Below are positions 1 through 64,000 of a stretch of DNA of 64,000 nt, piece by piece. The notes under the pieces are model-generated. The model worked only from the letters and a program-made list of their open reading frames with translations, made no database searches and was not told the DNA's origin. The stretch's first letter is position 1, and every line of letters starts with the position of its first letter. The stretch lies in contig DATIID010000001.1 of assembly GCA_035480035.1 (NCBI GenBank), positions 265,323 to 329,322 on the forward strand, given 5' to 3'. Origin of the DNA: Candidatus Saccharimonadales bacterium. Lineage in GTDB: Bacteria > Patescibacteriota > Saccharimonadia > Saccharimonadales > OMJO01. A program made the position numbers and the translations under genes.

Positions 1-1062
1 AGGAACTTGGATAGGTTGGAATCGTCTCTCCAAGGCAGCATCTTTTTCGATGTGTTTAGTGTATTCAGCGGTTGTTGTCGCGCCAATCATCTGGATTTTT
101 CCACGAGCTAAGGCAGGTTTAAGGATATTTCCGGCATCCATGGCGCCTTCAGCCGCACCAGCACCGACTATCAAGTGAAGCTCATCAATAAAAATAATAG
201 ACTTGTTGTTACCTTCGAGTTCAGCCATGACCTTTTTCAGTCGTTCTTCAAATTCACCTCGATACTTAGTTCCGGCAATCATGCCAGCTAGATCAAGCAT
301 AATTATACGTTTATCTATCAAGCTATCCGGCACATCGTCGTTAACAATCCTCTGAGCTAAACCTTCAACAATAGCCGTTTTACCAACCCCGGGCTCACCA
401 ATTAATACCGGATTATTTTTAGTTCGCCGATTCAAGATTGTAATGACGCGACGGATTTGTGGTTCGCGACCAACCACCGGGTCAAGTTTGCCGTCTTTGG
501 CCATTTGAGTTAAATCAGTACCGAAAAAATCAAGCGCGGTTTTGCGCTGTTTGCCCCTACGCCGTGATGTCCCAATATCGCTGTCACTCTCTTCATATTG
601 TGAGCGATTTAAAAACTGCTCCAACTCATTCATCATCGAGTCAACATTGACGTTCATGTTCAGCAGTAGTTTAGTGGCTTGTGAATTTTTCTGCATTAAA
701 ATGCTGTACAGTATGTGCTCCGTACCACACATATCTTGATTGTATTCCTGAGCTGTTTCATAAGCGTGTCGTAAAGTGTGTTTAGCGGTTTCGCTAAGCC
801 CTTTAGCACCAAGGTTCATAACCAACGTTTTAGGAGTCAAATTTAGGGCCAAACGTGCTCGGTCGAGTGTTACACCGGCGCTTTCCAGAACTTTGGCACC
901 CATACTACTTTCTTGAGCCAGAACACCTAAGAGTAAATGCTCGGTGCCAACGTAGGCGCTGCCAAATTTTTGAGCAATTGCACCAGCGTGCTTTAAACTC
1001 AATTTGGCATTGTCTGTCAAATGATCTAAAAATTCTTGGAAGTCTGCGCTATTTGGAAGCAT
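1..1062 (-). CDS. Clp/Hsp100 AAA+ chaperone ATPase (ClpC/ClpB family), first 354 codons; 3' end runs off the window
   Basis: Not in the ORF track because it is open at the window edge. Own minus-strand translation from ATG 1062-1060 gives [50 protein letters not shown] (Clp_N repeat). Further on come [28 protein letters not shown] (Walker A) and [40 protein letters not shown]...[15 protein letters not shown]. Confidence 0.9.
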
Positions 1063-1107
1063 AAGTTTATTATCCCACTCTTTCTGGCGTTTTAATACGC
1101 TACCTCC

Positions 1108-1137
1108 ATAATAATCCAGCTGGCACTCACAAGTCAA
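1108..1137 (-). promoter_or_regulatory. candidate sigma70-type promoter of the clp gene, embedded in the CIRCE element
   Basis: On the minus strand, -35 TTGACT (fwd 1137-1132) lies inside the CIRCE spacer, followed by an 18-nt spacer and -10 TATTAT (fwd 1113-1108). Confidence 0.5.
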
Positions 1138-1146
1138 GAGTGCTAA
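1120..1146 (-). promoter_or_regulatory. CIRCE-like inverted repeat (putative HrcA operator)
   Basis: Minus strand reads TTAGCACTC-ttgacttgt-GAGTGCCAG, against the CIRCE consensus TTAGCACTC-N9-GAGTGCTAA. The left arm matches 9/9, the spacer is exactly 9 nt, and the right arm matches 7/9. It lies 58 nt upstream of the clp ATG. Confidence 0.7.
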
Positions 1147-1216
1147 TTTAACAAATGCCTCACCTTAGAAGTCATCAATATAGCTCTGATTGATCGATTA
1201 GCTCGATTACCAAGAG

Positions 1217-2374
1217 CTATTTATCCTTTTCGATGCCGTGTTCCTCAATCGCTTCGAGAAGGCTGGATTCGAGTTGTTCCTTTTTCTTAAGTTTTGGTGC
1301 TGGTTTGGTTTCTTCAGCCGGGGCTTCAACTTGGCTCTTCTCAGAAGTAATATCTAAGTCGTAGCCAGTTAACTTACTAGCTAAACGAACATTTTGGCCA
1401 CTTTTGCCAATAGCAATGCTAAGCTGATCTTCAGGTACTACTACCTGGGCTTTCTTATTAGCTTCGTCAATGTTAACGGCTGTGACCTTTGTTGGGCTTA
1501 AAGCATTAATAATGTATTGGGTGGTGTTATCGTCCCAGACGACAATATCAATTTTTTCCTGTTCACCAACTTCACTCATAACCGCATTAACGCGTGTGCC
1601 GTGGCCGCCAACAAAAGTACCAACCGGGTCAACACCTGGGACTGTACTATGAACGGCAATTTTACTACGAACACCGGCTTCGCGGGCAATGTCCTTAATT
1701 TCGACAGCGCCATTCTCCATTTCTGGTACTTCAGCCTTAAACAACCATTCAATGAATTCTTTGCTGCCCCGCGATACCACAAGTTGCGGACCACGAAAAC
1801 CACGTTCTACATCTTTTAAGTAAACTTTGAGCCTTTGACCAGGATAGTAGCGCTCACTTTGAATCTGCTCGCTCATTGGCATAATACCTTGGGCTTTGCC
1901 GAGATCAACCCTAACCAAACGGCCTTCTACACGGGCCACGATGCCATTAATCACCGTACCAATTTTGTCCTCATATTCGGTCATAATGATTTCACGCTCG
2001 GCTTCACGCAGACGTTGTAAGATCACCTGTTTAGCCGTCTGAGCCGCAACTCGACCAAAGTTTTCAATGGCTTCATGGACTTCAAGCATGTCACCGATTT
2101 TGGCGTTCTTTTTCATAACTTGGGCATTAGCTAAACTAATCTCAAAGTGCTCATCACCAACGGTTTCGACCACCTCTTTAGTTACATAAGCGTCAACGTC
2201 GCCACTGTTTAGGTTAATATTAACCCTAACTTCTTGCTCGCGGTCGCCATAATCACGGCGGTAAGCCGCGGCTAACGCCTGCTCCACCACTTCCTGAACT
2301 GTCTCTTCAGGTAAATTCTTTTCTTCGGCAATGGTTTTGACGGCCAAAGCTAATTGTTTGACATCGAGTTCCAT
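1217..2374 (-). CDS. nusA: transcription termination/antitermination factor NusA
   Basis: 385-aa ORF with the NusA N-terminal domain (MELDVKQLALAVKTIAEEKNLPEETV), an S1 segment (GTVINGIVARVEGRLVRVDLG) and a KH segment (IAIGKSGQNVRLASKLTGYDLDI). SD AAGAGGA lies 5 nt upstream. Confidence 0.95.
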   Translation of the reverse strand: MELDVKQLALAVKTIAEEKNLPEETVQEVVEQALAAAYRRDYGDREQEVRVNINLNSGDVDAYVTKEVVETVGDEHFEISLANAQVMKKNAKIGDMLEVHEAIENFGRVAAQTAKQVILQRLREAEREIIMTEYEDKIGTVINGIVARVEGRLVRVDLGKAQGIMPMSEQIQSERYYPGQRLKVYLKDVERGFRGPQLVVSRGSKEFIEWLFKAEVPEMENGAVEIKDIAREAGVRSKIAVHSTVPGVDPVGTFVGGHGTRVNAVMSEVGEQEKIDIVVWDDNTTQYIINALSPTKVTAVNIDEANKKAQVVVPEDQLSIAIGKSGQNVRLASKLTGYDLDITSEKSQVEAPAEETKPAPKLKKKEQLESSLLEAIEEHGIEKDK

Positions 2375-2392
2375 GGGTTTCCTCTTTTCTAG

Positions 2393-2418
2393 TAAAAAAT
2401 CCGACCTGCTGGCCGGAT
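2393..2418 (-). terminator. intrinsic-terminator-like stem-loop plus U-run inside the nusA 5' leader (possible attenuator)
   Basis: Minus-strand RNA is AUCCGGCC-AGCA-GGUCGGAU, an 8-bp stem with one G.U pair, followed by UUUUU. It sits between the predicted promoter and the nusA SD. Confidence 0.5.
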
Positions 2419-2429
2419 CAATACCATTA

Positions 2430-2458
2430 ATATTAGCGCTTTAATCCTGAAATGTCAA
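2430..2458 (-). promoter_or_regulatory. near-consensus sigma70-type promoter for nusA
   Basis: On the minus strand: TTGACA (fwd 2458-2453), 17-nt spacer, TAATAT (fwd 2435-2430). Confidence 0.65.
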
Positions 2459-2486
2459 ACCACACCTTCGTGATAGAATGATTGAC

Positions 2487-5096
2487 ATGGCAAAGGGCGT
2501 CCCCCGGTTAATTAAACAATTTAAGCCAAACCATTACATTTTGGATTTGACTCTCGATAAAGCCAATCAAAAGTTTAGTGGCAGTGTAATTATTGCTGGG
2601 CATAAAGTTGGACGACCATCCAACCGTCTGACTTTTCATCAAAGCCATTTAAAAATTACGGCCTGTCAGATAACACATCACGACAAATCGGGTGATCAAA
2701 TCATCAAGATTGATAGAATTAATCATCATAAAAAATTTGATGAAGTACGACTACACTCTAATAAACCCTTCTACGGTGGCCAATACATAATTCGACTTGA
2801 TTTTATTGGCAAAATTACTCGCTCCATGAACGGGCTTTATCCATGCTTTTACGAAGACGACGGCACCAAAAAAGAATTGCTTGGCACCCAGTTTGAAAGC
2901 CACCATGCCCGCGAAGTTTTCCCATGTATTGATGAGCCCGAGGCGAAATCGACATTTGATTTAACCTTAAATAGCCCAGCTGACGAACTGGCGATTTCTA
3001 ATATGCCGATCAAAAATCAACAAACCACTCAAAGTGGTTTAATAACCGAGTTTGAGCAGACCCCGCACATGTCAACTTATTTATTAGCCTTTGTTGTTGG
3101 CGAACTTAGTTACAAAGAAGCTAAGACTAAGCAAGGCGTGGTGGTGCGAACTTATGCCACCAAACATAACATCGAATTTACCGAGTTTGCACTCGAGATC
3201 GCGGTCAAAATGTTGGACTTTTATAACGACTATTTTGGGATTAACTACCCATTGCCAAAGTGTGATTTAGCCGCTTTGCCTGATTTCGCGGCCGGCGCTA
3301 TGGAAAATTGGGGGCTTATAACCTTTCGCGAACATGCTCTATTGGTTGATCCGGCCAATACCAGCGTCGGCAGTAAACAATACGTCGCCATGGTGGTGGC
3401 TCACGAACTAGCTCATCAGTGGTTTGGCAACTTAGTGACTATGCGGTGGTGGACCGATTTATGGCTTAATGAAGGATTCGCAAGTTGGATTGAGTACTTG
3501 GCGGTTGACCATCTTTTCCCGGAGTGGCAGATGTGGACTCAGTTTATGGTCGAAGAGCAACAACCTGCTCTTAAAATGGATGCTCTTGAACACACCCATC
3601 CAATTGTTATGGATATCAATGACCCAAACGAAATCCGCTCAATTTTTGATGCAATTAGCTATAACAAGGGTAGTAGTGTTATCCAAATGCTACATGAATA
3701 CTTGGGCAAAGACGTATTTCGTGACGGCCTAAGACATTATCTACAAACCCACAAGTATAACAATACTAATACAATTGATTTGTGGTCAGCTTTGGAAACC
3801 ATTTCCGGTAAGCCAGTTAAGCAATTTATGAATAGCTGGACGGATCGAGCCGGTTATCCAATTATTAAAGCCAACATCAGTGAGCAGACCATCACATTAA
3901 GCCAAGAACGGTTTTATTCCAACCCCACTCACAGCGACGAAGCATCGGAAACCTGGCCAATCCCATTATTATCCGGGCATAGTCAAGTGCCAGAACAATT
4001 AGATAAAACCCATTTTGACTTTGAAATAAAAGACAGCGGCAATCTTAAATTTAATCAAGGTAGTAGTGGTTTTTATCGAGTCGTATATAACGCCACACAC
4101 CTTAATCGGCTTGGCGAGCTAATCCATCGGGGTAAGATTGGGCCAGTTGATCGATTGGGTATTTTAAGCGATAGTTTTGAAGCCGCCAAGGCCGGCTACA
4201 TTGCGACCATTGATGCCTTAGCACTATTAGAAAAGTTTGAGCATGAGGATAATTCGGCGGTTTGGGAAGTGATGGCCGCCAATCTTGGTGGCATCCGTAT
4301 GGTCATGGACAATGATAAGCTTCGTGAAGCAATGAAGCCCTACACCCGCCAACTTGTCGAAACCCAATTGAGCCGGTTGGGCTGGCAAACTAAATCTGAT
4401 GAGTCACATTTTGATCGTCTACTGCGTCCAACTATCCTTGGTTTGGCTTCTGTCAGTGATGAAACTAAAGTGGTCGAACGGGCTTTGAAATTATTTAAGA
4501 CCATGCATCAGCCAGAAGATATTTCGGCCGACCTGCGCCAAACCCCAAGCCGAAGTCAATTTAGAAGCGGTACTATTGATCCAGATCTTCGCGGCGTGGT
4601 CTATGGTACGGTTGCTAGAATTGGTGATAAAACTGATTTTAATAAGTTACTCGATATGCATAATGCTACCCAATCAGCAGAAGAACGTTTAAACCTAACG
4701 GCCGCCTTAACCGGCTTTAAACAACCAGCACTAATTAAGCAGGCCCTGGATTTAATAAAAACCGACACTGTTCGTTTGCAAGATATTACTTATTGGGTAG
4801 CCTATAGCTTCATGAATCGACATGCTAAATTATCAACCTGGGATTGGATGGTCGAAAATTGGGATTGGTTAAAACAAAATATGGGCTCTGATATGTCATT
4901 TTACCGCTTTCCAATTTATTCAGCACGATCGTTCAGCGACCTGACTTTCCTTAAAACTTATAAACAGTTTTTTGCTAAACATAACCAACCAGGTATGGAT
5001 CGTTCAATTAATCAAGGTATTGAGATCATTGAATGGCAGGCAGCTTGGAAAGAGCGCGATCTTAAGCTGATTAAAGCTTACTTCAAGGTTAAATAA
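2487..5096 (+). CDS. pepN: M1-family aminopeptidase N
   Basis: GAMENWG motif and the HELAHQWFGNLVTMRWWTDLWLNEGFA zinc site (HEXXH-18-E). The track ORF starts at 2478, but an extended -10 (TGaTAGAAT, 2471-2479) overlaps that ATG. ATG 2487 (MAKGV...) is therefore preferred; the start is uncertain by 9 nt. Confidence 0.93.
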   Translation: MAKGVPRLIKQFKPNHYILDLTLDKANQKFSGSVIIAGHKVGRPSNRLTFHQSHLKITACQITHHDKSGDQIIKIDRINHHKKFDEVRLHSNKPFYGGQYIIRLDFIGKITRSMNGLYPCFYEDDGTKKELLGTQFESHHAREVFPCIDEPEAKSTFDLTLNSPADELAISNMPIKNQQTTQSGLITEFEQTPHMSTYLLAFVVGELSYKEAKTKQGVVVRTYATKHNIEFTEFALEIAVKMLDFYNDYFGINYPLPKCDLAALPDFAAGAMENWGLITFREHALLVDPANTSVGSKQYVAMVVAHELAHQWFGNLVTMRWWTDLWLNEGFASWIEYLAVDHLFPEWQMWTQFMVEEQQPALKMDALEHTHPIVMDINDPNEIRSIFDAISYNKGSSVIQMLHEYLGKDVFRDGLRHYLQTHKYNNTNTIDLWSALETISGKPVKQFMNSWTDRAGYPIIKANISEQTITLSQERFYSNPTHSDEASETWPIPLLSGHSQVPEQLDKTHFDFEIKDSGNLKFNQGSSGFYRVVYNATHLNRLGELIHRGKIGPVDRLGILSDSFEAAKAGYIATIDALALLEKFEHEDNSAVWEVMAANLGGIRMVMDNDKLREAMKPYTRQLVETQLSRLGWQTKSDESHFDRLLRPTILGLASVSDETKVVERALKLFKTMHQPEDISADLRQTPSRSQFRSGTIDPDLRGVVYGTVARIGDKTDFNKLLDMHNATQSAEERLNLTAALTGFKQPALIKQALDLIKTDTVRLQDITYWVAYSFMNRHAKLSTWDWMVENWDWLKQNMGSDMSFYRFPIYSARSFSDLTFLKTYKQFFAKHNQPGMDRSINQGIEIIEWQAAWKERDLKLIKAYFKVK

Positions 5097-5430
5097 CCTC
5101 GATGAAGTTAATTGAATCAAAGTCCTGGCCACTAATTTCAATAGCCGATAGCACGTATTCGCCAGCCCAGTGGTGATGATTAACCCATAGTTCAGCCGAG
5201 TAGTTCATTTTGGCTTGCTTTTTAGTAGTTATGTAATCGAGGCCAAGGCCCTGACGATTGCCAGAGCGATATTTGACTTCAATGAAATGTATGGTCTGGT
5301 TTTTCTGAGCAATAATATCAATCTCACAATAGCGAGTTTTCCAATTTAGATCCAAGATCTGATAGCCAAGTTTTTTGAGATAGTCTGCCGCATATTTTTC
5401 GGCGTTGTGGCCGGCTGTATAATTAGTCAT
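5089..5430 (-). CDS. YraN-family (UPF0102) endonuclease-like protein
   Basis: 113 aa; GHNAEKYAADYLKKLGYQILDLNWKTRYCEIDIIAQKNQTIHFIEVKYRS matches the YraN pattern G..E..A..L...G......N......EID.I.......FVEVK.R. Confidence 0.8.
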   Translation of the reverse strand: MTNYTAGHNAEKYAADYLKKLGYQILDLNWKTRYCEIDIIAQKNQTIHFIEVKYRSGNRQGLGLDYITTKKQAKMNYSAELWVNHHHWAGEYVLSAIEISGQDFDSINFIEVI

Positions 5431-5992
5431 AGGTCAGGGCTTTTATCGGTTTATAGCTCAGCCGGTGGATAACACACGGTCCGAATTGCTTCAGTCGTTC
5501 CAAGTGTAGCTGCGTGCCATAGCCAACGTGTTGATCAAAGCCGTAATTCGGAAAAAGTTTGGCTTGATCATACATATGTTGATCGCGTAAAACTTTGGCG
5601 TAAATGCTGGCAGCACTGACAATCGGATGAAAGACGTCTGCATCAACAACCGCCTCAACATTTATATATTCACGTGGACAATAATTAATATGGCCATCAA
5701 TAATAATCTTTGAGTCAGGCTGAGCTTGGAGTTTGGCCAAAGCCCGTTTAACGCCTAATCTCATCGCCAGAGTGAGGCCTCTTTCATCAACCTCCGTCGA
5801 ACTAACCCAACCTTCACCGATTTGACAAGTCGTCTTGATTTGATCAAATAACCTCGTCCGCTGATTTCGACTGAGTAATTTAGAATCTTTTAAACCAACG
5901 GGTAGATTCAATCTAGCTTGGGCGGCTACAATTAACAGTGGACCAGCCCAACTACCACGTCCTACCTCATCAATACCAATGACCCTAATCAT
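5423..5992 (-). CDS. rnhB: ribonuclease HII
   Basis: 189 aa; N-terminal IGIDEVGRGSWAGPLLIVAA catalytic motif. There is an 8-nt overlap with the downstream yraN-like gene. Confidence 0.9.
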   Translation of the reverse strand: MIRVIGIDEVGRGSWAGPLLIVAAQARLNLPVGLKDSKLLSRNQRTRLFDQIKTTCQIGEGWVSSTEVDERGLTLAMRLGVKRALAKLQAQPDSKIIIDGHINYCPREYINVEAVVDADVFHPIVSAASIYAKVLRDQHMYDQAKLFPNYGFDQHVGYGTQLHLERLKQFGPCVIHRLSYKPIKALTYD

Positions 5993-6024
5993 CTAAGATC
6001 ATCTTATCAGAAATTAATAATTAA

Positions 6025-6564
6025 CTATTCTTCTTCAGCTGCATCTTTAGTAGTATCGCGGGCTTTAAGCGCCGCTTCAACTTTAGCATCAGCTTTGGCT
6101 TGGGTTTCGGCTTCTTTGGCGGCCTTAGCTTCGGCTTCTTTGGCGACTTGTTCATGCAGTTTTTCTTCTTCAGCTTCAGCATGTTCATCATGAATTTCAT
6201 TAACAGCCGCTACATCAAAACCAATGCCGGTTAAACGTGCAGATTTGCCGGTCAGTTTACGCATGTAGGTCAAATAGTTACGACGAACCTTACTGCGCTT
6301 GGTAACTTCAACCTTCAGAATCAGTGGGCTATGGAGTAAAAAGCTTTTCTCAACTCCGACACCGCTAGCTACCCGTCGAACGGTAATCCGACTCGAGGGG
6401 CTATTCTTTTTATCGGTTCGAATAACTAAACCTTGAAAAATCTGAACCCGCTCTTTGTTGCCTTCACGGATCTTTTGGTGGACTTTAACCACATCGCCAG
6501 AGCGCACATCAACCACTTGGCGTTTCTTATACTTTTCTTCAATTTGTTGAATTACCGAAGGCAT
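6025..6564 (-). CDS. rplS: 50S ribosomal protein L19 with a long Ala/Glu/Lys-rich C-terminal extension
   Basis: L19 core (VVDVRSGDVVKVHQKIREGNKERVQIFQGLVIRTDKK...RRVASGVGVEKSFLLHSPLI...VRRNYLTYMR) followed by about 65 extra low-complexity residues. Confidence 0.93.
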   Translation of the reverse strand: MPSVIQQIEEKYKKRQVVDVRSGDVVKVHQKIREGNKERVQIFQGLVIRTDKKNSPSSRITVRRVASGVGVEKSFLLHSPLILKVEVTKRSKVRRNYLTYMRKLTGKSARLTGIGFDVAAVNEIHDEHAEAEEEKLHEQVAKEAEAKAAKEAETQAKADAKVEAALKARDTTKDAAEEE

Positions 6565-6665
6565 AACCGATAAACTCTACCTGATTTAATTTCTTTCGTC
6601 AATTATACCATATCTGTTGTAAGAATGAAACACTCTGTAGCGGTCAAACCATTTACAATAAAACT

Positions 6666-7799
6666 ATGCAAGATTTTGCTAGTAAGGCCTTAACCGACCA
6701 TCAAAAGTTACGTGGCAAGTTAGCAATTAAGTTAAAAGACAATCTCGATACCCAAGACAAATTGAGTACTTATTACACGCCCGGTGTGGCCGCCGTGTCG
6801 AGTTATGTCGCCGAACATCCGCTCGAAGCCCGAGATTACACATGGATAAATAATAGCGTAGCTGTTGTCAGTGACGGTTCAGCCGTTTTGGGTTTAGGTA
6901 ATATCGGCCCACTTGGTGCCTTACCTGTCATGGAAGGCAAAGCGATGTTATTTAAGCATTTTGCTGACATTGACGCCGTCCCAATTGTGCTTAATGTTCA
7001 TACTGCTAATGAAATCGTAGCTACCGTTAAAGCGATCGCGCCTGGCTTTGGCGGGATTAATCTAGAAGACATTGCTGCGCCACTCTGTTTTGAAGTTGAA
7101 GACCGACTTAAGGCCGAGCTAGATATCCCAGTTATGCACGACGACCAACACGGTACGGCTGTCGTAGTGCTCGCCGGTCTAATAAATGCTGCTAAAGTCA
7201 CAAAGCGTAAATTAAGTAATGCTCGAGTGGTAATTGTTGGCTCCGGGGCCGCCGGTACAGCTGTAACTAAACTACTCTATCAATATGCCCAACCTAAAAT
7301 TATTGCTGTTGATTCGCGGGGCATTATAAATCATGAGCGTAAAGACTTGAACGAAGATAAGACCAGGCTGCTTGATTATTTATATGATGCTAAAACCGGC
7401 TCTCTTGAGGATGCCATGACTGGTGCCGACATTTTTATTGGTGTATCCAGGGCTAATTTAGTCACTGGCGCCATGGTTGAGTCCATGGCTAAAAAGCCGG
7501 TCATTTTTGCGATGGCCAATCCAATACCAGAAATCATGCCAGATGCCGCCAAAATAGCCGGCGCGGCTATAGTCGCGACTGGTCGAAGCGATTTTCCAAA
7601 TCAAGTTAATAATTCCTTGGCGTTTCCGGGCATTTTTCGTGGAGCGCTCGATAACCATATCACTCACATTACCGACGAGCACAAAATTGCCGCCGCTGAA
7701 GCTATTGCTGGACTCGTTAGACAGCCGACAGCCGACAAGATTATTCCAAGTGTGCTCGAAAAGCGCCTGGTCCCGACTGTCGCTAAAGTAATTACTTAA
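6666..7799 (+). CDS. NAD(P)-dependent malic enzyme (short form, no PTA-like domain)
   Basis: 377 aa; motifs [64 protein letters not shown] and VGSGAAGTA. Confidence 0.9.
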
Positions 7800-8062
7800 G
7801 CAATATTTTTATTGCTGGAGTTTAGTAAATCGTTTCTTTCTTTTTCTGTTAGGCCGGCCCATATGCCAAACCCGTCCGATGCCTCAAAGCATTGACGCGC
7901 AACAATACAGCCAGCGCAGATCCGTTTAGCTTTGGCTTCGCGGGCGACCTTGTCGTCATGCAGTTCAGTCCGACCATTTTCCGGACCATAAAATACTTCA
8001 GTTAGTTCTTGATTAAAACACGAACCATCTTTTATCCAGCTCCTGTCAGTTGTCGGTCTCAT
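7796..8062 (-). CDS. WhiB-like (Wbl) Fe-S transcriptional regulator
   Basis: 88 aa with four Cys in Wbl spacing (C15; C49-x2-C52-x5-C58 in RICAGCIVARQC), followed by the GIWAGLTEKER turn motif. Confidence 0.8.
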   Translation of the reverse strand: MRPTTDRSWIKDGSCFNQELTEVFYGPENGRTELHDDKVAREAKAKRICAGCIVARQCFEASDGFGIWAGLTEKERNDLLNSSNKNIA

Positions 8063-8099
8063 AGCGTACCTTAAATATATAACTTCTGCTCAGATTTCA

Positions 8100-9704
8100 C
8101 TAGCCAACCACGCGGAAGACTTCGTCGAGCGTGGTTAAGCCTTGGCAGGCCTTAAGAATTCCATCCTGCATAATGGTACTCATACCACTTTTGATAGCTG
8201 CAGCTTCAATGTCTTGAGTCGACAATATAGTATTAGCTTGCTCGAGCAACTTGCGAATTTCGCCGGTCATTAAAAACTGCTCCCGGACGGCCATTTGACC
8301 ACTAAAACCAAACGGGTTGTCCTCGGACTTACCGGGCACATAGAATTGTGTGCTGTTAAGGTCAGGCCTCTCCATGCCTTCAGGTAAAGTGTCAATTACT
8401 GATTGAACTCTTTTTATAGTGGCTTCCTCGGGTTGATAAGTTTGCTTTGTTTTATCATCCAAGCGCCGGACTAAACGCTGGGCCATAACCAAGCGAATGG
8501 CTGAAACAAATAGCGGGTTAGTGCCAATCACGTCCATCATTCTAGTCAAGGCGGCAGAGGCCGATGAGGCGTGAAAAGTTGACAACACCAAGTGTCCAGT
8601 TAAAGAAGCCTGAAGTGCAGTGCGAGCTGTGTCAGTATCACGGATCTCACCAACCATAATAATATCCGGATCAAGCCGGAGTACGGCTCGAAGTTCTTCG
8701 GCAAAACTAATCTTGGTGGTATTAAGACCAGTTACCGACACTTGAGTGATGCCTGGGAATTGATACTCAACCGGATCTTCAATTGTAATAATTTTGCGGT
8801 TTTCGTTATTTAAGGTGTTGAGCATTGAGTAAAGAGTGGTCGTTTTCCCAGATCCGGTTGGTCCGACAATCAGCACCAGACCACTAGGTTTAGTAATAAT
8901 ATCGTCGACCACAGCGCGTTCCCTTACCGACAAACCAAGTTTATCGAGGTTGTACATAGTTTGGTCGAGATTGAATAAACGCATAACGATATCCATGCCG
9001 TTAATGCTGGGCACGGTTTCTAAACGTAAATTAATATCAACCTCTGAACCATCAAGCATCTTTACTTTGGTTGACATGTGACCCTGTTGAGGTTGTGTTG
9101 CGTAAGTTGATATATTGCCGCCACTGGCAATGGCTGAGATCACAATGTGATATTTAGCTGGTGTTATTTTGGCGATTGGGTGCAAAACCCCGTCAATTCG
9201 AAAACGAATCCGAACATGATCGCGCTGACATTCCATGTGAATATCAGAAGCATTCAAACGGTGAGCTTGTTCAACCAAATAGGCTAAAACGTCGTCAGCC
9301 TTAACTTGCTCTAAGGTTGCAGATACTGTCTTAAGTAAATCCGGACTGTCAGTTTGAGATAATGCAATATCCTGATAAACCACCTCTTTGGGTGGATCAT
9401 ATAGCTTCATGTATTCGCGGTAACCAGTGTCCGAAATTAATGCGAAGCTAACACGCTGATCTTGAAAACGCTGACGTAGCGACATAAGTGTCTGTTGGGA
9501 CGTAGTGTTAGTAATCCCAAAGTTAATGTTATGTTCATCAGCGGTGATTGGTATGATGCGTAAATCGTATAACTCACGCACCGACAGGAGTTGTTTATAC
9601 AGTTGTTTGTTGGGAACTGTTGACGTATCAACATAATCTAGGCCAAGTATTTCGGCCCGTCTTTGAGTCGACCTCTCCTCATCTAAGCGAGCGTTTTGAG
9701 ACAT
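8100..9704 (-). CDS. pilB: type IV pilus / type II secretion ATPase (GspE/PilB family)
   Basis: 534 aa with a T2SSE N-terminal domain, Walker A GPTGSGKTTT, IIMVGEIRD (Walker B/Asp box region) and GHLVLSTFH (His box). Confidence 0.9.
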   Translation of the reverse strand: MSQNARLDEERSTQRRAEILGLDYVDTSTVPNKQLYKQLLSVRELYDLRIIPITADEHNINFGITNTTSQQTLMSLRQRFQDQRVSFALISDTGYREYMKLYDPPKEVVYQDIALSQTDSPDLLKTVSATLEQVKADDVLAYLVEQAHRLNASDIHMECQRDHVRIRFRIDGVLHPIAKITPAKYHIVISAIASGGNISTYATQPQQGHMSTKVKMLDGSEVDINLRLETVPSINGMDIVMRLFNLDQTMYNLDKLGLSVRERAVVDDIITKPSGLVLIVGPTGSGKTTTLYSMLNTLNNENRKIITIEDPVEYQFPGITQVSVTGLNTTKISFAEELRAVLRLDPDIIMVGEIRDTDTARTALQASLTGHLVLSTFHASSASAALTRMMDVIGTNPLFVSAIRLVMAQRLVRRLDDKTKQTYQPEEATIKRVQSVIDTLPEGMERPDLNSTQFYVPGKSEDNPFGFSGQMAVREQFLMTGEIRKLLEQANTILSTQDIEAAAIKSGMSTIMQDGILKACQGLTTLDEVFRVVG

Positions 9705-9762
9705 AAAGCTTATTATAAAGCATAAGCATCGCCATCTGGAAGTATTCTGCTACTATCAAGTT

Positions 9763-10269
9763 ATGAATCGCCAAATTGTCTTAATTGTCCATAATTTGCG
9801 CAGTTGCCATAATGTCGGTGCGATATTTAGAACAGCCGACGGTTTAGGCATCAATCACCTTTATTTAACCGGTTATACACCATATCCGATTTCCAAAACT
9901 GATCAGCGATTACCGCACCTTCGTCATCAAATCAATCAAAAAATCCATAAGACGGCATTGGGCGCCGAAAATACAATTAAATGGTCGCATATTGAAATAA
10001 TTGACACCGTTATCGATAAGCTACGTCGACAAAACTTCGCTATTATCTCACTTGAGCAAGCTAAAAAGTCAACTAATTTAGTAACCTATCAACCGCCTAA
10101 CAAGATTGCAGTCATAATTGGTCGCGAGATCGGGGGTATCGAGCCAACCATCCTCGAACAAACAGATGTGACTTTAGAAATACCAATGTTTGGTCAAAAG
10201 GAGTCATTTAACGTTGTCGAAGCCGCGACTATGGCACTTTACCACTTTCGCTTCTATACCCAAAACTGA
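9763..10269 (+). CDS. SpoU/TrmH-family RNA 2'-O-methyltransferase
   Basis: 168 aa; motifs NVGAIFRTADGLGINHLYL, IGREIGGI and IPMFGQKESFNVVEAATMALYH. Confidence 0.85.
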   Translation: MNRQIVLIVHNLRSCHNVGAIFRTADGLGINHLYLTGYTPYPISKTDQRLPHLRHQINQKIHKTALGAENTIKWSHIEIIDTVIDKLRRQNFAIISLEQAKKSTNLVTYQPPNKIAVIIGREIGGIEPTILEQTDVTLEIPMFGQKESFNVVEAATMALYHFRFYTQN

Positions 10270-10290
10270 CAAATATGTTATTATTCGGTT

Positions 10291-11331
10291 ATGCCCGTTA
10301 AAACACCGCGGCGACATTATTCTAGTGCACCTCGGCATCACAAACACACAAAAGTTTACCTAAAAACCTACTGGCCATATTTACCAATGCTACTAATTGT
10401 AGTTATCGGTTTGGTATTAGGCACGCCACGACCACTCACCCATCCACCAACCAACAAACATGGTGTTCTAGCTTATGCTACTAATACCAGCGTCAGTGGA
10501 CTGCTTCAAGCTACCAATAATCAGCGTAACGCCAATGGGGCAGCAAGTCTGAGCTTAAATTCACAGCTGGACTCGGCCGCTCAAACCAAAGCCAATGATA
10601 TGGTTAATCGTAACTACTGGTCCCACAATACACCAGATGGTCAAGAGCCATGGGTATTTATTCAAAATGCTGGCTATCAATATACCAAAGCAGGCGAAAA
10701 TTTGGCTTATGGTTTTACGACCAGCGATGATACTATCACTGGCTGGATGAACAGTCCATCACATAAAGCCAATCTACTTGACACGGCTTTCAAGGATGTC
10801 GGTTTTGGTATTGCTAATGGCAATAATTTCAATAATTCAGGTCCGGAAACTGTGGTAGTAGCGATGTATGGTCAACCCAAAGTGCTAGGTGAAAATACAG
10901 CTCCGGCTTCAAACCCAACATCTCAATCGTCAACTAGTCATGCCGCTGCTTCAGCACCATCAACAAGCCCAGCCCCTAAAACCACTAGTCCATCAACAAG
11001 TTCTAATAAATCGACCAGTGACGTAGCCAAACCAAAGAATACCAATTTACCCAAGACAACTGATTTGACTGCCAACACTGAACCAGCCAGCCAGCAAATT
11101 ACTCGAATCCAAACCTGGACGCAAGGACGATTGCCGTGGTTAGTACTAGCTGCCAGTAGTCTAGGCGGAATGGCGGCATTAGTTCTATTATTACGACACG
11201 GGCTTGGCTTAAAGCGATTACTTCGGGGGAGCGAACGTTTTATTTTGCACCACCCGCTACTCGATACAGTATTAGTCACTATGATAATGACCAGCTATGT
11301 TTTAACCAGAACTAGCGGTGTTATTCGTTGA
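10291..11331 (+). CDS. CAP/SCP (PR-1-like) domain protein, membrane-anchored, with an S/T/P-rich linker
   Basis: 346 aa with an N-terminal TM and a CAP-domain core (NYWSHNTPDGQEPW...GENLAYGF...GWMNSPSHKANLL). A Ser/Thr/Pro-rich stretch and C-terminal hydrophobic segments follow. Confidence 0.75.
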   Translation: MPVKTPRRHYSSAPRHHKHTKVYLKTYWPYLPMLLIVVIGLVLGTPRPLTHPPTNKHGVLAYATNTSVSGLLQATNNQRNANGAASLSLNSQLDSAAQTKANDMVNRNYWSHNTPDGQEPWVFIQNAGYQYTKAGENLAYGFTTSDDTITGWMNSPSHKANLLDTAFKDVGFGIANGNNFNNSGPETVVVAMYGQPKVLGENTAPASNPTSQSSTSHAAASAPSTSPAPKTTSPSTSSNKSTSDVAKPKNTNLPKTTDLTANTEPASQQITRIQTWTQGRLPWLVLAASSLGGMAALVLLLRHGLGLKRLLRGSERFILHHPLLDTVLVTMIMTSYVLTRTSGVIR

Positions 11332-14300
11332 TTAAGTTGATAGCTTAACGTTTTGGGCACCGATTAATTTAGAGAAGACTTCGATTGATTCGGTCGCCAC
11401 ATCGACCCGCGCCGGCAGACGAATTATTTGCTTATCATCGTCACTACCGAGAACTAATACTACTTCGGTATCACCCTGGTTTTCATCAATCAAAGTTTTG
11501 AGTGATAATAGCATTTGTTGATCATCACCTCGATGTAAGCGTAAAAACAAGCGTTTGGCCAACTGAGCCGAGCTAGTACCAACGGTTGATTTTGATGAAT
11601 TGATAGGCTCAATTAAGCCGGTTTTGGGTTTTTTAGTTGATGGTTGATAGTCAGCGGCTTCTTCTGGAGTAATCTCTATGACTTGATCGACTAATACTTT
11701 CGGTTCAATTGATACTCCACCATTTCGATCACGGACAGTAACCTTACCGGTGGCAACAATCACTTTATCACGCTGCCAAGTTGCAACTGTGTCTTTATAA
11801 ATACTTGGGAAAATAACTAACTCAATCTCGTTAAATTGATCGGCTAGTCGGACAAAGGCCATTTTTTGGCCGTTTTTCGTCGTGATTTCACGAATGTCAA
11901 CAATTGAACCACCAACTGTGACAGTTTTGGCATCATGGCTAGCTTCGATCACACTAATAGGCGTTGTTTTATCGGTCAGTAAGGCTTGAAAAGCGTCTAG
12001 GGGTTGTTGCGACAAGTAAATACCGAGTAGTTCGCGTTCCCACATTAACTGTTGGCGTTGACTGTAAACTGTTGGAGGTTTGTCGAGAGCCAACTTCGGT
12101 TTCGTTGATTGGTCATCATCGATTTGACCAAATAAATCAGTTTGGCCACTACTGGCCTGTTTTTGCTGGCGGTTAGCATACGCCAAAATTACATCTAAAT
12201 TGTGGATTAGTTGACTACGCTCACCAAATCGGTCAAACGCCCCTGCTCGAACTAAGCTTTCAATTGCTTTACGATTAACAATTCTGATATTTACCCGTGA
12301 GAAAAAATCTTCCAGACTATCAAAATGACCTTCATCGCGAGCACGCAAAATCTCGGTCACTGCGTTGGCGCCAACATTCTTAACGGCCGCCAAACCAAAT
12401 CGAATTTGCTTGGTTTTTGGGACCACCGCAAACTCAATAAACGATTCGTTGACATCAGGTTGCAAGACACCTATGCCTAATTGTTTGCACTCGGTGATCT
12501 CGATTGCCAGGCGATCGGTATTGTCGTAATCACTGGTCATTAACGATGCCATAAAAGCTGCTGGGTAGTGGGCTTTTAGGTAGGCAGTTTGATAAGAGGT
12601 TAAAGCGTAGCAGGCTGCATGGGCTTTTGGAAATGCATAAGCCGCAAAAGCTTCCAACTGTTTCCAAAATTTCTCCATTTGAGGCCGATTTGCATTTGAA
12701 GTTTTTATTGCACCATCTATAAATTCATCCTTTAATTTGGCTAGTACTTCGGGTATTTTTTTGGCAACTCCTTTTCTAAGAGTGTCCGCCTGCCCCCCAG
12801 AAAAACCAGCCAAGTCCTTGGAAATCTGCATGACCTGCTCTTGGTAAACAATAACACCATAAGTGTTTTTCAAAGCCGGCTCCATAGCCGGATGTATGTA
12901 CTCTATTTTTTTAGTACCATGCTTACGAGCAATAAAATCCTCAATCCACTGCATCGGTCCGGGCCGGTATAATGCACCCATGGCTACCAGATCATCAAAC
13001 TCAGTCGGCTTAAGTTCTTTGAGATAGCGTTTCATACCGGCAGATTCAAACTGAAAAACGCCTGTGGTATCACCACGTTGTAAAAGTTCATATGTTTTTT
13101 TGTCATCCAGATTGATGGTGTTGATATCGACATCTCGTGCGTAAACTTTCTTAACAATCCGTAGGGCATTCTTAATAATCGTTAAGTTTGATAGCCCCAA
13201 AAAGTCAATTTTAAGCAAACCAAGATCTTCAATTGGACCCATCGAATATTGTGTTGCAATAACGCCCTTTTGAGCTCGTTCCAATGGCACAAATTTAACA
13301 ATGTCATCCGGAGCAATTACTACACCAGCAGCGTGAACACCGTGGCTGCGAATTGTACCCTCAAGTTGTGTCGCTAAATCAAACACTTGCTTGGCAGAAT
13401 CAGTATTATTATATTCAGTCTTTAATTCTTGACTGTCGGCTAATGACTTGGATAGTGGTATATGTCGTCCCTGAATTGGCGGTGGAATTAGCTTGGCCCA
13501 GCGGTCAGCCTCAGCGTAGGGTACTTGTAAGACCCGAGCCACATCGCGAACGGCATTGCGAGCCGCCATTCGGCCAAAGGTTACAATGTTAGCGACATGA
13601 TCATCACCATATTTATCAACACAATATTGAATTACTTCATTGCGACGACTATCTTGAATATCAATATCGATATCTGGCATAGAGATACGATCGGGATTCA
13701 AAAATCGTTCAAACAACAAGTCGTATTCGAGTGGATCGAGTTCGGTAATCCTAAGAGCATACGAAACGATTGAGCCGGCCGCTGACCCACGGCCCGGGCC
13801 GAATACAATGCCTTCATGTTTGCCCCAGTTGATGAAATCGGCAATGATTAAAAAATAGCCATTAAAGCCCATGCTGTTGATAACTCCAAGTTCGTATTCG
13901 GCACGTTCGAGAATATTTTTAGCAACTTGTTTTTTAGCCTGGCTAATAGTCATTTTCGCAGTTTTGGTGTTTGCAGTTTTGCCATAACGCCAAGCTAGAC
14001 CCTGGTAAACTAATTTCTCAAGGTATGTTTTTTCAGTTTCACCTGTCGGTACAGAGAATTGCGGGATTAGGATTTTACCAAGTTCTAATTCAATACTACA
14101 GCGGTCTGAAATAATTTTCGTGTTTGTAATTATGTCAGGGTGATCCTTTCCCCAACGCTTAATAATTTGTTTTGGATCAGTTAAGTGAAGTTCAAAATTT
14201 GCCAAACTCATGCGTTTCTCGTCGCTTAGAAATGAACCAGTTTGAACGCACAACAATACCTCATGGGCTTGTTGATCGGCTTTATTAAGATAATGAGCAT

Positions 14301-14958
14301 CACTTGTCAGAACAATCTCAATACCTAATTCTTTGGCGAGTTTAAATGTTTGATTAGTGACTTCAACCTGCTCTGACCAGCTACTAGGGTGGTCCACATG
14401 ACCATGATCTTGAACTTCTAAATAATAGCGATCCCCAAAAATTTGTTGGTACCACATGGCGATTTCTTTAGCTTGGTCATATTGCCCAAGACGTAGGGCA
14501 TCGCCAACTTCACCGCCGATACAGCCACTTAAAATAATCAAACCTTGGTTATACTTTTTTAACAAATCATGGTCGATACGCGGTTTATAATAAAAGCCTT
14601 CTAGATTGGCAATGGTACTAAGCCGCATTAAGTTCTGATAACCGGTCAGATTCATTGCCAAAATTATTAAGTGATAGTTGTTTTTGTCTTTAGCGGGATC
14701 TTTATCAGTAAGCTGACGCGCAGCCATATAGGCTTCCATGCCGAACAAGGGCTTAACACCACCCTTCGTAGCTTCTTTATAAAACTCAATTAGTCCTGAT
14801 AATGTCCCATGATCAGTCACTGCAACGGACGACATGCCAAAGTTTTTTATTTGTTCAACCATGGCTGGTATCTTCGTCAGGCCATCCAGCAAACTATATT
14901 GCGTATGGTTGTGCAAATGCACAAAGTCAGCCGGTTTTAAACTGGTTTTTGCTGGCAC
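11332..14958 (-). CDS. dnaE: DNA polymerase III alpha subunit
   Basis: 1208 aa with a PHP domain (FVHLHNHTQYSLLDG) and polymerase core motifs throughout. GTG start with a GAGGG SD. The stop abuts the stop of the convergent CAP gene with a 0-nt gap. Confidence 0.95.
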   Translation of the reverse strand: MPAKTSLKPADFVHLHNHTQYSLLDGLTKIPAMVEQIKNFGMSSVAVTDHGTLSGLIEFYKEATKGGVKPLFGMEAYMAARQLTDKDPAKDKNNYHLIILAMNLTGYQNLMRLSTIANLEGFYYKPRIDHDLLKKYNQGLIILSGCIGGEVGDALRLGQYDQAKEIAMWYQQIFGDRYYLEVQDHGHVDHPSSWSEQVEVTNQTFKLAKELGIEIVLTSDAHYLNKADQQAHEVLLCVQTGSFLSDEKRMSLANFELHLTDPKQIIKRWGKDHPDIITNTKIISDRCSIELELGKILIPQFSVPTGETEKTYLEKLVYQGLAWRYGKTANTKTAKMTISQAKKQVAKNILERAEYELGVINSMGFNGYFLIIADFINWGKHEGIVFGPGRGSAAGSIVSYALRITELDPLEYDLLFERFLNPDRISMPDIDIDIQDSRRNEVIQYCVDKYGDDHVANIVTFGRMAARNAVRDVARVLQVPYAEADRWAKLIPPPIQGRHIPLSKSLADSQELKTEYNNTDSAKQVFDLATQLEGTIRSHGVHAAGVVIAPDDIVKFVPLERAQKGVIATQYSMGPIEDLGLLKIDFLGLSNLTIIKNALRIVKKVYARDVDINTINLDDKKTYELLQRGDTTGVFQFESAGMKRYLKELKPTEFDDLVAMGALYRPGPMQWIEDFIARKHGTKKIEYIHPAMEPALKNTYGVIVYQEQVMQISKDLAGFSGGQADTLRKGVAKKIPEVLAKLKDEFIDGAIKTSNANRPQMEKFWKQLEAFAAYAFPKAHAACYALTSYQTAYLKAHYPAAFMASLMTSDYDNTDRLAIEITECKQLGIGVLQPDVNESFIEFAVVPKTKQIRFGLAAVKNVGANAVTEILRARDEGHFDSLEDFFSRVNIRIVNRKAIESLVRAGAFDRFGERSQLIHNLDVILAYANRQQKQASSGQTDLFGQIDDDQSTKPKLALDKPPTVYSQRQQLMWERELLGIYLSQQPLDAFQALLTDKTTPISVIEASHDAKTVTVGGSIVDIREITTKNGQKMAFVRLADQFNEIELVIFPSIYKDTVATWQRDKVIVATGKVTVRDRNGGVSIEPKVLVDQVIEITPEEAADYQPSTKKPKTGLIEPINSSKSTVGTSSAQLAKRLFLRLHRGDDQQMLLSLKTLIDENQGDTEVVLVLGSDDDKQIIRLPARVDVATESIEVFSKLIGAQNVKLST

Positions 14959-14981
14959 GCTTTTACCCTCAACATTAATTA

Positions 14982-14996
14982 CGACTAAGTTAGTCG
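14982..14996 (-). promoter_or_regulatory. perfect 15-bp palindrome in the dnaE leader (operator or 5' hairpin)
   Basis: CGACTAA-G-TTAGTCG lies between a TATAAT box (fwd 15012-15007, minus strand) and the dnaE GTG. Confidence 0.35.
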
Positions 14997-15035
14997 ACTC
15001 GGTTTAATTATACACTGCTGGAGATATTTATTTGG

Positions 15036-15437
15036 CTACTTAGCTACAAATTTTTTCAAATGCTTGACCGCTTTTGCGGCCTCTTTGACAGCATTATGCA
15101 GATCACGATCTTCTGCGTCGCCTTCATGTACCGCGCTCAGGATTTGCTTGGCTTTTTCTTTGCTGACTTTAGCTTTTTTAATAGCATTAGTTAACTCGCG
15201 TTTAGCAGTAAGTGATAATTTTTTAGTCTGCGCGCTACTTTTGGCAATGAGTTCACCTAGCTCATGATGCAACGATTTAAGTTGTTTTTCAGCGTCAGAT
15301 TTGGCTTTAGCCGCTTTTTGTTTGATATCTTTACGGGTTTCCTTGCCACTTTTAGGAGCCGTCAAAATACCGGCTACATAACCGGCCGCTGCGGCTACAA
15401 CTCCGCCAATGGCTAATTGTTTTGTAGTTTTACGCAT
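15036..15437 (-). CDS. YtxH-domain protein
   Basis: A TM helix is followed by GILTAPKSGKETRKDIK (YtxH signature) and a Lys/Ala-rich coiled region. Three tandem ATGs lie directly after SD AAGGAGG (fwd 15450-15444). I chose the third; the track start at 15518 looks like an upstream extension. Confidence 0.7.
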   Translation of the reverse strand: MRKTTKQLAIGGVVAAAAGYVAGILTAPKSGKETRKDIKQKAAKAKSDAEKQLKSLHHELGELIAKSSAQTKKLSLTAKRELTNAIKKAKVSKEKAKQILSAVHEGDAEDRDLHNAVKEAAKAVKHLKKFVAK

Positions 15438-15720
15438 CATCATCCTCCTTATACTTAGACCGTTTTGATTGCTTCTTTTGGAAAACTGATTCAGCGATGC
15501 CTGACATGAACCGACCAATCGCCAAGGGACCGGCTGATTTTTGAAAGAAATCGCTCACAGCCTCTGCTTTATCAGCAATACTTTCGGCTTTGGCCGCAAT
15601 ACGCTTAAGATGGTTTAAAACTTGGATTACTTTAATGACTGCCACAATTGCTAACACTAAGAAAATCGCTAGGGTTGAAGCTAGGATGATAACCAAAATT
15701 CTCTCTGATGTGTTCATCAT
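15430..15720 (-). CDS. small N-terminally anchored membrane protein (DUF948-like architecture)
   Basis: A TM helix (ILVIILASTLAIFLVLAIVAVI) is followed by an amphipathic helix. It overlaps the downstream YtxH gene, a pairing known from Firmicutes. Start trimmed to MMNTSER, next to a TATACT box at fwd 15730-15725. Confidence 0.55.
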   Translation of the reverse strand: MMNTSERILVIILASTLAIFLVLAIVAVIKVIQVLNHLKRIAAKAESIADKAEAVSDFFQKSAGPLAIGRFMSGIAESVFQKKQSKRSKYKEDDDA

Positions 15721-15816
15721 TTTTAGTATACAGTACTTGTAAATTACAATCACTAATTTAAAACACTATAAATAAACACTTGCAAGATTATCTATCAAGC
15801 GTACAATGCTGTCACA

Positions 15817-16563
15817 ATGGAATTTCCGGATTACAACGATATTTTAGATGAACAACCCAGATTCGACAGGTTGGCTAAACCATTCCAAGCCAACCTGCCC
15901 TATCACAACGAGGCTCACGGCCATGAGGCTAGTCAATCGACCGTTGACCAGGTTGTAAAGTGTCGTGAAAATGGTGTCGATATCAACCTGTGGCCACTTT
16001 ATTTTGGCATGCGGGGTCATGACTTGGGTATCGATATGGACCCCCAAACTATGGGTTTTGATGAGCCAGAAGACTATTCTGCTTATTTGACTGGTCAAGT
16101 TTTGAAAGAACTACAACTAGCGGATGAGACTATTGAACAGGCCCAGGAAATTATCCTAATCACTAACCCGCAGCAAGAGCCGGTGACCTTAGTCCACAAA
16201 ATTGCCCGCCGAGCCGATGTTATTAATATTGGTGGCGAATTTGCGCCATTTGTTGTTAAATCGGGTCTATTGTGGCAAGAACACCGACAACTTAGTCAAG
16301 ACAATAAAAGTTATGGTGAGTGGGCTAGTGGCGCATGCAAATTTCTAACAGATCAGATTTTGGCGCCGGATTTGGCATTGGGTGATTTTGACCGAGACGA
16401 TAGTGGCCAATCTTTTTTCCAACGCCGTGCGCGGCAAAATGTCGCCAGACTAGGCGGTTTACTATCTAAGATTTCAGATGTTTTCGAATCAGTTCCTGAG
16501 CCAACTGAGGGTTTGCCTTACCCTGACTTTGCTGCATTACTTGACCAACAAGGAATCCGATAG
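15817..16563 (+). CDS. hypothetical protein, possible HD-domain phosphohydrolase
   Basis: 248 aa; PYHNEAHGHE, then about 35 aa, then RGHDLGIDMD resembles the H...HD...D metal site. Promoter TTGCAA-16-TACAAT ends 9 nt before the ATG. The last 98 nt overlap convergent gatB. Confidence 0.5.
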   Translation: MEFPDYNDILDEQPRFDRLAKPFQANLPYHNEAHGHEASQSTVDQVVKCRENGVDINLWPLYFGMRGHDLGIDMDPQTMGFDEPEDYSAYLTGQVLKELQLADETIEQAQEIILITNPQQEPVTLVHKIARRADVINIGGEFAPFVVKSGLLWQEHRQLSQDNKSYGEWASGACKFLTDQILAPDLALGDFDRDDSGQSFFQRRARQNVARLGGLLSKISDVFESVPEPTEGLPYPDFAALLDQQGIR

Positions 16564-17914
16564 CTTTCATTTCACCATTAAGGACATCCTCGGCTGCCTT
16601 AGGGTTATCAGCAATGACCCGTTTGACTATCTCGGTGATCTCATCGATATCGGAAACTTGAATAAGGTTAAGCTCTTCAGCGATTTTATCGGGATTCTTC
16701 AAGCTTAAGTTCATTCTTATCCATATTTCCTTCCCAGCGGTTGAACTGAGTTGATTGCTAGCTAACATTTCAGACAATTTTATTGCCTGTTTAACCGATG
16801 CTTTGAAAGGTGTTAACTCAGCTCTACCTTGTATTAATTTATCAAAACTATTAACAGCCAAATTTGCTATTCGTTTGGCGTGATCAACCCCGTAGCTGTC
16901 AATTATAGTTTTAATGCGCAGAGATTTATCAGGTGATAAAAGAAGAATCTCTGTCGTGGTATTGTCAATACCTGCTTTACGAAATAGAGTTCGATAATCA
17001 TTTGGCATTGTTGGTATATCTTTTTCAATATTTTTAAGATAGTCATCGTCTAAAACTATTGGTGGGACATCTGGTTCGGGCATATAACGGTAATCATGGG
17101 CGTCTTCTTTGCTGCGCTGCGATACTGTTTTTTGTTTAGCTTCGTCCCAACCACGAGTTTCTTGAACTATTTTTTCACCTTTTTCCAGCAATTCAGTCTG
17201 TCGTTTAATTTCATACTCGACCGCTTTTTCGACAGAACGAAAACTGTTCAGGTTTTTGGTTTCGGTACGGGTACCTAATTTGTCGTTAGGGCTGATGCTG
17301 ACGTTTACATCAAAGCGCATGTTGCCGTAATACAAGTTAGCATAACTAACGTCGGCATAACGCATAAGTAGATAGAGTTCCTTAACATACGCTTTAGCTT
17401 CGGCGGCTGAATGCATGTCTGGTTCACTGACAATCTCAAGCAGTGGTGTACCAGCTCGATTTAAATCAACTAAGCTATAGTCTTTGCCGGCTGGATGGGT
17501 ACTTTTACCAGCGTCTTCTTCAAGGTGAGCCCTGGTAATCCGGACGATTTTAGGTTTGCCGTCAACGAAGGTTTCAACTTTTCCGCCAACAATAATTGGT
17601 TGATCATACTGAGTAATCTGGTAGCCCTTTGGTAAATCAGGATAAAAATAATGTTTGCGATCAAATTTACTAAAATGCTGTGGTTTAGTATTAAGTGCCA
17701 GGGCCGCCCGGCTAGCCAAATGAATCGCTTCACGATTTAAAACCGGTAAAGCTCCGGGCATACCTAAACAAATATAGCTGATTAACGTATTCGGGGGGGC
17801 CTCACGAGCATCGTTGCCAACCGCTGCAAATAATTTAGTTTTAGTTTTCAGTTGAACATGACATTCAATGCCAATTGTTGGCTGATAGGTCTTAAACTTC
17901 TTTGGATTGGCCAT
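16466..17914 (-). CDS. gatB: Asp/Glu-tRNA amidotransferase subunit B
   Basis: 482 aa; YQPTIGIECHVQLKTKTKLF N-terminus, and the GatB core and YqeY-like tail are recognisable. Confidence 0.95.
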   Translation of the reverse strand: MANPKKFKTYQPTIGIECHVQLKTKTKLFAAVGNDAREAPPNTLISYICLGMPGALPVLNREAIHLASRAALALNTKPQHFSKFDRKHYFYPDLPKGYQITQYDQPIIVGGKVETFVDGKPKIVRITRAHLEEDAGKSTHPAGKDYSLVDLNRAGTPLLEIVSEPDMHSAAEAKAYVKELYLLMRYADVSYANLYYGNMRFDVNVSISPNDKLGTRTETKNLNSFRSVEKAVEYEIKRQTELLEKGEKIVQETRGWDEAKQKTVSQRSKEDAHDYRYMPEPDVPPIVLDDDYLKNIEKDIPTMPNDYRTLFRKAGIDNTTTEILLLSPDKSLRIKTIIDSYGVDHAKRIANLAVNSFDKLIQGRAELTPFKASVKQAIKLSEMLASNQLSSTAGKEIWIRMNLSLKNPDKIAEELNLIQVSDIDEITEIVKRVIADNPKAAEDVLNGEMKAIGFLVGQVMQQSQGKANPQLAQELIRKHLKS

Positions 17915-18323
17915 TGGGCAACGCTCCTAGATCTTTAAGGGCTTGGCGATAAGCCACTAATGCCGCCTTTACATCAACCTCTTTTAATCTAACATCGTTG
18001 TCAATCAGAACTTTTTTGCACAAATTATGAGCAAACCAAATGCCGTCATTGTTGGTCAGAGTACGTTGGGCTGAAACCAAGCGTTCGCCCATGCTTTTAC
18101 CTTTGAATCGGCGACGGCGAAGAGCCGAATCGAGCAACTTGTCAGCATCAGTTAGCGCCATTGGCCAGGTGGCTTTGTCCCGACAAAAGGCCTGCAGCTT
18201 TTTCCATTTGGCTACATATTGATTAATGTCTAGCTTGCGCGGTTTTTTCCTAAATACCACAAAGCTAGCAACAATAGCGGCGAGTAGAATTACGACAATA
18301 GTAACGATTGTGCCGACTTTCAT
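17892..18323 (-). CDS. hypothetical N-terminally anchored membrane protein inserted between gatA and gatB
   Basis: 143 aa with one TM (VGTIVTIVVILLAAIVASFVVF) followed by a basic helical domain. ATGA overlap with the gatA stop and a 23-nt overlap with the gatB start. Confidence 0.65.
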   Translation of the reverse strand: MKVGTIVTIVVILLAAIVASFVVFRKKPRKLDINQYVAKWKKLQAFCRDKATWPMALTDADKLLDSALRRRRFKGKSMGERLVSAQRTLTNNDGIWFAHNLCKKVLIDNDVRLKEVDVKAALVAYRQALKDLGALPNGQSKEV

Positions 18324-19756
18324 AATAAGTTCTCCACTTCGTTGGCTAGTGCCAATAACTGTTGGTCATGTTTCTGGGGAGCCATAATTTGTAAACCGAT
18401 TGGTAGTCCATTGCTGGTACCCGCCGGAATGGAAATAGCTGGATTGCCAACTAGATTAGCGGCCACCGTCATGACATCAGTAAGATACATTTTTAATGGA
18501 TCGTTGATGTTTTGACCAATTTTAAAAGCAGTGGTTGGTGCAACCGGACCAATTAAAAAATCAACCTGTTTAAACGTATCGTTAAACTCTTCAATTAACT
18601 TAGTTCGAACAGTTTGAGCCTTTTTATAGTAAGCATCATAATAGCCACTACTCAAGACGTAAGTGCCAATCATAATCCGTCGTTTAGCCTCATTACCAAA
18701 TCCCTCGCTACGGCTCCAAACATAACTTTCATCTAAAGTCGATGCTTTAGGATGACTGAATCCATAGCGTTGACCGTCATAGCGGCTTAAATTACTGCTG
18801 ACCTCAGCGGGACAAATAATGTAGTAGCAAGCTAAAGCTAGAGGTAGTGATGGCAGACTGACTTCGCTAATGTTGGCACCGGCGGCTTTGAGTTTATTAG
18901 CGGCCGATAATATTTTAGTTTTGACATCTGAATCGATACCTTCATTTAAATATTCTTTGATAACGCCAATCTTCAGATTTTTTATACTTTTTTTCAGACT
19001 AGTGTACGATTTTTGCCGTTCAATCGTGGTGCTATCGAGTTCATCACGACCAGCGATTACGTCAAGTATCAAAGCGGCATCGCTAACTGTTCGGGTCAAT
19101 GGCCCAATTACGTCAGTGCTGCTGGCCATAGCTACCACGCCACTTCGTGAAACCAGGCCATAGGTCGGTTTGTAGCCAACTGCGCCAGTAAACGAAGCTG
19201 GCAAGCGAATTGACCCACCAGTATCTGTACCAAGCGCGAAAGGCACCATATCCAAAATCACCGCTGCCGCCGAACCGCCAGACGAGCCGCCTGGCACCCG
19301 CGAACGATCATGTGGGTTTTTAGTAACTTTAAAGTCGCTGTTTTCGGTGCTAGTACCATGAGCAAAAGCATCGAGGTTAGCTTTAGCGATACAGATTGCA
19401 CCTTCAGCCTCCAGTAGCTCTATGGCTGTAGCCTGATATGGCGCATTAAACCCTTTCAAGATATTGCTGGCCGCTGTGGTCTCGGCGCCAAATGCCAAAA
19501 AATTGTCTTTGGCGATAAATGGTACGCCAGCTAAACGCCCGGCTGACTTGCCGTTAGCCACTAGTTTGTCAACTGCCTCAGCGCGTTGGAGTGCCCGTTT
19601 TTCTGTAGTATCAATAACGGCATCAAACTGACTGTTCTGCTCAATTGCTTCAAGGGCTTGCTTAACTTGCGATAAGGCAGATACCTGACCACTTTGGACA
19701 CTATTAGCAATATCTTCGATTGATGGCCATTGGCTGGTCTTTATTAATTGGCTCAA
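18320..19756 (-). CDS. gatA: Glu-tRNA(Gln) amidotransferase subunit A
   Basis: 478 aa with the amidase signature (GGSSGGSAAAV...GTDTGGSIRLPASF). Confidence 0.95.
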   Translation of the reverse strand: MSQLIKTSQWPSIEDIANSVQSGQVSALSQVKQALEAIEQNSQFDAVIDTTEKRALQRAEAVDKLVANGKSAGRLAGVPFIAKDNFLAFGAETTAASNILKGFNAPYQATAIELLEAEGAICIAKANLDAFAHGTSTENSDFKVTKNPHDRSRVPGGSSGGSAAAVILDMVPFALGTDTGGSIRLPASFTGAVGYKPTYGLVSRSGVVAMASSTDVIGPLTRTVSDAALILDVIAGRDELDSTTIERQKSYTSLKKSIKNLKIGVIKEYLNEGIDSDVKTKILSAANKLKAAGANISEVSLPSLPLALACYYIICPAEVSSNLSRYDGQRYGFSHPKASTLDESYVWSRSEGFGNEAKRRIMIGTYVLSSGYYDAYYKKAQTVRTKLIEEFNDTFKQVDFLIGPVAPTTAFKIGQNINDPLKMYLTDVMTVAANLVGNPAISIPAGTSNGLPIGLQIMAPQKHDQQLLALANEVENLL

Positions 19757-20046
19757 GTCAACATCCTTTTAACTTTTATCTGGCCGTCTTTAACAGCTGG
19801 AGCGTTTTCGAGCAATTCTTCTGGTGATACACCGTAATCTTTAATTTCATCATCGCGCATCACATTTGTCAGTCCACTAACCTGTGAAGTTGGTTCATAA
19901 CCAGTTAAATTAACTGTTTGAAGCAGTTCAACGTAGCCTAAAATAGCACTGATTTCAGTCTGAAAGCGTTTTGCTTCATCATCAGTTAAATGAAGTCTTG
20001 CTAAAGCCGCCAATTTCAAAATATCGTCGTGGGTTAACCTAGCCAT
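19753..20046 (-). CDS. gatC: Asp/Glu-tRNA amidotransferase subunit C
   Basis: 97 aa; LAALARLHLTDDE... is GatC-like, with a 4-nt overlap with gatA. Confidence 0.9.
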   Translation of the reverse strand: MARLTHDDILKLAALARLHLTDDEAKRFQTEISAILGYVELLQTVNLTGYEPTSQVSGLTNVMRDDEIKDYGVSPEELLENAPAVKDGQIKVKRMLT

Positions 20047-20141
20047 TTCCCTCTAGTATAACAGAGACCACTCGTCAGTGTCTTTACAAAATCTATAAAT
20101 AGGTGCACCATAATAGTTGATAAACTAATCTAAATATAAAT

Positions 20142-21110
20142 ATGTCAACCTTAATGGCCGAACCGAGCCTATACCGACACCCTCAACTAGAAATTGAGGG
20201 TGTTTTTGATATAAATCAGAATGAAGAATCGCAGCCACGTCTAGCGCATGGCCAGGTTGACGTTGGTCGAGTGCCAATCAGTTATACAGCCGGATTGCCA
20301 GAACAACGTATTTATGATGGTTGGGCAAGCTTTGAACCAGGTTTCGGCGGACTTAAAAGCACTTCTCGACCATTAAGGAATGCTCTTAGCGAGCTAGGAC
20401 TGATCACTGTTACTTATGGTCCGGCTCGTAACGATAACGATAATCCATGGACCCGTTTAACCCGTTCCCAAGATACACACATCCAGACAATAGAAGCTAT
20501 AGCGAACGACATATCCAAAAACCCGGCAATCAAAAGGACTGCGCCTGATTATAAAACAATTGACTTCGACAGACAGGTACTGATTCCGCATTCGATGGGC
20601 GGTTTAGCTGCTGTACCTTACGCCGAAAAACAAATTAATAACGACAATCATAACACTTCCATTGATGCCATTATTAGTTTAAGTTCGGCCGGTTATGGCT
20701 CGCCTAGTTTTAAGCAAATAGCACATGCCATACCGCTTGGGGTAGGCCGGGCCATTCGCGATGAATTAGTACCTGGACTAAAAAACACAGACATAGCAAT
20801 TAACCCTACTAATCTGGCTAGGATAATCCACTACTATGGCCGAAATCCAGGACGAACGATTGGTGAGGCTTTATCTTGCTTAACTCAAGATGTTCGACCG
20901 GCCGTTAAAAGATTGGGTGAACAAGGTGTTAAGACCGCTTTTATAGCCTTTGAAAATGACATTTTAATTCCACCTAATGAGCAAATTAGTGATGTAGTTG
21001 ACCTTTATCACGTGATGCCTGATTCTGGTCATTCTGCGCCACAATTTGAACCTAAACGTGTTGCCAATATGATTGTTGACAGCTTGCATCAACTTGAATT
21101 AACAACCTAA
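20142..21110 (+). CDS. alpha/beta-hydrolase-fold protein
   Basis: 322 aa with a nucleophile elbow (IPHSMGGLA, the GxSxG class) and a late His (DSGHSAP). Substrate unknown. Confidence 0.6.
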   Translation: MSTLMAEPSLYRHPQLEIEGVFDINQNEESQPRLAHGQVDVGRVPISYTAGLPEQRIYDGWASFEPGFGGLKSTSRPLRNALSELGLITVTYGPARNDNDNPWTRLTRSQDTHIQTIEAIANDISKNPAIKRTAPDYKTIDFDRQVLIPHSMGGLAAVPYAEKQINNDNHNTSIDAIISLSSAGYGSPSFKQIAHAIPLGVGRAIRDELVPGLKNTDIAINPTNLARIIHYYGRNPGRTIGEALSCLTQDVRPAVKRLGEQGVKTAFIAFENDILIPPNEQISDVVDLYHVMPDSGHSAPQFEPKRVANMIVDSLHQLELTT

Positions 21111-21117
21111 TCGCTAC

Positions 21118-23082
21118 TTAAAGTTTAGCCTTAATATCAGAAATTATGTCACGCAGTTCGGCGGCTTGTTCAAATTGTAAATTGGCAGAGGCTAAATCCA
21201 TCTGTGATGTCAAATCTTTGATCAGCTGAGGATACTCATCTTTGGGAATTTTCTTAAGATTTAGTTTGGCGGTTTTAGCTTCCTCGGGTAAATCTGGTCG
21301 CATGCCCTTTTCAACTGCTTTGCTGATGCCTTTGGGTTTAATGCCGTGTTGTTTATTGTAGTCGGATTGAATTTTACGTCGGCGATTTGTTTCATCAATG
21401 GCTCGGCGCATACTGCCAGTAATTACATCAGCATACATTATGACTCGGCCGTTGACATGACGAGCGGCTCGGCCAATAGTTTGAATTAAGGCTTGAGTAC
21501 TCCGTAAAAAACCTTCTTTATCAGCATCTAAAATAGTTACTAGACTAACTTCTGGTAAATCCAAACCTTCTCGAAGTAAATTAATGCCGACCACCACATC
21601 ATAGACGCCCAATCGTAAGTCACGTAAGATGTCAGTTCGATCAAGCGTGTCCACGTCACTGTGCAGATAAGTTACTTTGATGTTTATTTCCTTTAGATAA
21701 TCTGTAAGGTCTTCAGCCATGCGCTTGGTTAATGTGGTTACCAGAACTCGTTGACGTTTTTCAACAGTTGTTCGAATTTCAGCAATCAGATCGTCAATTT
21801 GACCGTCAACTGGACGAACTTCAATTTCTGGATCAATTAGCCCAGTTGGGCGAATCACTTGCTCGGCTGGTTGGAGGCTGCGGCTTAGCTCATACTCCGC
21901 CGGCGTAGCACTGACGTAAACAACCTGGTTAATATGCTTCTCAAACTCGGTAAATGTCAACGGCCGGTTATCCAGAGCACTTGGCAAGCGAAAACCATAC
22001 TCCACCAATGCTTCTTTGCGCGCCCGATCACCGTTATACATACCACGTACTTGCGGAATCGTCATATGCGATTCATCAATCAACATCAGGTAATCATCCG
22101 AAAAATAGTCGAGTAGTGTGGCCGGTTGTTCACCCGGCTCACGATTAGTTAAATAACGGCTGTAGTTTTCAATCCCTTTAACAAAACCGGTTTCGGCCAT
22201 CATTTCTAGATCGAATTTAGTCCGTTCCTGAATCCGCTGGGCTTCAATTAATTTGCCGTGTTTTTTAAAAAAGCGCGTGCGTTCATCAAGTTCGGTTTCA
22301 ATTTGGCCTAAAGCTAGTTTTAGTTTGTCTTCGGGTGTGACGTAGTGGCTGCTTGGAAAAACTTTCAATTTATCAGGTTTGGCTAGAATTTCGCCGGTCA
22401 ATGGGTCAAGCTGAGTGATTCTTTCAATTTCATCGCCAAAAAATTCCACCCGGTAAGCCACTTCCTCACCAGCCGGAAATATATCGACTACGTCACCGCG
22501 CACTCGAAAGACACCACGATGAAAGTCTAAGTCGTTACGTTGGTACTGAATATCGGTTAGTTGCCGGAGTAGCTTATCGCGAACTCGGCGTTCACCTTTT
22601 TTTAGACTGATCGCTAAATTGCCATAGTCTTCGACAGAGCCAATACCGTAGATACAGCTGACACTGGCCACGATAATGACATCGCGCCGGGTTAACAGCG
22701 AGTCTGTTGCGGCGTGGCGCAAACGATCAATTTCTTCATTAATCTGGCTGTCTTTTTCGATGTAAGTATCACTTCTGGCAATGTAGGCTTCGGGCTGATA
22801 GTAATCAAAATAGCTGACGAAGTAATGGACTGCGTTGTTTGGGAAATATTGCTTGAATTCACTGTATAGTTGAGCCGCCAAGGTCTTGTTGTGGCTAAGT
22901 ACTAAGGTTGGACGCTGGGTATTTTGAATTAAATTAGCCATTGTGAAGGTTTTACCCGACCCGGTCACACCAAGCAAAACTTGTTCATGGGCTTTATTAA
23001 CTAGACCGTCCGTCAATTGTTTGATAGCAGTCGGTTGATCGCCCGTCGGTTTATATCCACTCTTAAGCTGGAACTTAGCCAT
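21118..23082 (-). CDS. uvrB: excinuclease ABC subunit B
   Basis: 654 aa; [10 protein letters not shown] Walker A, helicase motifs, and a C-terminal UVR domain (FEQAAELRD). Confidence 0.95.
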
Positions 23083-23108
23083 CCTTATATTGTAGCAAGC
23101 TAACTAGA

Positions 23109-23849
23109 CTACTTAATGACAAGTGTTTTAAGGGCATCTTCAATATAAGGTGTTTGATCCTTTTCACCGTTTAGAATGTCATGTACAGCATAAATGTGTA
23201 CGCTCCCCGAACCTACAAAGTATGTATATTCTTTAGTGCCGAACGGTATGTCCATCATTGGCGTTTTTTCTTTTTGAACAAAGTAATACTTTTTCACAGT
23301 TAAACCTCCGGCGGTTTTAAAGTCAGTTTGTTTTACTCCACGTAAATCTGCATTAGTTGGTCCCTGTGAGACTGTGTCTAGCAAAAATGGTATGTTTGTA
23401 AAGTCCTTACCGCCTATCGTTTCTTCAACCTTTGCTTTAGTACCCTTTTTATAAACAATATCGTTTGCACTGGAAGTAAATAGATTTTTTACATCTGTAT
23501 TAGTTGTTAAGTCCCAGCCATCAGGAATTCTAATGCTATATTTGGCTGAATTAAAAAGATACCAGTTAGCTGTTTCGTCTGATGTGTCAGTAAATTTTTG
23601 GCCGTTTTTAGTCGCACAGATTTCAGGAAAAGTTTCTTGTATTTTGCTACCAACGGCTTTCTTGCATTCATCAAAATTTGTAATTTTTGTGGTTTGAGCA
23701 TAGCTATTTTGGTTAGCTTTATTAAGTGAATCATCAGTTGATTGTTTGCTGTGCCAGACATACCAGCCAGTAGCGCCAATCATACTGACAATAATCAAGA
23801 TTAATATTGTTTCTATTGTTCCAATTCCACTCTCATTGAGTTTTTTCAT
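23109..23849 (-). CDS. hypothetical exported protein with an atypical prepilin-like N-terminus
   Basis: 246 aa. MKKLNESG|IGTIETILILIIVSMIG has Gly at -1, Glu at +5 and a hydrophobic helix, as in class III (prepilin) signals. The mature part is unknown (contains IPDGW). SD AAGGGGGA. Confidence 0.5.
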   Translation of the reverse strand: MKKLNESGIGTIETILILIIVSMIGATGWYVWHSKQSTDDSLNKANQNSYAQTTKITNFDECKKAVGSKIQETFPEICATKNGQKFTDTSDETANWYLFNSAKYSIRIPDGWDLTTNTDVKNLFTSSANDIVYKKGTKAKVEETIGGKDFTNIPFLLDTVSQGPTNADLRGVKQTDFKTAGGLTVKKYYFVQKEKTPMMDIPFGTKEYTYFVGSGSVHIYAVHDILNGEKDQTPYIEDALKTLVIK

Positions 23850-23867
23850 TTAATTCCCCCTTCATTA

Positions 23868-24509
23868 CTATCCACTGTGGCCACTGGTGCCTTTAATAGG
23901 CCGGCCATACTCATCGGTTTTGTCATCGTCTAAGTACCACGAGGCCGCCAAAGCTTTGGTATCGATGTCTTTATTATCGTTATTCAGACGGTTGATAATC
24001 AACCTAACTAGTTCTTCAGGATCATCATTATAAATCAAATTCTTCTGGTTAACGGGTTCTAGTCGCTGCATTAGCTCTTTGATAATATCAGCTGCGCCTT
24101 GGCTGCCAGTCAAAATACCACAAATAGTATTGCTCTCTAGCGCTGTGGTAAATTCATGCAAGCTGCCCATTCGGCCACCAATAGTAATCACAGCATCACT
24201 AGAAAGTACCAAGTGGGTATCTCGACCGACATAATGCATGCCCGTAAAATTAATAAAGTCATAAATCCCAATCGGCAGCCGATATTTGAAAACATGCTCG
24301 CGTAGTGATGACGCCGGCGAAAAGCCAATACTCATGCCACCAGCCGCTTTGGCTGCCCGGGCAGCATAATATGGCAGACCAACCGTGGCACCAGTAGTGA
24401 CAATATGGCCGGCTTTGGCAATTGATTGACCAATTTGTTCGGCTAACTTTTTGTCTAGCTCGACGGTTTTACCGGCCGCCGCACCGGATACACAAATAGC
24501 ATAATTCAT
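23868..24509 (-). CDS. LOG/SLOG-superfamily Rossmann protein (TIGR00725-like)
   Basis: 213 aa; ICVSGAAAG, TTGATVGLPYYAARAA and ITIGGRMGSLHEF (the GGxGTxxE-type motif), plus a C-terminal extension of about 45 aa. ATGA overlap with the upstream ORF. Confidence 0.6.
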   Translation of the reverse strand: MNYAICVSGAAAGKTVELDKKLAEQIGQSIAKAGHIVTTGATVGLPYYAARAAKAAGGMSIGFSPASSLREHVFKYRLPIGIYDFINFTGMHYVGRDTHLVLSSDAVITIGGRMGSLHEFTTALESNTICGILTGSQGAADIIKELMQRLEPVNQKNLIYNDDPEELVRLIINRLNNDNKDIDTKALAASWYLDDDKTDEYGRPIKGTSGHSG

Positions 24510-25771
24510 CCAAAAATCTCCTGGGCAATCATCGATACTGACCGAGATTCATTGTCCAACTGTTTCAATACTTGGGCTTCCAACGCCGGGTGGCTAAGGT
24601 AACGCATTTGCAACTCATTCCAAAGACTGTGGCGCATATAATGACAGCTTTGCTGACCATAGGGCACATTATTAAGGTAGTTGACGGCATTATCCATCAA
24701 GTTAAAGCTAATTGGTCGGTCTTCAACCATCAAACCAACGTAGTCCATCTCATGCCAATACATCAGTGCTGGTTCTAGACGATACAAAACTTCCTCGGCC
24801 TTGCGCCAAGCTAAATCACTAGCTTCAAGATATGGTTCAAACAAACCGTGATTGGCTGATTTAGATTGGTGAGCTAAATGTCGCTGAACAACCCGCCAAT
24901 GGACGGTATGCCGGCCGACCTTTAGTTTTCCGGTGTCGTCATCGGCAATTAATTTAACTACCATATCACCAAAGTTTGGTTCAATTTGTTTGAGTTTCAA
25001 AAATGCACCATATAATCTAATTTCGTTAATATAATACAAAATTATAGTCATTAGCATCATTGGTAGGCCTTTAAGTTGATCGACTGGTAATGGCAAAATC
25101 AATATTGAGCCTAGTTCTTTGGAGTGAATCAAATTATGGTGTGATTTACGAACATAGTCGCCCGTGATTGCTTGCCATCGTCCACCAGCTGGTTGAATAA
25201 ACTCAATTGGCCTAGCTTCAAAATCAGCCGGTTGGAGTTTTTTATAAGTTTTTATAAATTTACTCAGCCATTCTTCCGATTCTAAAATCCTAATTAGTCC
25301 GAATAACAGACCCATAGATTCGCGTTTCAACATCGAATCAATTGACCGATATTTCAATTTTTTCATAGTTTGCTGCGGTGGATTATTGGTTAATAAACGC
25401 TTAGCCACACTGTGTTTTAACGCCCAGGTTTGTTTGGGGATATTTAACCTTTCAATAACTAGCCGAATTTTAGTTATAACTTCTTCAACTTTGGCTAAAT
25501 CACTGAGACCAATATGTTTACTTAAAAATTGATTATGCAGGCCAACTAAATTCATCAAAGCGTAATAAAGCTCTTCGCTTGATGACTGGGTAGGATCTAA
25601 TTCTAAAGCTATAACGTGCCGATTGATTTTGGTGGCAATTTCAGCAGTTAAGCGAACATCGATACTTTGATTGCCACTGGCCTTTTCCAATTCAGTTACA
25701 TTAATTGAAAACCATGGCTCATTGGCCCCCAAAAGTTCCGACAAAGACTTCGACATAGTTACCATAAGCAT
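24506..25771 (-). CDS. hypothetical protein (421 aa), no motif recognised
   Basis: Long ORF on the same strand, translationally coupled to the LOG-like gene. The start is ambiguous: ATGs at 25771, 25765 and 25756. Confidence 0.6.
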   Translation of the reverse strand: MLMVTMSKSLSELLGANEPWFSINVTELEKASGNQSIDVRLTAEIATKINRHVIALELDPTQSSSEELYYALMNLVGLHNQFLSKHIGLSDLAKVEEVITKIRLVIERLNIPKQTWALKHSVAKRLLTNNPPQQTMKKLKYRSIDSMLKRESMGLLFGLIRILESEEWLSKFIKTYKKLQPADFEARPIEFIQPAGGRWQAITGDYVRKSHHNLIHSKELGSILILPLPVDQLKGLPMMLMTIILYYINEIRLYGAFLKLKQIEPNFGDMVVKLIADDDTGKLKVGRHTVHWRVVQRHLAHQSKSANHGLFEPYLEASDLAWRKAEEVLYRLEPALMYWHEMDYVGLMVEDRPISFNLMDNAVNYLNNVPYGQQSCHYMRHSLWNELQMRYLSHPALEAQVLKQLDNESRSVSMIAQEIFG

Positions 25772-25830
25772 AACATTTATCGGTGGTTCTATAAAAGGTG
25801 TGGTTGTTAATTTTTGACTAATGTGGTGTA

Positions 25831-26493
25831 ATGCGTCCTAATATGATTGAATATCGGGAGCTTGCTGACGCGGTCACATACGGCAGAGTGTTAGCAAATG
25901 GCGGGGTTATAGGCAGTTTGATAACGGCGCCACCTAATGATGAGTATTCTTGGGGCCGAGCCTGGAGTTATGGTGCGGCATGTACTGGCGATGTTGTCGA
26001 TGGTTGGCTCGCCCGTCGTGATTCGCGCGGCACTAATGACCATGGCGCGATGCTCGATCAAACTATGGACAAAGTGGCTTCATATGCCACAGAGGGAACT
26101 ATTGCCATTAAACACCGTGATCCTGTGGCTGGCGTTTCAGTAGCCGTTGATCTTATGCGCGATAGGATAGTTAATGGTAAACGCCGAGAAATAATCGCCG
26201 TTAATAAACTTTTGGACGAACAAGGTAAACCAGAAATTGCCCTGAAGGCTCGCAAATTAGGTAAAATAAAAACTTTGGCAAAATCAGTTACAAACGGTTT
26301 CGCTATGTCGCCGCTTGGTGAAAAATATCCGAATACTATCCGCCTAATGCGAGTTGGTTGCATGGCTTTAACGGTTGCCAGTGGTGTTGATTTCGTCAAA
26401 AAAGCCGATCAGGCTTTAGTCGAGTTTTATGCAGATCAAAACGGTTCGGGTTTATACCAAGAGGGTGCCTTTTCCAATAACTCGCTAAGCTGA
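25831..26493 (+). CDS. CDP-alcohol phosphatidyltransferase-family homolog with unusually polar helices
   Basis: 220 aa; D54-x2-DG-x2-AR-x9-G-x3-D-x3-D80 (GDVVDGWLARRDSRGTNDHGAMLDQTMD). Further PgsA-like landmarks are MRDRIV and GKIKT. The expected TM segments contain many charged or polar residues. Confidence 0.6.
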   Translation: MRPNMIEYRELADAVTYGRVLANGGVIGSLITAPPNDEYSWGRAWSYGAACTGDVVDGWLARRDSRGTNDHGAMLDQTMDKVASYATEGTIAIKHRDPVAGVSVAVDLMRDRIVNGKRREIIAVNKLLDEQGKPEIALKARKLGKIKTLAKSVTNGFAMSPLGEKYPNTIRLMRVGCMALTVASGVDFVKKADQALVEFYADQNGSGLYQEGAFSNNSLS

Positions 26494-27449
26494 TTTTCGG
26501 TTAGCAAGCCATCTTGAGCGCCGACCTTCTGAACAACGTTCATAGAGTTAATGGGTGCCCACTGTAGTGCCCCTTCGATATTACTGCCTTTAACCAAAGC
26601 CGCCACAAAAGTGCTGGCAAAAGCATCGCCAGCGCCAGTCCGTTCAAAAGGTGGCGCCGGATCAGGATAAGGTGGCATTTTATAGCGGTTTTGGCTATCA
26701 CTGGCATAAGCCCCGTCAGGACCGTCAGTTATTACCGCAATTTTTGTCCCTAGCTCATGCATTCGGTTGAGCAGATCATGGACATCTTGGTGATCACCGC
26801 CCGTCACATTAGCGGCTTCTTCACGGTTTAATATCAGGACTTCGGTTTGTTTATATAGCCGATGGAGCTTTTGGACACCAGCTTGCATCTGAAAAGTGCC
26901 GGGCTGAAAGGCCAACTTAACTTCTGGGTTGTCTTCTAGCCAATCAGCGATATGATCATGGTATTTTTCAAGAGAATTTTTACTGATTGAACTGAAGTAA
27001 ACCCATTTCGGAATATCAATCGAGCGAAACCTTGGCCAATGGTAATCATATTCTTCGTGCTTTATCAAAATTGTTCGCTCTTCTTTGTACCACAAAACAT
27101 AGTGGTAATTACTGACCTTGCCGGGATTAATGTGGATGAAACGTGAGTCGACGTCATTCTTTTCTAACGCGTTGATAATGTCACGCCCGAATTGGTCACC
27201 GCCAACATTTGACACTAAACCACTATTCAGGCCTAACCTCGCAAAGCTAACTGAGGCATTGGCAGCGTTGCCGACACCTTCAATGATTTGAGCATGGTCA
27301 TATGGTACTTTAGTGGCAAATGGTACAGACAGCCAATCACCATCTTCATTGTGATAAACATGAGCATTGTCATCGAGCAGTTTAATAAAAGCATCGGTTA
27401 CCACATCACCAATACTCAGGACATCAATTTGTGAATTATGACTCATCAC
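26436..27449 (-). CDS. PfkB-family carbohydrate kinase (possibly a phosphofructokinase-type enzyme, given the aldolase neighbour)
   Basis: 337 aa; N-terminal LSIGDVVTD and the C-terminal GAGDAFASTFVAAL anion-hole motif. Confidence 0.8.
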   Translation of the reverse strand: MMSHNSQIDVLSIGDVVTDAFIKLLDDNAHVYHNEDGDWLSVPFATKVPYDHAQIIEGVGNAANASVSFARLGLNSGLVSNVGGDQFGRDIINALEKNDVDSRFIHINPGKVSNYHYVLWYKEERTILIKHEEYDYHWPRFRSIDIPKWVYFSSISKNSLEKYHDHIADWLEDNPEVKLAFQPGTFQMQAGVQKLHRLYKQTEVLILNREEAANVTGGDHQDVHDLLNRMHELGTKIAVITDGPDGAYASDSQNRYKMPPYPDPAPPFERTGAGDAFASTFVAALVKGSNIEGALQWAPINSMNVVQKVGAQDGLLTENQLSELLEKAPSWYKPEPF

Positions 27450-27510
27450 CCACCGCTAAATTTACTACTTATGCTATTGTCGCATGGAATGTTTAAACGG
27501 CCAACTGGCA

Positions 27511-28476
27511 TTAATTGAAAGCTTCCTGGTCAACCGGTTTGTCAGTTGGCACTGGTTTCGAGCTAGGTGTTACGGCTTTGCCGGCTGAATTGAACATATC
27601 AATTTTACTCTCCACGACTTTTTGAACAGCAGTAATAACCTTGTCCATTAATTTGACGACAGCATACTCGTCTGGATTATCTTTCAAAACTTGTTCGAGA
27701 GTCGTACGATAAGCTTTGCGAAGGTCGGTGTTGATATTTATTTTGGAGACGCCAATTTTAACGGCATCTTCAAAATAGTGTCCGGGCGTACCACTGCCAC
27801 CATGCAAGCTGATATTACAATCAATCGATGCCCGAATTTGTTTAAGTAACTCTAAATCAAGTATTTTTGGGACTGGGTACGCGCCGTGCAAATTACCAAT
27901 TGCGGCGGCATACGTATCAATCCCGGTTGCTTCGACAAATTCCTGAGCACCATCGGGTGTACTAAAAGTTTTTTTAATTTCGTTATAATCAAAAGCTTTG
28001 GTAAAAACATTAGAGCCACCACCGAAGTAATGGGGTTCACTTTCAACCATGGCGCCAGTTTTTTTAGCGGCATCCACAATTTGTCTAGTTTTTTCGATAA
28101 TTTGGTGCTCGGTGGCATCATGGTCAGCTTGGGAGATATCGATGTGGATGAGCTCATAGCCGGCTTCGATGCCAGCAATCGCCGCTTCGACAGATGGTGA
28201 ATGGTCGAGATTAATGTAAATTTCCACACCGACATCACGCTTGTAGTTATCAACCATATCACGGATATTGTCTAGCCCCATAGCCTCAACCTCACCCTGA
28301 CTGACTTCAACTAGCACTGGAGCTTGCTTATCGCGGGCCGCCCGTACAACGGCTACTAAAGTTTCTTGGTTGTCCAGATTAAAAGCGCCCAATGCAAAAT
28401 GTTCAGTCCGCGCCCGCGCCATCAGCGCTCGCGCTCGGTCGCAATTATACCTAATTTGACTTAGTGATATCGACAA
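27511..28476 (-). CDS. fba: class II fructose/tagatose-bisphosphate aldolase
   Basis: 321 aa; motifs FALGAFNLDN, NLDHS, ISLHGGSGTP and KININTD. Confidence 0.88.
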   Translation of the reverse strand: MSISLSQIRYNCDRARALMARARTEHFALGAFNLDNQETLVAVVRAARDKQAPVLVEVSQGEVEAMGLDNIRDMVDNYKRDVGVEIYINLDHSPSVEAAIAGIEAGYELIHIDISQADHDATEHQIIEKTRQIVDAAKKTGAMVESEPHYFGGGSNVFTKAFDYNEIKKTFSTPDGAQEFVEATGIDTYAAAIGNLHGAYPVPKILDLELLKQIRASIDCNISLHGGSGTPGHYFEDAVKIGVSKININTDLRKAYRTTLEQVLKDNPDEYAVVKLMDKVITAVQKVVESKIDMFNSAGKAVTPSSKPVPTDKPVDQEAFN

Positions 28477-28531
28477 ACTTAGCCTTTCAGATTGCTTATG
28501 CTTTTCAGCATATCATATAATAAAAACAGCG

Positions 28532-29149
28532 ATGCTAAATCGAAACAAATTGCTGGCCATTGTAAGTTGGCTATTACCATCTGGTAGTGGCGTGATTATT
28601 TACTTTTTAACCAGCGTTTTAACGCTGTCACTTAGTAATGCTAATTATTTCCGTAGTTTTTTTGACTTACCACAAAATTTTCATTTTAAAAATGCCTTGC
28701 TCGATTCTATTAACAATTTAGTCCAACGCTTTGTTGGTGATCATATCGCCCGCTCGGCGATTGTGGCCTTATTTTGGGCACTGGTTGGCTTATTGGTCTA
28801 CATGGTCATCTGGGTTATGATCAACTACTCTGACGAGATCGGTAATGATCTGGCGGTGACAAAATATATGCACCCCCGTAACAGCGATACTCGTTCACCG
28901 CTACGTGGTTTAATTGTTAGGATTGCTTTTCAAGTAATAGCTTTAATTATCTTGATAATTTACTTAAATATGGTGATAAACGTTATTATTCCTCGAATTG
29001 GTAATCTTTATCGTCAATCAATTCACCAGTGGCCGAGTTTACAATCTGTCGGACATGGTAGCTTGGGACTACTCTGTGAATTTGTAGCCTTGCATTTAAT
29101 TATTCTGCTGGCGCGCTTATTAACACTTCGAAAAAGAATATTTGGCTAA
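28532..29149 (+). CDS. hypothetical polytopic membrane protein
   Basis: 205 aa with about 4 hydrophobic helices. A TATAAT box (28516-28521) lies 10 nt before the ATG. Confidence 0.55.
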   Translation: MLNRNKLLAIVSWLLPSGSGVIIYFLTSVLTLSLSNANYFRSFFDLPQNFHFKNALLDSINNLVQRFVGDHIARSAIVALFWALVGLLVYMVIWVMINYSDEIGNDLAVTKYMHPRNSDTRSPLRGLIVRIAFQVIALIILIIYLNMVINVIIPRIGNLYRQSIHQWPSLQSVGHGSLGLLCEFVALHLIILLARLLTLRKRIFG

Positions 29150-30129
29150 TTTTTCGAACTGTCGAGCATATCTTCAACAGTAGAAACAATGTGTTTAGCA
29201 TTAAGTCCAAAGTGATCAAGTAGTTCTTCTGGCTTACCCGATTCACCAAAATGATCTTTCATGCCCATACGAATTAATGGTGTAGGCTGATGTTCACTAA
29301 GCAGTTCGGCAACTGCTCCACCCAAACCGCCAGCCATTTGACCTTCTTCAATCGTGATAGCTTTACCAGTTTTTTGAACACTTTTTAATATTGTCACGCC
29401 ATCAAGCGGTTTAATGGTTGGACAATGGATAACTTCAGCTTCAATGCCTTTTTTAAATAGCATCTCAGCTGCTAGCAGCGCTTGATAAGTCATTGTGCCA
29501 GTGGCAATCAAACTTATTTCACTACCAGGTGAGTAGACGTAGGCTTGGCCAATTTCAAACGGTGTTTTATCAGTTGTAATAACTGGTGTGGCTTCTCGGG
29601 CCAAGCGCATGTAGTTTGGTTTATTATTAGTCGCCATGGCTAAGGTCGCGCGCTCGGCTTCCAAGCTATCACCAGGAGCAATTACCACCATATTTGGCAA
29701 AACCCGCATCAAGGCAATGTCCTCAAGCATTTGGTGAGTGGCGCCATCCGGACCAACCGACACTCCGGCATGTGAACCAATAATCTTAACCGGTCGATCG
29801 TTAAGGCAAATGGTGGTTCTGATTTGTTCCCAGTTGCGGCCAGGGCTAAAAGCGGCGTAACTTGATACAAACGGAATCTTACCGACCGCAGCCAGTCCTG
29901 AGCCAACCGTGACTAAGTTTTGTTCAGCTACTCCAATTTCAATAAAACGATCCGGAAAAGCTTCTTTAAACAAATGCATTTGGGTTGATTCAGTCAAATC
30001 AGCGCAGGCCGCCACGACATTGTCGTTAATCTGGCCGGCTTTCAATAAGCCTCGGCCAAAACCTTTGCGAATTGGCTCACTGACTAAATCTTTAGCTGTT
30101 ACATCATCAACTAAATAATACTCACTCAT
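29146..30129 (-). CDS. transketolase, C-terminal (pyrimidine-binding) subunit
   Basis: 327 aa; EIGVAEQNLV and typical Pyr/C-terminal transketolase domains. Overlaps the N-terminal subunit gene by 8 nt. Confidence 0.9.
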   Translation of the reverse strand: MSEYYLVDDVTAKDLVSEPIRKGFGRGLLKAGQINDNVVAACADLTESTQMHLFKEAFPDRFIEIGVAEQNLVTVGSGLAAVGKIPFVSSYAAFSPGRNWEQIRTTICLNDRPVKIIGSHAGVSVGPDGATHQMLEDIALMRVLPNMVVIAPGDSLEAERATLAMATNNKPNYMRLAREATPVITTDKTPFEIGQAYVYSPGSEISLIATGTMTYQALLAAEMLFKKGIEAEVIHCPTIKPLDGVTILKSVQKTGKAITIEEGQMAGGLGGAVAELLSEHQPTPLIRMGMKDHFGESGKPEELLDHFGLNAKHIVSTVEDMLDSSKN

Positions 30130-30979
30130 GTTCGCTCCGGATCTTACCTTCCAGCGTTCTCAGCTCATGGAGGGCTTTTTTAGCCTCTTCGTGATTGGGT
30201 GGCGCGCCGTGCCAATGAAAATCATACTCCATAAAATCAACGCCTTTACCGGGCACTGTGTGCGCTAAAATCATAATTGGTTTTTCAACTACCGCCCGGC
30301 CCATCGCACAAGCATCAATAACCGCTTCAACGTTGTTGCCGTCAATTTCTATAACATGCCAGCCAAAACTTTCCCATTTGCTCTTCAAATCTTCCAGCGG
30401 CATGACAACCTCAGTCGGGCCATCAATTTGAATATTATTACGATCGGTAATGGCAATAATATTGTTAAGCTTGTATTTACTGGCTAGCATGGCCGCTTCC
30501 CAAACATTGCCTTCGTCTTGCTCGCCGTCACTCATAATTACATAAACCCAACGATGCATATCTTTGTTCATGCGCATAGCCAGAGCCACACCGCAAGCTT
30601 GACTTAAACCGGATCCAAGTGGACCACTTGTAGTTTCTAAACCAGGTAAGCGCAATCTTTCGGGGTGTCCTTGCAAACGCGAGCCAAACTGTCGAAGAGT
30701 CATTAGCTCTTTGCGATCAAAGTAACCGGCGTTCGCCATGGTGGCATATCTCACCGGTACGCAGTGTCCATTGCTAAGGAGCAGGATATCGCGCTGATCC
30801 CAATCTGGTTTCTTGGGATCGTGTTTGAGAATTTCAAAATATAAGGCCGTAAATATGTCAGCTAGTCCCAGTGGCCCCGCACTATGACCACTACCTGCAT
30901 GTTCAAGCATTTTGATAATATCTTCACGGATAGTTGTAGCAACGATTTCGAGTTCTTGAATAGTCAATTGTTTTTTCAT
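30122..30979 (-). CDS. transketolase, N-terminal (TPP-binding) subunit
   Basis: 285 aa; motifs GSGHSAGPLG, LSNGH and IMSDGEQDEGNVWEA. Confidence 0.9.
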   Translation of the reverse strand: MKKQLTIQELEIVATTIREDIIKMLEHAGSGHSAGPLGLADIFTALYFEILKHDPKKPDWDQRDILLLSNGHCVPVRYATMANAGYFDRKELMTLRQFGSRLQGHPERLRLPGLETTSGPLGSGLSQACGVALAMRMNKDMHRWVYVIMSDGEQDEGNVWEAAMLASKYKLNNIIAITDRNNIQIDGPTEVVMPLEDLKSKWESFGWHVIEIDGNNVEAVIDACAMGRAVVEKPIMILAHTVPGKGVDFMEYDFHWHGAPPNHEEAKKALHELRTLEGKIRSEHE

Positions 30980-31614
30980 TTGTATCTTGTAACTAACTCT
31001 TCTAGTTTAGCATAAGCCGAGGTCGGATCATCGGCTTTTTGAATAAAACCGCCGACATTTAAAACATCAACACCGCCGCTTAGCAAAGCATTAACGTTGT
31101 GTTCGTTAATCCCGCCGTCCCAGCCAATTTCAAGTTCGGGTTTGAGGTGTTTAAGCTCGGTTATTTTCCGCAACAGACTTAGATCAGCCTTGCCGCCAAA
31201 CCGGCCTAAGTCACCAGAAAAAATTAAAACATGGTCAATTAAATCTAACCCCGATTGAATAGTCGAGACTGGTGTGTTGGCTAGTAGAGCAACACCGACT
31301 TTTATGCCCGCTGCATGTAATTGATCGGCAAAATTCTGAAAATCACCATGTGTCTCGGCATGAACTATGGCCAAATGTGGTTGATGTTGCAAAATTACAT
31401 TAAGTGTTTGGTCGGGTCGGCGAAACATGAGATGTACGTCAGCTGTTACACCAGCTGGCCACCAAATTTGATCGAGTCCAGGCGATTTAGTTGGCGTTAA
31501 CTGACCATCCATAAAATCCAAATGGATACGCTTGGTAAAATGGGCAATTCGTTCAATCTGTTGACGATATTCATCTGTTGTCGTAGCGGTTACGGTTGGA
31601 CAAATAACGGCCAT
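30976..31614 (-). CDS. rpe: ribulose-phosphate 3-epimerase-family TIM-barrel protein
   Basis: 212 aa; the IHLDFMDGQLTP metal/substrate motif and its position in the pentose-phosphate block. More divergent than canonical Rpe. Confidence 0.7.
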   Translation of the reverse strand: MAVICPTVTATTTDEYRQQIERIAHFTKRIHLDFMDGQLTPTKSPGLDQIWWPAGVTADVHLMFRRPDQTLNVILQHQPHLAIVHAETHGDFQNFADQLHAAGIKVGVALLANTPVSTIQSGLDLIDHVLIFSGDLGRFGGKADLSLLRKITELKHLKPELEIGWDGGINEHNVNALLSGGVDVLNVGGFIQKADDPTSAYAKLEELVTRYK

Positions 31615-32057
31615 TACAGCTCATCCAATTCCTTTAAACGGCGAACAAAGCGTGGCGCCGCTTCAAATTTAGTGTTAAGCCAAACGTCAACAATTTGTTT
31701 AAGCTGGTTGTTTTCCAGGTCATCGGCCGGCAAGCACAAAATATTACTGTCGTCATCATTCCGTGATAATTTGGCAGCTTCACGATTGTAACCGAGGACT
31801 GCTCGAATGCCTTTGTGGCGATTGGCGGCCATACACATACCCTGGCCACTACCACACAACAAAATACCGCGAGCGTCCTTATCGTCGCTAGCTAACACAT
31901 CAGTTACTACTTGTTTGGCAAACACTGGGAAATCATCATCTGGATCAAGTCTTTGATCACCGTCGTCCAGAACTGGGTAACCACTATCTTTCAGAAATTT
32001 AACCAACGGCTGTTTGAGCTGATAACCACGATGGTCAGTACCAACGTAAATTTTCAT
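31614..32057 (-). CDS. rpiB: ribose-5-phosphate isomerase B
   Basis: 147 aa; GTDHRGYQLK and LLCGSGQGMCMAANRHKGIRA. Confidence 0.9.
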   Translation of the reverse strand: MKIYVGTDHRGYQLKQPLVKFLKDSGYPVLDDGDQRLDPDDDFPVFAKQVVTDVLASDDKDARGILLCGSGQGMCMAANRHKGIRAVLGYNREAAKLSRNDDDSNILCLPADDLENNQLKQIVDVWLNTKFEAAPRFVRRLKELDEL

Positions 32058-32060
32058 AAT

Positions 32061-33098
32061 TTAATCGGCCTTGGGTTTGGTCGGTGGGTTATGAATTAGC
32101 CGGCCAGCATCAGCGACCAGTTCAACCAAACGGTTACTGTAACCCCATTCATTGTCATACCACACCACCACTTTAGCCAGTGTCCCATCAACGACGTTAG
32201 TAAGTAGCAGATCAATAATACCGGAATGGCTGTTGCCAACATAGTCTTTACTGACCAAGGGTTCGTCGGATATATCAAGAATACCCTGGAAATATGGCTC
32301 TTTAACGGCTTTTTTAAATACCTCGTTAATTTCATCAACTGTGGCCTTATGTTCCAATACCATAGTTATATCACTCAGACTAACTACTGGGCTGGGTACA
32401 CGCACACTCATGCCGTCAAACTTGCCCTTTAGTTGTGGCAAAGCTAATGTCACGGCAATGGCTGCACCGGTAGTCGTTGGCACGATGTTTTCAGCCGCCG
32501 CTCGGGTTTCACGCATATCCTTGGCTGGACCATCCTGCAAGGCCTGGCTAGCCGTATAGCTGTGCACAGTTGTCAGCATAGCTCGGGTAACGCCCAAGGC
32601 TTCATCCATGATGGCCATAACTGCGGCGACTGAGTTGGTTGTGCAACTAGCGTTACTAATAATATCGCCGGCTTTAGCGAGTGCATCTTCATTGGCGCCA
32701 ATTACCAGCGTTTCAATGTCAGCACTCTTGGTCGGCGCCGAAATCACCACTTTTTTAGCGCCAGCCTTCAGGTGTTGAGCGGCATCTTCGCTTTTGGTAA
32801 AACGTCCGGTCGATTCAATAACGACATCGACACCTAATTTACCCCAAGGCAGTTTAGTTGGATCTTTTTCAGCAGTAACAGGGATTCTAAGTCCTTCAAC
32901 AATAAGGTTGCTGTCGTCAAAACCAACCTGTCGATTGTAGGCACCATAGTTACTGTCGTGTTTTAACAAATAAGCCAGGGTTTTGGTGTCAGTTAAGTCG
33001 TTGATGGCGACAATATCTAAATCAGCCCGGTCAAAGGCAATCTTAAAAGCATTTCGACCAATTCGGCCAAAACCATTGATAGCAATGTTGGTTTTCAT
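32061..33098 (-). CDS. gap: type I glyceraldehyde-3-phosphate dehydrogenase
   Basis: 345 aa; INGFGRIGRN, the ASCTTNS active site, and WYDNEWGYS. Confidence 0.95.
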   Translation of the reverse strand: MKTNIAINGFGRIGRNAFKIAFDRADLDIVAINDLTDTKTLAYLLKHDSNYGAYNRQVGFDDSNLIVEGLRIPVTAEKDPTKLPWGKLGVDVVIESTGRFTKSEDAAQHLKAGAKKVVISAPTKSADIETLVIGANEDALAKAGDIISNASCTTNSVAAVMAIMDEALGVTRAMLTTVHSYTASQALQDGPAKDMRETRAAAENIVPTTTGAAIAVTLALPQLKGKFDGMSVRVPSPVVSLSDITMVLEHKATVDEINEVFKKAVKEPYFQGILDISDEPLVSKDYVGNSHSGIIDLLLTNVVDGTLAKVVVWYDNEWGYSNRLVELVADAGRLIHNPPTKPKAD

Positions 33099-33174
33099 CT
33101 GTTAGTTACCCCCAATTTAGCATTAGCAGTTCACTTGCTATTGTACGGGGTTCAGATATGTAGCGCAATATGGC

Positions 33175-33702
33175 TTATTTTTTGAAACGGTCAATGCACT
33201 CGTTGATGATCTTTTTTGCATCATCCGGGCCACCCCAGCCGAGAACCTTGGTAGTACCAGGTTTTTTTAGGTCTTTGTAGTGATTGAAATGATGTTCAAT
33301 TTTCTGCTTCCACCTGGGGTGGATGTTGTCCAATGAATCAATGGCGTCGCCGGTATTACGATCATCAGACGGCACGCAAACAATTTTATGATCCATTTCA
33401 CCGTCGTCTTCAAAATTTAAGACACCCAGGATTTTGGCTTTAACGTTAACGCCAGTTGGGATTGGATCGTTTGTTAGTACTAAGGTATCGAGTTCATCGC
33501 CATCTTCGTCGAGAGTTTGTGGGATAAAACCATAGTTGCAAGGCTTGGCAAAAATACTCGGCTCCACACGATCCAATTCAAAGATCGCCAAGTCGCGTCG
33601 CCATTCAATCTTCAGCGTTGACCATTTGGGAATCTCGATAACGGTATTGATTACTCCGCCGTTAACATCACCCGGAGTTAAGACCTTGTTAAAGTCAGCC
33701 AT
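33175..33702 (-). CDS. ppa: inorganic pyrophosphatase (family I)
   Basis: 175 aa; VIEIPKWS...KIEW and DGDELDTLVL acidic metal-site motifs. Confidence 0.9.
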   Translation of the reverse strand: MADFNKVLTPGDVNGGVINTVIEIPKWSTLKIEWRRDLAIFELDRVEPSIFAKPCNYGFIPQTLDEDGDELDTLVLTNDPIPTGVNVKAKILGVLNFEDDGEMDHKIVCVPSDDRNTGDAIDSLDNIHPRWKQKIEHHFNHYKDLKKPGTTKVLGWGGPDDAKKIINECIDRFKK

Positions 33703-33754
33703 AAGGTTCTCCTTATCTAATTTACTCGGATATATTGTACACTAAAGTTTGATT

Positions 33755-34435
33755 ATGAAAGTTATTGGCCACCGCGGAGCCGCCAGTTTAGCACCCGAAA
33801 ACAGTTTAGCTAGTCTTCAGGCTGCAATTAACGCCGGAGTTGATGCAATCGAGTTCGATGTCCGCGTTACGGCTGATCACCAGTTGGTTTTAAGTCATGA
33901 TAACTCGCTCCAACGGTTGTTTGGTATTAATCAGAAAATATCAAGTTGCAGCCTTGAACAACTTAAAACATTCAAAAGTTTAGCCGGTGAGCCATTGGCC
34001 ACTTTAGATCAAGCTTTAATATTAGCGGCCGAGACCAACTTGGTTATCGAAGGTAAAGACCATGGCTGGGCAGAGCCGTTAGCTAAAACTTTAAAAAATC
34101 ACCCCAATATTAAAAATATAACAGTAATCTCATTTAATTATCTTGAACTACACCAATTCAATGAATTGTATCCTGCAACCCGTTGTTTTGGCTTAAGTCA
34201 CCATAGCCCTTTGCATGTTATCAACGCCGCACGGAAATATAAATTTGCTGGCATTGATATTTTTTATCTAATGTTAAACCCCCTAGTCTATTATTTGGCT
34301 CGGCGTCATAAACTGGAAATCATTGTCTATAACGTTAATCAGCCCTGGTTAGCCAAATTGATTAAGCACTTCTATCCGGAAGTGTCGATTACCACGGATG
34401 TCCCACAAAAATTACAGCTTTTAAGATCTCGTTAA
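33755..34435 (+). CDS. glycerophosphodiester phosphodiesterase-family protein
   Basis: VIGHRGA...APENSL...IEFDV motifs. The track starts at TTG 33749; I prefer ATG 33755. Confidence 0.8.
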   Translation: MKVIGHRGAASLAPENSLASLQAAINAGVDAIEFDVRVTADHQLVLSHDNSLQRLFGINQKISSCSLEQLKTFKSLAGEPLATLDQALILAAETNLVIEGKDHGWAEPLAKTLKNHPNIKNITVISFNYLELHQFNELYPATRCFGLSHHSPLHVINAARKYKFAGIDIFYLMLNPLVYYLARRHKLEIIVYNVNQPWLAKLIKHFYPEVSITTDVPQKLQLLRSR

Positions 34436-34458
34436 GCTTGTCGGCTATAATTGCCTTT

Positions 34459-35148
34459 ATGAAGGTTATATTTGATCGACTCGAACCACTAACGTCATCC
34501 ATTAACACCTTTTGGTTTAAACCGAATAAACCAGTTGATTATCAAGCTGGTCAATTTACAGAGATAAAATTGCCTCACAACCATGTTGATGACCGTGGTG
34601 ACAAGCGTTGGTTTACAATTTCCGCCTCCCCAACTGACCACTTAATTTCGATAACTACCAAATTTTCAGAACCCAGCAGTTCGTTCAAGCAACAATTAAT
34701 CAAACTTCTACCAGGTACACCACTTCATTTAGCTGACCCGATGGGTGATTTCGTGTTGCCAAAAGATAAGTCAATCCCTTTAGTTTTTGTAGCTGGTGGT
34801 ATGGGCATTACACCAATGCATAGCATGGTCAAATTTCTAACCGACCAGAAGCTCAAGCGTAAAATTCAGCTCATCTATGCCACCCAAACTCCAACAGACC
34901 AATTGTGGCTTAATTTGTTTGAAGCTTATTGTTCAAAGGTTACCCTGTTAAGTCGTCAAGAAGACGGCGATAAAGCTAATTTAACTGCCGATCAAATCCT
35001 CCAGCTAACTAAACCAACAGATTCGTCCCGTATTTATCTTTCAGGGCCAGAGCCGATGATTGAAAATCTTGTTGAACAATTTGATAAATTAAAGATAGAT
35101 TCTAATCGACTGGTGACAGATTATTTCCCCGGTTATCTGCCAATCTAA
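34459..35148 (+). CDS. FNR-like FAD/NAD(P)-binding oxidoreductase
   Basis: GQFTEIKL, RWFTISASP (the RxYS-type FAD motif) and VFVAGGMGITP (NAD motif). A TATAAT box (34446-34451) 7 nt before ATG 34459 argues against the TTG start at 34438 in the track. Confidence 0.75.
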   Translation: MKVIFDRLEPLTSSINTFWFKPNKPVDYQAGQFTEIKLPHNHVDDRGDKRWFTISASPTDHLISITTKFSEPSSSFKQQLIKLLPGTPLHLADPMGDFVLPKDKSIPLVFVAGGMGITPMHSMVKFLTDQKLKRKIQLIYATQTPTDQLWLNLFEAYCSKVTLLSRQEDGDKANLTADQILQLTKPTDSSRIYLSGPEPMIENLVEQFDKLKIDSNRLVTDYFPGYLPI

Positions 35149-35627
35149 ACTTGTGACGACTCGCTCAGTTTATCGGCCACTCGGTTATAAAAAGATAAGT
35201 AATTGTCAGGTATTGGCTTCATTAAGTGGCTGACTGCTGTGTTGAGCTTGGGCTTCACTAAGCGTAATAATGCCCGGCCTTTAACCGTGGTTTGTAATAG
35301 GTGTTGGCGTCGATCGTGACGATTAGTTTTCTGAACAATCAACTGTTGACTGACTAATCGGCTAGTTAGCGAAGTAATCTGGGGCAAGTTAACTCCCAAT
35401 ATTTTAGCGGCTTGCTTCATGCTCAAATTTCCTTTTTGCTGATTAATGATATCCAGCAGTAGCCACTCGGTTAATGAAATATGGTTTGATTTTAAAACTT
35501 TTTCAATTGTCGAACGCAGTTTTCGATCTATCCGAGTGTGCCGTAAATATATTTCAAAAACCGTTGATTTATTGTATTTCTTAGTTTGATCGGTCGATTT
35601 AATTTTTACGTCAATGACTTTAGCCAT
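35145..35627 (-). CDS. MarR-family transcriptional regulator
   Basis: 160 aa; winged-HTH segment MKQAAKILGVNLPQITSLTSRLVSQQLIVQKTNRHDRRQHLLQTTVKG. Overlaps the trxB stop by 8 nt. Confidence 0.8.
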   Translation of the reverse strand: MAKVIDVKIKSTDQTKKYNKSTVFEIYLRHTRIDRKLRSTIEKVLKSNHISLTEWLLLDIINQQKGNLSMKQAAKILGVNLPQITSLTSRLVSQQLIVQKTNRHDRRQHLLQTTVKGRALLRLVKPKLNTAVSHLMKPIPDNYLSFYNRVADKLSESSQV

Positions 35628-36582
35628 TGGGATGCGCTTCTAAGTATTTACGAATCATCATTGCGGCAGTGGCGCCTTCACCAGCCGCGCTAGCAATTTG
35701 CATAGTTGCACCGCTTCGGACATCACCGGCCGCAAACACCCCAGACATTGATGTTTCAAGTAGCTCATTAGTTTTAATCATCCCGACTTGATCGAGCTCG
35801 ATTGGGCTGCCCTTAAGGAATTGGGTATTAGGCATTAGGCCAATAAACACAAATACCCCATCAGTCTCAAATTCAACTTTCTTACCAGTTGTCGCATCTG
35901 TACCGACAACTTTATTGACCTTACTCCCTTCTTTATTTGGATCACCGACAATTTCATCAGTGGTAGTGTTTAAGTGAATCGTGACCTTGTCAGCGTGCTT
36001 GGCCAGATCTTGTTGCAATATATCGGAAGCACGCATTTTTGGACCACGCACTAATAGATCAATGTGTGAAGCAAATTTGGTTAAAAACAAGGTTTCCTGA
36101 GCCGCTGAATTGCCACCACCAACAATAACTAAACGCTTATCTCTGTAAAAAGCACCGTCGCAGGTGGCACAATAGTGGACACCACGGGCGTAATACTCCA
36201 TTTCGCCCGGAACACCAAGTTTCTTGTAATCACTACCAGTGGCGATTAATACGGCCTTAGCCTTGATTGGGCCATCAGTAGTCTCAACTTCCTTATAATC
36301 ACCTTCGTCGGTTATTTTCATCACTTCGCCGAGTCGAATTTCGGCACCGAAACGTTCAGCTTGTTTTTGTAAACTATCAGCTAATTCCAAACCAGCTACG
36401 CCGTTAGGAAAGCCCGGATAATTATCAACCAGATCGGTAATCGCTGCTAAGCCGCCAATCACCCCTTTTTCATACAAAACAGTCTCAATATCCTCTCGCG
36501 TCGTATAAATCGCGGCGCTTAGTGATGCTGGGCCGGCGCCAACCATCACCACATCATAAATTTTATCTTTGTCCTCTGCCAT
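35620..36582 (-). CDS. trxB: thioredoxin-disulfide reductase
   Basis: 320 aa; GAGPASLSAA, the CATCDG redox centre, GGGNSA, and GDVRSG near the C-terminus. Confidence 0.93.
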   Translation of the reverse strand: MAEDKDKIYDVVMVGAGPASLSAAIYTTREDIETVLYEKGVIGGLAAITDLVDNYPGFPNGVAGLELADSLQKQAERFGAEIRLGEVMKITDEGDYKEVETTDGPIKAKAVLIATGSDYKKLGVPGEMEYYARGVHYCATCDGAFYRDKRLVIVGGGNSAAQETLFLTKFASHIDLLVRGPKMRASDILQQDLAKHADKVTIHLNTTTDEIVGDPNKEGSKVNKVVGTDATTGKKVEFETDGVFVFIGLMPNTQFLKGSPIELDQVGMIKTNELLETSMSGVFAAGDVRSGATMQIASAAGEGATAAMMIRKYLEAHPNG

Positions 36583-36700
36583 AAATCTCCTTCATTATAC
36601 TGCAACTTTTTATTAGTAAGAGCAGCAACGGTCCAGCCCACAGGGCTGGATTTGAATTTATTTCAAAAGTTGCGATGAGAAACCCTGAAAGGGTGATTCA

Positions 36701-36949
36701 TTACGCTATTGCCGGGGCAAGTTTGGCCAAGTTATAGCCAACCACCACCTCTCGACTATCATCTCCTTTGGTCACGACTGTAACTGGTACCGCAAACTGG
36801 CCGCTCATTTCATAAGCTTCCTTTTGACGGTCAGGATTAGTTTCAACATTCACCTCATCATAGTTGAAACCCTTAGCCTGTAACCAACGCTTAACCATTG
36901 GACAGTAAGCGCAAGTATTAGTCGTGTAAATTGTTATATTTTTAACCAT
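36701..36949 (-). CDS. glutaredoxin-like protein (NrdH/YruB class)
   Basis: 82 aa; ITIYTTNTCAYCPMVKRWL with a CxxC motif, and a VPV motif downstream. Confidence 0.8.
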   Translation of the reverse strand: MVKNITIYTTNTCAYCPMVKRWLQAKGFNYDEVNVETNPDRQKEAYEMSGQFAVPVTVVTKGDDSREVVVGYNLAKLAPAIA

Positions 36950-36994
36950 TTTAGCCCCTTGTTTTATATTTTTAACTGTGTTGCTGGGTATATT

Positions 36995-37032
36995 GTATAT
37001 AGCGCTTAAGATTTAGTCAATACGCTATATAT
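36995..37032 (-). promoter_or_regulatory. inverted repeat bracketing the glutaredoxin-gene promoter (operator candidate)
   Basis: Arms GTATATAGCG (36995-37004) and CGCTATATAT (37023-37032) match 9/10. On the minus strand they enclose TTGACT (fwd 37020-37015), a 17-nt spacer and TACAAT (fwd 36997-36992). Confidence 0.45.
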
Positions 37033-37045
37033 TGTGTTTTTTACG

Positions 37046-37591
37046 TTATTGACCGATTTTAACTAATTCAACATCGAAGACTAAATCGGAGTTTGGTGGG
37101 ATACTTCCTTGACCCGAGCTGCCATAAGCCAAAGCAGCTGGAATTAACAAACGTCGCTTGCCACCAACCTTCATACCAGGTATACCCTGAGACCAGCCAG
37201 CAATAACCCCACTTAATGGGAAGGTTGCTGTTTGACCACTATCAAATGAACTTTCAAAAATCACACCACTAGAAGCCAGTGCTCCAGTGTAGTTGACGGT
37301 AATGGTGTCACTTGGTTTAGCTTCATCTCCAGTGCCGACTACTTGATCAATTTTTTGCAAACTATCAACCTTTGCAACAGGGTTAAAGTTTTGTAGTTGA
37401 GTGCCTTTTAGCATTTTCGTCTCCTTTGATTTATTAGTTGTGTTCGATGCCGTTGCAGTTTTACTGACTGACTTGTTAGCCTGGTTGTCTTTTACGATTT
37501 GCCAAATAACGGCAGCGCTGAAGCCCAGCGAAGTCGCCAGAAACAATACTGCGAAAAGTAAGGCAAAGACTCGTTCGTGTATGCGTGCCAT
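37046..37591 (-). CDS. membrane-anchored FKBP-type peptidyl-prolyl isomerase
   Basis: 181 aa with an N-terminal TM and an FKBP core (VNYTGAL..G..FESSFD...GVIAGWSQGIPGMKVGGKRRLLIPAALAYG). Confidence 0.88.
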   Translation of the reverse strand: MARIHERVFALLFAVLFLATSLGFSAAVIWQIVKDNQANKSVSKTATASNTTNKSKETKMLKGTQLQNFNPVAKVDSLQKIDQVVGTGDEAKPSDTITVNYTGALASSGVIFESSFDSGQTATFPLSGVIAGWSQGIPGMKVGGKRRLLIPAALAYGSSGQGSIPPNSDLVFDVELVKIGQ

Positions 37592-37635
37592 CTATGTTTT
37601 AAACCTCAATACTTAACTTAGTATAATGGTTCAAT

Positions 37636-38088
37636 TCAAACTCGGCTAGTCGTTAATTCAATTGGCTTAATTGGCCAGCCGTTCTGATGGGCGTTTAAGA
37701 TGGTTTGTTTGAGATTCGGCGATACAAAGTTGGCATTTGGCAGATCATCTAACCACATCCAACCAGGTTGATGAAGATTCTGGCCAAGTTGATTCAGTTG
37801 ATTTTCCTCTGAATTTTGGTGTAGCTTCGGTTCGCCGCTACGGTAATCACATAGGTATATGTATTGATCGCCATATGGTTCACCAGCATGCTCGATAATC
37901 ACTAGCTTAGGGTTGGTAAATGTTAAAGTGGTTTCTTCGCTAATTTCTCGAGCCAGAGCTTGTTCAGGTGATTCACCACGCTCAATGTTGCCACCAGGTA
38001 AAGTATCATAGTGCTCGCCAAATTTGTTACGATGCATGACTAATAATCGATCATCTTTAATGATAATGGCTCTGGCGGCTTGTCGCAT
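37636..38088 (-). CDS. NUDIX hydrolase
   Basis: 150 aa; Nudix box GGNIERGESPEQALAREISEETTL. Confidence 0.85.
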   Translation of the reverse strand: MRQAARAIIIKDDRLLVMHRNKFGEHYDTLPGGNIERGESPEQALAREISEETTLTFTNPKLVIIEHAGEPYGDQYIYLCDYRSGEPKLHQNSEENQLNQLGQNLHQPGWMWLDDLPNANFVSPNLKQTILNAHQNGWPIKPIELTTSRV

Positions 38089-38105
38089 TATCTAAGCTTA
38101 ACTCC

Positions 38106-39884
38106 TCAATCCGAGATTTCAAACGCTTTAAGTTTTTTCTTAGTTGCTTCAGTGTGGCCTTGCTGAAGTTTAAGCAACTGGCTATAAATACCGCCGCTCT
38201 CGGCCAGTTCTTTGGGTGAACCAACTTCATTGACCTGACCATTTTGTAAGGTAATGATTTGGTCGACATGCTGAATCGTACTCAATCGGTGAGCAATGAT
38301 AATGGTCGTCCGGCCTTTCATCAATCGCTCCAAGGCTTCCTGAACCATGGCTTCACTTTTGCTATCAAGACTACTTGTGGCTTCATCGAGCACTAAAATC
38401 GGTGCATCTTTAAGAAGAGCTCTGGCGATAGCAATCCGCTGTTTCTGACCGCCGCTTAACTTTAATCCCCGTTCGCCTATTTCAGTATCGTAGCCTTTGT
38501 CAAATTTACTAATAAACTCGTCAGCGTTAGCTGCTTTAGCCGCCTCAATAATATCGCGCTCACTGGCTTTGGGATTAGCATAAGCAATGTTCTCGCGGAC
38601 TGAGCCGCTAAAAAGCGCTGGATCTTGAAACACTACGCCAATCTGAGCCCGCAAGCTAGCCTGAGTAACTTCAGAAATATCTTGCCCGTCAATCAAAATT
38701 TGACCTTGGCTTGGTTCATATAGGCGCATTAACAAATTAGTAATAGTAGTTTTGCCTTCACCGCTCTCACCTACCAGTGCTACTTTGCTGTCTGGTTTAA
38801 CTGCAAAAGTTAGCGCTTTAAGCACTTCATTATCGCCATAGCTAAAAGTTATATTCTCGTAAATAACTTCGCCAGCAGTAATTTTAAGTGGTTCAGCATT
38901 TGGTGCGTCAGTAATTTCTGGCTGCTGGGCCATGACTTCAAAATAATCTTTGCTATTGGCAATAGCTCGCTGAGTGCGGTCAACTAAGAAACTAATACTA
39001 AATATTGGGATACGAATTAACATGGCGTACTGGATTAGCAATACCATTACACCTAATGTGTATCGGCCGCGGGCGGCTTCAATAAAAATAAACATAAAGA
39101 CTGCAAAGAAAATAACGGCCAAGACCGAACGGCGCCAGACGTCTTGCTTATGCCAATACTCACTTTGCGGTTTAGTCGTATCAACCGCTTTTCGCATTTG
39201 CTTATTGAAGAACCTAAGTTCTCGAGCTTCCTGGATAAAACTTTTTACGACTTTAATTTGTAAGATACTTTCAGCGAATCGACCACTACCTACATCTAGG
39301 TCTTCATTTATCTTTTTCTGGTAACGCTGCCATTTATTACTGGTTTTGGCAGTCATCCATATAAAAACCGGGTAAAGTGCCAGCAGCATTAAGGCTACCG
39401 GCCACGAGTAGTAAGCCACGATTATAAGCGTAAAAACAGTGCTGAAAATAAACTGCAGAAAATTATTGGTAAACATTTGCACAAAATCGCCGATATCTTG
39501 AATACCGCGGTTCATGCGATTAATAATCGTACCAGTAAGTTCTTGGTCAAAGTAGGCCTGGGGTAGGCTCATTAGATGCTCATAGTAACGCACGCTCATA
39601 AATTGTTTAAGTTTAATCGCTAAAATGTCACCAATATAACCGCTGATGTTGCTGAATATGGTTTGGCCGATGTCTGTGATAAAAATCAAAGCCGCAAAAA
39701 TCGCTACTATCGTCACATTGGCATGCCCACCTTGCAAGGACTTGGTAATTTGATCAATTGCGCCTTTAGTAAATAGCGGCTGTAACTGACTCATCGCCGC
39801 TAACAAAATAGTAAAAATCGAGATGATGATGTAATAACGCCATAAATTCTTAGTAAAAGTAATAATCCGCCAAATATATTTCAT
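38106..39884 (-). CDS. ABC exporter, fused permease/ATPase (MsbA/MdlB type)
   Basis: 592 aa with a six-helix TMD, Walker A GESGEGKTT, signature LSGGQKQR, and Walker B ILVLDEATS. Confidence 0.9.
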   Translation of the reverse strand: MKYIWRIITFTKNLWRYYIIISIFTILLAAMSQLQPLFTKGAIDQITKSLQGGHANVTIVAIFAALIFITDIGQTIFSNISGYIGDILAIKLKQFMSVRYYEHLMSLPQAYFDQELTGTIINRMNRGIQDIGDFVQMFTNNFLQFIFSTVFTLIIVAYYSWPVALMLLALYPVFIWMTAKTSNKWQRYQKKINEDLDVGSGRFAESILQIKVVKSFIQEARELRFFNKQMRKAVDTTKPQSEYWHKQDVWRRSVLAVIFFAVFMFIFIEAARGRYTLGVMVLLIQYAMLIRIPIFSISFLVDRTQRAIANSKDYFEVMAQQPEITDAPNAEPLKITAGEVIYENITFSYGDNEVLKALTFAVKPDSKVALVGESGEGKTTITNLLMRLYEPSQGQILIDGQDISEVTQASLRAQIGVVFQDPALFSGSVRENIAYANPKASERDIIEAAKAANADEFISKFDKGYDTEIGERGLKLSGGQKQRIAIARALLKDAPILVLDEATSSLDSKSEAMVQEALERLMKGRTTIIIAHRLSTIQHVDQIITLQNGQVNEVGSPKELAESGGIYSQLLKLQQGHTEATKKKLKAFEISD

Positions 39885-39941
39885 TACTAAAAGCTTAACA
39901 TGTTAATCGTTTCATTGAAAGAGTTAGTGCCACCAGTATTG

Positions 39942-42500
39942 TTATACCCTTTCAGCGTCAATGGCTATAAGTTTGTTGGTTAGGGCGTCAATGTAGTTAT
40001 TAACCTCAGCTGTGGTCAGGGTTTTATCGTAATTTGATAACCACAATCGCCAAGTAACATTTTTGTGTTTGGTATCTGTGTCGGATTGATAAATTCTGGG
40101 TAACCCGAGCTCCGACCAAATATTGTTGGGCAATAGCTCCACCAATTGTCCAGTCAAATAATTATAGAGTTCGGCATAAGTTGTCGAAACTGGTACTTTA
40201 AGCGTGATATCTTGAACGACTTTTGGGAAACGCGGCATTGGCATGTAGCTTTGGTTAGCACTGGTCAACTTAAGCAGTGTGTTGACGTCAAATTCAAAGC
40301 CAGCGCTAAACAATGGTAACTTTAAGTTCTGGCGGATTTTGGTACTAAATTCACCGATTTCACCGATAAAATCACCGTCAACTGTTTTAACAATTGCCGT
40401 ACGAGCCTTATCAAATGGCGCAATTGCTGCCTGGCTAATGGCTGCTTTCGGTTGGTGTTGGCTAGCCGGTTCAAACACTGTATTAATACCCAAATAATTT
40501 AGTAAATAGTTAGCATAACTAACGACTGCATAATAAGCCACTCCTTGATATTTCCGTGTGGCGGTTTTATCATCAGCCGCAAAAACTAAGGCTAGCCGCT
40601 GATCTTCGGCTGGCAAACCATCTTTTCCCAAAAAAGTTTTACTGTGAACTGGATTTATTTCAAATATCGCAAACTCATTGTCTTCACCGCGCACTCGGTC
40701 ACTACGAAGATTTGGCTGGACTTTTTCCAACAAACTGGGTAGTAAACTCAAGCGATAATACTGCAAATCCGGACTTAAGGCATTGCTAAGTTTAAAAGCA
40801 TCTTCTGGATTCTGGCCGGACTTTTCAAGTAGGTCACTGTGAACAAATGTGTAAGTTAATAATTCATTAGCGCCGGCCTCAGCCAATAATGATCGTAGGC
40901 TGTTTTTGAACGACAACATATCCTGTGGTCGAGCTGGTTGGATTGATCGAGTTGGTAGAATTAGTGGTAAATGGTCATAGCCGTACAGTCGGCCAACTTC
41001 TTCAACAATGTCTTCAGGGATTTCAATATCTGTTCGCCAAAACGGCGCTTGAATATGTAGCCGAGATTTATCGGCTGGTACAGTTTTAATCTTAAACTCG
41101 ACATTTTCAAGTAATTTAGCAATCTCTTTCAACGTTAATTTTGTACCTAAACGATCGTTGATAAAGCTAGCACTAACTGCCACTGGGGTGTTAAAGGCGT
41201 GGCGCGGATAAGATTCAACAGGATGACCAATTGGCTTGGCGTCATTACACAGTTCACTTATCATTTGTACTGTCTTATACAAAACTGGTGCACATTGCTC
41301 TGGCGATTGATTCTTAGTGAAGCGTGTAACGGCATCTGTAAATAAACCGTGAGCCATACTGGTACGCCGAATGTTGTACATATCAAAGTTGGCGCATTCA
41401 ATAATAATTCTTTTGGTTTGGTTATCGATTTCAGAGTTATCACCACCCATTACCCCACCCAGCGCAATTGGTTTATCTTGGTCGCAAATCAGAATCGCAT
41501 CGGCCCTTGGTTCAATAGTTTTACCACCTAACAGCTTTATGGTCTCGCCCTTTTTAGGATTTCTGACAACTATCTTGGCGCGGCCATTTTGGGCTACTTT
41601 ATCAAAATCAAAAGCGTGCAATGGTTGGCCAGTCATTAGCATAATGTAGTTAGTAATGTCCACGATGTTATTGATCGGCCTAACGCCAATACGGTTCAAA
41701 TAGGTTTGTAACCAAATTGGGCTGGGTTTAACTTCAACATCATCAATCGCAATTGCCATATAGCGGCGACAAAGCTTGGGTATTTCATTTGTAATAGTCA
41801 GTGATTTAATTTGGTCACTCTTAAACGAATCAAAACTATTTTCTTTAACGTACCAACTGGGCGATCTAAATGTTTTATGATTAATGCCGCTGACTTCACG
41901 TGCCACACCGAGCTGTCCAAAACAATCCGGCCGATGCGTAAACATTTTATTCTCAATATCAATGATATGGTCGTCTAAGCCATACAATCTTTTGAATGTT
42001 GTGCCCGGTTTGGCTAAATCCTTGCCGACTTCAATTGGATCAATTACTAAAATACCGTCGTGATTATCGCTTAGATCCAGTTCGTTGGCGCTAGCTAACA
42101 TACCATTGCTGGTCTCACCGCGAATGTTTCGAGCTTCTAGTACTAATGGATCTTTGTCGAGCGTCGCCGGTACTGTTACTCCAGGTGGCAACCAAGCTAC
42201 CAGTTGTCCGGCCTGCACATTTGGTGCGCCGCAAACAACTTGGACTAAACCCTTCGAATCACGTTTAACACCTTTGGTGGTTTTATTATCATCTATGAGA
42301 CAAACACTTAATTTATCAGCATCTGGATGTTTAATGCAGCTAACGACTTTAGCCACTACTATGCCATCGTAACGCTCGCCCAAGTTTACAACATCTTCGA
42401 CTTCACCCAATTGAGAGCCAATTTTCTCCACCAACTTATCTGAAACCACATTCAGTCCCGCCCCGCCGAACTGTTTCATCCATTCAACGCTAACTTTCAT
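39942..42500 (-). CDS. pheT: phenylalanine-tRNA ligase beta subunit
   Basis: 852 aa with tRNA-binding, B3/4, B5 and anticodon-binding-like domains. 4-nt overlap with pheS. Confidence 0.93.
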   Translation of the reverse strand: MKVSVEWMKQFGGAGLNVVSDKLVEKIGSQLGEVEDVVNLGERYDGIVVAKVVSCIKHPDADKLSVCLIDDNKTTKGVKRDSKGLVQVVCGAPNVQAGQLVAWLPPGVTVPATLDKDPLVLEARNIRGETSNGMLASANELDLSDNHDGILVIDPIEVGKDLAKPGTTFKRLYGLDDHIIDIENKMFTHRPDCFGQLGVAREVSGINHKTFRSPSWYVKENSFDSFKSDQIKSLTITNEIPKLCRRYMAIAIDDVEVKPSPIWLQTYLNRIGVRPINNIVDITNYIMLMTGQPLHAFDFDKVAQNGRAKIVVRNPKKGETIKLLGGKTIEPRADAILICDQDKPIALGGVMGGDNSEIDNQTKRIIIECANFDMYNIRRTSMAHGLFTDAVTRFTKNQSPEQCAPVLYKTVQMISELCNDAKPIGHPVESYPRHAFNTPVAVSASFINDRLGTKLTLKEIAKLLENVEFKIKTVPADKSRLHIQAPFWRTDIEIPEDIVEEVGRLYGYDHLPLILPTRSIQPARPQDMLSFKNSLRSLLAEAGANELLTYTFVHSDLLEKSGQNPEDAFKLSNALSPDLQYYRLSLLPSLLEKVQPNLRSDRVRGEDNEFAIFEINPVHSKTFLGKDGLPAEDQRLALVFAADDKTATRKYQGVAYYAVVSYANYLLNYLGINTVFEPASQHQPKAAISQAAIAPFDKARTAIVKTVDGDFIGEIGEFSTKIRQNLKLPLFSAGFEFDVNTLLKLTSANQSYMPMPRFPKVVQDITLKVPVSTTYAELYNYLTGQLVELLPNNIWSELGLPRIYQSDTDTKHKNVTWRLWLSNYDKTLTTAEVNNYIDALTNKLIAIDAERV

Positions 42501-43534
42501 TTAAACTGCCTCAGAAATTCCAGTTTGCCGCTTTCAAAATGCCGCACATCTTCAATGTTGTACTTCATCATCACCAATCGATCTACTCCACCACCCCAGG
42601 CAAAACCAGTGTATTTTGCAGGATCAATACCAGCCATTTTTAGAACATTTGGATGAATCATGCCGCAGCCGAGAAGTTCAATCCATCCGGTGTAGCCACA
42701 AACGTTACAACCCTTTTTCTGACAAAATGGACAGCTCATAGCAAATTCAAAGCTTGGTTCGGTAAACGGAAAATAAAACGGTTGAGTTTTAATATCCAAT
42801 TCTTGTTGATAGTACTCGCTCAGGAAGGTTTTTAATGTTGCTAATAGATGGCCGACATTCATGCCGTGATCAACATATATCCCTTCATGCTGATAAAAAG
42901 TATGCTCATGCCGCGGGTCAAGGTCTTCGTTGCGAAACACTCGATCCGGAATCAACACTGCAATTGGTCTATTATTATCCAAATTATCTTTGTATTTTTT
43001 AATAACTCGGTTTTGCATCGTGCTGGTATGAGCTGGAGCAATCAAGCCTTCAGTTGTTACAAACGTATCGTAGTCGTCGCGAGCGGGATGATCTTTTGGG
43101 AAATTCAAACTGTCAAACATGTGATAGTCATCATCAATCTGTCTTGACGGCTCGATATTGAACCCCATTCGTAAAAAAATATTAGAAATTATCTGTATTT
43201 CCTTCATTAATGGATGAATGCTACCCTGGTCACTTGATAAGAGTCGCGGCAGTTTGTCAGGGTTCACATTCATATCCACGGGGGCAGTTACATCAATGGG
43301 TGGTAGCTTTTGGGTTGTTGAATGTTGTTGGGCAACCAAATCTTCTAGTTCAGCCTTGAGCTCGTTAATTTCCTTGCCGAAAGCCGCACGCTGATCAATT
43401 GGCAACGTTGGAATTTCGGCATATAAAGCTCTTAGTTCCGGTGAACGTAGCACGCTGTGTTTATCGACGGAGTTGGCCAGCTGTTTTTTGAGCAACAGGC
43501 TAACTTCAGCCACTCGCTTATTCTTATAGCTCAT
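42497..43534 (-). CDS. pheS: phenylalanine-tRNA ligase alpha subunit
   Basis: 345 aa with class II motifs (HPARDDYDTF, FRNEDLDPRHEHTFYQHEG, GFAWGGGVDRL). Confidence 0.95.
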   Translation of the reverse strand: MSYKNKRVAEVSLLLKKQLANSVDKHSVLRSPELRALYAEIPTLPIDQRAAFGKEINELKAELEDLVAQQHSTTQKLPPIDVTAPVDMNVNPDKLPRLLSSDQGSIHPLMKEIQIISNIFLRMGFNIEPSRQIDDDYHMFDSLNFPKDHPARDDYDTFVTTEGLIAPAHTSTMQNRVIKKYKDNLDNNRPIAVLIPDRVFRNEDLDPRHEHTFYQHEGIYVDHGMNVGHLLATLKTFLSEYYQQELDIKTQPFYFPFTEPSFEFAMSCPFCQKKGCNVCGYTGWIELLGCGMIHPNVLKMAGIDPAKYTGFAWGGGVDRLVMMKYNIEDVRHFESGKLEFLRQFK

Positions 43535-43652
43535 CTTAGGTTTATTATAACAAAGTTTGCCCTTGTTAACTTCTCAAGATCTGTGCCAAATTTGACAACA
43601 ACACAACTTTGCTCGAAAGGCTATAATATCGATGAACACATAGGAGTGGCTT

Positions 43653-45068
43653 TTGGGCGAGCAGTTGGAACGTGAAATACATGACGAATGCGCCGTAGTT
43701 GGCGTCACATCTATTGACTTACCTGCTTCGTATTTAACTTTTCAAGCCCTGTCGACTCTACAAACCCGTGGTGAGGAAGCCTCGGGGATGGCGACTTTTG
43801 ATAATAAACTTAATGTCCATAAAAAACTTGGACGTGTCGATGGTGTATACACTCCAAAAGTACTAAGAAAAAGATTAACTGGCACAACCAGTGTTGGGCA
43901 TAATCGATACTCTACATCTGGTAGCCCCAAAAAACATATTTCACCAATCGAAGACCAAGCCCTAGCCTATGCTTATGTTGAAAATGGCAATAACCCAGAG
44001 CCCGAGCAACAAAACAAGGAGTTAGAAAGCCGTGGGCTGAACCCGCATGATCTTAATGACTCAGAGGGCAAAGCACATCTGATTGCCAGTGAAGTGCGTA
44101 ATGGCTACGACTTACCGTATGCTGTTGAGCGTCTTTATCCAAGACTCGGAGGTGCTACCATGAGCATTGCAATGCATGGCGATATGGAGGTAGCCTTTAA
44201 GGATCCGCATGGCATTAGGCCGGGTGTGCTAGGTCGTCTACCGGATGGTGGTTTGATGGTTGCTTCCGAAACCTCAGCGTTAGATACAGTCGGAGCTGAA
44301 GTTATACGCGAAATTGAGGCCGGTGAAATGGTCGTTATGCACGGTCGTGATTATGAATTTAAGCAGCTTAGCGAAAAGTTAAAACGCAGACTCGATGTAT
44401 TCGAATTACTCTACTTTTCTTCACCCGATAGTATCCAATTCAACCAAACGATTGCTGATATGCGAACCAGGTTAGGTGAACAATTGGCGATTGAACATCC
44501 GATTGATAGCGATATAGTCATCCCCGTACCAAGCTCAGGCTTACTCGCCGGAGAAGGTTATGCCGATAGTTTGGGGATACCCAGACCGACGGCAATTATG
44601 AAAAACCGTTACATTGACCGCACTTTCATTTTACCGGAACAACTAAGAGATAAAGCACTATTAAACAAAAGCCGTCCCATAGCTAGTCGCGTAAAGGGCA
44701 AGCGTGTAACCGCTGTGGACGATACTAAAGTTCGTGGCAGCACTATGAAAGTTTTGGTTGAAAAGCTTATGGACGCCGGGGCTGCTGAAGTTAATGTACT
44801 AATTGCTTCACCGCCAGTTGTCTATCCCGATTTTTACGGTATCGACACTAAATCACAGGACGAATTAATTGCCGCCAATATGAATCGAGAAGAAATCAGA
44901 CAACATCTAGGCGCCCATTCACTCAATTACTTATCAATGAATGGCATGATCAAAGCTCTAGGTGTGCCTGCAGACCAATTAAACCTATCCTGCTTCACGG
45001 GCGAGTATCCGATTGATATCGGACGACGGAAATCAGAAATTCAAACACCTAAAAGCCGAGTCGAATAG
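43653..45068 (+). CDS. purF: amidophosphoribosyltransferase-like protein (Ntn glutamine amidotransferase plus PRTase)
   Basis: 471 aa. TTG start 6 nt after AGGAG. A short propeptide precedes CAVVGV (Ntn Cys). Also VGHNRYSTSG, the PRPP loop VTAVDDTKVRGSTM, and CFTGEYP. Confidence 0.8.
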   Translation: MGEQLEREIHDECAVVGVTSIDLPASYLTFQALSTLQTRGEEASGMATFDNKLNVHKKLGRVDGVYTPKVLRKRLTGTTSVGHNRYSTSGSPKKHISPIEDQALAYAYVENGNNPEPEQQNKELESRGLNPHDLNDSEGKAHLIASEVRNGYDLPYAVERLYPRLGGATMSIAMHGDMEVAFKDPHGIRPGVLGRLPDGGLMVASETSALDTVGAEVIREIEAGEMVVMHGRDYEFKQLSEKLKRRLDVFELLYFSSPDSIQFNQTIADMRTRLGEQLAIEHPIDSDIVIPVPSSGLLAGEGYADSLGIPRPTAIMKNRYIDRTFILPEQLRDKALLNKSRPIASRVKGKRVTAVDDTKVRGSTMKVLVEKLMDAGAAEVNVLIASPPVVYPDFYGIDTKSQDELIAANMNREEIRQHLGAHSLNYLSMNGMIKALGVPADQLNLSCFTGEYPIDIGRRKSEIQTPKSRVE

Positions 45069-45082
45069 GTTAAGATAAAGTT

Positions 45083-45580
45083 ATGGCAAATTTTTCATTT
45101 GATGTAGTCAGCGATTATGATGTCGCTGAAATGAACAATGTATTCGATCAGGCTCAGCGTGAAATGACCAATCGTTATGACTTTAAAAACACCCCGGCGC
45201 AATTGGAGTGGTTGAACAATGACAAAACTGGGTTGAAAGTTACTGGAAACAGCGATTGGCAAATCGATGCAATTCTGGACATTGTTCGCAAAAAGCTAGC
45301 TGCTCGTAATCAAAGTCAGAAAGTTTTAGATACTAGCACCCAAGCTGTTACAGCAAACCTTAAAACCACTAAAGAAGTAACCTTCAAAAAAGGGCTCGAC
45401 CAAGAAAAAGCTAAGAAAATTACAAGCTTAATTCGTGACAAATTTCCAAAAGTTAAAACTCAAATTCAAGGTACTGAAGTCCGGGTCACGAGCGGCAGCA
45501 AAGATGATCTACAAGCTGTCATGCAACTGTTAAAAGCCCAAGACTTTGATTTTCCAATTAGTTTTGCAAACTATCGATAG
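45083..45580 (+). CDS. yajQ: YajQ-family (UPF0234) nucleotide-binding protein
   Basis: 165 aa; the MANFSFDVVSDYDVAEMNNVFDQAQREMTNRYDFK N-terminus is typical of YajQ. Confidence 0.85.
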   Translation: MANFSFDVVSDYDVAEMNNVFDQAQREMTNRYDFKNTPAQLEWLNNDKTGLKVTGNSDWQIDAILDIVRKKLAARNQSQKVLDTSTQAVTANLKTTKEVTFKKGLDQEKAKKITSLIRDKFPKVKTQIQGTEVRVTSGSKDDLQAVMQLLKAQDFDFPISFANYR

Positions 45581-45586
45581 GCTGCT

Positions 45587-46531
45587 TTAGCAAGCTTGCG
45601 CCCATCGTTCCGCTAATAGGTCCGGGCGAGCTGATCGATACCATTCCTGTGCACCACCGACTAACATAGCACCCAGTTCCTGTCTCAGGGGTAATTCAGT
45701 AGCAATATTCTCAGAGTCAATACCCCCGCATGACAAAATGGGTATTCGCTCGTCAGCTACAGCTCTGGCAATTTTTAACCATTCTCGTGCAATCGGAGCA
45801 ACTACCGGCCCACTCATACCGCCCTTACCTCCCGCACATTTAATCTCTGGGAATGGTTGCGCACCAATTGTGTTAATACCTGTAAAAAAATCAACATAAG
45901 GGCTTGTGGCAATTATAAGATCTGTTACGCCCGCCTCATCAACCTGGTCTTCTAAGGAGGTAACGTGAGGAGAATCTTTAGCTCCTAGACAAACTTCTTC
46001 TCCTACCCTATTCCTACTCGCACTCATAACTTCTGCGCTGACTTCAGGATTATTGCAGGTAGGCGGATGAAAGCTCCCGTCTTCCTTGAGACCATTCGGG
46101 CAACTCAAGTTTACTTCAACTGCAGTGGGATTTTGAGCCATGGCTTCTTCCACCAACATTGGAATTACTTTAGTGGGAGTTTCATGCGGTAAGTTAGTAA
46201 CTTGTATAATCGTTTTAATTCCTCTGTCGGACAATCTTTTGATTGGTTCACTGAGTTTTCTCATCCCTTCAAGTCCACTGCCCGGCAAGCCCCGGGCGTT
46301 ACCGGCCATCTTTTTATCCGAATAGTAAACAAAATCTATTGGGTCTTTATTAGTGGCGTTACCCGCCCAGTTAGGTTGGGTCCAACCACCACTAGTTAAA
46401 GCAGGTACAACCAAAGGATCTTTTATATCCATAAACGGTTCAAAATGAGCAGCTTCCTTTAAAACTCCCGCTGCAATAAAGAAAGGTACTCCTGCTCCCG
46501 GATATAAAGGATGATTTTCAAAGTTTGCCAT
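45587..46531 (-). CDS. dihydroorotate-dehydrogenase-family (class 1-like) flavin TIM-barrel protein
   Basis: VEVNLSCPN motif, GGKGGMSGPVVAPIA, and ILSCGGIDS...GAMLVGGAQ. The track ORF (to 46627) is trimmed to ATG 46531, which has AGGAG 8 nt upstream and avoids overlap with the divergent gene. Confidence 0.7.
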   Translation of the reverse strand: MANFENHPLYPGAGVPFFIAAGVLKEAAHFEPFMDIKDPLVVPALTSGGWTQPNWAGNATNKDPIDFVYYSDKKMAGNARGLPGSGLEGMRKLSEPIKRLSDRGIKTIIQVTNLPHETPTKVIPMLVEEAMAQNPTAVEVNLSCPNGLKEDGSFHPPTCNNPEVSAEVMSASRNRVGEEVCLGAKDSPHVTSLEDQVDEAGVTDLIIATSPYVDFFTGINTIGAQPFPEIKCAGGKGGMSGPVVAPIAREWLKIARAVADERIPILSCGGIDSENIATELPLRQELGAMLVGGAQEWYRSARPDLLAERWAQAC

Positions 46532-46606
46532 GTTTCGTACTCCTGCCCACCTTTTATTTATTGCCAACAAGGCTATTATGTGGTTCACTATAATAAATGT
46601 AAACCC

Positions 46607-46625
46607 GACGACAATGATTGTCGTC
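46607..46625. promoter_or_regulatory. perfect 19-bp palindrome in the DHOD-like/TrmB divergent region (operator candidate)
   Basis: GACGACAAT-G-ATTGTCGTC. It overlaps a possible -35 (TTGTCG) of the minus-strand promoter and lies just upstream of the TrmB-family start. Confidence 0.55.
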
Positions 46626-46634
46626 ACTAAGCAA

Positions 46635-47444
46635 ATGACAGAGCTAATTCGTCTAAAAAAGCGTTTAGAAAAATTTGGGCTTAGTCCAAAGCAAGCCGAA
46701 ATTTATGTCTACTTAATCCAATCCGGCAATTCTAGAATTAGTGAAATTGTTAGGAATCTTAAAATTCCACGTAGTTCAGTTTACGAAAATTTAAAGGGAC
46801 TCAAACAACAAGGTTTAGTTGAAGAACTAATCGAAAACAATTACCGAACTATCCAAGCCTATAGCATCGGCTTATTAAAAGACCACCTTGATGAACAAAT
46901 GACTAAACTAGAGACCCAAATTGGCGAACTCAATAATTTAGAAAAGGTGATGGAAGTAATACCGGGCATTAAACCATCACCACCTGTCAGAATTCGCTAT
47001 TATGAAGGTAAATCTGGCGCCCAGCAACTGTTCTGGAATTCACTGAAAGCAAAAGACACTCTTTATGTCTACAGCGAATGGGGACGCGGCCGGTTTGTTG
47101 GCATTAAATTTTATAAAAACTTCGTAACTGAGTCGTATCGGCGAAATATCAAAGAGCACGTGCTGACAAATCCTTTGCCTCGGATAGCCCAGTCAATGAA
47201 AGAACATACTGGTTCGCCCTTATCAAGAACAGATTTAACCAACATTAGATTCATTGATGAAGCCAAAATTCGCTTCAGGGGCGAGACTTTAATATATGAC
47301 AATATTTATGCTCAGATTTATTTAAAACATAACCTAATAAGTGGCTTTGAAATTGAGAGTCCAGACTTTACTCAAACTCAACGGGCAATTTTCGAAGGCT
47401 TGTGGGAACCGGCCGGGCCTGTATTACTATCGGGTTTGATTTAA
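46635..47444 (+). CDS. TrmB-family transcriptional regulator
   Basis: N-terminal wHTH (LEKFGLSPKQAEIYVYLIQSGNSRISEIVRNLKIPRSSVYENLKGLKQQGLVEE) plus a C-terminal TrmB-type domain. The track start at 46530 is trimmed; ATG 46614 is an alternative. Confidence 0.75.
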   Translation: MTELIRLKKRLEKFGLSPKQAEIYVYLIQSGNSRISEIVRNLKIPRSSVYENLKGLKQQGLVEELIENNYRTIQAYSIGLLKDHLDEQMTKLETQIGELNNLEKVMEVIPGIKPSPPVRIRYYEGKSGAQQLFWNSLKAKDTLYVYSEWGRGRFVGIKFYKNFVTESYRRNIKEHVLTNPLPRIAQSMKEHTGSPLSRTDLTNIRFIDEAKIRFRGETLIYDNIYAQIYLKHNLISGFEIESPDFTQTQRAIFEGLWEPAGPVLLSGLI

Positions 47445-48610
47445 ATTACCTCATAGTTACCAGTAACAACACGGCGTAAGGGGTTAACGACTTCGCCCTT
47501 CTCGTAGACAACTTGTCCGCTCAGGGTCATTTCTTGAACGATACCAACCGCCATCATACCCAAATAGGGTGTCCAGCCACTCAGTGACCTAACCTGCTCA
47601 AATTCATCATCAATACGGTAAGTCTTCATGTCCCAAATCACTCTCGAATCGTCTCCGCTTTTTAAATGTAGTCGGTCAGCCGGGTGAGTTGAATAAGCCT
47701 CTTCCAAGCGCTCCAAAGGTAAGTTACCTAGACGAACTTGCCAAAGCATAACTTTAGAGCCCAACTCCAAACCTGGCACTCCGCAGCAACGCATACTATG
47801 TTCATTCGACGAACAAGCTGGATTAGCTTCAACAGCAACCATTTTGGCGTCATAAGTGTGTGGTGCGTGATCGGTTTCCAAATCCATGATTCGTCCGTTA
47901 ACGAAAGCTTGAAAAAGCTCATAGGCGTCATCGGCATGAACTAGAGGTGGCTGCATATCGGCAAAAGAACTACGAGTTTGACGATCTCGATCAGTTAGCA
48001 GCATGGTGTGCGGGCAAATACTGGCCTCGACATCCCAGCCTCTGGTTTTAGCTTCTTTAACCGCTAATACTTGATCCATTTTATTAACATGAGCTAGTTG
48101 AACTCTGAGTTCACGATCACCGGCGGCATGACCAATAAAATCTCTGTAATTATCTTCTCCGGAATGAAAAACCACTAATTTGTCTGGATTGACCAGTCGA
48201 ATCCGGTCTAGAACCTCATCGAACTCTTGTGCCTCATAGTCTGTTGTTCTATTAATGTTTGTGGTCGGCCCACCATATGCTTTGGCTAACAGTGCTTTGT
48301 CGAGTGCCCGCTCGATTTCGCCAACATTATCATATTCAGGCTGGATTCCAAGTGCCGCACCATAGTTCACAACTGATGTTTGTCTAGCACGATGCCTTTT
48401 AACATCTATAAATGCTTCCGTACTAGTCGGATCGGGCGCATTATTGGGCATGTCGTTGATGGTACCTACCCCACCATCAGCAGCTGCCTCTGTAGCTGTC
48501 TCGATTGTTTCGGCTGGGTTGTTACCAGGTTCACGACAATGCACGTGCATATCAACAAACGGCTTCAATTCGACAAGTCCATCGCTTAACATGACATCCT
48601 CATTATCCAT
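47441..48610 (-). CDS. dihydroorotase/dihydropyrimidinase-type cyclic amidohydrolase
   Basis: 389 aa; FVDMHVHCREPG metal motif, and later HxH/Asp ligand candidates (FHSGED, DHAPH). Confidence 0.7.
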   Translation of the reverse strand: MDNEDVMLSDGLVELKPFVDMHVHCREPGNNPAETIETATEAAADGGVGTINDMPNNAPDPTSTEAFIDVKRHRARQTSVVNYGAALGIQPEYDNVGEIERALDKALLAKAYGGPTTNINRTTDYEAQEFDEVLDRIRLVNPDKLVVFHSGEDNYRDFIGHAAGDRELRVQLAHVNKMDQVLAVKEAKTRGWDVEASICPHTMLLTDRDRQTRSSFADMQPPLVHADDAYELFQAFVNGRIMDLETDHAPHTYDAKMVAVEANPACSSNEHSMRCCGVPGLELGSKVMLWQVRLGNLPLERLEEAYSTHPADRLHLKSGDDSRVIWDMKTYRIDDEFEQVRSLSGWTPYLGMMAVGIVQEMTLSGQVVYEKGEVVNPLRRVVTGNYEVI

Positions 48611-48677
48611 AGATTAGCGGTGGTGCCGGTGAGAATGCAAGCATAAGCCTAGTCAGCCCTAATGTATACTTAGGCTT

Positions 48678-49994
48678 ATGGATGAACCGGCAGATTTGGT
48701 TAAACAAGCTAGATCGGTCTTAGAATTAAACGACCAAGGTTCGTTTACCATACCAGCCGAGGGACTTTACCCACACCAGTGGTTGTGGGACAGTTGTTTT
48801 ATTGCTATCGGCATACGCAATTATGACGTCGAGCGAGCCAAAGGTGAAATTCTGAGTTTATTAAGGGGCCAGTGGTCCAATGGTATGTTGCCGCACATGA
48901 TTTTGGGACCCAATCATGGTTTTGTACGCAATAGTATCTGGCGAAGCTGGTTAAATCCTAACTCGCCAGATGACTTAGTTACCAGCGGCATTACCCAACC
49001 GCCACTGTTGGCTGAAGCGGTTGTTCAAATCGGACGCAAAATGAAAATGCCCGAGCGACGTAGTTGGTACCAGTTAGTTTTCCCAGCCTTAGTTGCTCAT
49101 CACGAGTGGTTATACCGTGAACGCGACCCGCACCAAGAAGGTTTGATTCTACAAATTCACCCCTGGGAAACTGGTCTTGATAACACACCCCCGTGGATGA
49201 ATGAAATTCACAATCATTCATTGCCGCTTTGGATACGTATGGTCGAAAAATCTCACTTGGCACCTTTGCTAAATCTATTCAGACGCGACACCCATCGAAT
49301 TCCGGCTGAACAGCGACTCAATATAATTGATGCCTTGGTGCTTTACTCAACTCAGCGACGTTTGCGTCGTAAGAATTATGAAATTGACAAAATTTTAGCC
49401 CATTCGCTATTCGCCGTTGAAGACTTGACGTTTAATTGTATTTTGATTCGAGCCAATCAACATTTAATTACTATTGCTAAAACTATTCGTAAACAATTGC
49501 CCGAAGAGCTGCTAGCTAACATTAAAAAAACCGAGGATAAATTAGAGCAACTGTGGGACCCTTATTCCAACCAATATTATTCACGCAATTTTGTTACTCA
49601 TAAACTGCTTAAAGAATCGACCATCGCTACATTGCTGCCTTTATATGCTGGTACGGTTAGCGAAAAGCAAGCCAAACAACTCGTTAAATTACTCGAAAAC
49701 CAAAATATATTTGGGCCAGCGTATCCCGTGCCGTCAGTACCAATTAATTCAACTTGGTTTAAACCAACTGGTTACTGGCAAGGACCAACCTGGCTCAATA
49801 CTAATTGGTTAATTATTGACGGCTTAAAGCGCTACGGTTTTGATGAACATGCCGAAGCTTTAATCGAAACTTCTTTAGAAATGGTCAACCAGGCCGGTTT
49901 TTTTGAATATTTTAACCCCTTAACTGGTGACCCGGCGGGTGCGCATAATTTTTCATGGACCGCCGCTCTGGCAATTGATTTGATTAAACAATAG
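48678..49994 (+). CDS. (alpha/alpha)6-barrel glycoside hydrolase, GH63-like (glucosyl/mannosylglycerate-hydrolase type)
   Basis: 438 aa; YPHQWLWDSCFIAIG, HPWETGLDNTPPW and GPTWLNTNWL motifs. Confidence 0.65.
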   Translation: MDEPADLVKQARSVLELNDQGSFTIPAEGLYPHQWLWDSCFIAIGIRNYDVERAKGEILSLLRGQWSNGMLPHMILGPNHGFVRNSIWRSWLNPNSPDDLVTSGITQPPLLAEAVVQIGRKMKMPERRSWYQLVFPALVAHHEWLYRERDPHQEGLILQIHPWETGLDNTPPWMNEIHNHSLPLWIRMVEKSHLAPLLNLFRRDTHRIPAEQRLNIIDALVLYSTQRRLRRKNYEIDKILAHSLFAVEDLTFNCILIRANQHLITIAKTIRKQLPEELLANIKKTEDKLEQLWDPYSNQYYSRNFVTHKLLKESTIATLLPLYAGTVSEKQAKQLVKLLENQNIFGPAYPVPSVPINSTWFKPTGYWQGPTWLNTNWLIIDGLKRYGFDEHAEALIETSLEMVNQAGFFEYFNPLTGDPAGAHNFSWTAALAIDLIKQ

Positions 49995-50052
49995 TTGTAA
50001 TTTTTGCCAAACTTCTGGCGTAACAATAGTTGTTGGTTTTTAATAGAACCCG

Positions 50053-50559
50053 ATGCTGAGGGAATTTTATCACGAAGATGATGGCAAATATTGGCCAGAC
50101 CACGAAGAAATAAAGCAAATGTCTATTAAGGTTGGTGAGTTGATTGCAGAATCAGAATTATCAGTAGTAAATTTGGTAGCAGTTACTCGTGGGGGCCTTA
50201 TCCCGACCGGGTATATTTCACGGTTGCTTCACTGGAGTCAGACTGAAACCATGGATATGAATAGCTACCGTCGAAATGAAGACGGTACCGAGTCGCCCAG
50301 CATAATAAGGATTACCAAACGTCCGATTCTTAATAACCCAGATGGTACTGGAACTCTATTTATTGACGACGTATCTGACAAAGGTGGAACCGTCAGACGC
50401 TTAAAGACCGATTATCCTAATAGTAAAGTTGCCGTAATTTATAGCAAGCTATCGGCGGACGATCCTAATTTTTTAGCTGATTACGTTGGTGAATATACTG
50501 AAAGGCCCGATGCCTGGATCAATTTTCCTTGGGAAGTTAAAACTAAACAGTCTAGCTAA
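50053..50559 (+). CDS. purine phosphoribosyltransferase, Gpt-like
   Basis: 168 aa; AVTRGGLIPTGYISRLL, the PRPP motif LFIDDVSDKGGT, and C-terminal WINFPWE resembling E. coli Gpt. Confidence 0.7.
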   Translation: MLREFYHEDDGKYWPDHEEIKQMSIKVGELIAESELSVVNLVAVTRGGLIPTGYISRLLHWSQTETMDMNSYRRNEDGTESPSIIRITKRPILNNPDGTGTLFIDDVSDKGGTVRRLKTDYPNSKVAVIYSKLSADDPNFLADYVGEYTERPDAWINFPWEVKTKQSS

Positions 50560-51628
50560 GCTCGTCGTCGTTTTGTGGTTTTTCAAGTAATAAGGGTTCC
50601 ATCGAGGGTGTAGTATTGGCAATTTTAACAACATCTTTGTCAACCCGGCCTAACTCCTTTTGAGTGGAATTAAAATGTCCGACAGTTGCGCCTAGGCTGT
50701 TACCAAGGCGTTTAAAATAACCGTCAACATTATGTAAATGCTTGCCGAGTTGTTCAACGTTTTTACGAATTACCTCAGTGTCCTTTTGAATTTCAAAACT
50801 TTTCAAACCTTGTGACACAATTTGTAGTAAAGCTAATAACGTACTTGGCCCAACTACCGAGACCCGTTTTTCGACGGCCGCATATTGCATTAGGTCGCGG
50901 CCATTTACGCCGGTATCGCCAACTTTATTGGCTAGTAAGTCAAAATAAATGGCTTCGCTTGGGATAAACATAAATGCTTGTTCTAATGTCCCCTTTTTCG
51001 GCTGAATATACTTGGCGGTTTCATCAATCCTTTTTTTTAGATCTTCTTTGAAGGCCTTTTCCAGTCTCGGTCGATCTTCACTTTTTGCTTCCCTAAGTCG
51101 ATTGTAGTTTTCCAAACTAAACTTACTATCAATTGGTAATAATTTGCCGTCCAGTTTGACCACGGCGTCAACTATTAAACCGTCTCCCATTCGATACTGC
51201 AGTTCGTAAGTGCCGGTTGGAAGCATGTTTTGCAGAATTTGTTCTAAATAAAATTCCCCCAGAACACCTCGCTGCTTTGGATTAGACAAAACATTTTGCA
51301 GTACCTTAAGTTCGCCAGCAATGTCGCCGACTTGTTGATTAGTTTTTTCTAATTGTGTCAATTTAGTTGTCACATCTTTGATAATCGTGGCGCTCGTTTC
51401 GAATTGTTTAAGCATTTGAGCATTACTTTTATCTAGACGTGCAGTCAAATGGCTTTGCAAACCGTCTTTTAAATCGGCCATGCCTTGATTTAAGGTTGTC
51501 AGATTTTGATTAAGTAGCAAAGCATCTTTGGTGTCGGCAGGTGAATTTGATTTCTTTAAGACATAAAAAATGAACAAGGCGTTTGATACCCCGAGTAGAA
51601 TAACTAAGCCAATGATTACCCCTAACAT
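50552..51628 (-). CDS. rmuC: DNA recombination protein RmuC
   Basis: 358 aa with an N-terminal TM, a coiled coil, and the RmuC core (RGVLGEFYLEQIL...DAVVKLDGKLLPIDSKF). Confidence 0.85.
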   Translation of the reverse strand: MLGVIIGLVILLGVSNALFIFYVLKKSNSPADTKDALLLNQNLTTLNQGMADLKDGLQSHLTARLDKSNAQMLKQFETSATIIKDVTTKLTQLEKTNQQVGDIAGELKVLQNVLSNPKQRGVLGEFYLEQILQNMLPTGTYELQYRMGDGLIVDAVVKLDGKLLPIDSKFSLENYNRLREAKSEDRPRLEKAFKEDLKKRIDETAKYIQPKKGTLEQAFMFIPSEAIYFDLLANKVGDTGVNGRDLMQYAAVEKRVSVVGPSTLLALLQIVSQGLKSFEIQKDTEVIRKNVEQLGKHLHNVDGYFKRLGNSLGATVGHFNSTQKELGRVDKDVVKIANTTPSMEPLLLEKPQNDDELS

Positions 51629-51664
51629 AACTTAATTGTACCAGTTATAACACCTCTAAACTAA

Positions 51665-52390
51665 CTAGATAAAGCGGGTTACTAAAAACATAAAAATTAC
51701 ACCAAGGATGGTCATGCCAATAGTACTATAAGAAGAATGTTCGCTGTGGGCCTCGGGTAAAATTTCGCTGGCACCAATATACAGCAAAAAGCCCGCAAAA
51801 AAGCCTAGATACACAACTAGTGATCGATCAGAAATGTGTATGAGTAGCGTGCTAAGAGCTCCCAACACGGGAGTAATAGCGTCGACAAACAACAGTTTAA
51901 GCGTACGTGAACGGTTGTTTTTATGCACCAACATTAAGGTTACGGTATTAAGCCCATCACTAAAGTCATGGGCGATTACGGCTACAGCAACTGCTATTCC
52001 AAGGGTGCTAGAAATTTGAAAACCGAGACCGATACCAACACCGTCTAGAAAGCTATGCCCAGATAAAGCTAGAGCTGAAGCTATGCCAACTTGGGGGTGA
52101 TGATGTCGGCCGTAATCTTGCTCTTGGGCGTGGTGGATTAAAATTGTTTTTTCGATAATATGAAAGGCCAGGAAGCCAACGACTAAGGCTATCATCGGTA
52201 TAGTCGTGCTCATTTTAAGTTTTTGCGTTGAGCTAAAGATTTCAGGTAATAAATCAAAAGCAATTACCCCTAAAATAACTCCAGCGGTATATCCAAGTAC
52301 CCGGTGTAAACGATCGCGATGTCGAAGCGCCAATAACCCACCGCTCAGTGTCGAAACGAAGGTAGCCGAAGCTAGGATTACTGGTAACAT
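51665..52390 (-). CDS. ZIP-family divalent metal transporter (ZupT-like)
   Basis: 241 aa, polytopic; HSFLDGVGIG and IAHDFSDGLN motifs. Confidence 0.85.
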   Translation of the reverse strand: MLPVILASATFVSTLSGGLLALRHRDRLHRVLGYTAGVILGVIAFDLLPEIFSSTQKLKMSTTIPMIALVVGFLAFHIIEKTILIHHAQEQDYGRHHHPQVGIASALALSGHSFLDGVGIGLGFQISSTLGIAVAVAVIAHDFSDGLNTVTLMLVHKNNRSRTLKLLFVDAITPVLGALSTLLIHISDRSLVVYLGFFAGFLLYIGASEILPEAHSEHSSYSTIGMTILGVIFMFLVTRFI

Positions 52391-52398
52391 TTAGTTAA

Positions 52399-52450
52399 AT
52401 TATACAAATCAGTATTATTTTTGCAAATTTGTCGCAAATTCTGTTAAAAT
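52399..52450. promoter_or_regulatory. back-to-back divergent promoters sharing one palindromic -35 (TTGCAA), plus operator-like palindromes
   Basis: Plus strand: TTGCAA (52421-52426), 18 nt, TAAAAT (52445-52450), 6 nt, ATG 52457. Minus strand: the same TTGCAA, 16 nt, TATAAT (fwd 52404-52399), 8 nt, ATG 52390. Palindromes TTTGCAAA (52420-52427) and AATTTG-tcg-CAAATT (52426-52440). Confidence 0.5.
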
Positions 52451-52456
52451 TGCAAA

Positions 52457-52888
52457 ATGCCGGAAGCCACCCAAGATAAACTGCGACTAACTTTACGAAG
52501 CCGACATGCCAGCTTAACCCGACGACGATTAGAGGTATTTAAAGCCTTTGGTGGCCACACTCCCCTGTCAATGAATCAGCTGGTCAAATTATTGCCCGAT
52601 ATGGACCGTGCCACTGTTTATAGAACAACTAAGCTGTTTGAAGAATTAGGTATTATTGATCGAGTCTTGCTTGGTTGGAAATATAAATTAGAGCTTAGTG
52701 ATAGTTTTAGTCCGCATCACCACCATCTAAGTTGTAACAATTGTGGCAGAGTAAATATTTTGGCGGAAGATAATCAGCTAGAAGCTTACATTAAAAGTTT
52801 GAGTCACCGAGCTGGGTTTCAAGCAATCGATCATCAATTAGAAATTAATGGTCTCTGCCCGGCCTGCCAAAAACTTAGCAAAGTTTAG
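52457..52888 (+). CDS. Fur-family metalloregulator (Zur-like by context)
   Basis: 143 aa; wHTH (MNQLVKLLPDMDRATVYRTTKLFEELGII), HHHLSCNNCGRV and CPAC metal sites. Divergent from the ZIP transporter. Confidence 0.85.
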   Translation: MPEATQDKLRLTLRSRHASLTRRRLEVFKAFGGHTPLSMNQLVKLLPDMDRATVYRTTKLFEELGIIDRVLLGWKYKLELSDSFSPHHHHLSCNNCGRVNILAEDNQLEAYIKSLSHRAGFQAIDHQLEINGLCPACQKLSKV

Positions 52889-52905
52889 GAAAGGAGCAGG
52901 AGCGG

Positions 52906-53036
52906 TTCCGCGACTAGCGGAAGACGAATTTATTTCGTCAGCGACGATGAGGGAAACCTGGGTTTCCTTCATATCTTAATTTAAGGACCCCGGGGCAACA
53001 CCCGGGGTCAGCGGAAGCCTCACACTTCCAGTTTTT
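52906..53036 (+). other. cluster of five consecutive stem-loops in a convergent intergenic spacer (structured 3' UTR, sRNA or terminator array)
   Basis: - H1: UUCCGC-GACUA-GCGGAA (52906-52922).
- H2: GACGAA-UUUAU-UUCGUC (52923-52939).
- H3: an 11-bp stem (52947-52972).
- H4: GACCCCGGG-GCAACA-CCCGGGGUC (52986-53009).
- H5: GGAAG-CCUCACA-CUUCC followed by U5 (53013-53036). Confidence 0.45.
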
Positions 53037-53077
53037 AGCATAGGCCTTTTACGACTTACCGACAAGTCTTGAAGATT

Positions 53078-53680
53078 TTATTTAAGATGTTTTGACCATT
53101 TCACTAAACTTGGTCGAGTCAGCAAGAATAACTGTAAAACCATAAAACCAAGACAGAAACCGCCAACCACATCAAGTGGCGCATGGACGCCCAAGTAAAT
53201 GCGCGACAAACCAACTAAACCAATCCAGACAAAAGCTAAATAACGATGATTTTTCGGCGTAAAATGATACAAAAGTAACGCTACAGCGGTAATTGCGGCA
53301 GTGTGGCCAGATGGAAAGCCATAGCCACTGACCATCGGCTCACGAGCGTGGACATAAGGTAGCAATGAATAGGGTCGTGGTCGAGCCACCAGTCGCTTGG
53401 CAATTTCGACGACCACATAAGTTGATAGTCCAACAATCATCACCTGCACCGCTAAACTTCGGCGTTTTTTATAGAACAAATAGGTCGTCACAATGGCAAT
53501 CATCCATGAACTGCCAGCTTGGGTAATGAATAGCATTAGTGGCTTAAGTGCTGACGGCCAACTATAAATATGATCAAATAAATTTATTTCCCAAACCGTC
53601 ATGACACCACGATGAGCCACCATGGCTGTCCAAACAAATAACAGAAAAGTTATTATTAGCATTAGGTGTTTATTTTTCAT
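53078..53680 (-). CDS. PAP2-family lipid phosphatase (undecaprenyl-diphosphatase/PgpB type)
   Basis: 200 aa, polytopic; KRLVARPRP, FPSGH and SRIYLGVHAPLDV (the three PAP2 motifs). Confidence 0.88.
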   Translation of the reverse strand: MKNKHLMLIITFLLFVWTAMVAHRGVMTVWEINLFDHIYSWPSALKPLMLFITQAGSSWMIAIVTTYLFYKKRRSLAVQVMIVGLSTYVVVEIAKRLVARPRPYSLLPYVHAREPMVSGYGFPSGHTAAITAVALLLYHFTPKNHRYLAFVWIGLVGLSRIYLGVHAPLDVVGGFCLGFMVLQLFLLTRPSLVKWSKHLK

Positions 53681-53713
53681 AAGCAGTAATAATTATAGCC
53701 TAAACTGATTGGG

Positions 53714-54958
53714 TTAGCTCTGTGATAGCTGTTTGGCTAAATGCACAAACACTCCGTTTGTCCAACCAAAACCAGTTTGATTCGGATAAACGCCATCCCC
53801 CGGTGACTTGGACCAGTTAACGACATTGTATTTTTCCATAAATTGATTGTGCTTATTAAACCAGTTCAAATTAGTCGTCAGCCATTTTTTACTAATTCGG
53901 TCAGCGGCATCGGTGTAGCCATATCGACGTAAACCCTCAACGACAATAAAGTGCAGCGGCGCCCAACCGTTCGGATAAGCCCATTGAGTCTTCAGCGACC
54001 CAAACATGGTCATGTCAATCAGTGGACGAGTGGTCGTCGTTAAACCACCGGCTCGTTCAAATTTAGCCAAATTAGTGACCAGTTTGTCGGCCTGCTCTGG
54101 TGTCACCATACCAGCCCACATCGGATAAAAGCCAGCCAATGACCAGACAGTGCCCAGTTCTTTCTTTTGATAATTGTAGTCAAAGTAAAAACCACGCAGT
54201 TTACCCCACATTAGTTCATTCATGGCTGCCTGACGATCCGCTGCTAAGGCGCGCCAAGCTTCAGCTTGCTTATGACTGCCAGCAATTAAAGAACAGCGAG
54301 CAAAATCAACTTCATATTTATACAGCAAAGCGTTCAGGTCGACCGGTAAATAATCCAGGCATTTACGCTCAAACCGAGGCGTCATGTCCCAGCCACTCTC
54401 GGCTTCGGCTAAGTCATGAAGTACATTGACATCATAGTAGCGGCTCAAGTTATGATGCACACGGTGCCAAACCGGATGTTGGTCACTCATCCAAACTTGT
54501 TCATATTCTTGGCGCGCGATGTTCATATAATCAATTAACCACTGATCACTTTTATCAAAGGTTTCATAAATATAGAAAATAATGGTGGTTAAGATCGGTG
54601 GTTGCGAACGACCAGTAAAGTAAGTTCGACTGGCGTTTGGAATAGTACCAAAACGCTTAAACAACAGGATTAAATTCTCCAGCATACCTATAACTAGCGC
54701 CTCATGTGACTTATCGCTTAAGCCAAGCGCCGTAAAATAAGTGTCCCAGTAGTACTGAGCTTCGTGAGCATAGTTTTCGTGTTCATCATCTGATGGCACG
54801 ATATAAGGATATGGCAAGCCAATTAGTGAGTTACGATCAGTTTTGTTTTCGCGAATTAGTTTTGGCCAATAGTCATCAATATAATCAAGAGCCTGATTGA
54901 GTAATTCTTCATCAATTTTATGGTGCTGATTATCTTTTTTGTTTAATCGAACCCTCAT
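53714..54958 (-). CDS. alpha,alpha-trehalase (GH37)
   Basis: 414 aa; YYWDTYF, GRSQPP, AESGWDMTPRF and QWAYPNGWAPLH motifs. Confidence 0.85.
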   Translation of the reverse strand: MRVRLNKKDNQHHKIDEELLNQALDYIDDYWPKLIRENKTDRNSLIGLPYPYIVPSDDEHENYAHEAQYYWDTYFTALGLSDKSHEALVIGMLENLILLFKRFGTIPNASRTYFTGRSQPPILTTIIFYIYETFDKSDQWLIDYMNIARQEYEQVWMSDQHPVWHRVHHNLSRYYDVNVLHDLAEAESGWDMTPRFERKCLDYLPVDLNALLYKYEVDFARCSLIAGSHKQAEAWRALAADRQAAMNELMWGKLRGFYFDYNYQKKELGTVWSLAGFYPMWAGMVTPEQADKLVTNLAKFERAGGLTTTTRPLIDMTMFGSLKTQWAYPNGWAPLHFIVVEGLRRYGYTDAADRISKKWLTTNLNWFNKHNQFMEKYNVVNWSKSPGDGVYPNQTGFGWTNGVFVHLAKQLSQS

Positions 54959-55008
54959 GCTTTTATTCTATAACTCCACCTGTTAATACGAAACCCCAAC
55001 GGACCTAC

Positions 55009-55037
55009 AAAAAAGAACCCTTTCGGGTTCTTCTTTG
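55009..55037 (-). terminator. rho-independent terminator downstream of the SDR gene
   Basis: Minus strand reads GAACCC-GAAA-GGGTTC followed by TTTTTT. The stem is extendable to 8 bp. Confidence 0.8.
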
Positions 55038-55148
55038 TTCACTCTAGTCCTATTGCTAGAACCATCGCTAGTCACCTCACGATGACAATTACCACTATAA
55101 ACCGCTATTTAAGCCTTGTCAAATACTTTTTTATATTTCATAAAATGC

Positions 55149-56618
55149 TTAAGTTTTGGCTGTGGATAAGTCAATTATTGGTTCAAAACTGGAATTAGCC
55201 AGTAAGACTTGGTCAGTTCGATGATGATCGGCGTCAGCAGTTTGGCTAGGTTGTCGGGCAATTCGTTTGGCAGTTCGATCAATTACTTCTGTTGGTACTG
55301 CTTTTAAGCGTGCATCGAGTAGCGACCAAGACAAGTCATCCAAATCAGTTTTTAACTGTTGGGGCGTAGCGCTCTGTTGATTGTTATATAAACGATCGAC
55401 ATATTTTCGTAACTCTGTTGCATCGCCAAAGCCAAGTGAAAACGTGTCAATTTGAGGTGTTGCCTTAGCTGAATTGGAGTCGTGGGCTTCCAAACCACTA
55501 ATCAGTGGGCTAACCTCACCAGCTAGCATTGGGTCGTAAAGATGGGGATAAGGCGTTTCTTCGTAACCCGGCTCATAACCACTGAAGTAAATCGGTGAGC
55601 GACCCCGAGTTTTGGCTAGAGCACCGACGGCTATATCGGTTAAATTGACAGGATAATCCAAGTTGTTGAGTGCTAGCATATTAAATTTTGATGGTTCAGC
55701 CTCTAGACTGGCAGCCAATAATAACTGGGCTGATTCACGCGATGACTGCAAATAAAATAAAATATCGGGTCCGTGCAGCCGGATGGGTGCTTCATCATCG
55801 ATCCAACCATGTAATTTTCGGCCAAACACTGAGTTATCGGCAACATGAGTAAAACGGGCTGACGAGATTAATGTATCGCCTTCTTGGGCAGCCGTTGACA
55901 TCAACCATTCACTAGCTTTTTTGGAGGCTGCATATGTATCAGGTGAATGAGGTCGTAAGGCTTTACCAGTCGATGCGTGGACGATTTGCGGAACACTCGC
56001 CTGCTTGGCCGCTTCAATAATGTTATTCGTACCCAATATATTGGTAGTTAGTGTCTCAGGAATTTGCTGCTCAGCAATACTTGGATGTTTTTGGGCAGCA
56101 AGATGATAAATAATATCCGGCTGAGTTTGCTCAATTACTGCTTTAACAGCTTCACCGTCAGATATGTCAGCATGCCAATACTCGGCCTGAATTGTTGGAT
56201 CGGCGACCGGTGTTTTGCCGCGCGTCAAACTGATTAGACGACCTGGGTTATAGCGTTCTAGTTCATGCATTAAAGCCGTGCCAATTTGCCCAGTACCACC
56301 AGTGACTAGGATAGTTTTGCCTTGATGTTTAGTTCGAACAGCTTGCTCGTCAAGATCAATGTGACGTTCACCAATTGTTCGATAACGGTCGTACTCATTG
56401 ACGGCATGGGCTCCAGTTACGCTTACCAACCGATCCGTTAAATTGCGAAGATAATCATGCTCGAGCGGGCTTAACTCTTCTTGACTAGGCATTACCTCGA
56501 GCATTCGATCAATGATTTGACCACGATTAACCAGTTCAGCGCTATCAACTATCGGCTCAGCATTCAGATCAATAGACACTGGCTCCATAGCAAGTCTTGG
56601 TGAGGCTTCCACATTCAT
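55149..56618 (-). CDS. extended-SDR nucleotide-sugar epimerase/dehydratase (CapD/WbpM-like core) with unique N- and C-terminal extensions
   Basis: 489 aa; TILVTGGTGQIG Rossmann motif, a YAASKKA catalytic YxxxK, and about 100 aa N-terminal and about 140 aa C-terminal regions without recognised motifs. Promoter TTGACC-17-TAAAAT ends 11 nt before the ATG. Confidence 0.75.
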   Translation of the reverse strand: MNVEASPRLAMEPVSIDLNAEPIVDSAELVNRGQIIDRMLEVMPSQEELSPLEHDYLRNLTDRLVSVTGAHAVNEYDRYRTIGERHIDLDEQAVRTKHQGKTILVTGGTGQIGTALMHELERYNPGRLISLTRGKTPVADPTIQAEYWHADISDGEAVKAVIEQTQPDIIYHLAAQKHPSIAEQQIPETLTTNILGTNNIIEAAKQASVPQIVHASTGKALRPHSPDTYAASKKASEWLMSTAAQEGDTLISSARFTHVADNSVFGRKLHGWIDDEAPIRLHGPDILFYLQSSRESAQLLLAASLEAEPSKFNMLALNNLDYPVNLTDIAVGALAKTRGRSPIYFSGYEPGYEETPYPHLYDPMLAGEVSPLISGLEAHDSNSAKATPQIDTFSLGFGDATELRKYVDRLYNNQQSATPQQLKTDLDDLSWSLLDARLKAVPTEVIDRTAKRIARQPSQTADADHHRTDQVLLANSSFEPIIDLSTAKT

Positions 56619-56691
56619 TATTAAGTAGTATTTTACCTTATTTGTGCCAGTTGGTCAATATTCTAGTTTGATAGCTTTTTAGATAATGTAC

Positions 56692-56720
56692 TGGACAAAA
56701 TCGCTCATTGGTAGTATATT
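56692..56720 (+). promoter_or_regulatory. sigma70-type promoter of the LPXTG mini-gene
   Basis: TGGACA (56692-56697), 17-nt spacer, TATATT (56715-56720). The leader carries palindrome TGCGAA-T-TTCGCA (56734-56746) and SD GGAGAG. Confidence 0.6.
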
Positions 56721-56771
56721 AACTTAAAAGGGTTGCGAATTTCGCAGCTTATTTATTTAAGGAGAGATTAA

Positions 56772-56963
56772 ATGTACGGAAAAGTCGCAGGTACTTCAAC
56801 AGTTATCACCGGTGCAGCTGGTGTTAAATTATTGCCTAACACTGGCGGCACCCGCGTTATGTTTATCGTATCAGTTACTTTGTTAACTGTCGGTGTGGTA
56901 ATGTTTGCCTTATCAGCTTTCGGCGCCTTAAAGCGTCGGGTTTACAATTTTTTGTATTCTTAA
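56772..56963 (+). CDS. 63-aa protein consisting essentially of an LPXTG sortase sorting signal
   Basis: MYGKVAGTSTVITGAAGVKL-LPNTG-GTRVMFIVSVTLLTVGVVMFALSAFGAL-KRRVYNFLYS is motif, hydrophobic helix and basic tail. It has its own promoter, a strong SD and a strong terminator, but no N-terminal signal peptide. Confidence 0.7.
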   Translation: MYGKVAGTSTVITGAAGVKLLPNTGGTRVMFIVSVTLLTVGVVMFALSAFGALKRRVYNFLYS

Positions 56964-56971
56964 ATCTAAAT

Positions 56972-57022
56972 AAAAAAAACTTAGCCCAACTGTTCGACAC
57001 GATCAAGTTGGGCTATTTTATT
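56972..57022. terminator. bidirectional rho-independent terminator
   Basis: An A8 run (56972-56979) precedes the 10-bp stem TAGCCCAACT (56982-56991) / AGTTGGGCTA (57006-57015), which is followed by TTTTATT. Confidence 0.8.
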
Positions 57023-57159
57023 ACCTTGACGGCTAAGAAGGTTATATAAACCTGATACAGTAAATAAACCACGGTGATTACAAACAAACTGCCACCACCC
57101 AAGCGTTTAGCAAACCGTTTGAGACGTGGTTTTAGTTGCGTTGGTAGCTCGTAGTTCAT
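57013..57159 (-). CDS. 48-aa single-TM protein, translationally coupled to the GT2 synthase (not in the ORF track)
   Basis: Own translation: MNYELPTQLKPRLKRFAKRLGGGSLFVITVVYLLYQVYITFLAVKVIK*. The ATG overlaps the GT2 TGA (ATGA, 57156-57159), and the stop lies in the terminator stem. Confidence 0.55.
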   Translation of the reverse strand: MNYELPTQLKPRLKRFAKRLGGGSLFVITVVYLLYQVYITFLAVKVIK

Positions 57160-58457
57160 ATAGCTACATCCTTCAAGGCATTGGCATCAAGTGCAAAACG
57201 ACGACCTTCGGTGCCCCAACCAACAGTGTGGCTTTTGAAACGCTTTAAGATGATAATTTCGATAAATGCCCAGATAAAAATGCCCATCTCAACCCACCTC
57301 AGAAAGTAGTAGTACGGTAAGGCTTTAAGAATTGATAGACGTTTAGTCACAGTCGACGAAAAGATAGCCAGAACTGATACAACTAAGAAATCAGCTGCTA
57401 AAACACCTAACAATATCTCCCAACGACCGGTTTTATAGATCAGATAAGGCACAACTATACCCATTTCAATGACATAGGTTAAGAATTGGAACAAGACGTA
57501 GCCAATACTTAGATCTATCAACTGCAAACGTTGGCCAATCTTATAATTACGAATGCATTGGAAGAAACCGCGTTGCCACCTCAAAGTTTGTTTACAAAAA
57601 TCGCGTAGCGTTTGCGGATCCTGGGTATAATTAACTGCTTGAGTAATGAACATAATACGGCCCAGTTTCTTGCGGTGAATCTGCAGCGTCAGGTCAAAAT
57701 CTTCGGTGATGGTACCAGTCAAAAAGTCTAGTTTGCTCAAAATATCAGTCCGAAAACAGGTGGTTGGTCCAGGCAAAACCGCAATCATGCCAAACCATGA
57801 CTGCCAACGCCGGATAACTTGCTGGCCGTAAGTGTAAGAAAAAGCCCGGTAGTTGGCAATCCAGTTGCCGCGCAAACTCTGGACAAAGCCAACAGCTGCC
57901 ACATATTTACCTTCTTTTAGAGCAGCTCGATAGATATTAAAATAATTTTCACCAAAGACGCTGTCAGCATCGCTAACATGTAGCCATTGATAACGTTTTT
58001 CAAAGTCAAAATGTTTAATGGCATGATAAATCGCCTTGGCTTTACCGCTACGCTCCACTGTTAACACGTTACTTTCACCGAGCATTGCGACAGCCTGAAA
58101 CCATGTGGCATCAGTCGAGGCATCATCGACAACGTAAATATCGGCTTTGTCCATCCCGGCATTTATGGCCGTTTGAATGGTAGTTTGGATGATTAACTCT
58201 TCGTTATGGCCAGGCAGTAATAGTGCTAATTTACGTTTTTCGGGTTGAGTTGGCTTGTTGAAGCCGACAAAGGTAGCTAACCGTTTAATCCAGCCATTAT
58301 TATCAAAGTTACGAACCGAACGCAGTGGCGGCAACGAATAGTTATGCCTGGGTAAATCGGCTTGACCACGGCTTGAAACATACCTTTCATCAGGTACAGA
58401 GAAATCATTGCGACGCCGAATTGCAACCGGTTCGCGCACCTCATAGCCACTATCCAT
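57156..58457 (-). CDS. processive family-2 glycosyltransferase (PgaC/IcaA/chitin-synthase-like)
   Basis: 433 aa; VVDDASTD, the HVSDADS (DxD) motif, TEDFDLT, and KQTLRWQRG (the QxxRW motif), plus C-terminal TM helices. A TATAAT box lies 7 nt before the ATG. Confidence 0.85.
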   Translation of the reverse strand: MDSGYEVREPVAIRRRNDFSVPDERYVSSRGQADLPRHNYSLPPLRSVRNFDNNGWIKRLATFVGFNKPTQPEKRKLALLLPGHNEELIIQTTIQTAINAGMDKADIYVVDDASTDATWFQAVAMLGESNVLTVERSGKAKAIYHAIKHFDFEKRYQWLHVSDADSVFGENYFNIYRAALKEGKYVAAVGFVQSLRGNWIANYRAFSYTYGQQVIRRWQSWFGMIAVLPGPTTCFRTDILSKLDFLTGTITEDFDLTLQIHRKKLGRIMFITQAVNYTQDPQTLRDFCKQTLRWQRGFFQCIRNYKIGQRLQLIDLSIGYVLFQFLTYVIEMGIVVPYLIYKTGRWEILLGVLAADFLVVSVLAIFSSTVTKRLSILKALPYYYFLRWVEMGIFIWAFIEIIILKRFKSHTVGWGTEGRRFALDANALKDVAI

Positions 58458-58513
58458 GAAGCTTATTATACCGTTTTTTTACTTATTTAGCAACTTTGTA
58501 CTGTGGTAATTAT

Positions 58514-59092
58514 CTAAACCAGATATTTATGGAGGATCTGGAGTATTCGATCATGGTGAGTTGAGTAAAAAACCAGATTAAAAACTAGTAATAAGGGGAA
58601 AACGCCAAACGTTTCTACAATATGCCCGGTGGTCAGTCGCAATGATTTAAGTGGTGGAAAGCCAAATTTAATTGGGATGGGTAGCAGCCACGGTACACCT
58701 TGTTTGGTAAAGCTGTCCATTACCAGATGAGATAAGGCGCCGATCATAAATGCCCACCAAACCAAACCAATATCAATACCATGCATTATTGGATGGAGCC
58801 AGACTAACAGCCAATGAGCACCGTAACCGACTAATGCCAAACCAAACAACGAATGGGTAATAAACCGGTGTCCACCCAGTAATTTGTCAATAAATTTGCC
58901 GAAGAAACCACCGACCGGTAGGTTGCGCCAAAAAGGCGCGGTTGGCTGGTCAATATCCGGTGTAATACCGCCAATCAAATTGGCAAGCACCGCTGCAATT
59001 AGAGTTGTCAGGGTAATTAGCTGTTCCGGTCGAACAACAAAAACCACTCCCAGCGCTGTTACGGCAGCTAAATCATGAGTTCGAGCAGTCAT
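58514..59092 (-). CDS. YdjM/DUF457-type membrane-bound metal-dependent hydrolase
   Basis: 192 aa, polytopic; THDLAA, ITPDIDQP, HRFITHS and SHLVMDSFTKQGVPWLLP motifs. Confidence 0.7.
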   Translation of the reverse strand: MTARTHDLAAVTALGVVFVVRPEQLITLTTLIAAVLANLIGGITPDIDQPTAPFWRNLPVGGFFGKFIDKLLGGHRFITHSLFGLALVGYGAHWLLVWLHPIMHGIDIGLVWWAFMIGALSHLVMDSFTKQGVPWLLPIPIKFGFPPLKSLRLTTGHIVETFGVFPLLLVFNLVFYSTHHDRILQILHKYLV

Positions 59093-59097
59093 GTCTA

Positions 59098-59733
59098 TTA
59101 GAGGCTTGTAACACTTTTTTGCGTGCTGTCTGACAGCGTATAAGTCAAAGTAAATTTAGTACACTCGTTACCGGGTGTGTTGTCGCATGCCGAGCCATCA
59201 TCTTTGATGGGCGCATAGCCATACTGAGTTGTGGTCGAGGAAGCCAGGAATTGGTTCGACGTACCGTCAGGGTCTTTTGTTGCTTCTTTGTCTAATCCCT
59301 TGAGGTTGGCAGCTATCCAGGCAGCGTCATTCATGTTAGCGAAGGTTGGGTACATCGCATTGTTAGCATTGAAAGTCTCTAGGTGACTGGCCACGGCTTT
59401 GATGTCGGTTTCTCGCTCTGTGTCTTTAGCGTTAGCAGCTATTAGGTCACCAGAGCTAGTATCAGTCGCTGTATTCGCGGCCGATTGTAAATCTTGAATT
59501 TTTTTATCATCGTCCGATAGCTGTTTATTAAGTTTGGTAATAGTGCCGTTTAGGTCATTAACTTTGGACTGTTGCATGAACCAAACACCACCTATGGCCG
59601 CCGCAATTAACACCACGACGAGCACGATCATGATTAGTTTCTTCTTGGATTTGGGCGGTGCCGGGTAGCCACCAGGTGGCGGGAAACCATCAGACGCATA
59701 GCCGTATTGTTGAAAGTTTTTTTGTGGGTTCAT
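59098..59733 (-). CDS. bitopic membrane protein with a pilin/pseudopilin-head-like ectodomain (paralog A)
   Basis: A P/G/Y-rich N-terminus, one TM and a coiled linker are followed by ERETDIKAVASHLETFNANNAMYP...KDP...YGY...C-x7-C-TKFTLTYTL. Start moved to ATG 59733 (GAGGT SD, TATAAT at fwd 59755-59750); the track GTG at 59748 is too close to the -10. Confidence 0.65.
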   Translation of the reverse strand: MNPQKNFQQYGYASDGFPPPGGYPAPPKSKKKLIMIVLVVVLIAAAIGGVWFMQQSKVNDLNGTITKLNKQLSDDDKKIQDLQSAANTATDTSSGDLIAANAKDTERETDIKAVASHLETFNANNAMYPTFANMNDAAWIAANLKGLDKEATKDPDGTSNQFLASSTTTQYGYAPIKDDGSACDNTPGNECTKFTLTYTLSDSTQKSVTSL

Positions 59734-59833
59734 TTTTACCTCTAGCACGATTATACCTTAAGCACTATAATTGCGTAACAATTTGCTATAGCCGTCAGTT
59801 ATCGTTGATGTTAGAGTAGTCCTAGGAACTATC

Positions 59834-60646
59834 ATGGATCAAGATGATTCACCTCTAGGCGGACCTTTGGAATTACCCGGCGAAGAATCGCCGTCGACTC
59901 ACCCTGTTAATAAATCACCACGCCGCTTTAACCCGAAAATATTAATCATTATTCTATTAGTCATTGTCGGCTTAGCTGGAGTTGGTTTTGGCGCTTATAA
60001 ACTCATGCATAAGTCGAAACCGAAAAATACTACTCCTACTTCGACAAGTTCTAACTCCACCACCACTTCTCAAGAGCCAACAGTCACCGATGTACCGACC
60101 GTAACCGGCACCAAGGACTATAAAAATACTAGTCTGGGTGTCGAGCTGACCTATCCGGATGGCTGGCAAATCACCGTCAGCGACAAGGCATCTGACGGCA
60201 TCAAACTAGAATCCCCAACCTTTAATTATGAAACCACCGATGTCGGTATCGTATCGGGGAATTTTCGAGTCTATATTCGAGCTGGGGCACGTCCAGTCGA
60301 TAGCAAGTACATCGGTCGCGGCGTGGCCATAACAAGCTCACAGCCTTTAACCTACACCTCGCCATTAGCCACCCAGCGCAAAACTACTAATTTATCACTG
60401 TTTGGTCTCGACACACCCGACCAGTTCGCCTTTTTCTTGATTGCCGGTAATTTCAACCTGAAAAAGGGCGACACGTTGGGCCCAAACTACGGTAAAGAAC
60501 CAGAAACTATTTTAGTCACCGGCGGTTATTCAGCCAAAGAGTTAAAAGATGATTTTCAAACTAACCAAGTACCGTTAAGTAGTTATAGTAGTACTAATGC
60601 TTACAAACAAGCCATCGATATCGTTAAATCTTTGAAACTTCAGTAA
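59834..60646 (+). CDS. hypothetical bitopic surface protein
   Basis: 270 aa with an acidic N-terminus, a TM (ILIIILLVIVGLAGVGFGAY), an S/T-rich linker, and a beta-rich ectodomain containing YPDGW. Confidence 0.6.
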   Translation: MDQDDSPLGGPLELPGEESPSTHPVNKSPRRFNPKILIIILLVIVGLAGVGFGAYKLMHKSKPKNTTPTSTSSNSTTTSQEPTVTDVPTVTGTKDYKNTSLGVELTYPDGWQITVSDKASDGIKLESPTFNYETTDVGIVSGNFRVYIRAGARPVDSKYIGRGVAITSSQPLTYTSPLATQRKTTNLSLFGLDTPDQFAFFLIAGNFNLKKGDTLGPNYGKEPETILVTGGYSAKELKDDFQTNQVPLSSYSSTNAYKQAIDIVKSLKLQ

Positions 60647-60665
60647 TTATGGTATAATATAGTTT

Positions 60666-60911
60666 ATGAATAGTTTTGAAAGACCCCTAGATTTGGTTGA
60701 AGAGCTCTTCCCCAGTGAAGAATCAATTGATAGCATACGAGAATCAAAGCCCGGTTTTATCACCCCAGAAACTCATCCTCACGCTACACCTAGTGAGATT
60801 AGACGTAGTTATGAGACTGACACTTATGAAACCGGACCAGATACAGTGCCGACGGTGGACGATCTAGTTTTAGTTTCTAAAATCGGTCGTTTTATTCGAC
60901 GACAAAAATAA
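60666..60911 (+). CDS. small acidic hypothetical protein (81 aa)
   Basis: An extended -10 (TGgTATAAT, 60650-60658) lies 7 nt before the ATG. There is no TM or signal peptide, and the tail is basic (RFIRRQK). Confidence 0.5.
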   Translation: MNSFERPLDLVEELFPSEESIDSIRESKPGFITPETHPHATPSEIRRSYETDTYETGPDTVPTVDDLVLVSKIGRFIRRQK

Positions 60912-61141
60912 TGGAAAACATCAATAACAATCAAGGCGAAGATAATGTATTAGACCGGGTTTTCGGTGGCGAGCCAGAAGTCAGCGAAGAAGCATTAGAC
61001 AATTATTGCCGTAATAAAAATCCTTATGTCGCCTCCGCCAGGTCATTTTCGGCTCGCAATAATGCTACCGCCAATGCAGATACAGCTACAGATACCGATA
61101 TTAACCCTTTGATCGACGACTACCTAGACGATTTAGTTTAA
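60911..61141 (+). CDS. small acidic hypothetical protein (76 aa)
   Basis: The start overlaps the upstream stop (TAATG). Asp/Glu/Asn-rich, with no TM. Confidence 0.5.
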   Translation: MENINNNQGEDNVLDRVFGGEPEVSEEALDNYCRNKNPYVASARSFSARNNATANADTATDTDINPLIDDYLDDLV

Positions 61142-61146
61142 CTTTA

Positions 61147-61812
61147 TTACCTTGTGCTAGTACTGTCGGCCGGCGCTGAAGTTGGATTACTCTTAACACT
61201 TTTCTGAGTGCCGTTTTCTAGAGTGTACGTTAGGGTGAATGTCACACAGGCGTTAGTGTCGCCATTGTCGCAATCTTGACCGCTTGAATTCAGCGGACGA
61301 TAGCCGTATTGGCCTTTGACTGAGGTTTCGGCAAAATCGTAACCAGATCCAGATGGATCGCGTGTCAATTCTTTTTGCAGACCCGGCATGCTATTAGATA
61401 TCCATGTGGGATCGTTTAAATCAGCGAGTGCTGGATAGTAGGTGTTATTTTGGTAGAAAAGTTCAAGTAAAGTATCGATTGACTTTATATCTGTTACGCG
61501 CTCAGAATCCCGACCAGCAGCTGTTGGATCTTTTTGGCTAGTCGGGGTGTTTGAAGCCGCTGGATTTTGATTCCCAGTTGAATTGGATGACGTATTGTTT
61601 TTATTTCCAGACGCTAGTGCCCAAACTACTCCTGCGGCCAAGATCAACAAGAGTACGGCGGCTACGATAATGAATTTTTTTGGAGATCTCGACTTACCCA
61701 TTTGAGAGTAGGCTATCGACGGTTGTGAAGAATCGGGACTAGTTGGTAATGCCTGTCCGCTAGAGTATTGAGACATGTCGTCAATAGGATTCTTGGCTTT
61801 GTTATTAAGCAT
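61147..61812 (-). CDS. bitopic membrane protein with a pilin/pseudopilin-head-like ectodomain (paralog B)
   Basis: 221 aa; same architecture as 59098-59733: SERVTDIKSIDTLLELFYQNNTYYP...RDP...YGY...C-x7-C-VTFTLTYTL...TQKSV. A TAATAT box lies 6 nt before the ATG. Confidence 0.65.
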   Translation of the reverse strand: MLNNKAKNPIDDMSQYSSGQALPTSPDSSQPSIAYSQMGKSRSPKKFIIVAAVLLLILAAGVVWALASGNKNNTSSNSTGNQNPAASNTPTSQKDPTAAGRDSERVTDIKSIDTLLELFYQNNTYYPALADLNDPTWISNSMPGLQKELTRDPSGSGYDFAETSVKGQYGYRPLNSSGQDCDNGDTNACVTFTLTYTLENGTQKSVKSNPTSAPADSTSTR

Positions 61813-61919
61813 ATAAATATATTAATTCTTACGTTAAATAATATATCAATTATGTGGCTATGTTGATATAGCTTAAGTTTTTCAGCTGTTTGTCAGTTTG
61901 ATATTCTATAAACACTATT

Positions 61920-62396
61920 ATGGTAAAAGATGAAGATTTAAATAAGGCAAGTACTGCTCATGATCATGACCATTATCATGGTATGTACGCCCACCACCAT
62001 GGCCACAAGCTTTTGTTAGCCTTGGTAGGTGTTTTAGTTTTATTAATGGTTTTTTGTTTTGGTATGGCGGCTCAGCGGGTTCACCGCGAACCGGCGATGA
62101 CTTTTGGCAAGTTCGGCGGTATTGGTATGACAGGGCCACGTAGTGTACATATGGGTCGAGGCTTCGGCTTTAACAATCCAAACGCAGCGGCGTTGACCGG
62201 CAAAGTGACAGCGGTTAATGGCACTAGTTTTACGCTTGATCAAAACGGCTCCAGTAAAACAATCAAGACTGATGACAAAACCGCCTTTGGCGGCGTTGGC
62301 ATCAACGGCTTGAAGACCAATGACCAAGTCACCATTGTTGGTACTACCAACTCCGACGGCTCCGTCCAAGCTTCTGACGTCAGAGTAATCAATTAG
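61920..62396 (+). CDS. His-rich, membrane-anchored protein with a DUF5666-like beta domain
   Basis: 158 aa; AHDHDHYHGMYAHHHGH, then a TM, then GKVTAVNGTSFTLDQNGSSKTIKTDDKT...NDQVTIVGTTNSDGSVQASDVRV. Confidence 0.6.
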   Translation: MVKDEDLNKASTAHDHDHYHGMYAHHHGHKLLLALVGVLVLLMVFCFGMAAQRVHREPAMTFGKFGGIGMTGPRSVHMGRGFGFNNPNAAALTGKVTAVNGTSFTLDQNGSSKTIKTDDKTAFGGVGINGLKTNDQVTIVGTTNSDGSVQASDVRVIN

Positions 62397-62794
62397 TTAT
62401 TGTATAGAGCTTTTCTCACAGCTATGTGGTTGAGAATACGGACATCGCTCTCAAGCTCGGGGTCTAATCTGATAAGCTGATCCATCTTCTTGTTATTTGG
62501 AGTTTTGGCAGCCATTAAGGCCAACTGGTCATCATCAGAGCATCTAACAAATCTGTATGTAATTTTTTGTTCTAAAATACCGCTTGGTTCAAGTTCAACA
62601 TATCGGCGCGACACCACATACAGGGAATCTTTAGCTAGTGTATACGGCGTAAAATCATAAGCTGCCCCAGGTAATGGGTCACTGCCAATCGATTCTAAAG
62701 ATTTATCCAATACAAGTTTAAGAGCACCGGCCAGCACGAAATCTTCAAATTCATCCATTTCACCATCGATTGATAAACGAGCAGTTTCAGACAT
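62393..62794 (-). CDS. hypothetical protein (133 aa)
   Basis: ORF with a TTAAAT box 7 nt before the ATG. No motif recognised. 4-nt convergent overlap with 61920-62396. Confidence 0.5.
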   Translation of the reverse strand: MSETARLSIDGEMDEFEDFVLAGALKLVLDKSLESIGSDPLPGAAYDFTPYTLAKDSLYVVSRRYVELEPSGILEQKITYRFVRCSDDDQLALMAAKTPNNKKMDQLIRLDPELESDVRILNHIAVRKALYNN

Positions 62795-62832
62795 GCAAGC
62801 AATTTAAACAATTTATATAAAAATTGGCAAGC

Positions 62833-63126
62833 TCAAGCTAGATGGCTTGTTAGCAGTGTTAACAACACCAAAATCCCTATTAACCGTCGAAAGTAATTAA
62901 TCCCGTTATAAACTTCGAGTACTGCCCAAATAATTAGGGCTAATAATGATATGTAACTCAGGCCAGAGCGCAGCCAATTAGTGTGAATAAACCAGTTGCC
63001 CACCATTGTCAGAAACCAGGTACTTAGATAGACGTTGGGTTTTTGCCAAATAACGAAATTGCCATGGCCATCTTCCCAGAATTTCTGGCTGAATGATTGA
63101 TTCTTTGGTCTCCGCTCTCTTACCAT
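62833..63126 (-). CDS. hypothetical small membrane protein (97 aa)
   Basis: Two or three Trp-rich hydrophobic helices. A TATAAT box (fwd 63138-63133) lies 6 nt before the ATG. Confidence 0.55.
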   Translation of the reverse strand: MVRERRPKNQSFSQKFWEDGHGNFVIWQKPNVYLSTWFLTMVGNWFIHTNWLRSGLSYISLLALIIWAVLEVYNGINYFRRLIGILVLLTLLTSHLA

Positions 63127-63186
63127 AAGCCAATTATACTCTTACTATTTAAGGTTTTAATCGTGCTTCTACTCTATAATAGTAGC

Positions 63187-64000
63187 ATGGAACAGAGGCC
63201 TTTAGCGGAGCGGATGCGACCGCAAAAATTGGATGACGTAGTTGGTCAAGAACATTTATTGACCAGTGGTGCGATTATTCGCGAAATTATCAACAAGCAA
63301 CAACCGACCAGTTTGATCTTGTGGGGACCGCCAGGTAGTGGTAAAACTACACTCGCAAGGATTATCGCCAAAGAAACAGGTGCCGAATTCGTCGAGCTTA
63401 GTGCAGTAACGTCCGGTAAAGCAGATGTAACTAAAGTTATCGAACATGCCGAAGGCAATCAAAGGCTTGGTCAGCAGACAATTTTGTTCGTCGACGAAAT
63501 TCACCGTTTTAACAAAGCCCAGCAAGACGCCTTTTTGCCACATGTTGAAAAAGGCACAATTACTCTGATTGGCGCCACAACTGAAAACCCCAGTTTTGAA
63601 ATTATTAATCCCCTGCTCAGCCGTAGCCGAGTACTGGTACTGGAACCGCTTAGTAAAAACGAGATTATCAAAATCATAAAATCTACGGCCAAGGCCGAAA
63701 AAATTCCAGCCAAACTCTTGCCAGCTAAAAGCATCGATCTACTAGCTGAATTATCCGGCGGTGACGCTAGAGTGGCGCTCGGCAACTTAGAATTGGCTCT
63801 ACAACTAACCAAAGGCACAATTACGCCGGAAATTGTCGAAACCGCCGCCCAAAAACGAGTGCCCGGCTATGACAAAAAAGGTGAATACCATTACAACGTC
63901 ATTAGCGCCTTTATCAAAAGCATGCGCGGCAGTGACGCCAACGCTACACTGTATTATTTGGCTAGAATGCTCCAAGCCGGTGAAGACCCTAAATTTATTT
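63187..64000 (+). CDS. rarA: replication-associated recombination protein A (RarA/MgsA), N-terminal 271 codons; runs off the window
   Basis: Not in the ORF track. Own translation: [25 protein letters not shown]...[19 protein letters not shown]...[47 protein letters not shown] box (63175-63180) lies 6 nt before the ATG. Confidence 0.92.

Follow-up and report, generated by a model that had tools for sequence, protein, structure and literature searches.

Two open reading frames on the minus strand of a Candidatus Saccharimonadales contig, ORF A and ORF B, encode single-pass membrane proteins in which the globular head of a type IV pilin appears to be carried by an ordinary membrane anchor and a stalk (Table 1). 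Sequence comparisons support homology of both ectodomains to type IV pilin heads, and we give about even chances to the reading that the two proteins are type II bitopic anchors bearing a PilA-type head, fixed on stalks for short-range surface contact. The homology, the architecture, the topology signals, the location of the genes away from pilus operons, and the mosaic pattern come from the analysis itself, which started from a stretch of 64,000 nucleotides (the window).

Table 1. Coordinates in the window of the two genes, their parts and the genes between them
Feature	Coordinates	Strand	Basis or remark
ORF A, membrane-anchored protein with predicted pilin head, coiled-coil-stalk subfamily	59098..59733	minus	211 aa, ORF list
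ORF A residues 1-32, P/G/Y/Q-rich cytoplasmic tail ending in KSKKK	59638..59733	minus	translation
ORF A residues 33-51, single TM helix, no G-1/E+5 prepilin signature	59581..59637	minus	hydropathy
ORF A residues 54-82, juxtamembrane heptad-repeat (coiled-coil) stalk, W-F-x-Q-Q-S-K-V-x-x-L	59488..59574	minus	
ORF A residues 96-211, predicted pilin head (alpha1-C helix, alpha-beta loop, beta-sheet, C-x7-C)	59101..59448	minus	
270-aa bitopic protein (TM, S/T-rich linker, ~170-aa ectodomain)	59834..60646	plus	neighbour, no Pfam family
Two small acidic ORFs (81 and 76 aa)	60666..61141	plus	neighbours, no Pfam family
ORF B, membrane-anchored protein with predicted pilin head, low-complexity stalk	61147..61812	minus	221 aa, ORF list
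ORF B residues 1-47, S/P/Q-rich cytoplasmic tail ending in KSRSPKK	61672..61812	minus	translation
ORF B residues 48-66, single TM helix	61615..61671	minus	hydropathy
ORF B residues 67-97, N/S/T/P-rich low-complexity stalk	61522..61614	minus	translation
ORF B residues 98-208, predicted pilin head domain	61189..61521	minus	

Architecture of ORF A and ORF B

An initial sequence-only reading had described two minus-strand genes of shared architecture, and both are present in the ORF list. Translations and hydropathy confirm their common layout of a P/Q-rich N-terminus, one TM segment, a spacer and a C-terminal domain of ~115 aa, and the motifs that had been quoted, C-x7-C included, occur in both translations. 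Public assemblies annotate ORF A as a 211-aa gene, and ORF B is identical to NCBI hypothetical protein VLF39_01845 from a Candidatus Saccharimonadales MAG. The best start of ORF A is the ATG at 59733: an AGAGG that resembles a Shine-Dalgarno site lies 5 nt before it, with a -10-like TATAAT just ahead of that; a longer version from a GTG at 59748 is unlikely. In both proteins four basic residues precede the TM segment and one follows it, so an N-in/C-out topology is predicted.

The spacer between TM segment and head domain measures 45 aa in ORF A and 29 aa in ORF B. By sequence reading, hydrophobic residues recur in the ORF A stalk at positions 58, 61, 65, 68, 72, 79 and 82, with a spacing of 3-4. 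An alignment of 13 homologues has K57 in every sequence and Q54, L61 and L68 in at least 90% of them. A single-sequence AF2 model of ORF B, unusable at an overall pLDDT of 45, has a helix at the TM segment (residues 45-65) and a stalk of pLDDT <50. Directly after this TM segment, W-A-L-A↓S-G was noted by eye as a possible signal peptidase I site.

Neither protein looks like a prepilin at its N-terminus. A class III signal peptide (basic leader, G/A/S at -1, E+5, PF07963) is absent from both; no prepilin motif was found in either, and Pfam N_methyl gave no match at E<=1. The idea that these N-termini are processed prepilin signals, which would have undone the sequence-only reading, therefore finds no support. 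Nor is the alpha1 helix continuous, since 29-45 aa separate TM segment and head, as against the 2-7 residues by which the head follows alpha1-N in the prepilins of the same family. The earlier proposal that a bitopic anchor had replaced the prepilin leader and N-terminal pilin helix holds for the leader and the hydrophobic half of the helix, whereas the soluble half, alpha1-C, is retained in the head.

Homology of the ectodomains to pilin heads

ORF A and ORF B align with each other by BLASTP in the C-terminal domain only (61/128 identities, 48%, E 6e-37). A word-index homologue search with ORF B alone returned ORF B itself as the sole match. Exhaustive HMMER comparison with a head-domain profile retrieved 947 cluster representatives at E<=1e-3, of which 472 reach E<=1e-10; the head domain is C-terminal in every case. 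The family HMM matches ORF A at E 1e-46 and ORF B at E 7e-40. The best 120 profile matches are nearly all Candidatus Saccharimonadales proteins of ~150 aa with PF07963, named pilin or T2SS protein G. The head family is thus large and, as far as the named matches show, restricted to Saccharibacteria. Both ORFs match the Saccharimonadales PilA-head profile, with the R, D, E, Y-P, D-P, Y-x-Y and C-x7-C positions present, and the core head residues, both cysteines among them, are at least 90% conserved in the prepilin group and the anchored group alike.

Relationship to GspG-type pseudopilins is fainter. Pfam T2SSG matches 25 of the 58 family heads. Its gathering cut-off is 21 bits, which relatives P0003 and P0030 exceed with 30.3 and 24.3 bits; ORF B falls just short of it (18.9 bits at full length, 20.6 bits for the ectodomain) and ORF A gives no match. 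The PDB EpsG/GspG sequences reach E 0.036 against the ORF B head. An AF2 model of that head, built from a 58-sequence alignment (pLDDT 92.6, pTM 0.83), has a helix at residues 2-29 (28 residues) followed by beta-strands that form a small sheet. In a Foldseek search of the PDB its best match was the pseudopilin PulG, weakly and not significantly, which leaves the structural confirmation of a pilin head incomplete. The resemblance first proposed to the heads of both type IV pilins and GspG-type pseudopilins is accordingly upheld by sequence for the former, and for GspG extends to the alpha1-C helix and the Y-P motif only. A literature search, partly off target, found no description of anchored pilin heads.

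Operon-encoded and anchored members of the head family

The family includes canonical prepilins of ~150 aa with G↓FTIVE leaders (Pfam N_methyl E 4.5e-8). Their genes lie directly after pilB-pilC and ahead of two more prepilin genes and pilM in 4/4 contexts, and in the operons examined two unannotated genes (197-200 and 208-209 aa) stand right after pilM, at the position expected of pilN/pilO. Anchored members have housekeeping surroundings free of pilus genes in 6/6 contexts. Some head-family members bear the automatic name "pseudopilin PulG" yet cannot be prepilins.

Anchors and stalks are of several kinds, from 30 to about 400 aa; P-rich N-termini recur among them, and one architecture includes a ~400-aa middle domain that is conserved. 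The head is terminal in every one, as would be expected if it is the distal functional module. Some representatives have merely a short N-terminal hydrophobic segment ahead of it. One coiled-coil anchored subfamily is recognizable by an M-D-N... start, a P-rich tail, a TM segment, a W-[FY]-x-Q-Q-S-K-[IV]-x-x-L stalk and the head. Homology to this anchor and stalk independently of the head is clear for ORF A and marginal for ORF B (E about 1e-4 to 1e-3).

Anchor and head of ORF A tell different stories. In a search of a small database, residues 1-95 alone retrieve about 20 homologous anchors (E 5e-12 to 1e-6), and the heads on these anchors are just 32-45% identical to that of ORF A. Identity is higher to the heads of prepilins P0324 (75%), P0338 (68%) and P0340 (65%), and the ORF A head clusters with prepilins. 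By these comparisons, ORF A is a mosaic of anchor/stalk and head. The ORF B head is 45-49% identical to PilA-type prepilin heads and clusters with other anchored proteins. The two genes had been taken for old duplicates on account of their divergence in DNA, which is real: blastn gives no significant match, the aligned head codons are 52.5% identical in nucleotides, and the third position agrees at 19/55 of the identical head residues. A simple old tandem duplication does not fit, the two heads grouping apart.

Genomic neighbourhood

The three plus-strand ORFs described between the two genes (270, 81 and 76 aa) are in the ORF list and also annotated as genes in public assemblies. Their description as a three-gene insert must be abandoned, because homologues of the 270-aa protein (44-54% identity) lie 1-2.5 kb from ydjM in four other Saccharimonadales genomes (loci L084, L078, L076 and L047) where no pilin-head gene was found. 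Weak phmmer matches of the 270-aa protein to members of the head family (E about 1e-6) were attributed to TM segments and low-complexity sequence. Syntenic loci were gathered by a YdjM search; a search with ORF A for related loci in genome contigs and viral contigs found none. A head-domain ORF is present at 3/80 ydjM-centred loci, and the 81-aa and 76-aa ORFs have no homologues in 84 related loci. The surroundings of ORF A and ORF B are thus not conserved in related genomes, which contradicts the proposal of a surface or host-contact module made up of these neighbouring genes. T2SSE, T2SSF and PilM, present in 4/4 prepilin contexts, were found neither in the scanned regions of the window nor in L001, and a pilus operon elsewhere in the window was discarded, as the ORFs scanned were all housekeeping genes.

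Discussion

We favour a model in which the ectodomain of ORF A and ORF B would correspond to the globular head plus the soluble alpha1-C of a Saccharimonadales PilA-type type IV pilin, the class III signal peptide and the alpha1-N polymerisation helix having been exchanged for a P/Q-rich tail, an ordinary TM helix and a stalk. The stalk would be a heptad-repeat coiled coil in ORF A and an N/S/T-rich low-complexity segment in ORF B. Because alpha1-N, G-1 and E+5 are missing and 29-45 residues are inserted, neither PilD cleavage nor packing into a filament is expected. Pilus-type heads would then be held at a set distance from the membrane, in ORF A possibly oligomerised through the coiled coil, and could serve as short-range contact or adhesion elements offering the same surface as the pilus shaft. 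From the sequences we infer that both proteins stay unassembled, are displayed on the cell surface and have a binding role. Between the ORF A head and the pilin gene of the same lineage there has apparently been an exchange, or else the two have been kept alike. A more elaborate and rather improbable version is a two-tier system of contact, with the PilA head borne on retractile pili for long-range capture and also on non-polymerising stalks whose graded lengths run from 30 to about 400 residues, with coiled-coil oligomers among them, for close docking to the host. The anchored heads would be kept genome-matched by recurrent gene conversion or domain swapping.

An alternative that we consider unlikely is that the pilin-head fold has been co-opted as a stable extracytoplasmic domain with an envelope role apart from pili, such as spacing, interaction with the wall or S-layer, or scaffolding. 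It would suit a genomic setting of housekeeping and envelope functions (in the window these are ydjM, a GT2 glycosyltransferase and an epimerase, and in other contexts further housekeeping genes) and the many architectures, including that with the ~400-aa middle domain. It sits poorly with the ORF A head, whose greater identity to operon prepilins (65-75%) than to heads on homologous anchors (32-45%) suggests a continuing link to the pilin. The same likeness to the first pilin of the operon, the apparent exchange of heads between pilin and anchored genes and the conserved core residues common to pilins could also mean that anchored heads bind the pilus or its machinery by mimicking subunit contacts, and so tether or bundle pili, compete for a partner or regulate piliation. 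We find this somewhat harder still to credit, given that in none of the 6 contexts examined does an anchored gene lie in a pilus operon, that the head, on long stalks of variable length, sits far from the membrane platform, and that the G-I-Q-x-K-A-R junction, a conserved feature of prepilins, is not maintained in the anchored proteins.

There is little likelihood that ORF B and similar members are cut by signal peptidase I and released as soluble heads acting as secreted ligand, competitor or decoy. The W-A-L-A↓S-G after the hydrophobic stretch of ORF B and the representatives with just a short hydrophobic segment before the head agree with such release, against which stand an n-region of 47 residues, atypical among Sec signal peptides, and a coiled-coil subfamily, ORF A included, in which there is no A-x-A site and the juxtamembrane motif is conserved. 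It is very improbable that the two proteins are non-canonical but genuine pilins, processed and built into pili, for although the head is homologous to real pilins, F is the first hydrophobic residue after KK in ORF B and TM7x PilX1/PilX2 count as pilins without predicted PilD signals (PMC11623550), G-1, E+5 and an N_methyl match are lacking, 32-47 residues precede the TM segment, the 29-45-residue spacer interrupts the alpha1 helix and neither gene is in a pilus locus.

What defines a type IV pilin is its polymerising N-terminal helix, and study of the head has usually been confined to the fibre. Conventional anchors bearing the head of the operon's first pilin would, if our reading is true, be a new use of the pilin domain and a natural experiment on which pilin-head surfaces function outside the filament. 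Saccharibacteria live by attachment to host bacteria via type IV pili (PMC11623550, PMC9894109), and the anchored heads would be specific proteins to consider at the close-contact stage of this episymbiosis, which is poorly understood. The pilin and its anchored copies may also be a case of concerted evolution, and the name "pseudopilin PulG" would call for correction on some members.

Comparison with known systems

In topology ORF A and ORF B are like the bitopic pilus alignment proteins PilN/PilO (short cytoplasmic tail, TM, coiled coil, globular C-terminal domain), the coiled coil being shared with ORF A; they differ in that no PilN or PilO Pfam match appears at E<=1 and that the C-terminal domain is of the pilin-head type. 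The Pam donor-strand pili of CPR bacteria (bioRxiv 10.64898/2026.03.03.709456) are Ig-like and unrelated. ComP, a minor pilin and DNA-uptake-sequence receptor (PF16732), likewise has a small, disulfide-containing head, and weak ComP_DUS matches occur in 14/58 family heads (best E 1e-5), probably reflecting general pilin-head similarity; the acidity of the heads studied here (pI 4.5 in ORF A, 4.3 in ORF B) makes a DNA-binding surface like that of ComP unlikely. With GspG/PulG/EpsG (PF08334; PDB 3fu1, 4lw9, 3gn9, 1t92) the alpha1-C helix and the Y-P motif can be aligned, but the remainder of the head cannot, and the two genes have no T2SS context.

The closest counterparts are the PilA-type Saccharimonadales prepilins (P0324, P0338, P0340 and P0009), which have the same head, with the R, D, E, Y-P, D-P, Y-x-Y, C-x7-C and L positions shared. 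Unlike these, ORF A and ORF B have no class III signal peptide or alpha1-N; their long cytoplasmic tail is followed by an ordinary TM helix and a stalk of 29-45 aa, and their genes lie apart from pilus operons. In modular pilins such as Streptococcus sanguinis PilB (PMC8179133) and TM7x PilX1/PilX2 (PMC11623550), pilin modules are likewise recombined in ways that diversify surface functions. There the polymerising module is kept and a functional domain is added, whereas ORF A and ORF B appear to be the converse, the head having been kept and the polymerising part replaced.

Pilin-like heads on ordinary membrane anchors

The window comes from the chromosome of an uncultured Candidatus Saccharimonadales (Saccharibacteria/TM7) bacterium, and the locus occurs a second time on contig CAZNEB010000001.1 (GCA_964572305.1). 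Both ORFs described in the sequence-only reading are present (see the table), ORF B being identical to the NCBI hypothetical protein VLF39_01845. ORF A and ORF B share 48% identity over their C-terminal ~128 residues (E 6e-37), a domain that contains a C-x7-C pair and is called the head hereafter. Their P/Q/S-rich N-termini end in a basic cluster (K-K-K in ORF A, P-K-K in ORF B) directly before a single hydrophobic segment (residues 33-51 and 48-66, with 32 and 47 cytoplasmic residues ahead); this charge distribution, together with the paired head cysteines, indicates a predicted N-in/C-out topology. The spacer that follows is a heptad repeat in ORF A, with hydrophobic residues at 58, 61, 65, 68, 72, 79 and 82, K57 invariant and Q54, L61 and L68 at least 90% conserved among 13 homologues, which implies a stalk predicted to oligomerise. 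The ORF B spacer is N/S/T/P-rich with predicted disorder. AGAGG (Shine-Dalgarno-like) and TATAAT lie close upstream of the ORF A start codon (ATG 59733) and for ORF B there is no more than a weak promoter-like site, in a promoter scan that overall gave no signal above chance.

Direct searches with the two proteins gave borderline pilin signals. Of the T2SSG relationship suggested earlier, a near miss stood for ORF B (18.9-20.6 bits, just below the Pfam cut-off of 21; EpsG/GspG in the PDB at E 0.036) and nothing for ORF A, which had no T2SSG match. The family decides the matter. Searched exhaustively by HMMER, both ectodomains together recovered 947 cluster representatives at E<=1e-3 (472 at E<=1e-10), in which the domain is always C-terminal and which include genuine prepilins (Pfam N_methyl E 4.5e-8) such as the textbook example P0009, MSLKRNQSG↓FTIVELLIVIIVIGILATLV... 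A profile built from 58 heads retrieves 568 proteins, the best 120 of which are nearly all ~150-aa PF07963 proteins, called pilin, prepilin or T2SS protein G where named and assigned to Candidatus Saccharimonadales where an organism is stated; a few family members already carry the automatic label "pseudopilin PulG". Three pilus-operon prepilins match the head of ORF A at 75%, 68% and 65% identity. The proposed resemblance to pilin heads is supported by sequence: it rests on homology to genuine prepilins and not on fold matching. Kinship with proteobacterial GspG is distant and partial. T2SSG is matched by 25/58 heads, and two relatives exceed its cut-off (P0003, 30.3 bits; P0030, 24.3 bits).

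An AlphaFold2 model of the ORF B ectodomain with the 58-sequence alignment (pLDDT 92.6, pTM 0.83) runs from a 28-residue helix at its N-terminus through a loop with short helices into beta-strands, the order of elements expected of a pilin head that keeps alpha1-C. Core positions (R105, D108, E117, Y126, P127, N133, D152, P153, Y169, Y171, C181, C189 and L194 in ORF B) are at least 90% conserved in prepilins and anchored proteins alike; the G-I-Q-x-K-A-R junction that continues alpha1 is conserved in prepilins only. ORF A and ORF B have neither G at -1 nor E at +5 and no N_methyl match even at E<=1, in agreement with the proposal that an ordinary anchor replaces the prepilin leader.

Prepilin relatives and anchored architectures

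In all four contexts the prepilins with this head come straight after pilB (T2SSE) and pilC (T2SSF), and on the two longer contigs (L005 and L088) they are followed by two other prepilins without the head and then pilM. They are therefore of PilA type, the first pilin in the operon for a type IV pilus. recA or recX lies upstream; recA is a flanking gene of these operons, joined in L088 by recX. The pilin gene directly follows pilC in L088, and L005 carries other genes between the two. Two ORFs have prepilin-like N-termini elsewhere: a 246-aa ORF of the window, next to UvrB and a SLOG-family protein, with no Pfam match or adjoining pilus genes, and a 109-aa ORF of L084 that lacks the head of ORF A and ORF B.

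The top 150 representatives comprise 12 canonical prepilins, 113 proteins with non-prepilin anchors and 25 without a TM segment, which may be fragments. Anchored types seen repeatedly are ~180-240-aa bitopic forms like ORF A and ORF B, many with a W-[FY]-x-Q-Q-S-K-[IV] coiled-coil motif; forms with a two-TM DUF4190-like anchor directly preceding the head; forms with an N-terminal signal anchor and tandem heads; and 500-765-aa forms in which a long P-rich tail, a TM helix and a common ~400-aa domain precede the head, 46/50 of these forms falling in one similarity cluster. In the last type (P0005, P0012, P0016, P0027, P0030, P0111 and others) the very long cytoplasmic tail is P/S/T/Q-rich, there is one TM helix and the ~400-aa domain has no Pfam match. 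A tandem pair of head-like domains follows either a signal anchor or a two-TM anchor of the DUF4190-like kind in P0003 (which also has a precomputed PF26697 match), P0006, P0013, P0033, P0054, P0115 and P0305.

Origin of the two genes and their surroundings

Divergence of the paralogs at the DNA level was confirmed: the genes no longer align, head codons are 52.5% identical in nucleotides and third positions appear saturated. The claim of an old duplication needs refining: a crude NJ tree built from 338 heads nests ORF A and its orthologue P0004 among prepilins P0009, P0324, P0338 and P0340 and places ORF B with other anchored proteins, and the two are not simple tandem duplicates. Architecture changes on this tree number at least 21, against ~104 with shuffled labels. 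The ORF A anchor alone (residues 1-95) has ~20 homologous anchors (E 5e-12 to 1e-6) whose heads are merely 32-45% identical to that of ORF A. An old anchor with a pilin-like head would be explained most simply if pilA had been the source of a replacement head or of a gene conversion.

The supposed three-gene insert did not survive comparison. Among 80 loci centred on ydjM in other species of Saccharimonadales, only 3 have a head-domain ORF within 8 kb. Four loci without pilin-head genes (L084, L078, L076 and L047) have a homologue of the 270-aa gene (44-54% identity) at a distance of 1-2.5 kb from ydjM. The 270-aa gene is therefore resident, with ORF A and ORF B as lineage-specific additions flanking it. 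Its bitopic product is a conserved ydjM neighbour in several Saccharimonadales genomes. Judged by eye from N-terminal sequence only, the Fur-like gene of the window's neighbourhood lies just beyond ydjM in L078, L076 and L047, and in L078 and L076 a Zip-like gene and a possible RmuC-like gene come next. L004, the nearest relative found, has an ORF A orthologue two unrelated genes from ydjM and no ORF B. Small acidic ORFs (76-115 aa) adjoin anchored pilin-head genes in the window and L004, with no detectable homology and not alignable by eye to one another; those of the window have no detectable homologues in the ydjM-centred loci. The gene for p97, a two-TM protein, recurs in L011, L019, L025, L039, L006/L007 and L084; it is directly beside ydjM in several relatives, and in L006/L007 (35% identity) immediately upstream of a gene for an anchored pilin head, possibly a weak recurrent linkage.

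Coordinates of ORF A, ORF B and associated features
Feature	Locus	Position	Strand	Remarks
ORF A	window	59098-59733	-	211 aa; 45-aa spacer
270-aa gene	window	59834-60646	+	TM, S/T-rich linker, ~170-aa ectodomain ending ...TNAYKQAIDIVKSLKLQ
Two small acidic ORFs	window	60666-61141	+	
ORF B	window	61147-61812	-	221 aa; 29-aa spacer
p97	window	62833-63126	-	97 aa
246-aa prepilin-like ORF	window	23109-23849	-	MKKLNESG↓IGTIETILILIIV...; G at -1, E at +5
270-aa homologue	L084	6402-7226		
270-aa homologue	L078	6016-6807		
270-aa homologue	L076	5370-6164		
270-aa homologue	L047	6499-7305		
109-aa prepilin-like ORF	L084	5651-5980	-	RG↓FAMVEALLVIII; adjoins p97 and 270-aa homologues near ydjM
Small acidic ORF	L004	687-1034	-	
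Sortase gene, two unannotated genes	L005	4764-8105		348 and 519 aa (unannotated); between pilC and pilin gene

Discussion

ORF A and ORF B carry pilin heads homologous to an operon pilin, lacking its polymerisation and processing determinants, on N-in/C-out anchors with stalks and encoded away from pilus genes. PilD cleavage and assembly would be absent, and the head would be held at the distal end of the stalk, in ORF A displayed as a coiled-coil oligomer. Such a lollipop design is common among adhesins and viral attachment proteins. The preferred reading is a part in surface contact at short range, which would use the same surface as is exposed on the pilus shaft and which fits a head that is always distal, a stalk of widely variable length and an ORF A head that tracks the pilin. 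The proteins might instead have an envelope role independent of pili, a reading that the closeness of the ORF A head to operon pilins speaks against and the surroundings of the anchored genes speak for: in all six contexts (the window, L004, L006/L007, L090/L091, L092 and L093) their neighbours are housekeeping genes and pilus machinery is absent from the vicinity. The same two observations, taken the other way, bear on a regulator or tether that binds the pilus or its machinery. Cleavage at W-A-L-A↓S-G by signal peptidase I might release ORF B. Non-canonical pilins would share the head and sit poorly with the missing leader.

Literature searches turned up no account of pilin heads carried by non-pilin anchors, and the finding would gain in interest were heads proved to match the pilA of their own genome or to serve in docking. 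ComP_DUS is matched by 14/58 heads, yet the heads are acidic (pI 4.3-4.5), which makes DNA binding of the ComP kind unlikely. Recent studies of saccharibacterial pili considered lollipop pilins alone, and the gene order of the pilus operons resembles, in synteny alone, the RecAX-linked "locus two" of TM7x described there (PMC11623550). In the prepilins of this family the head starts 2-7 residues past the hydrophobic helix, whereas ORF A and ORF B place a far longer spacer between anchor and head.
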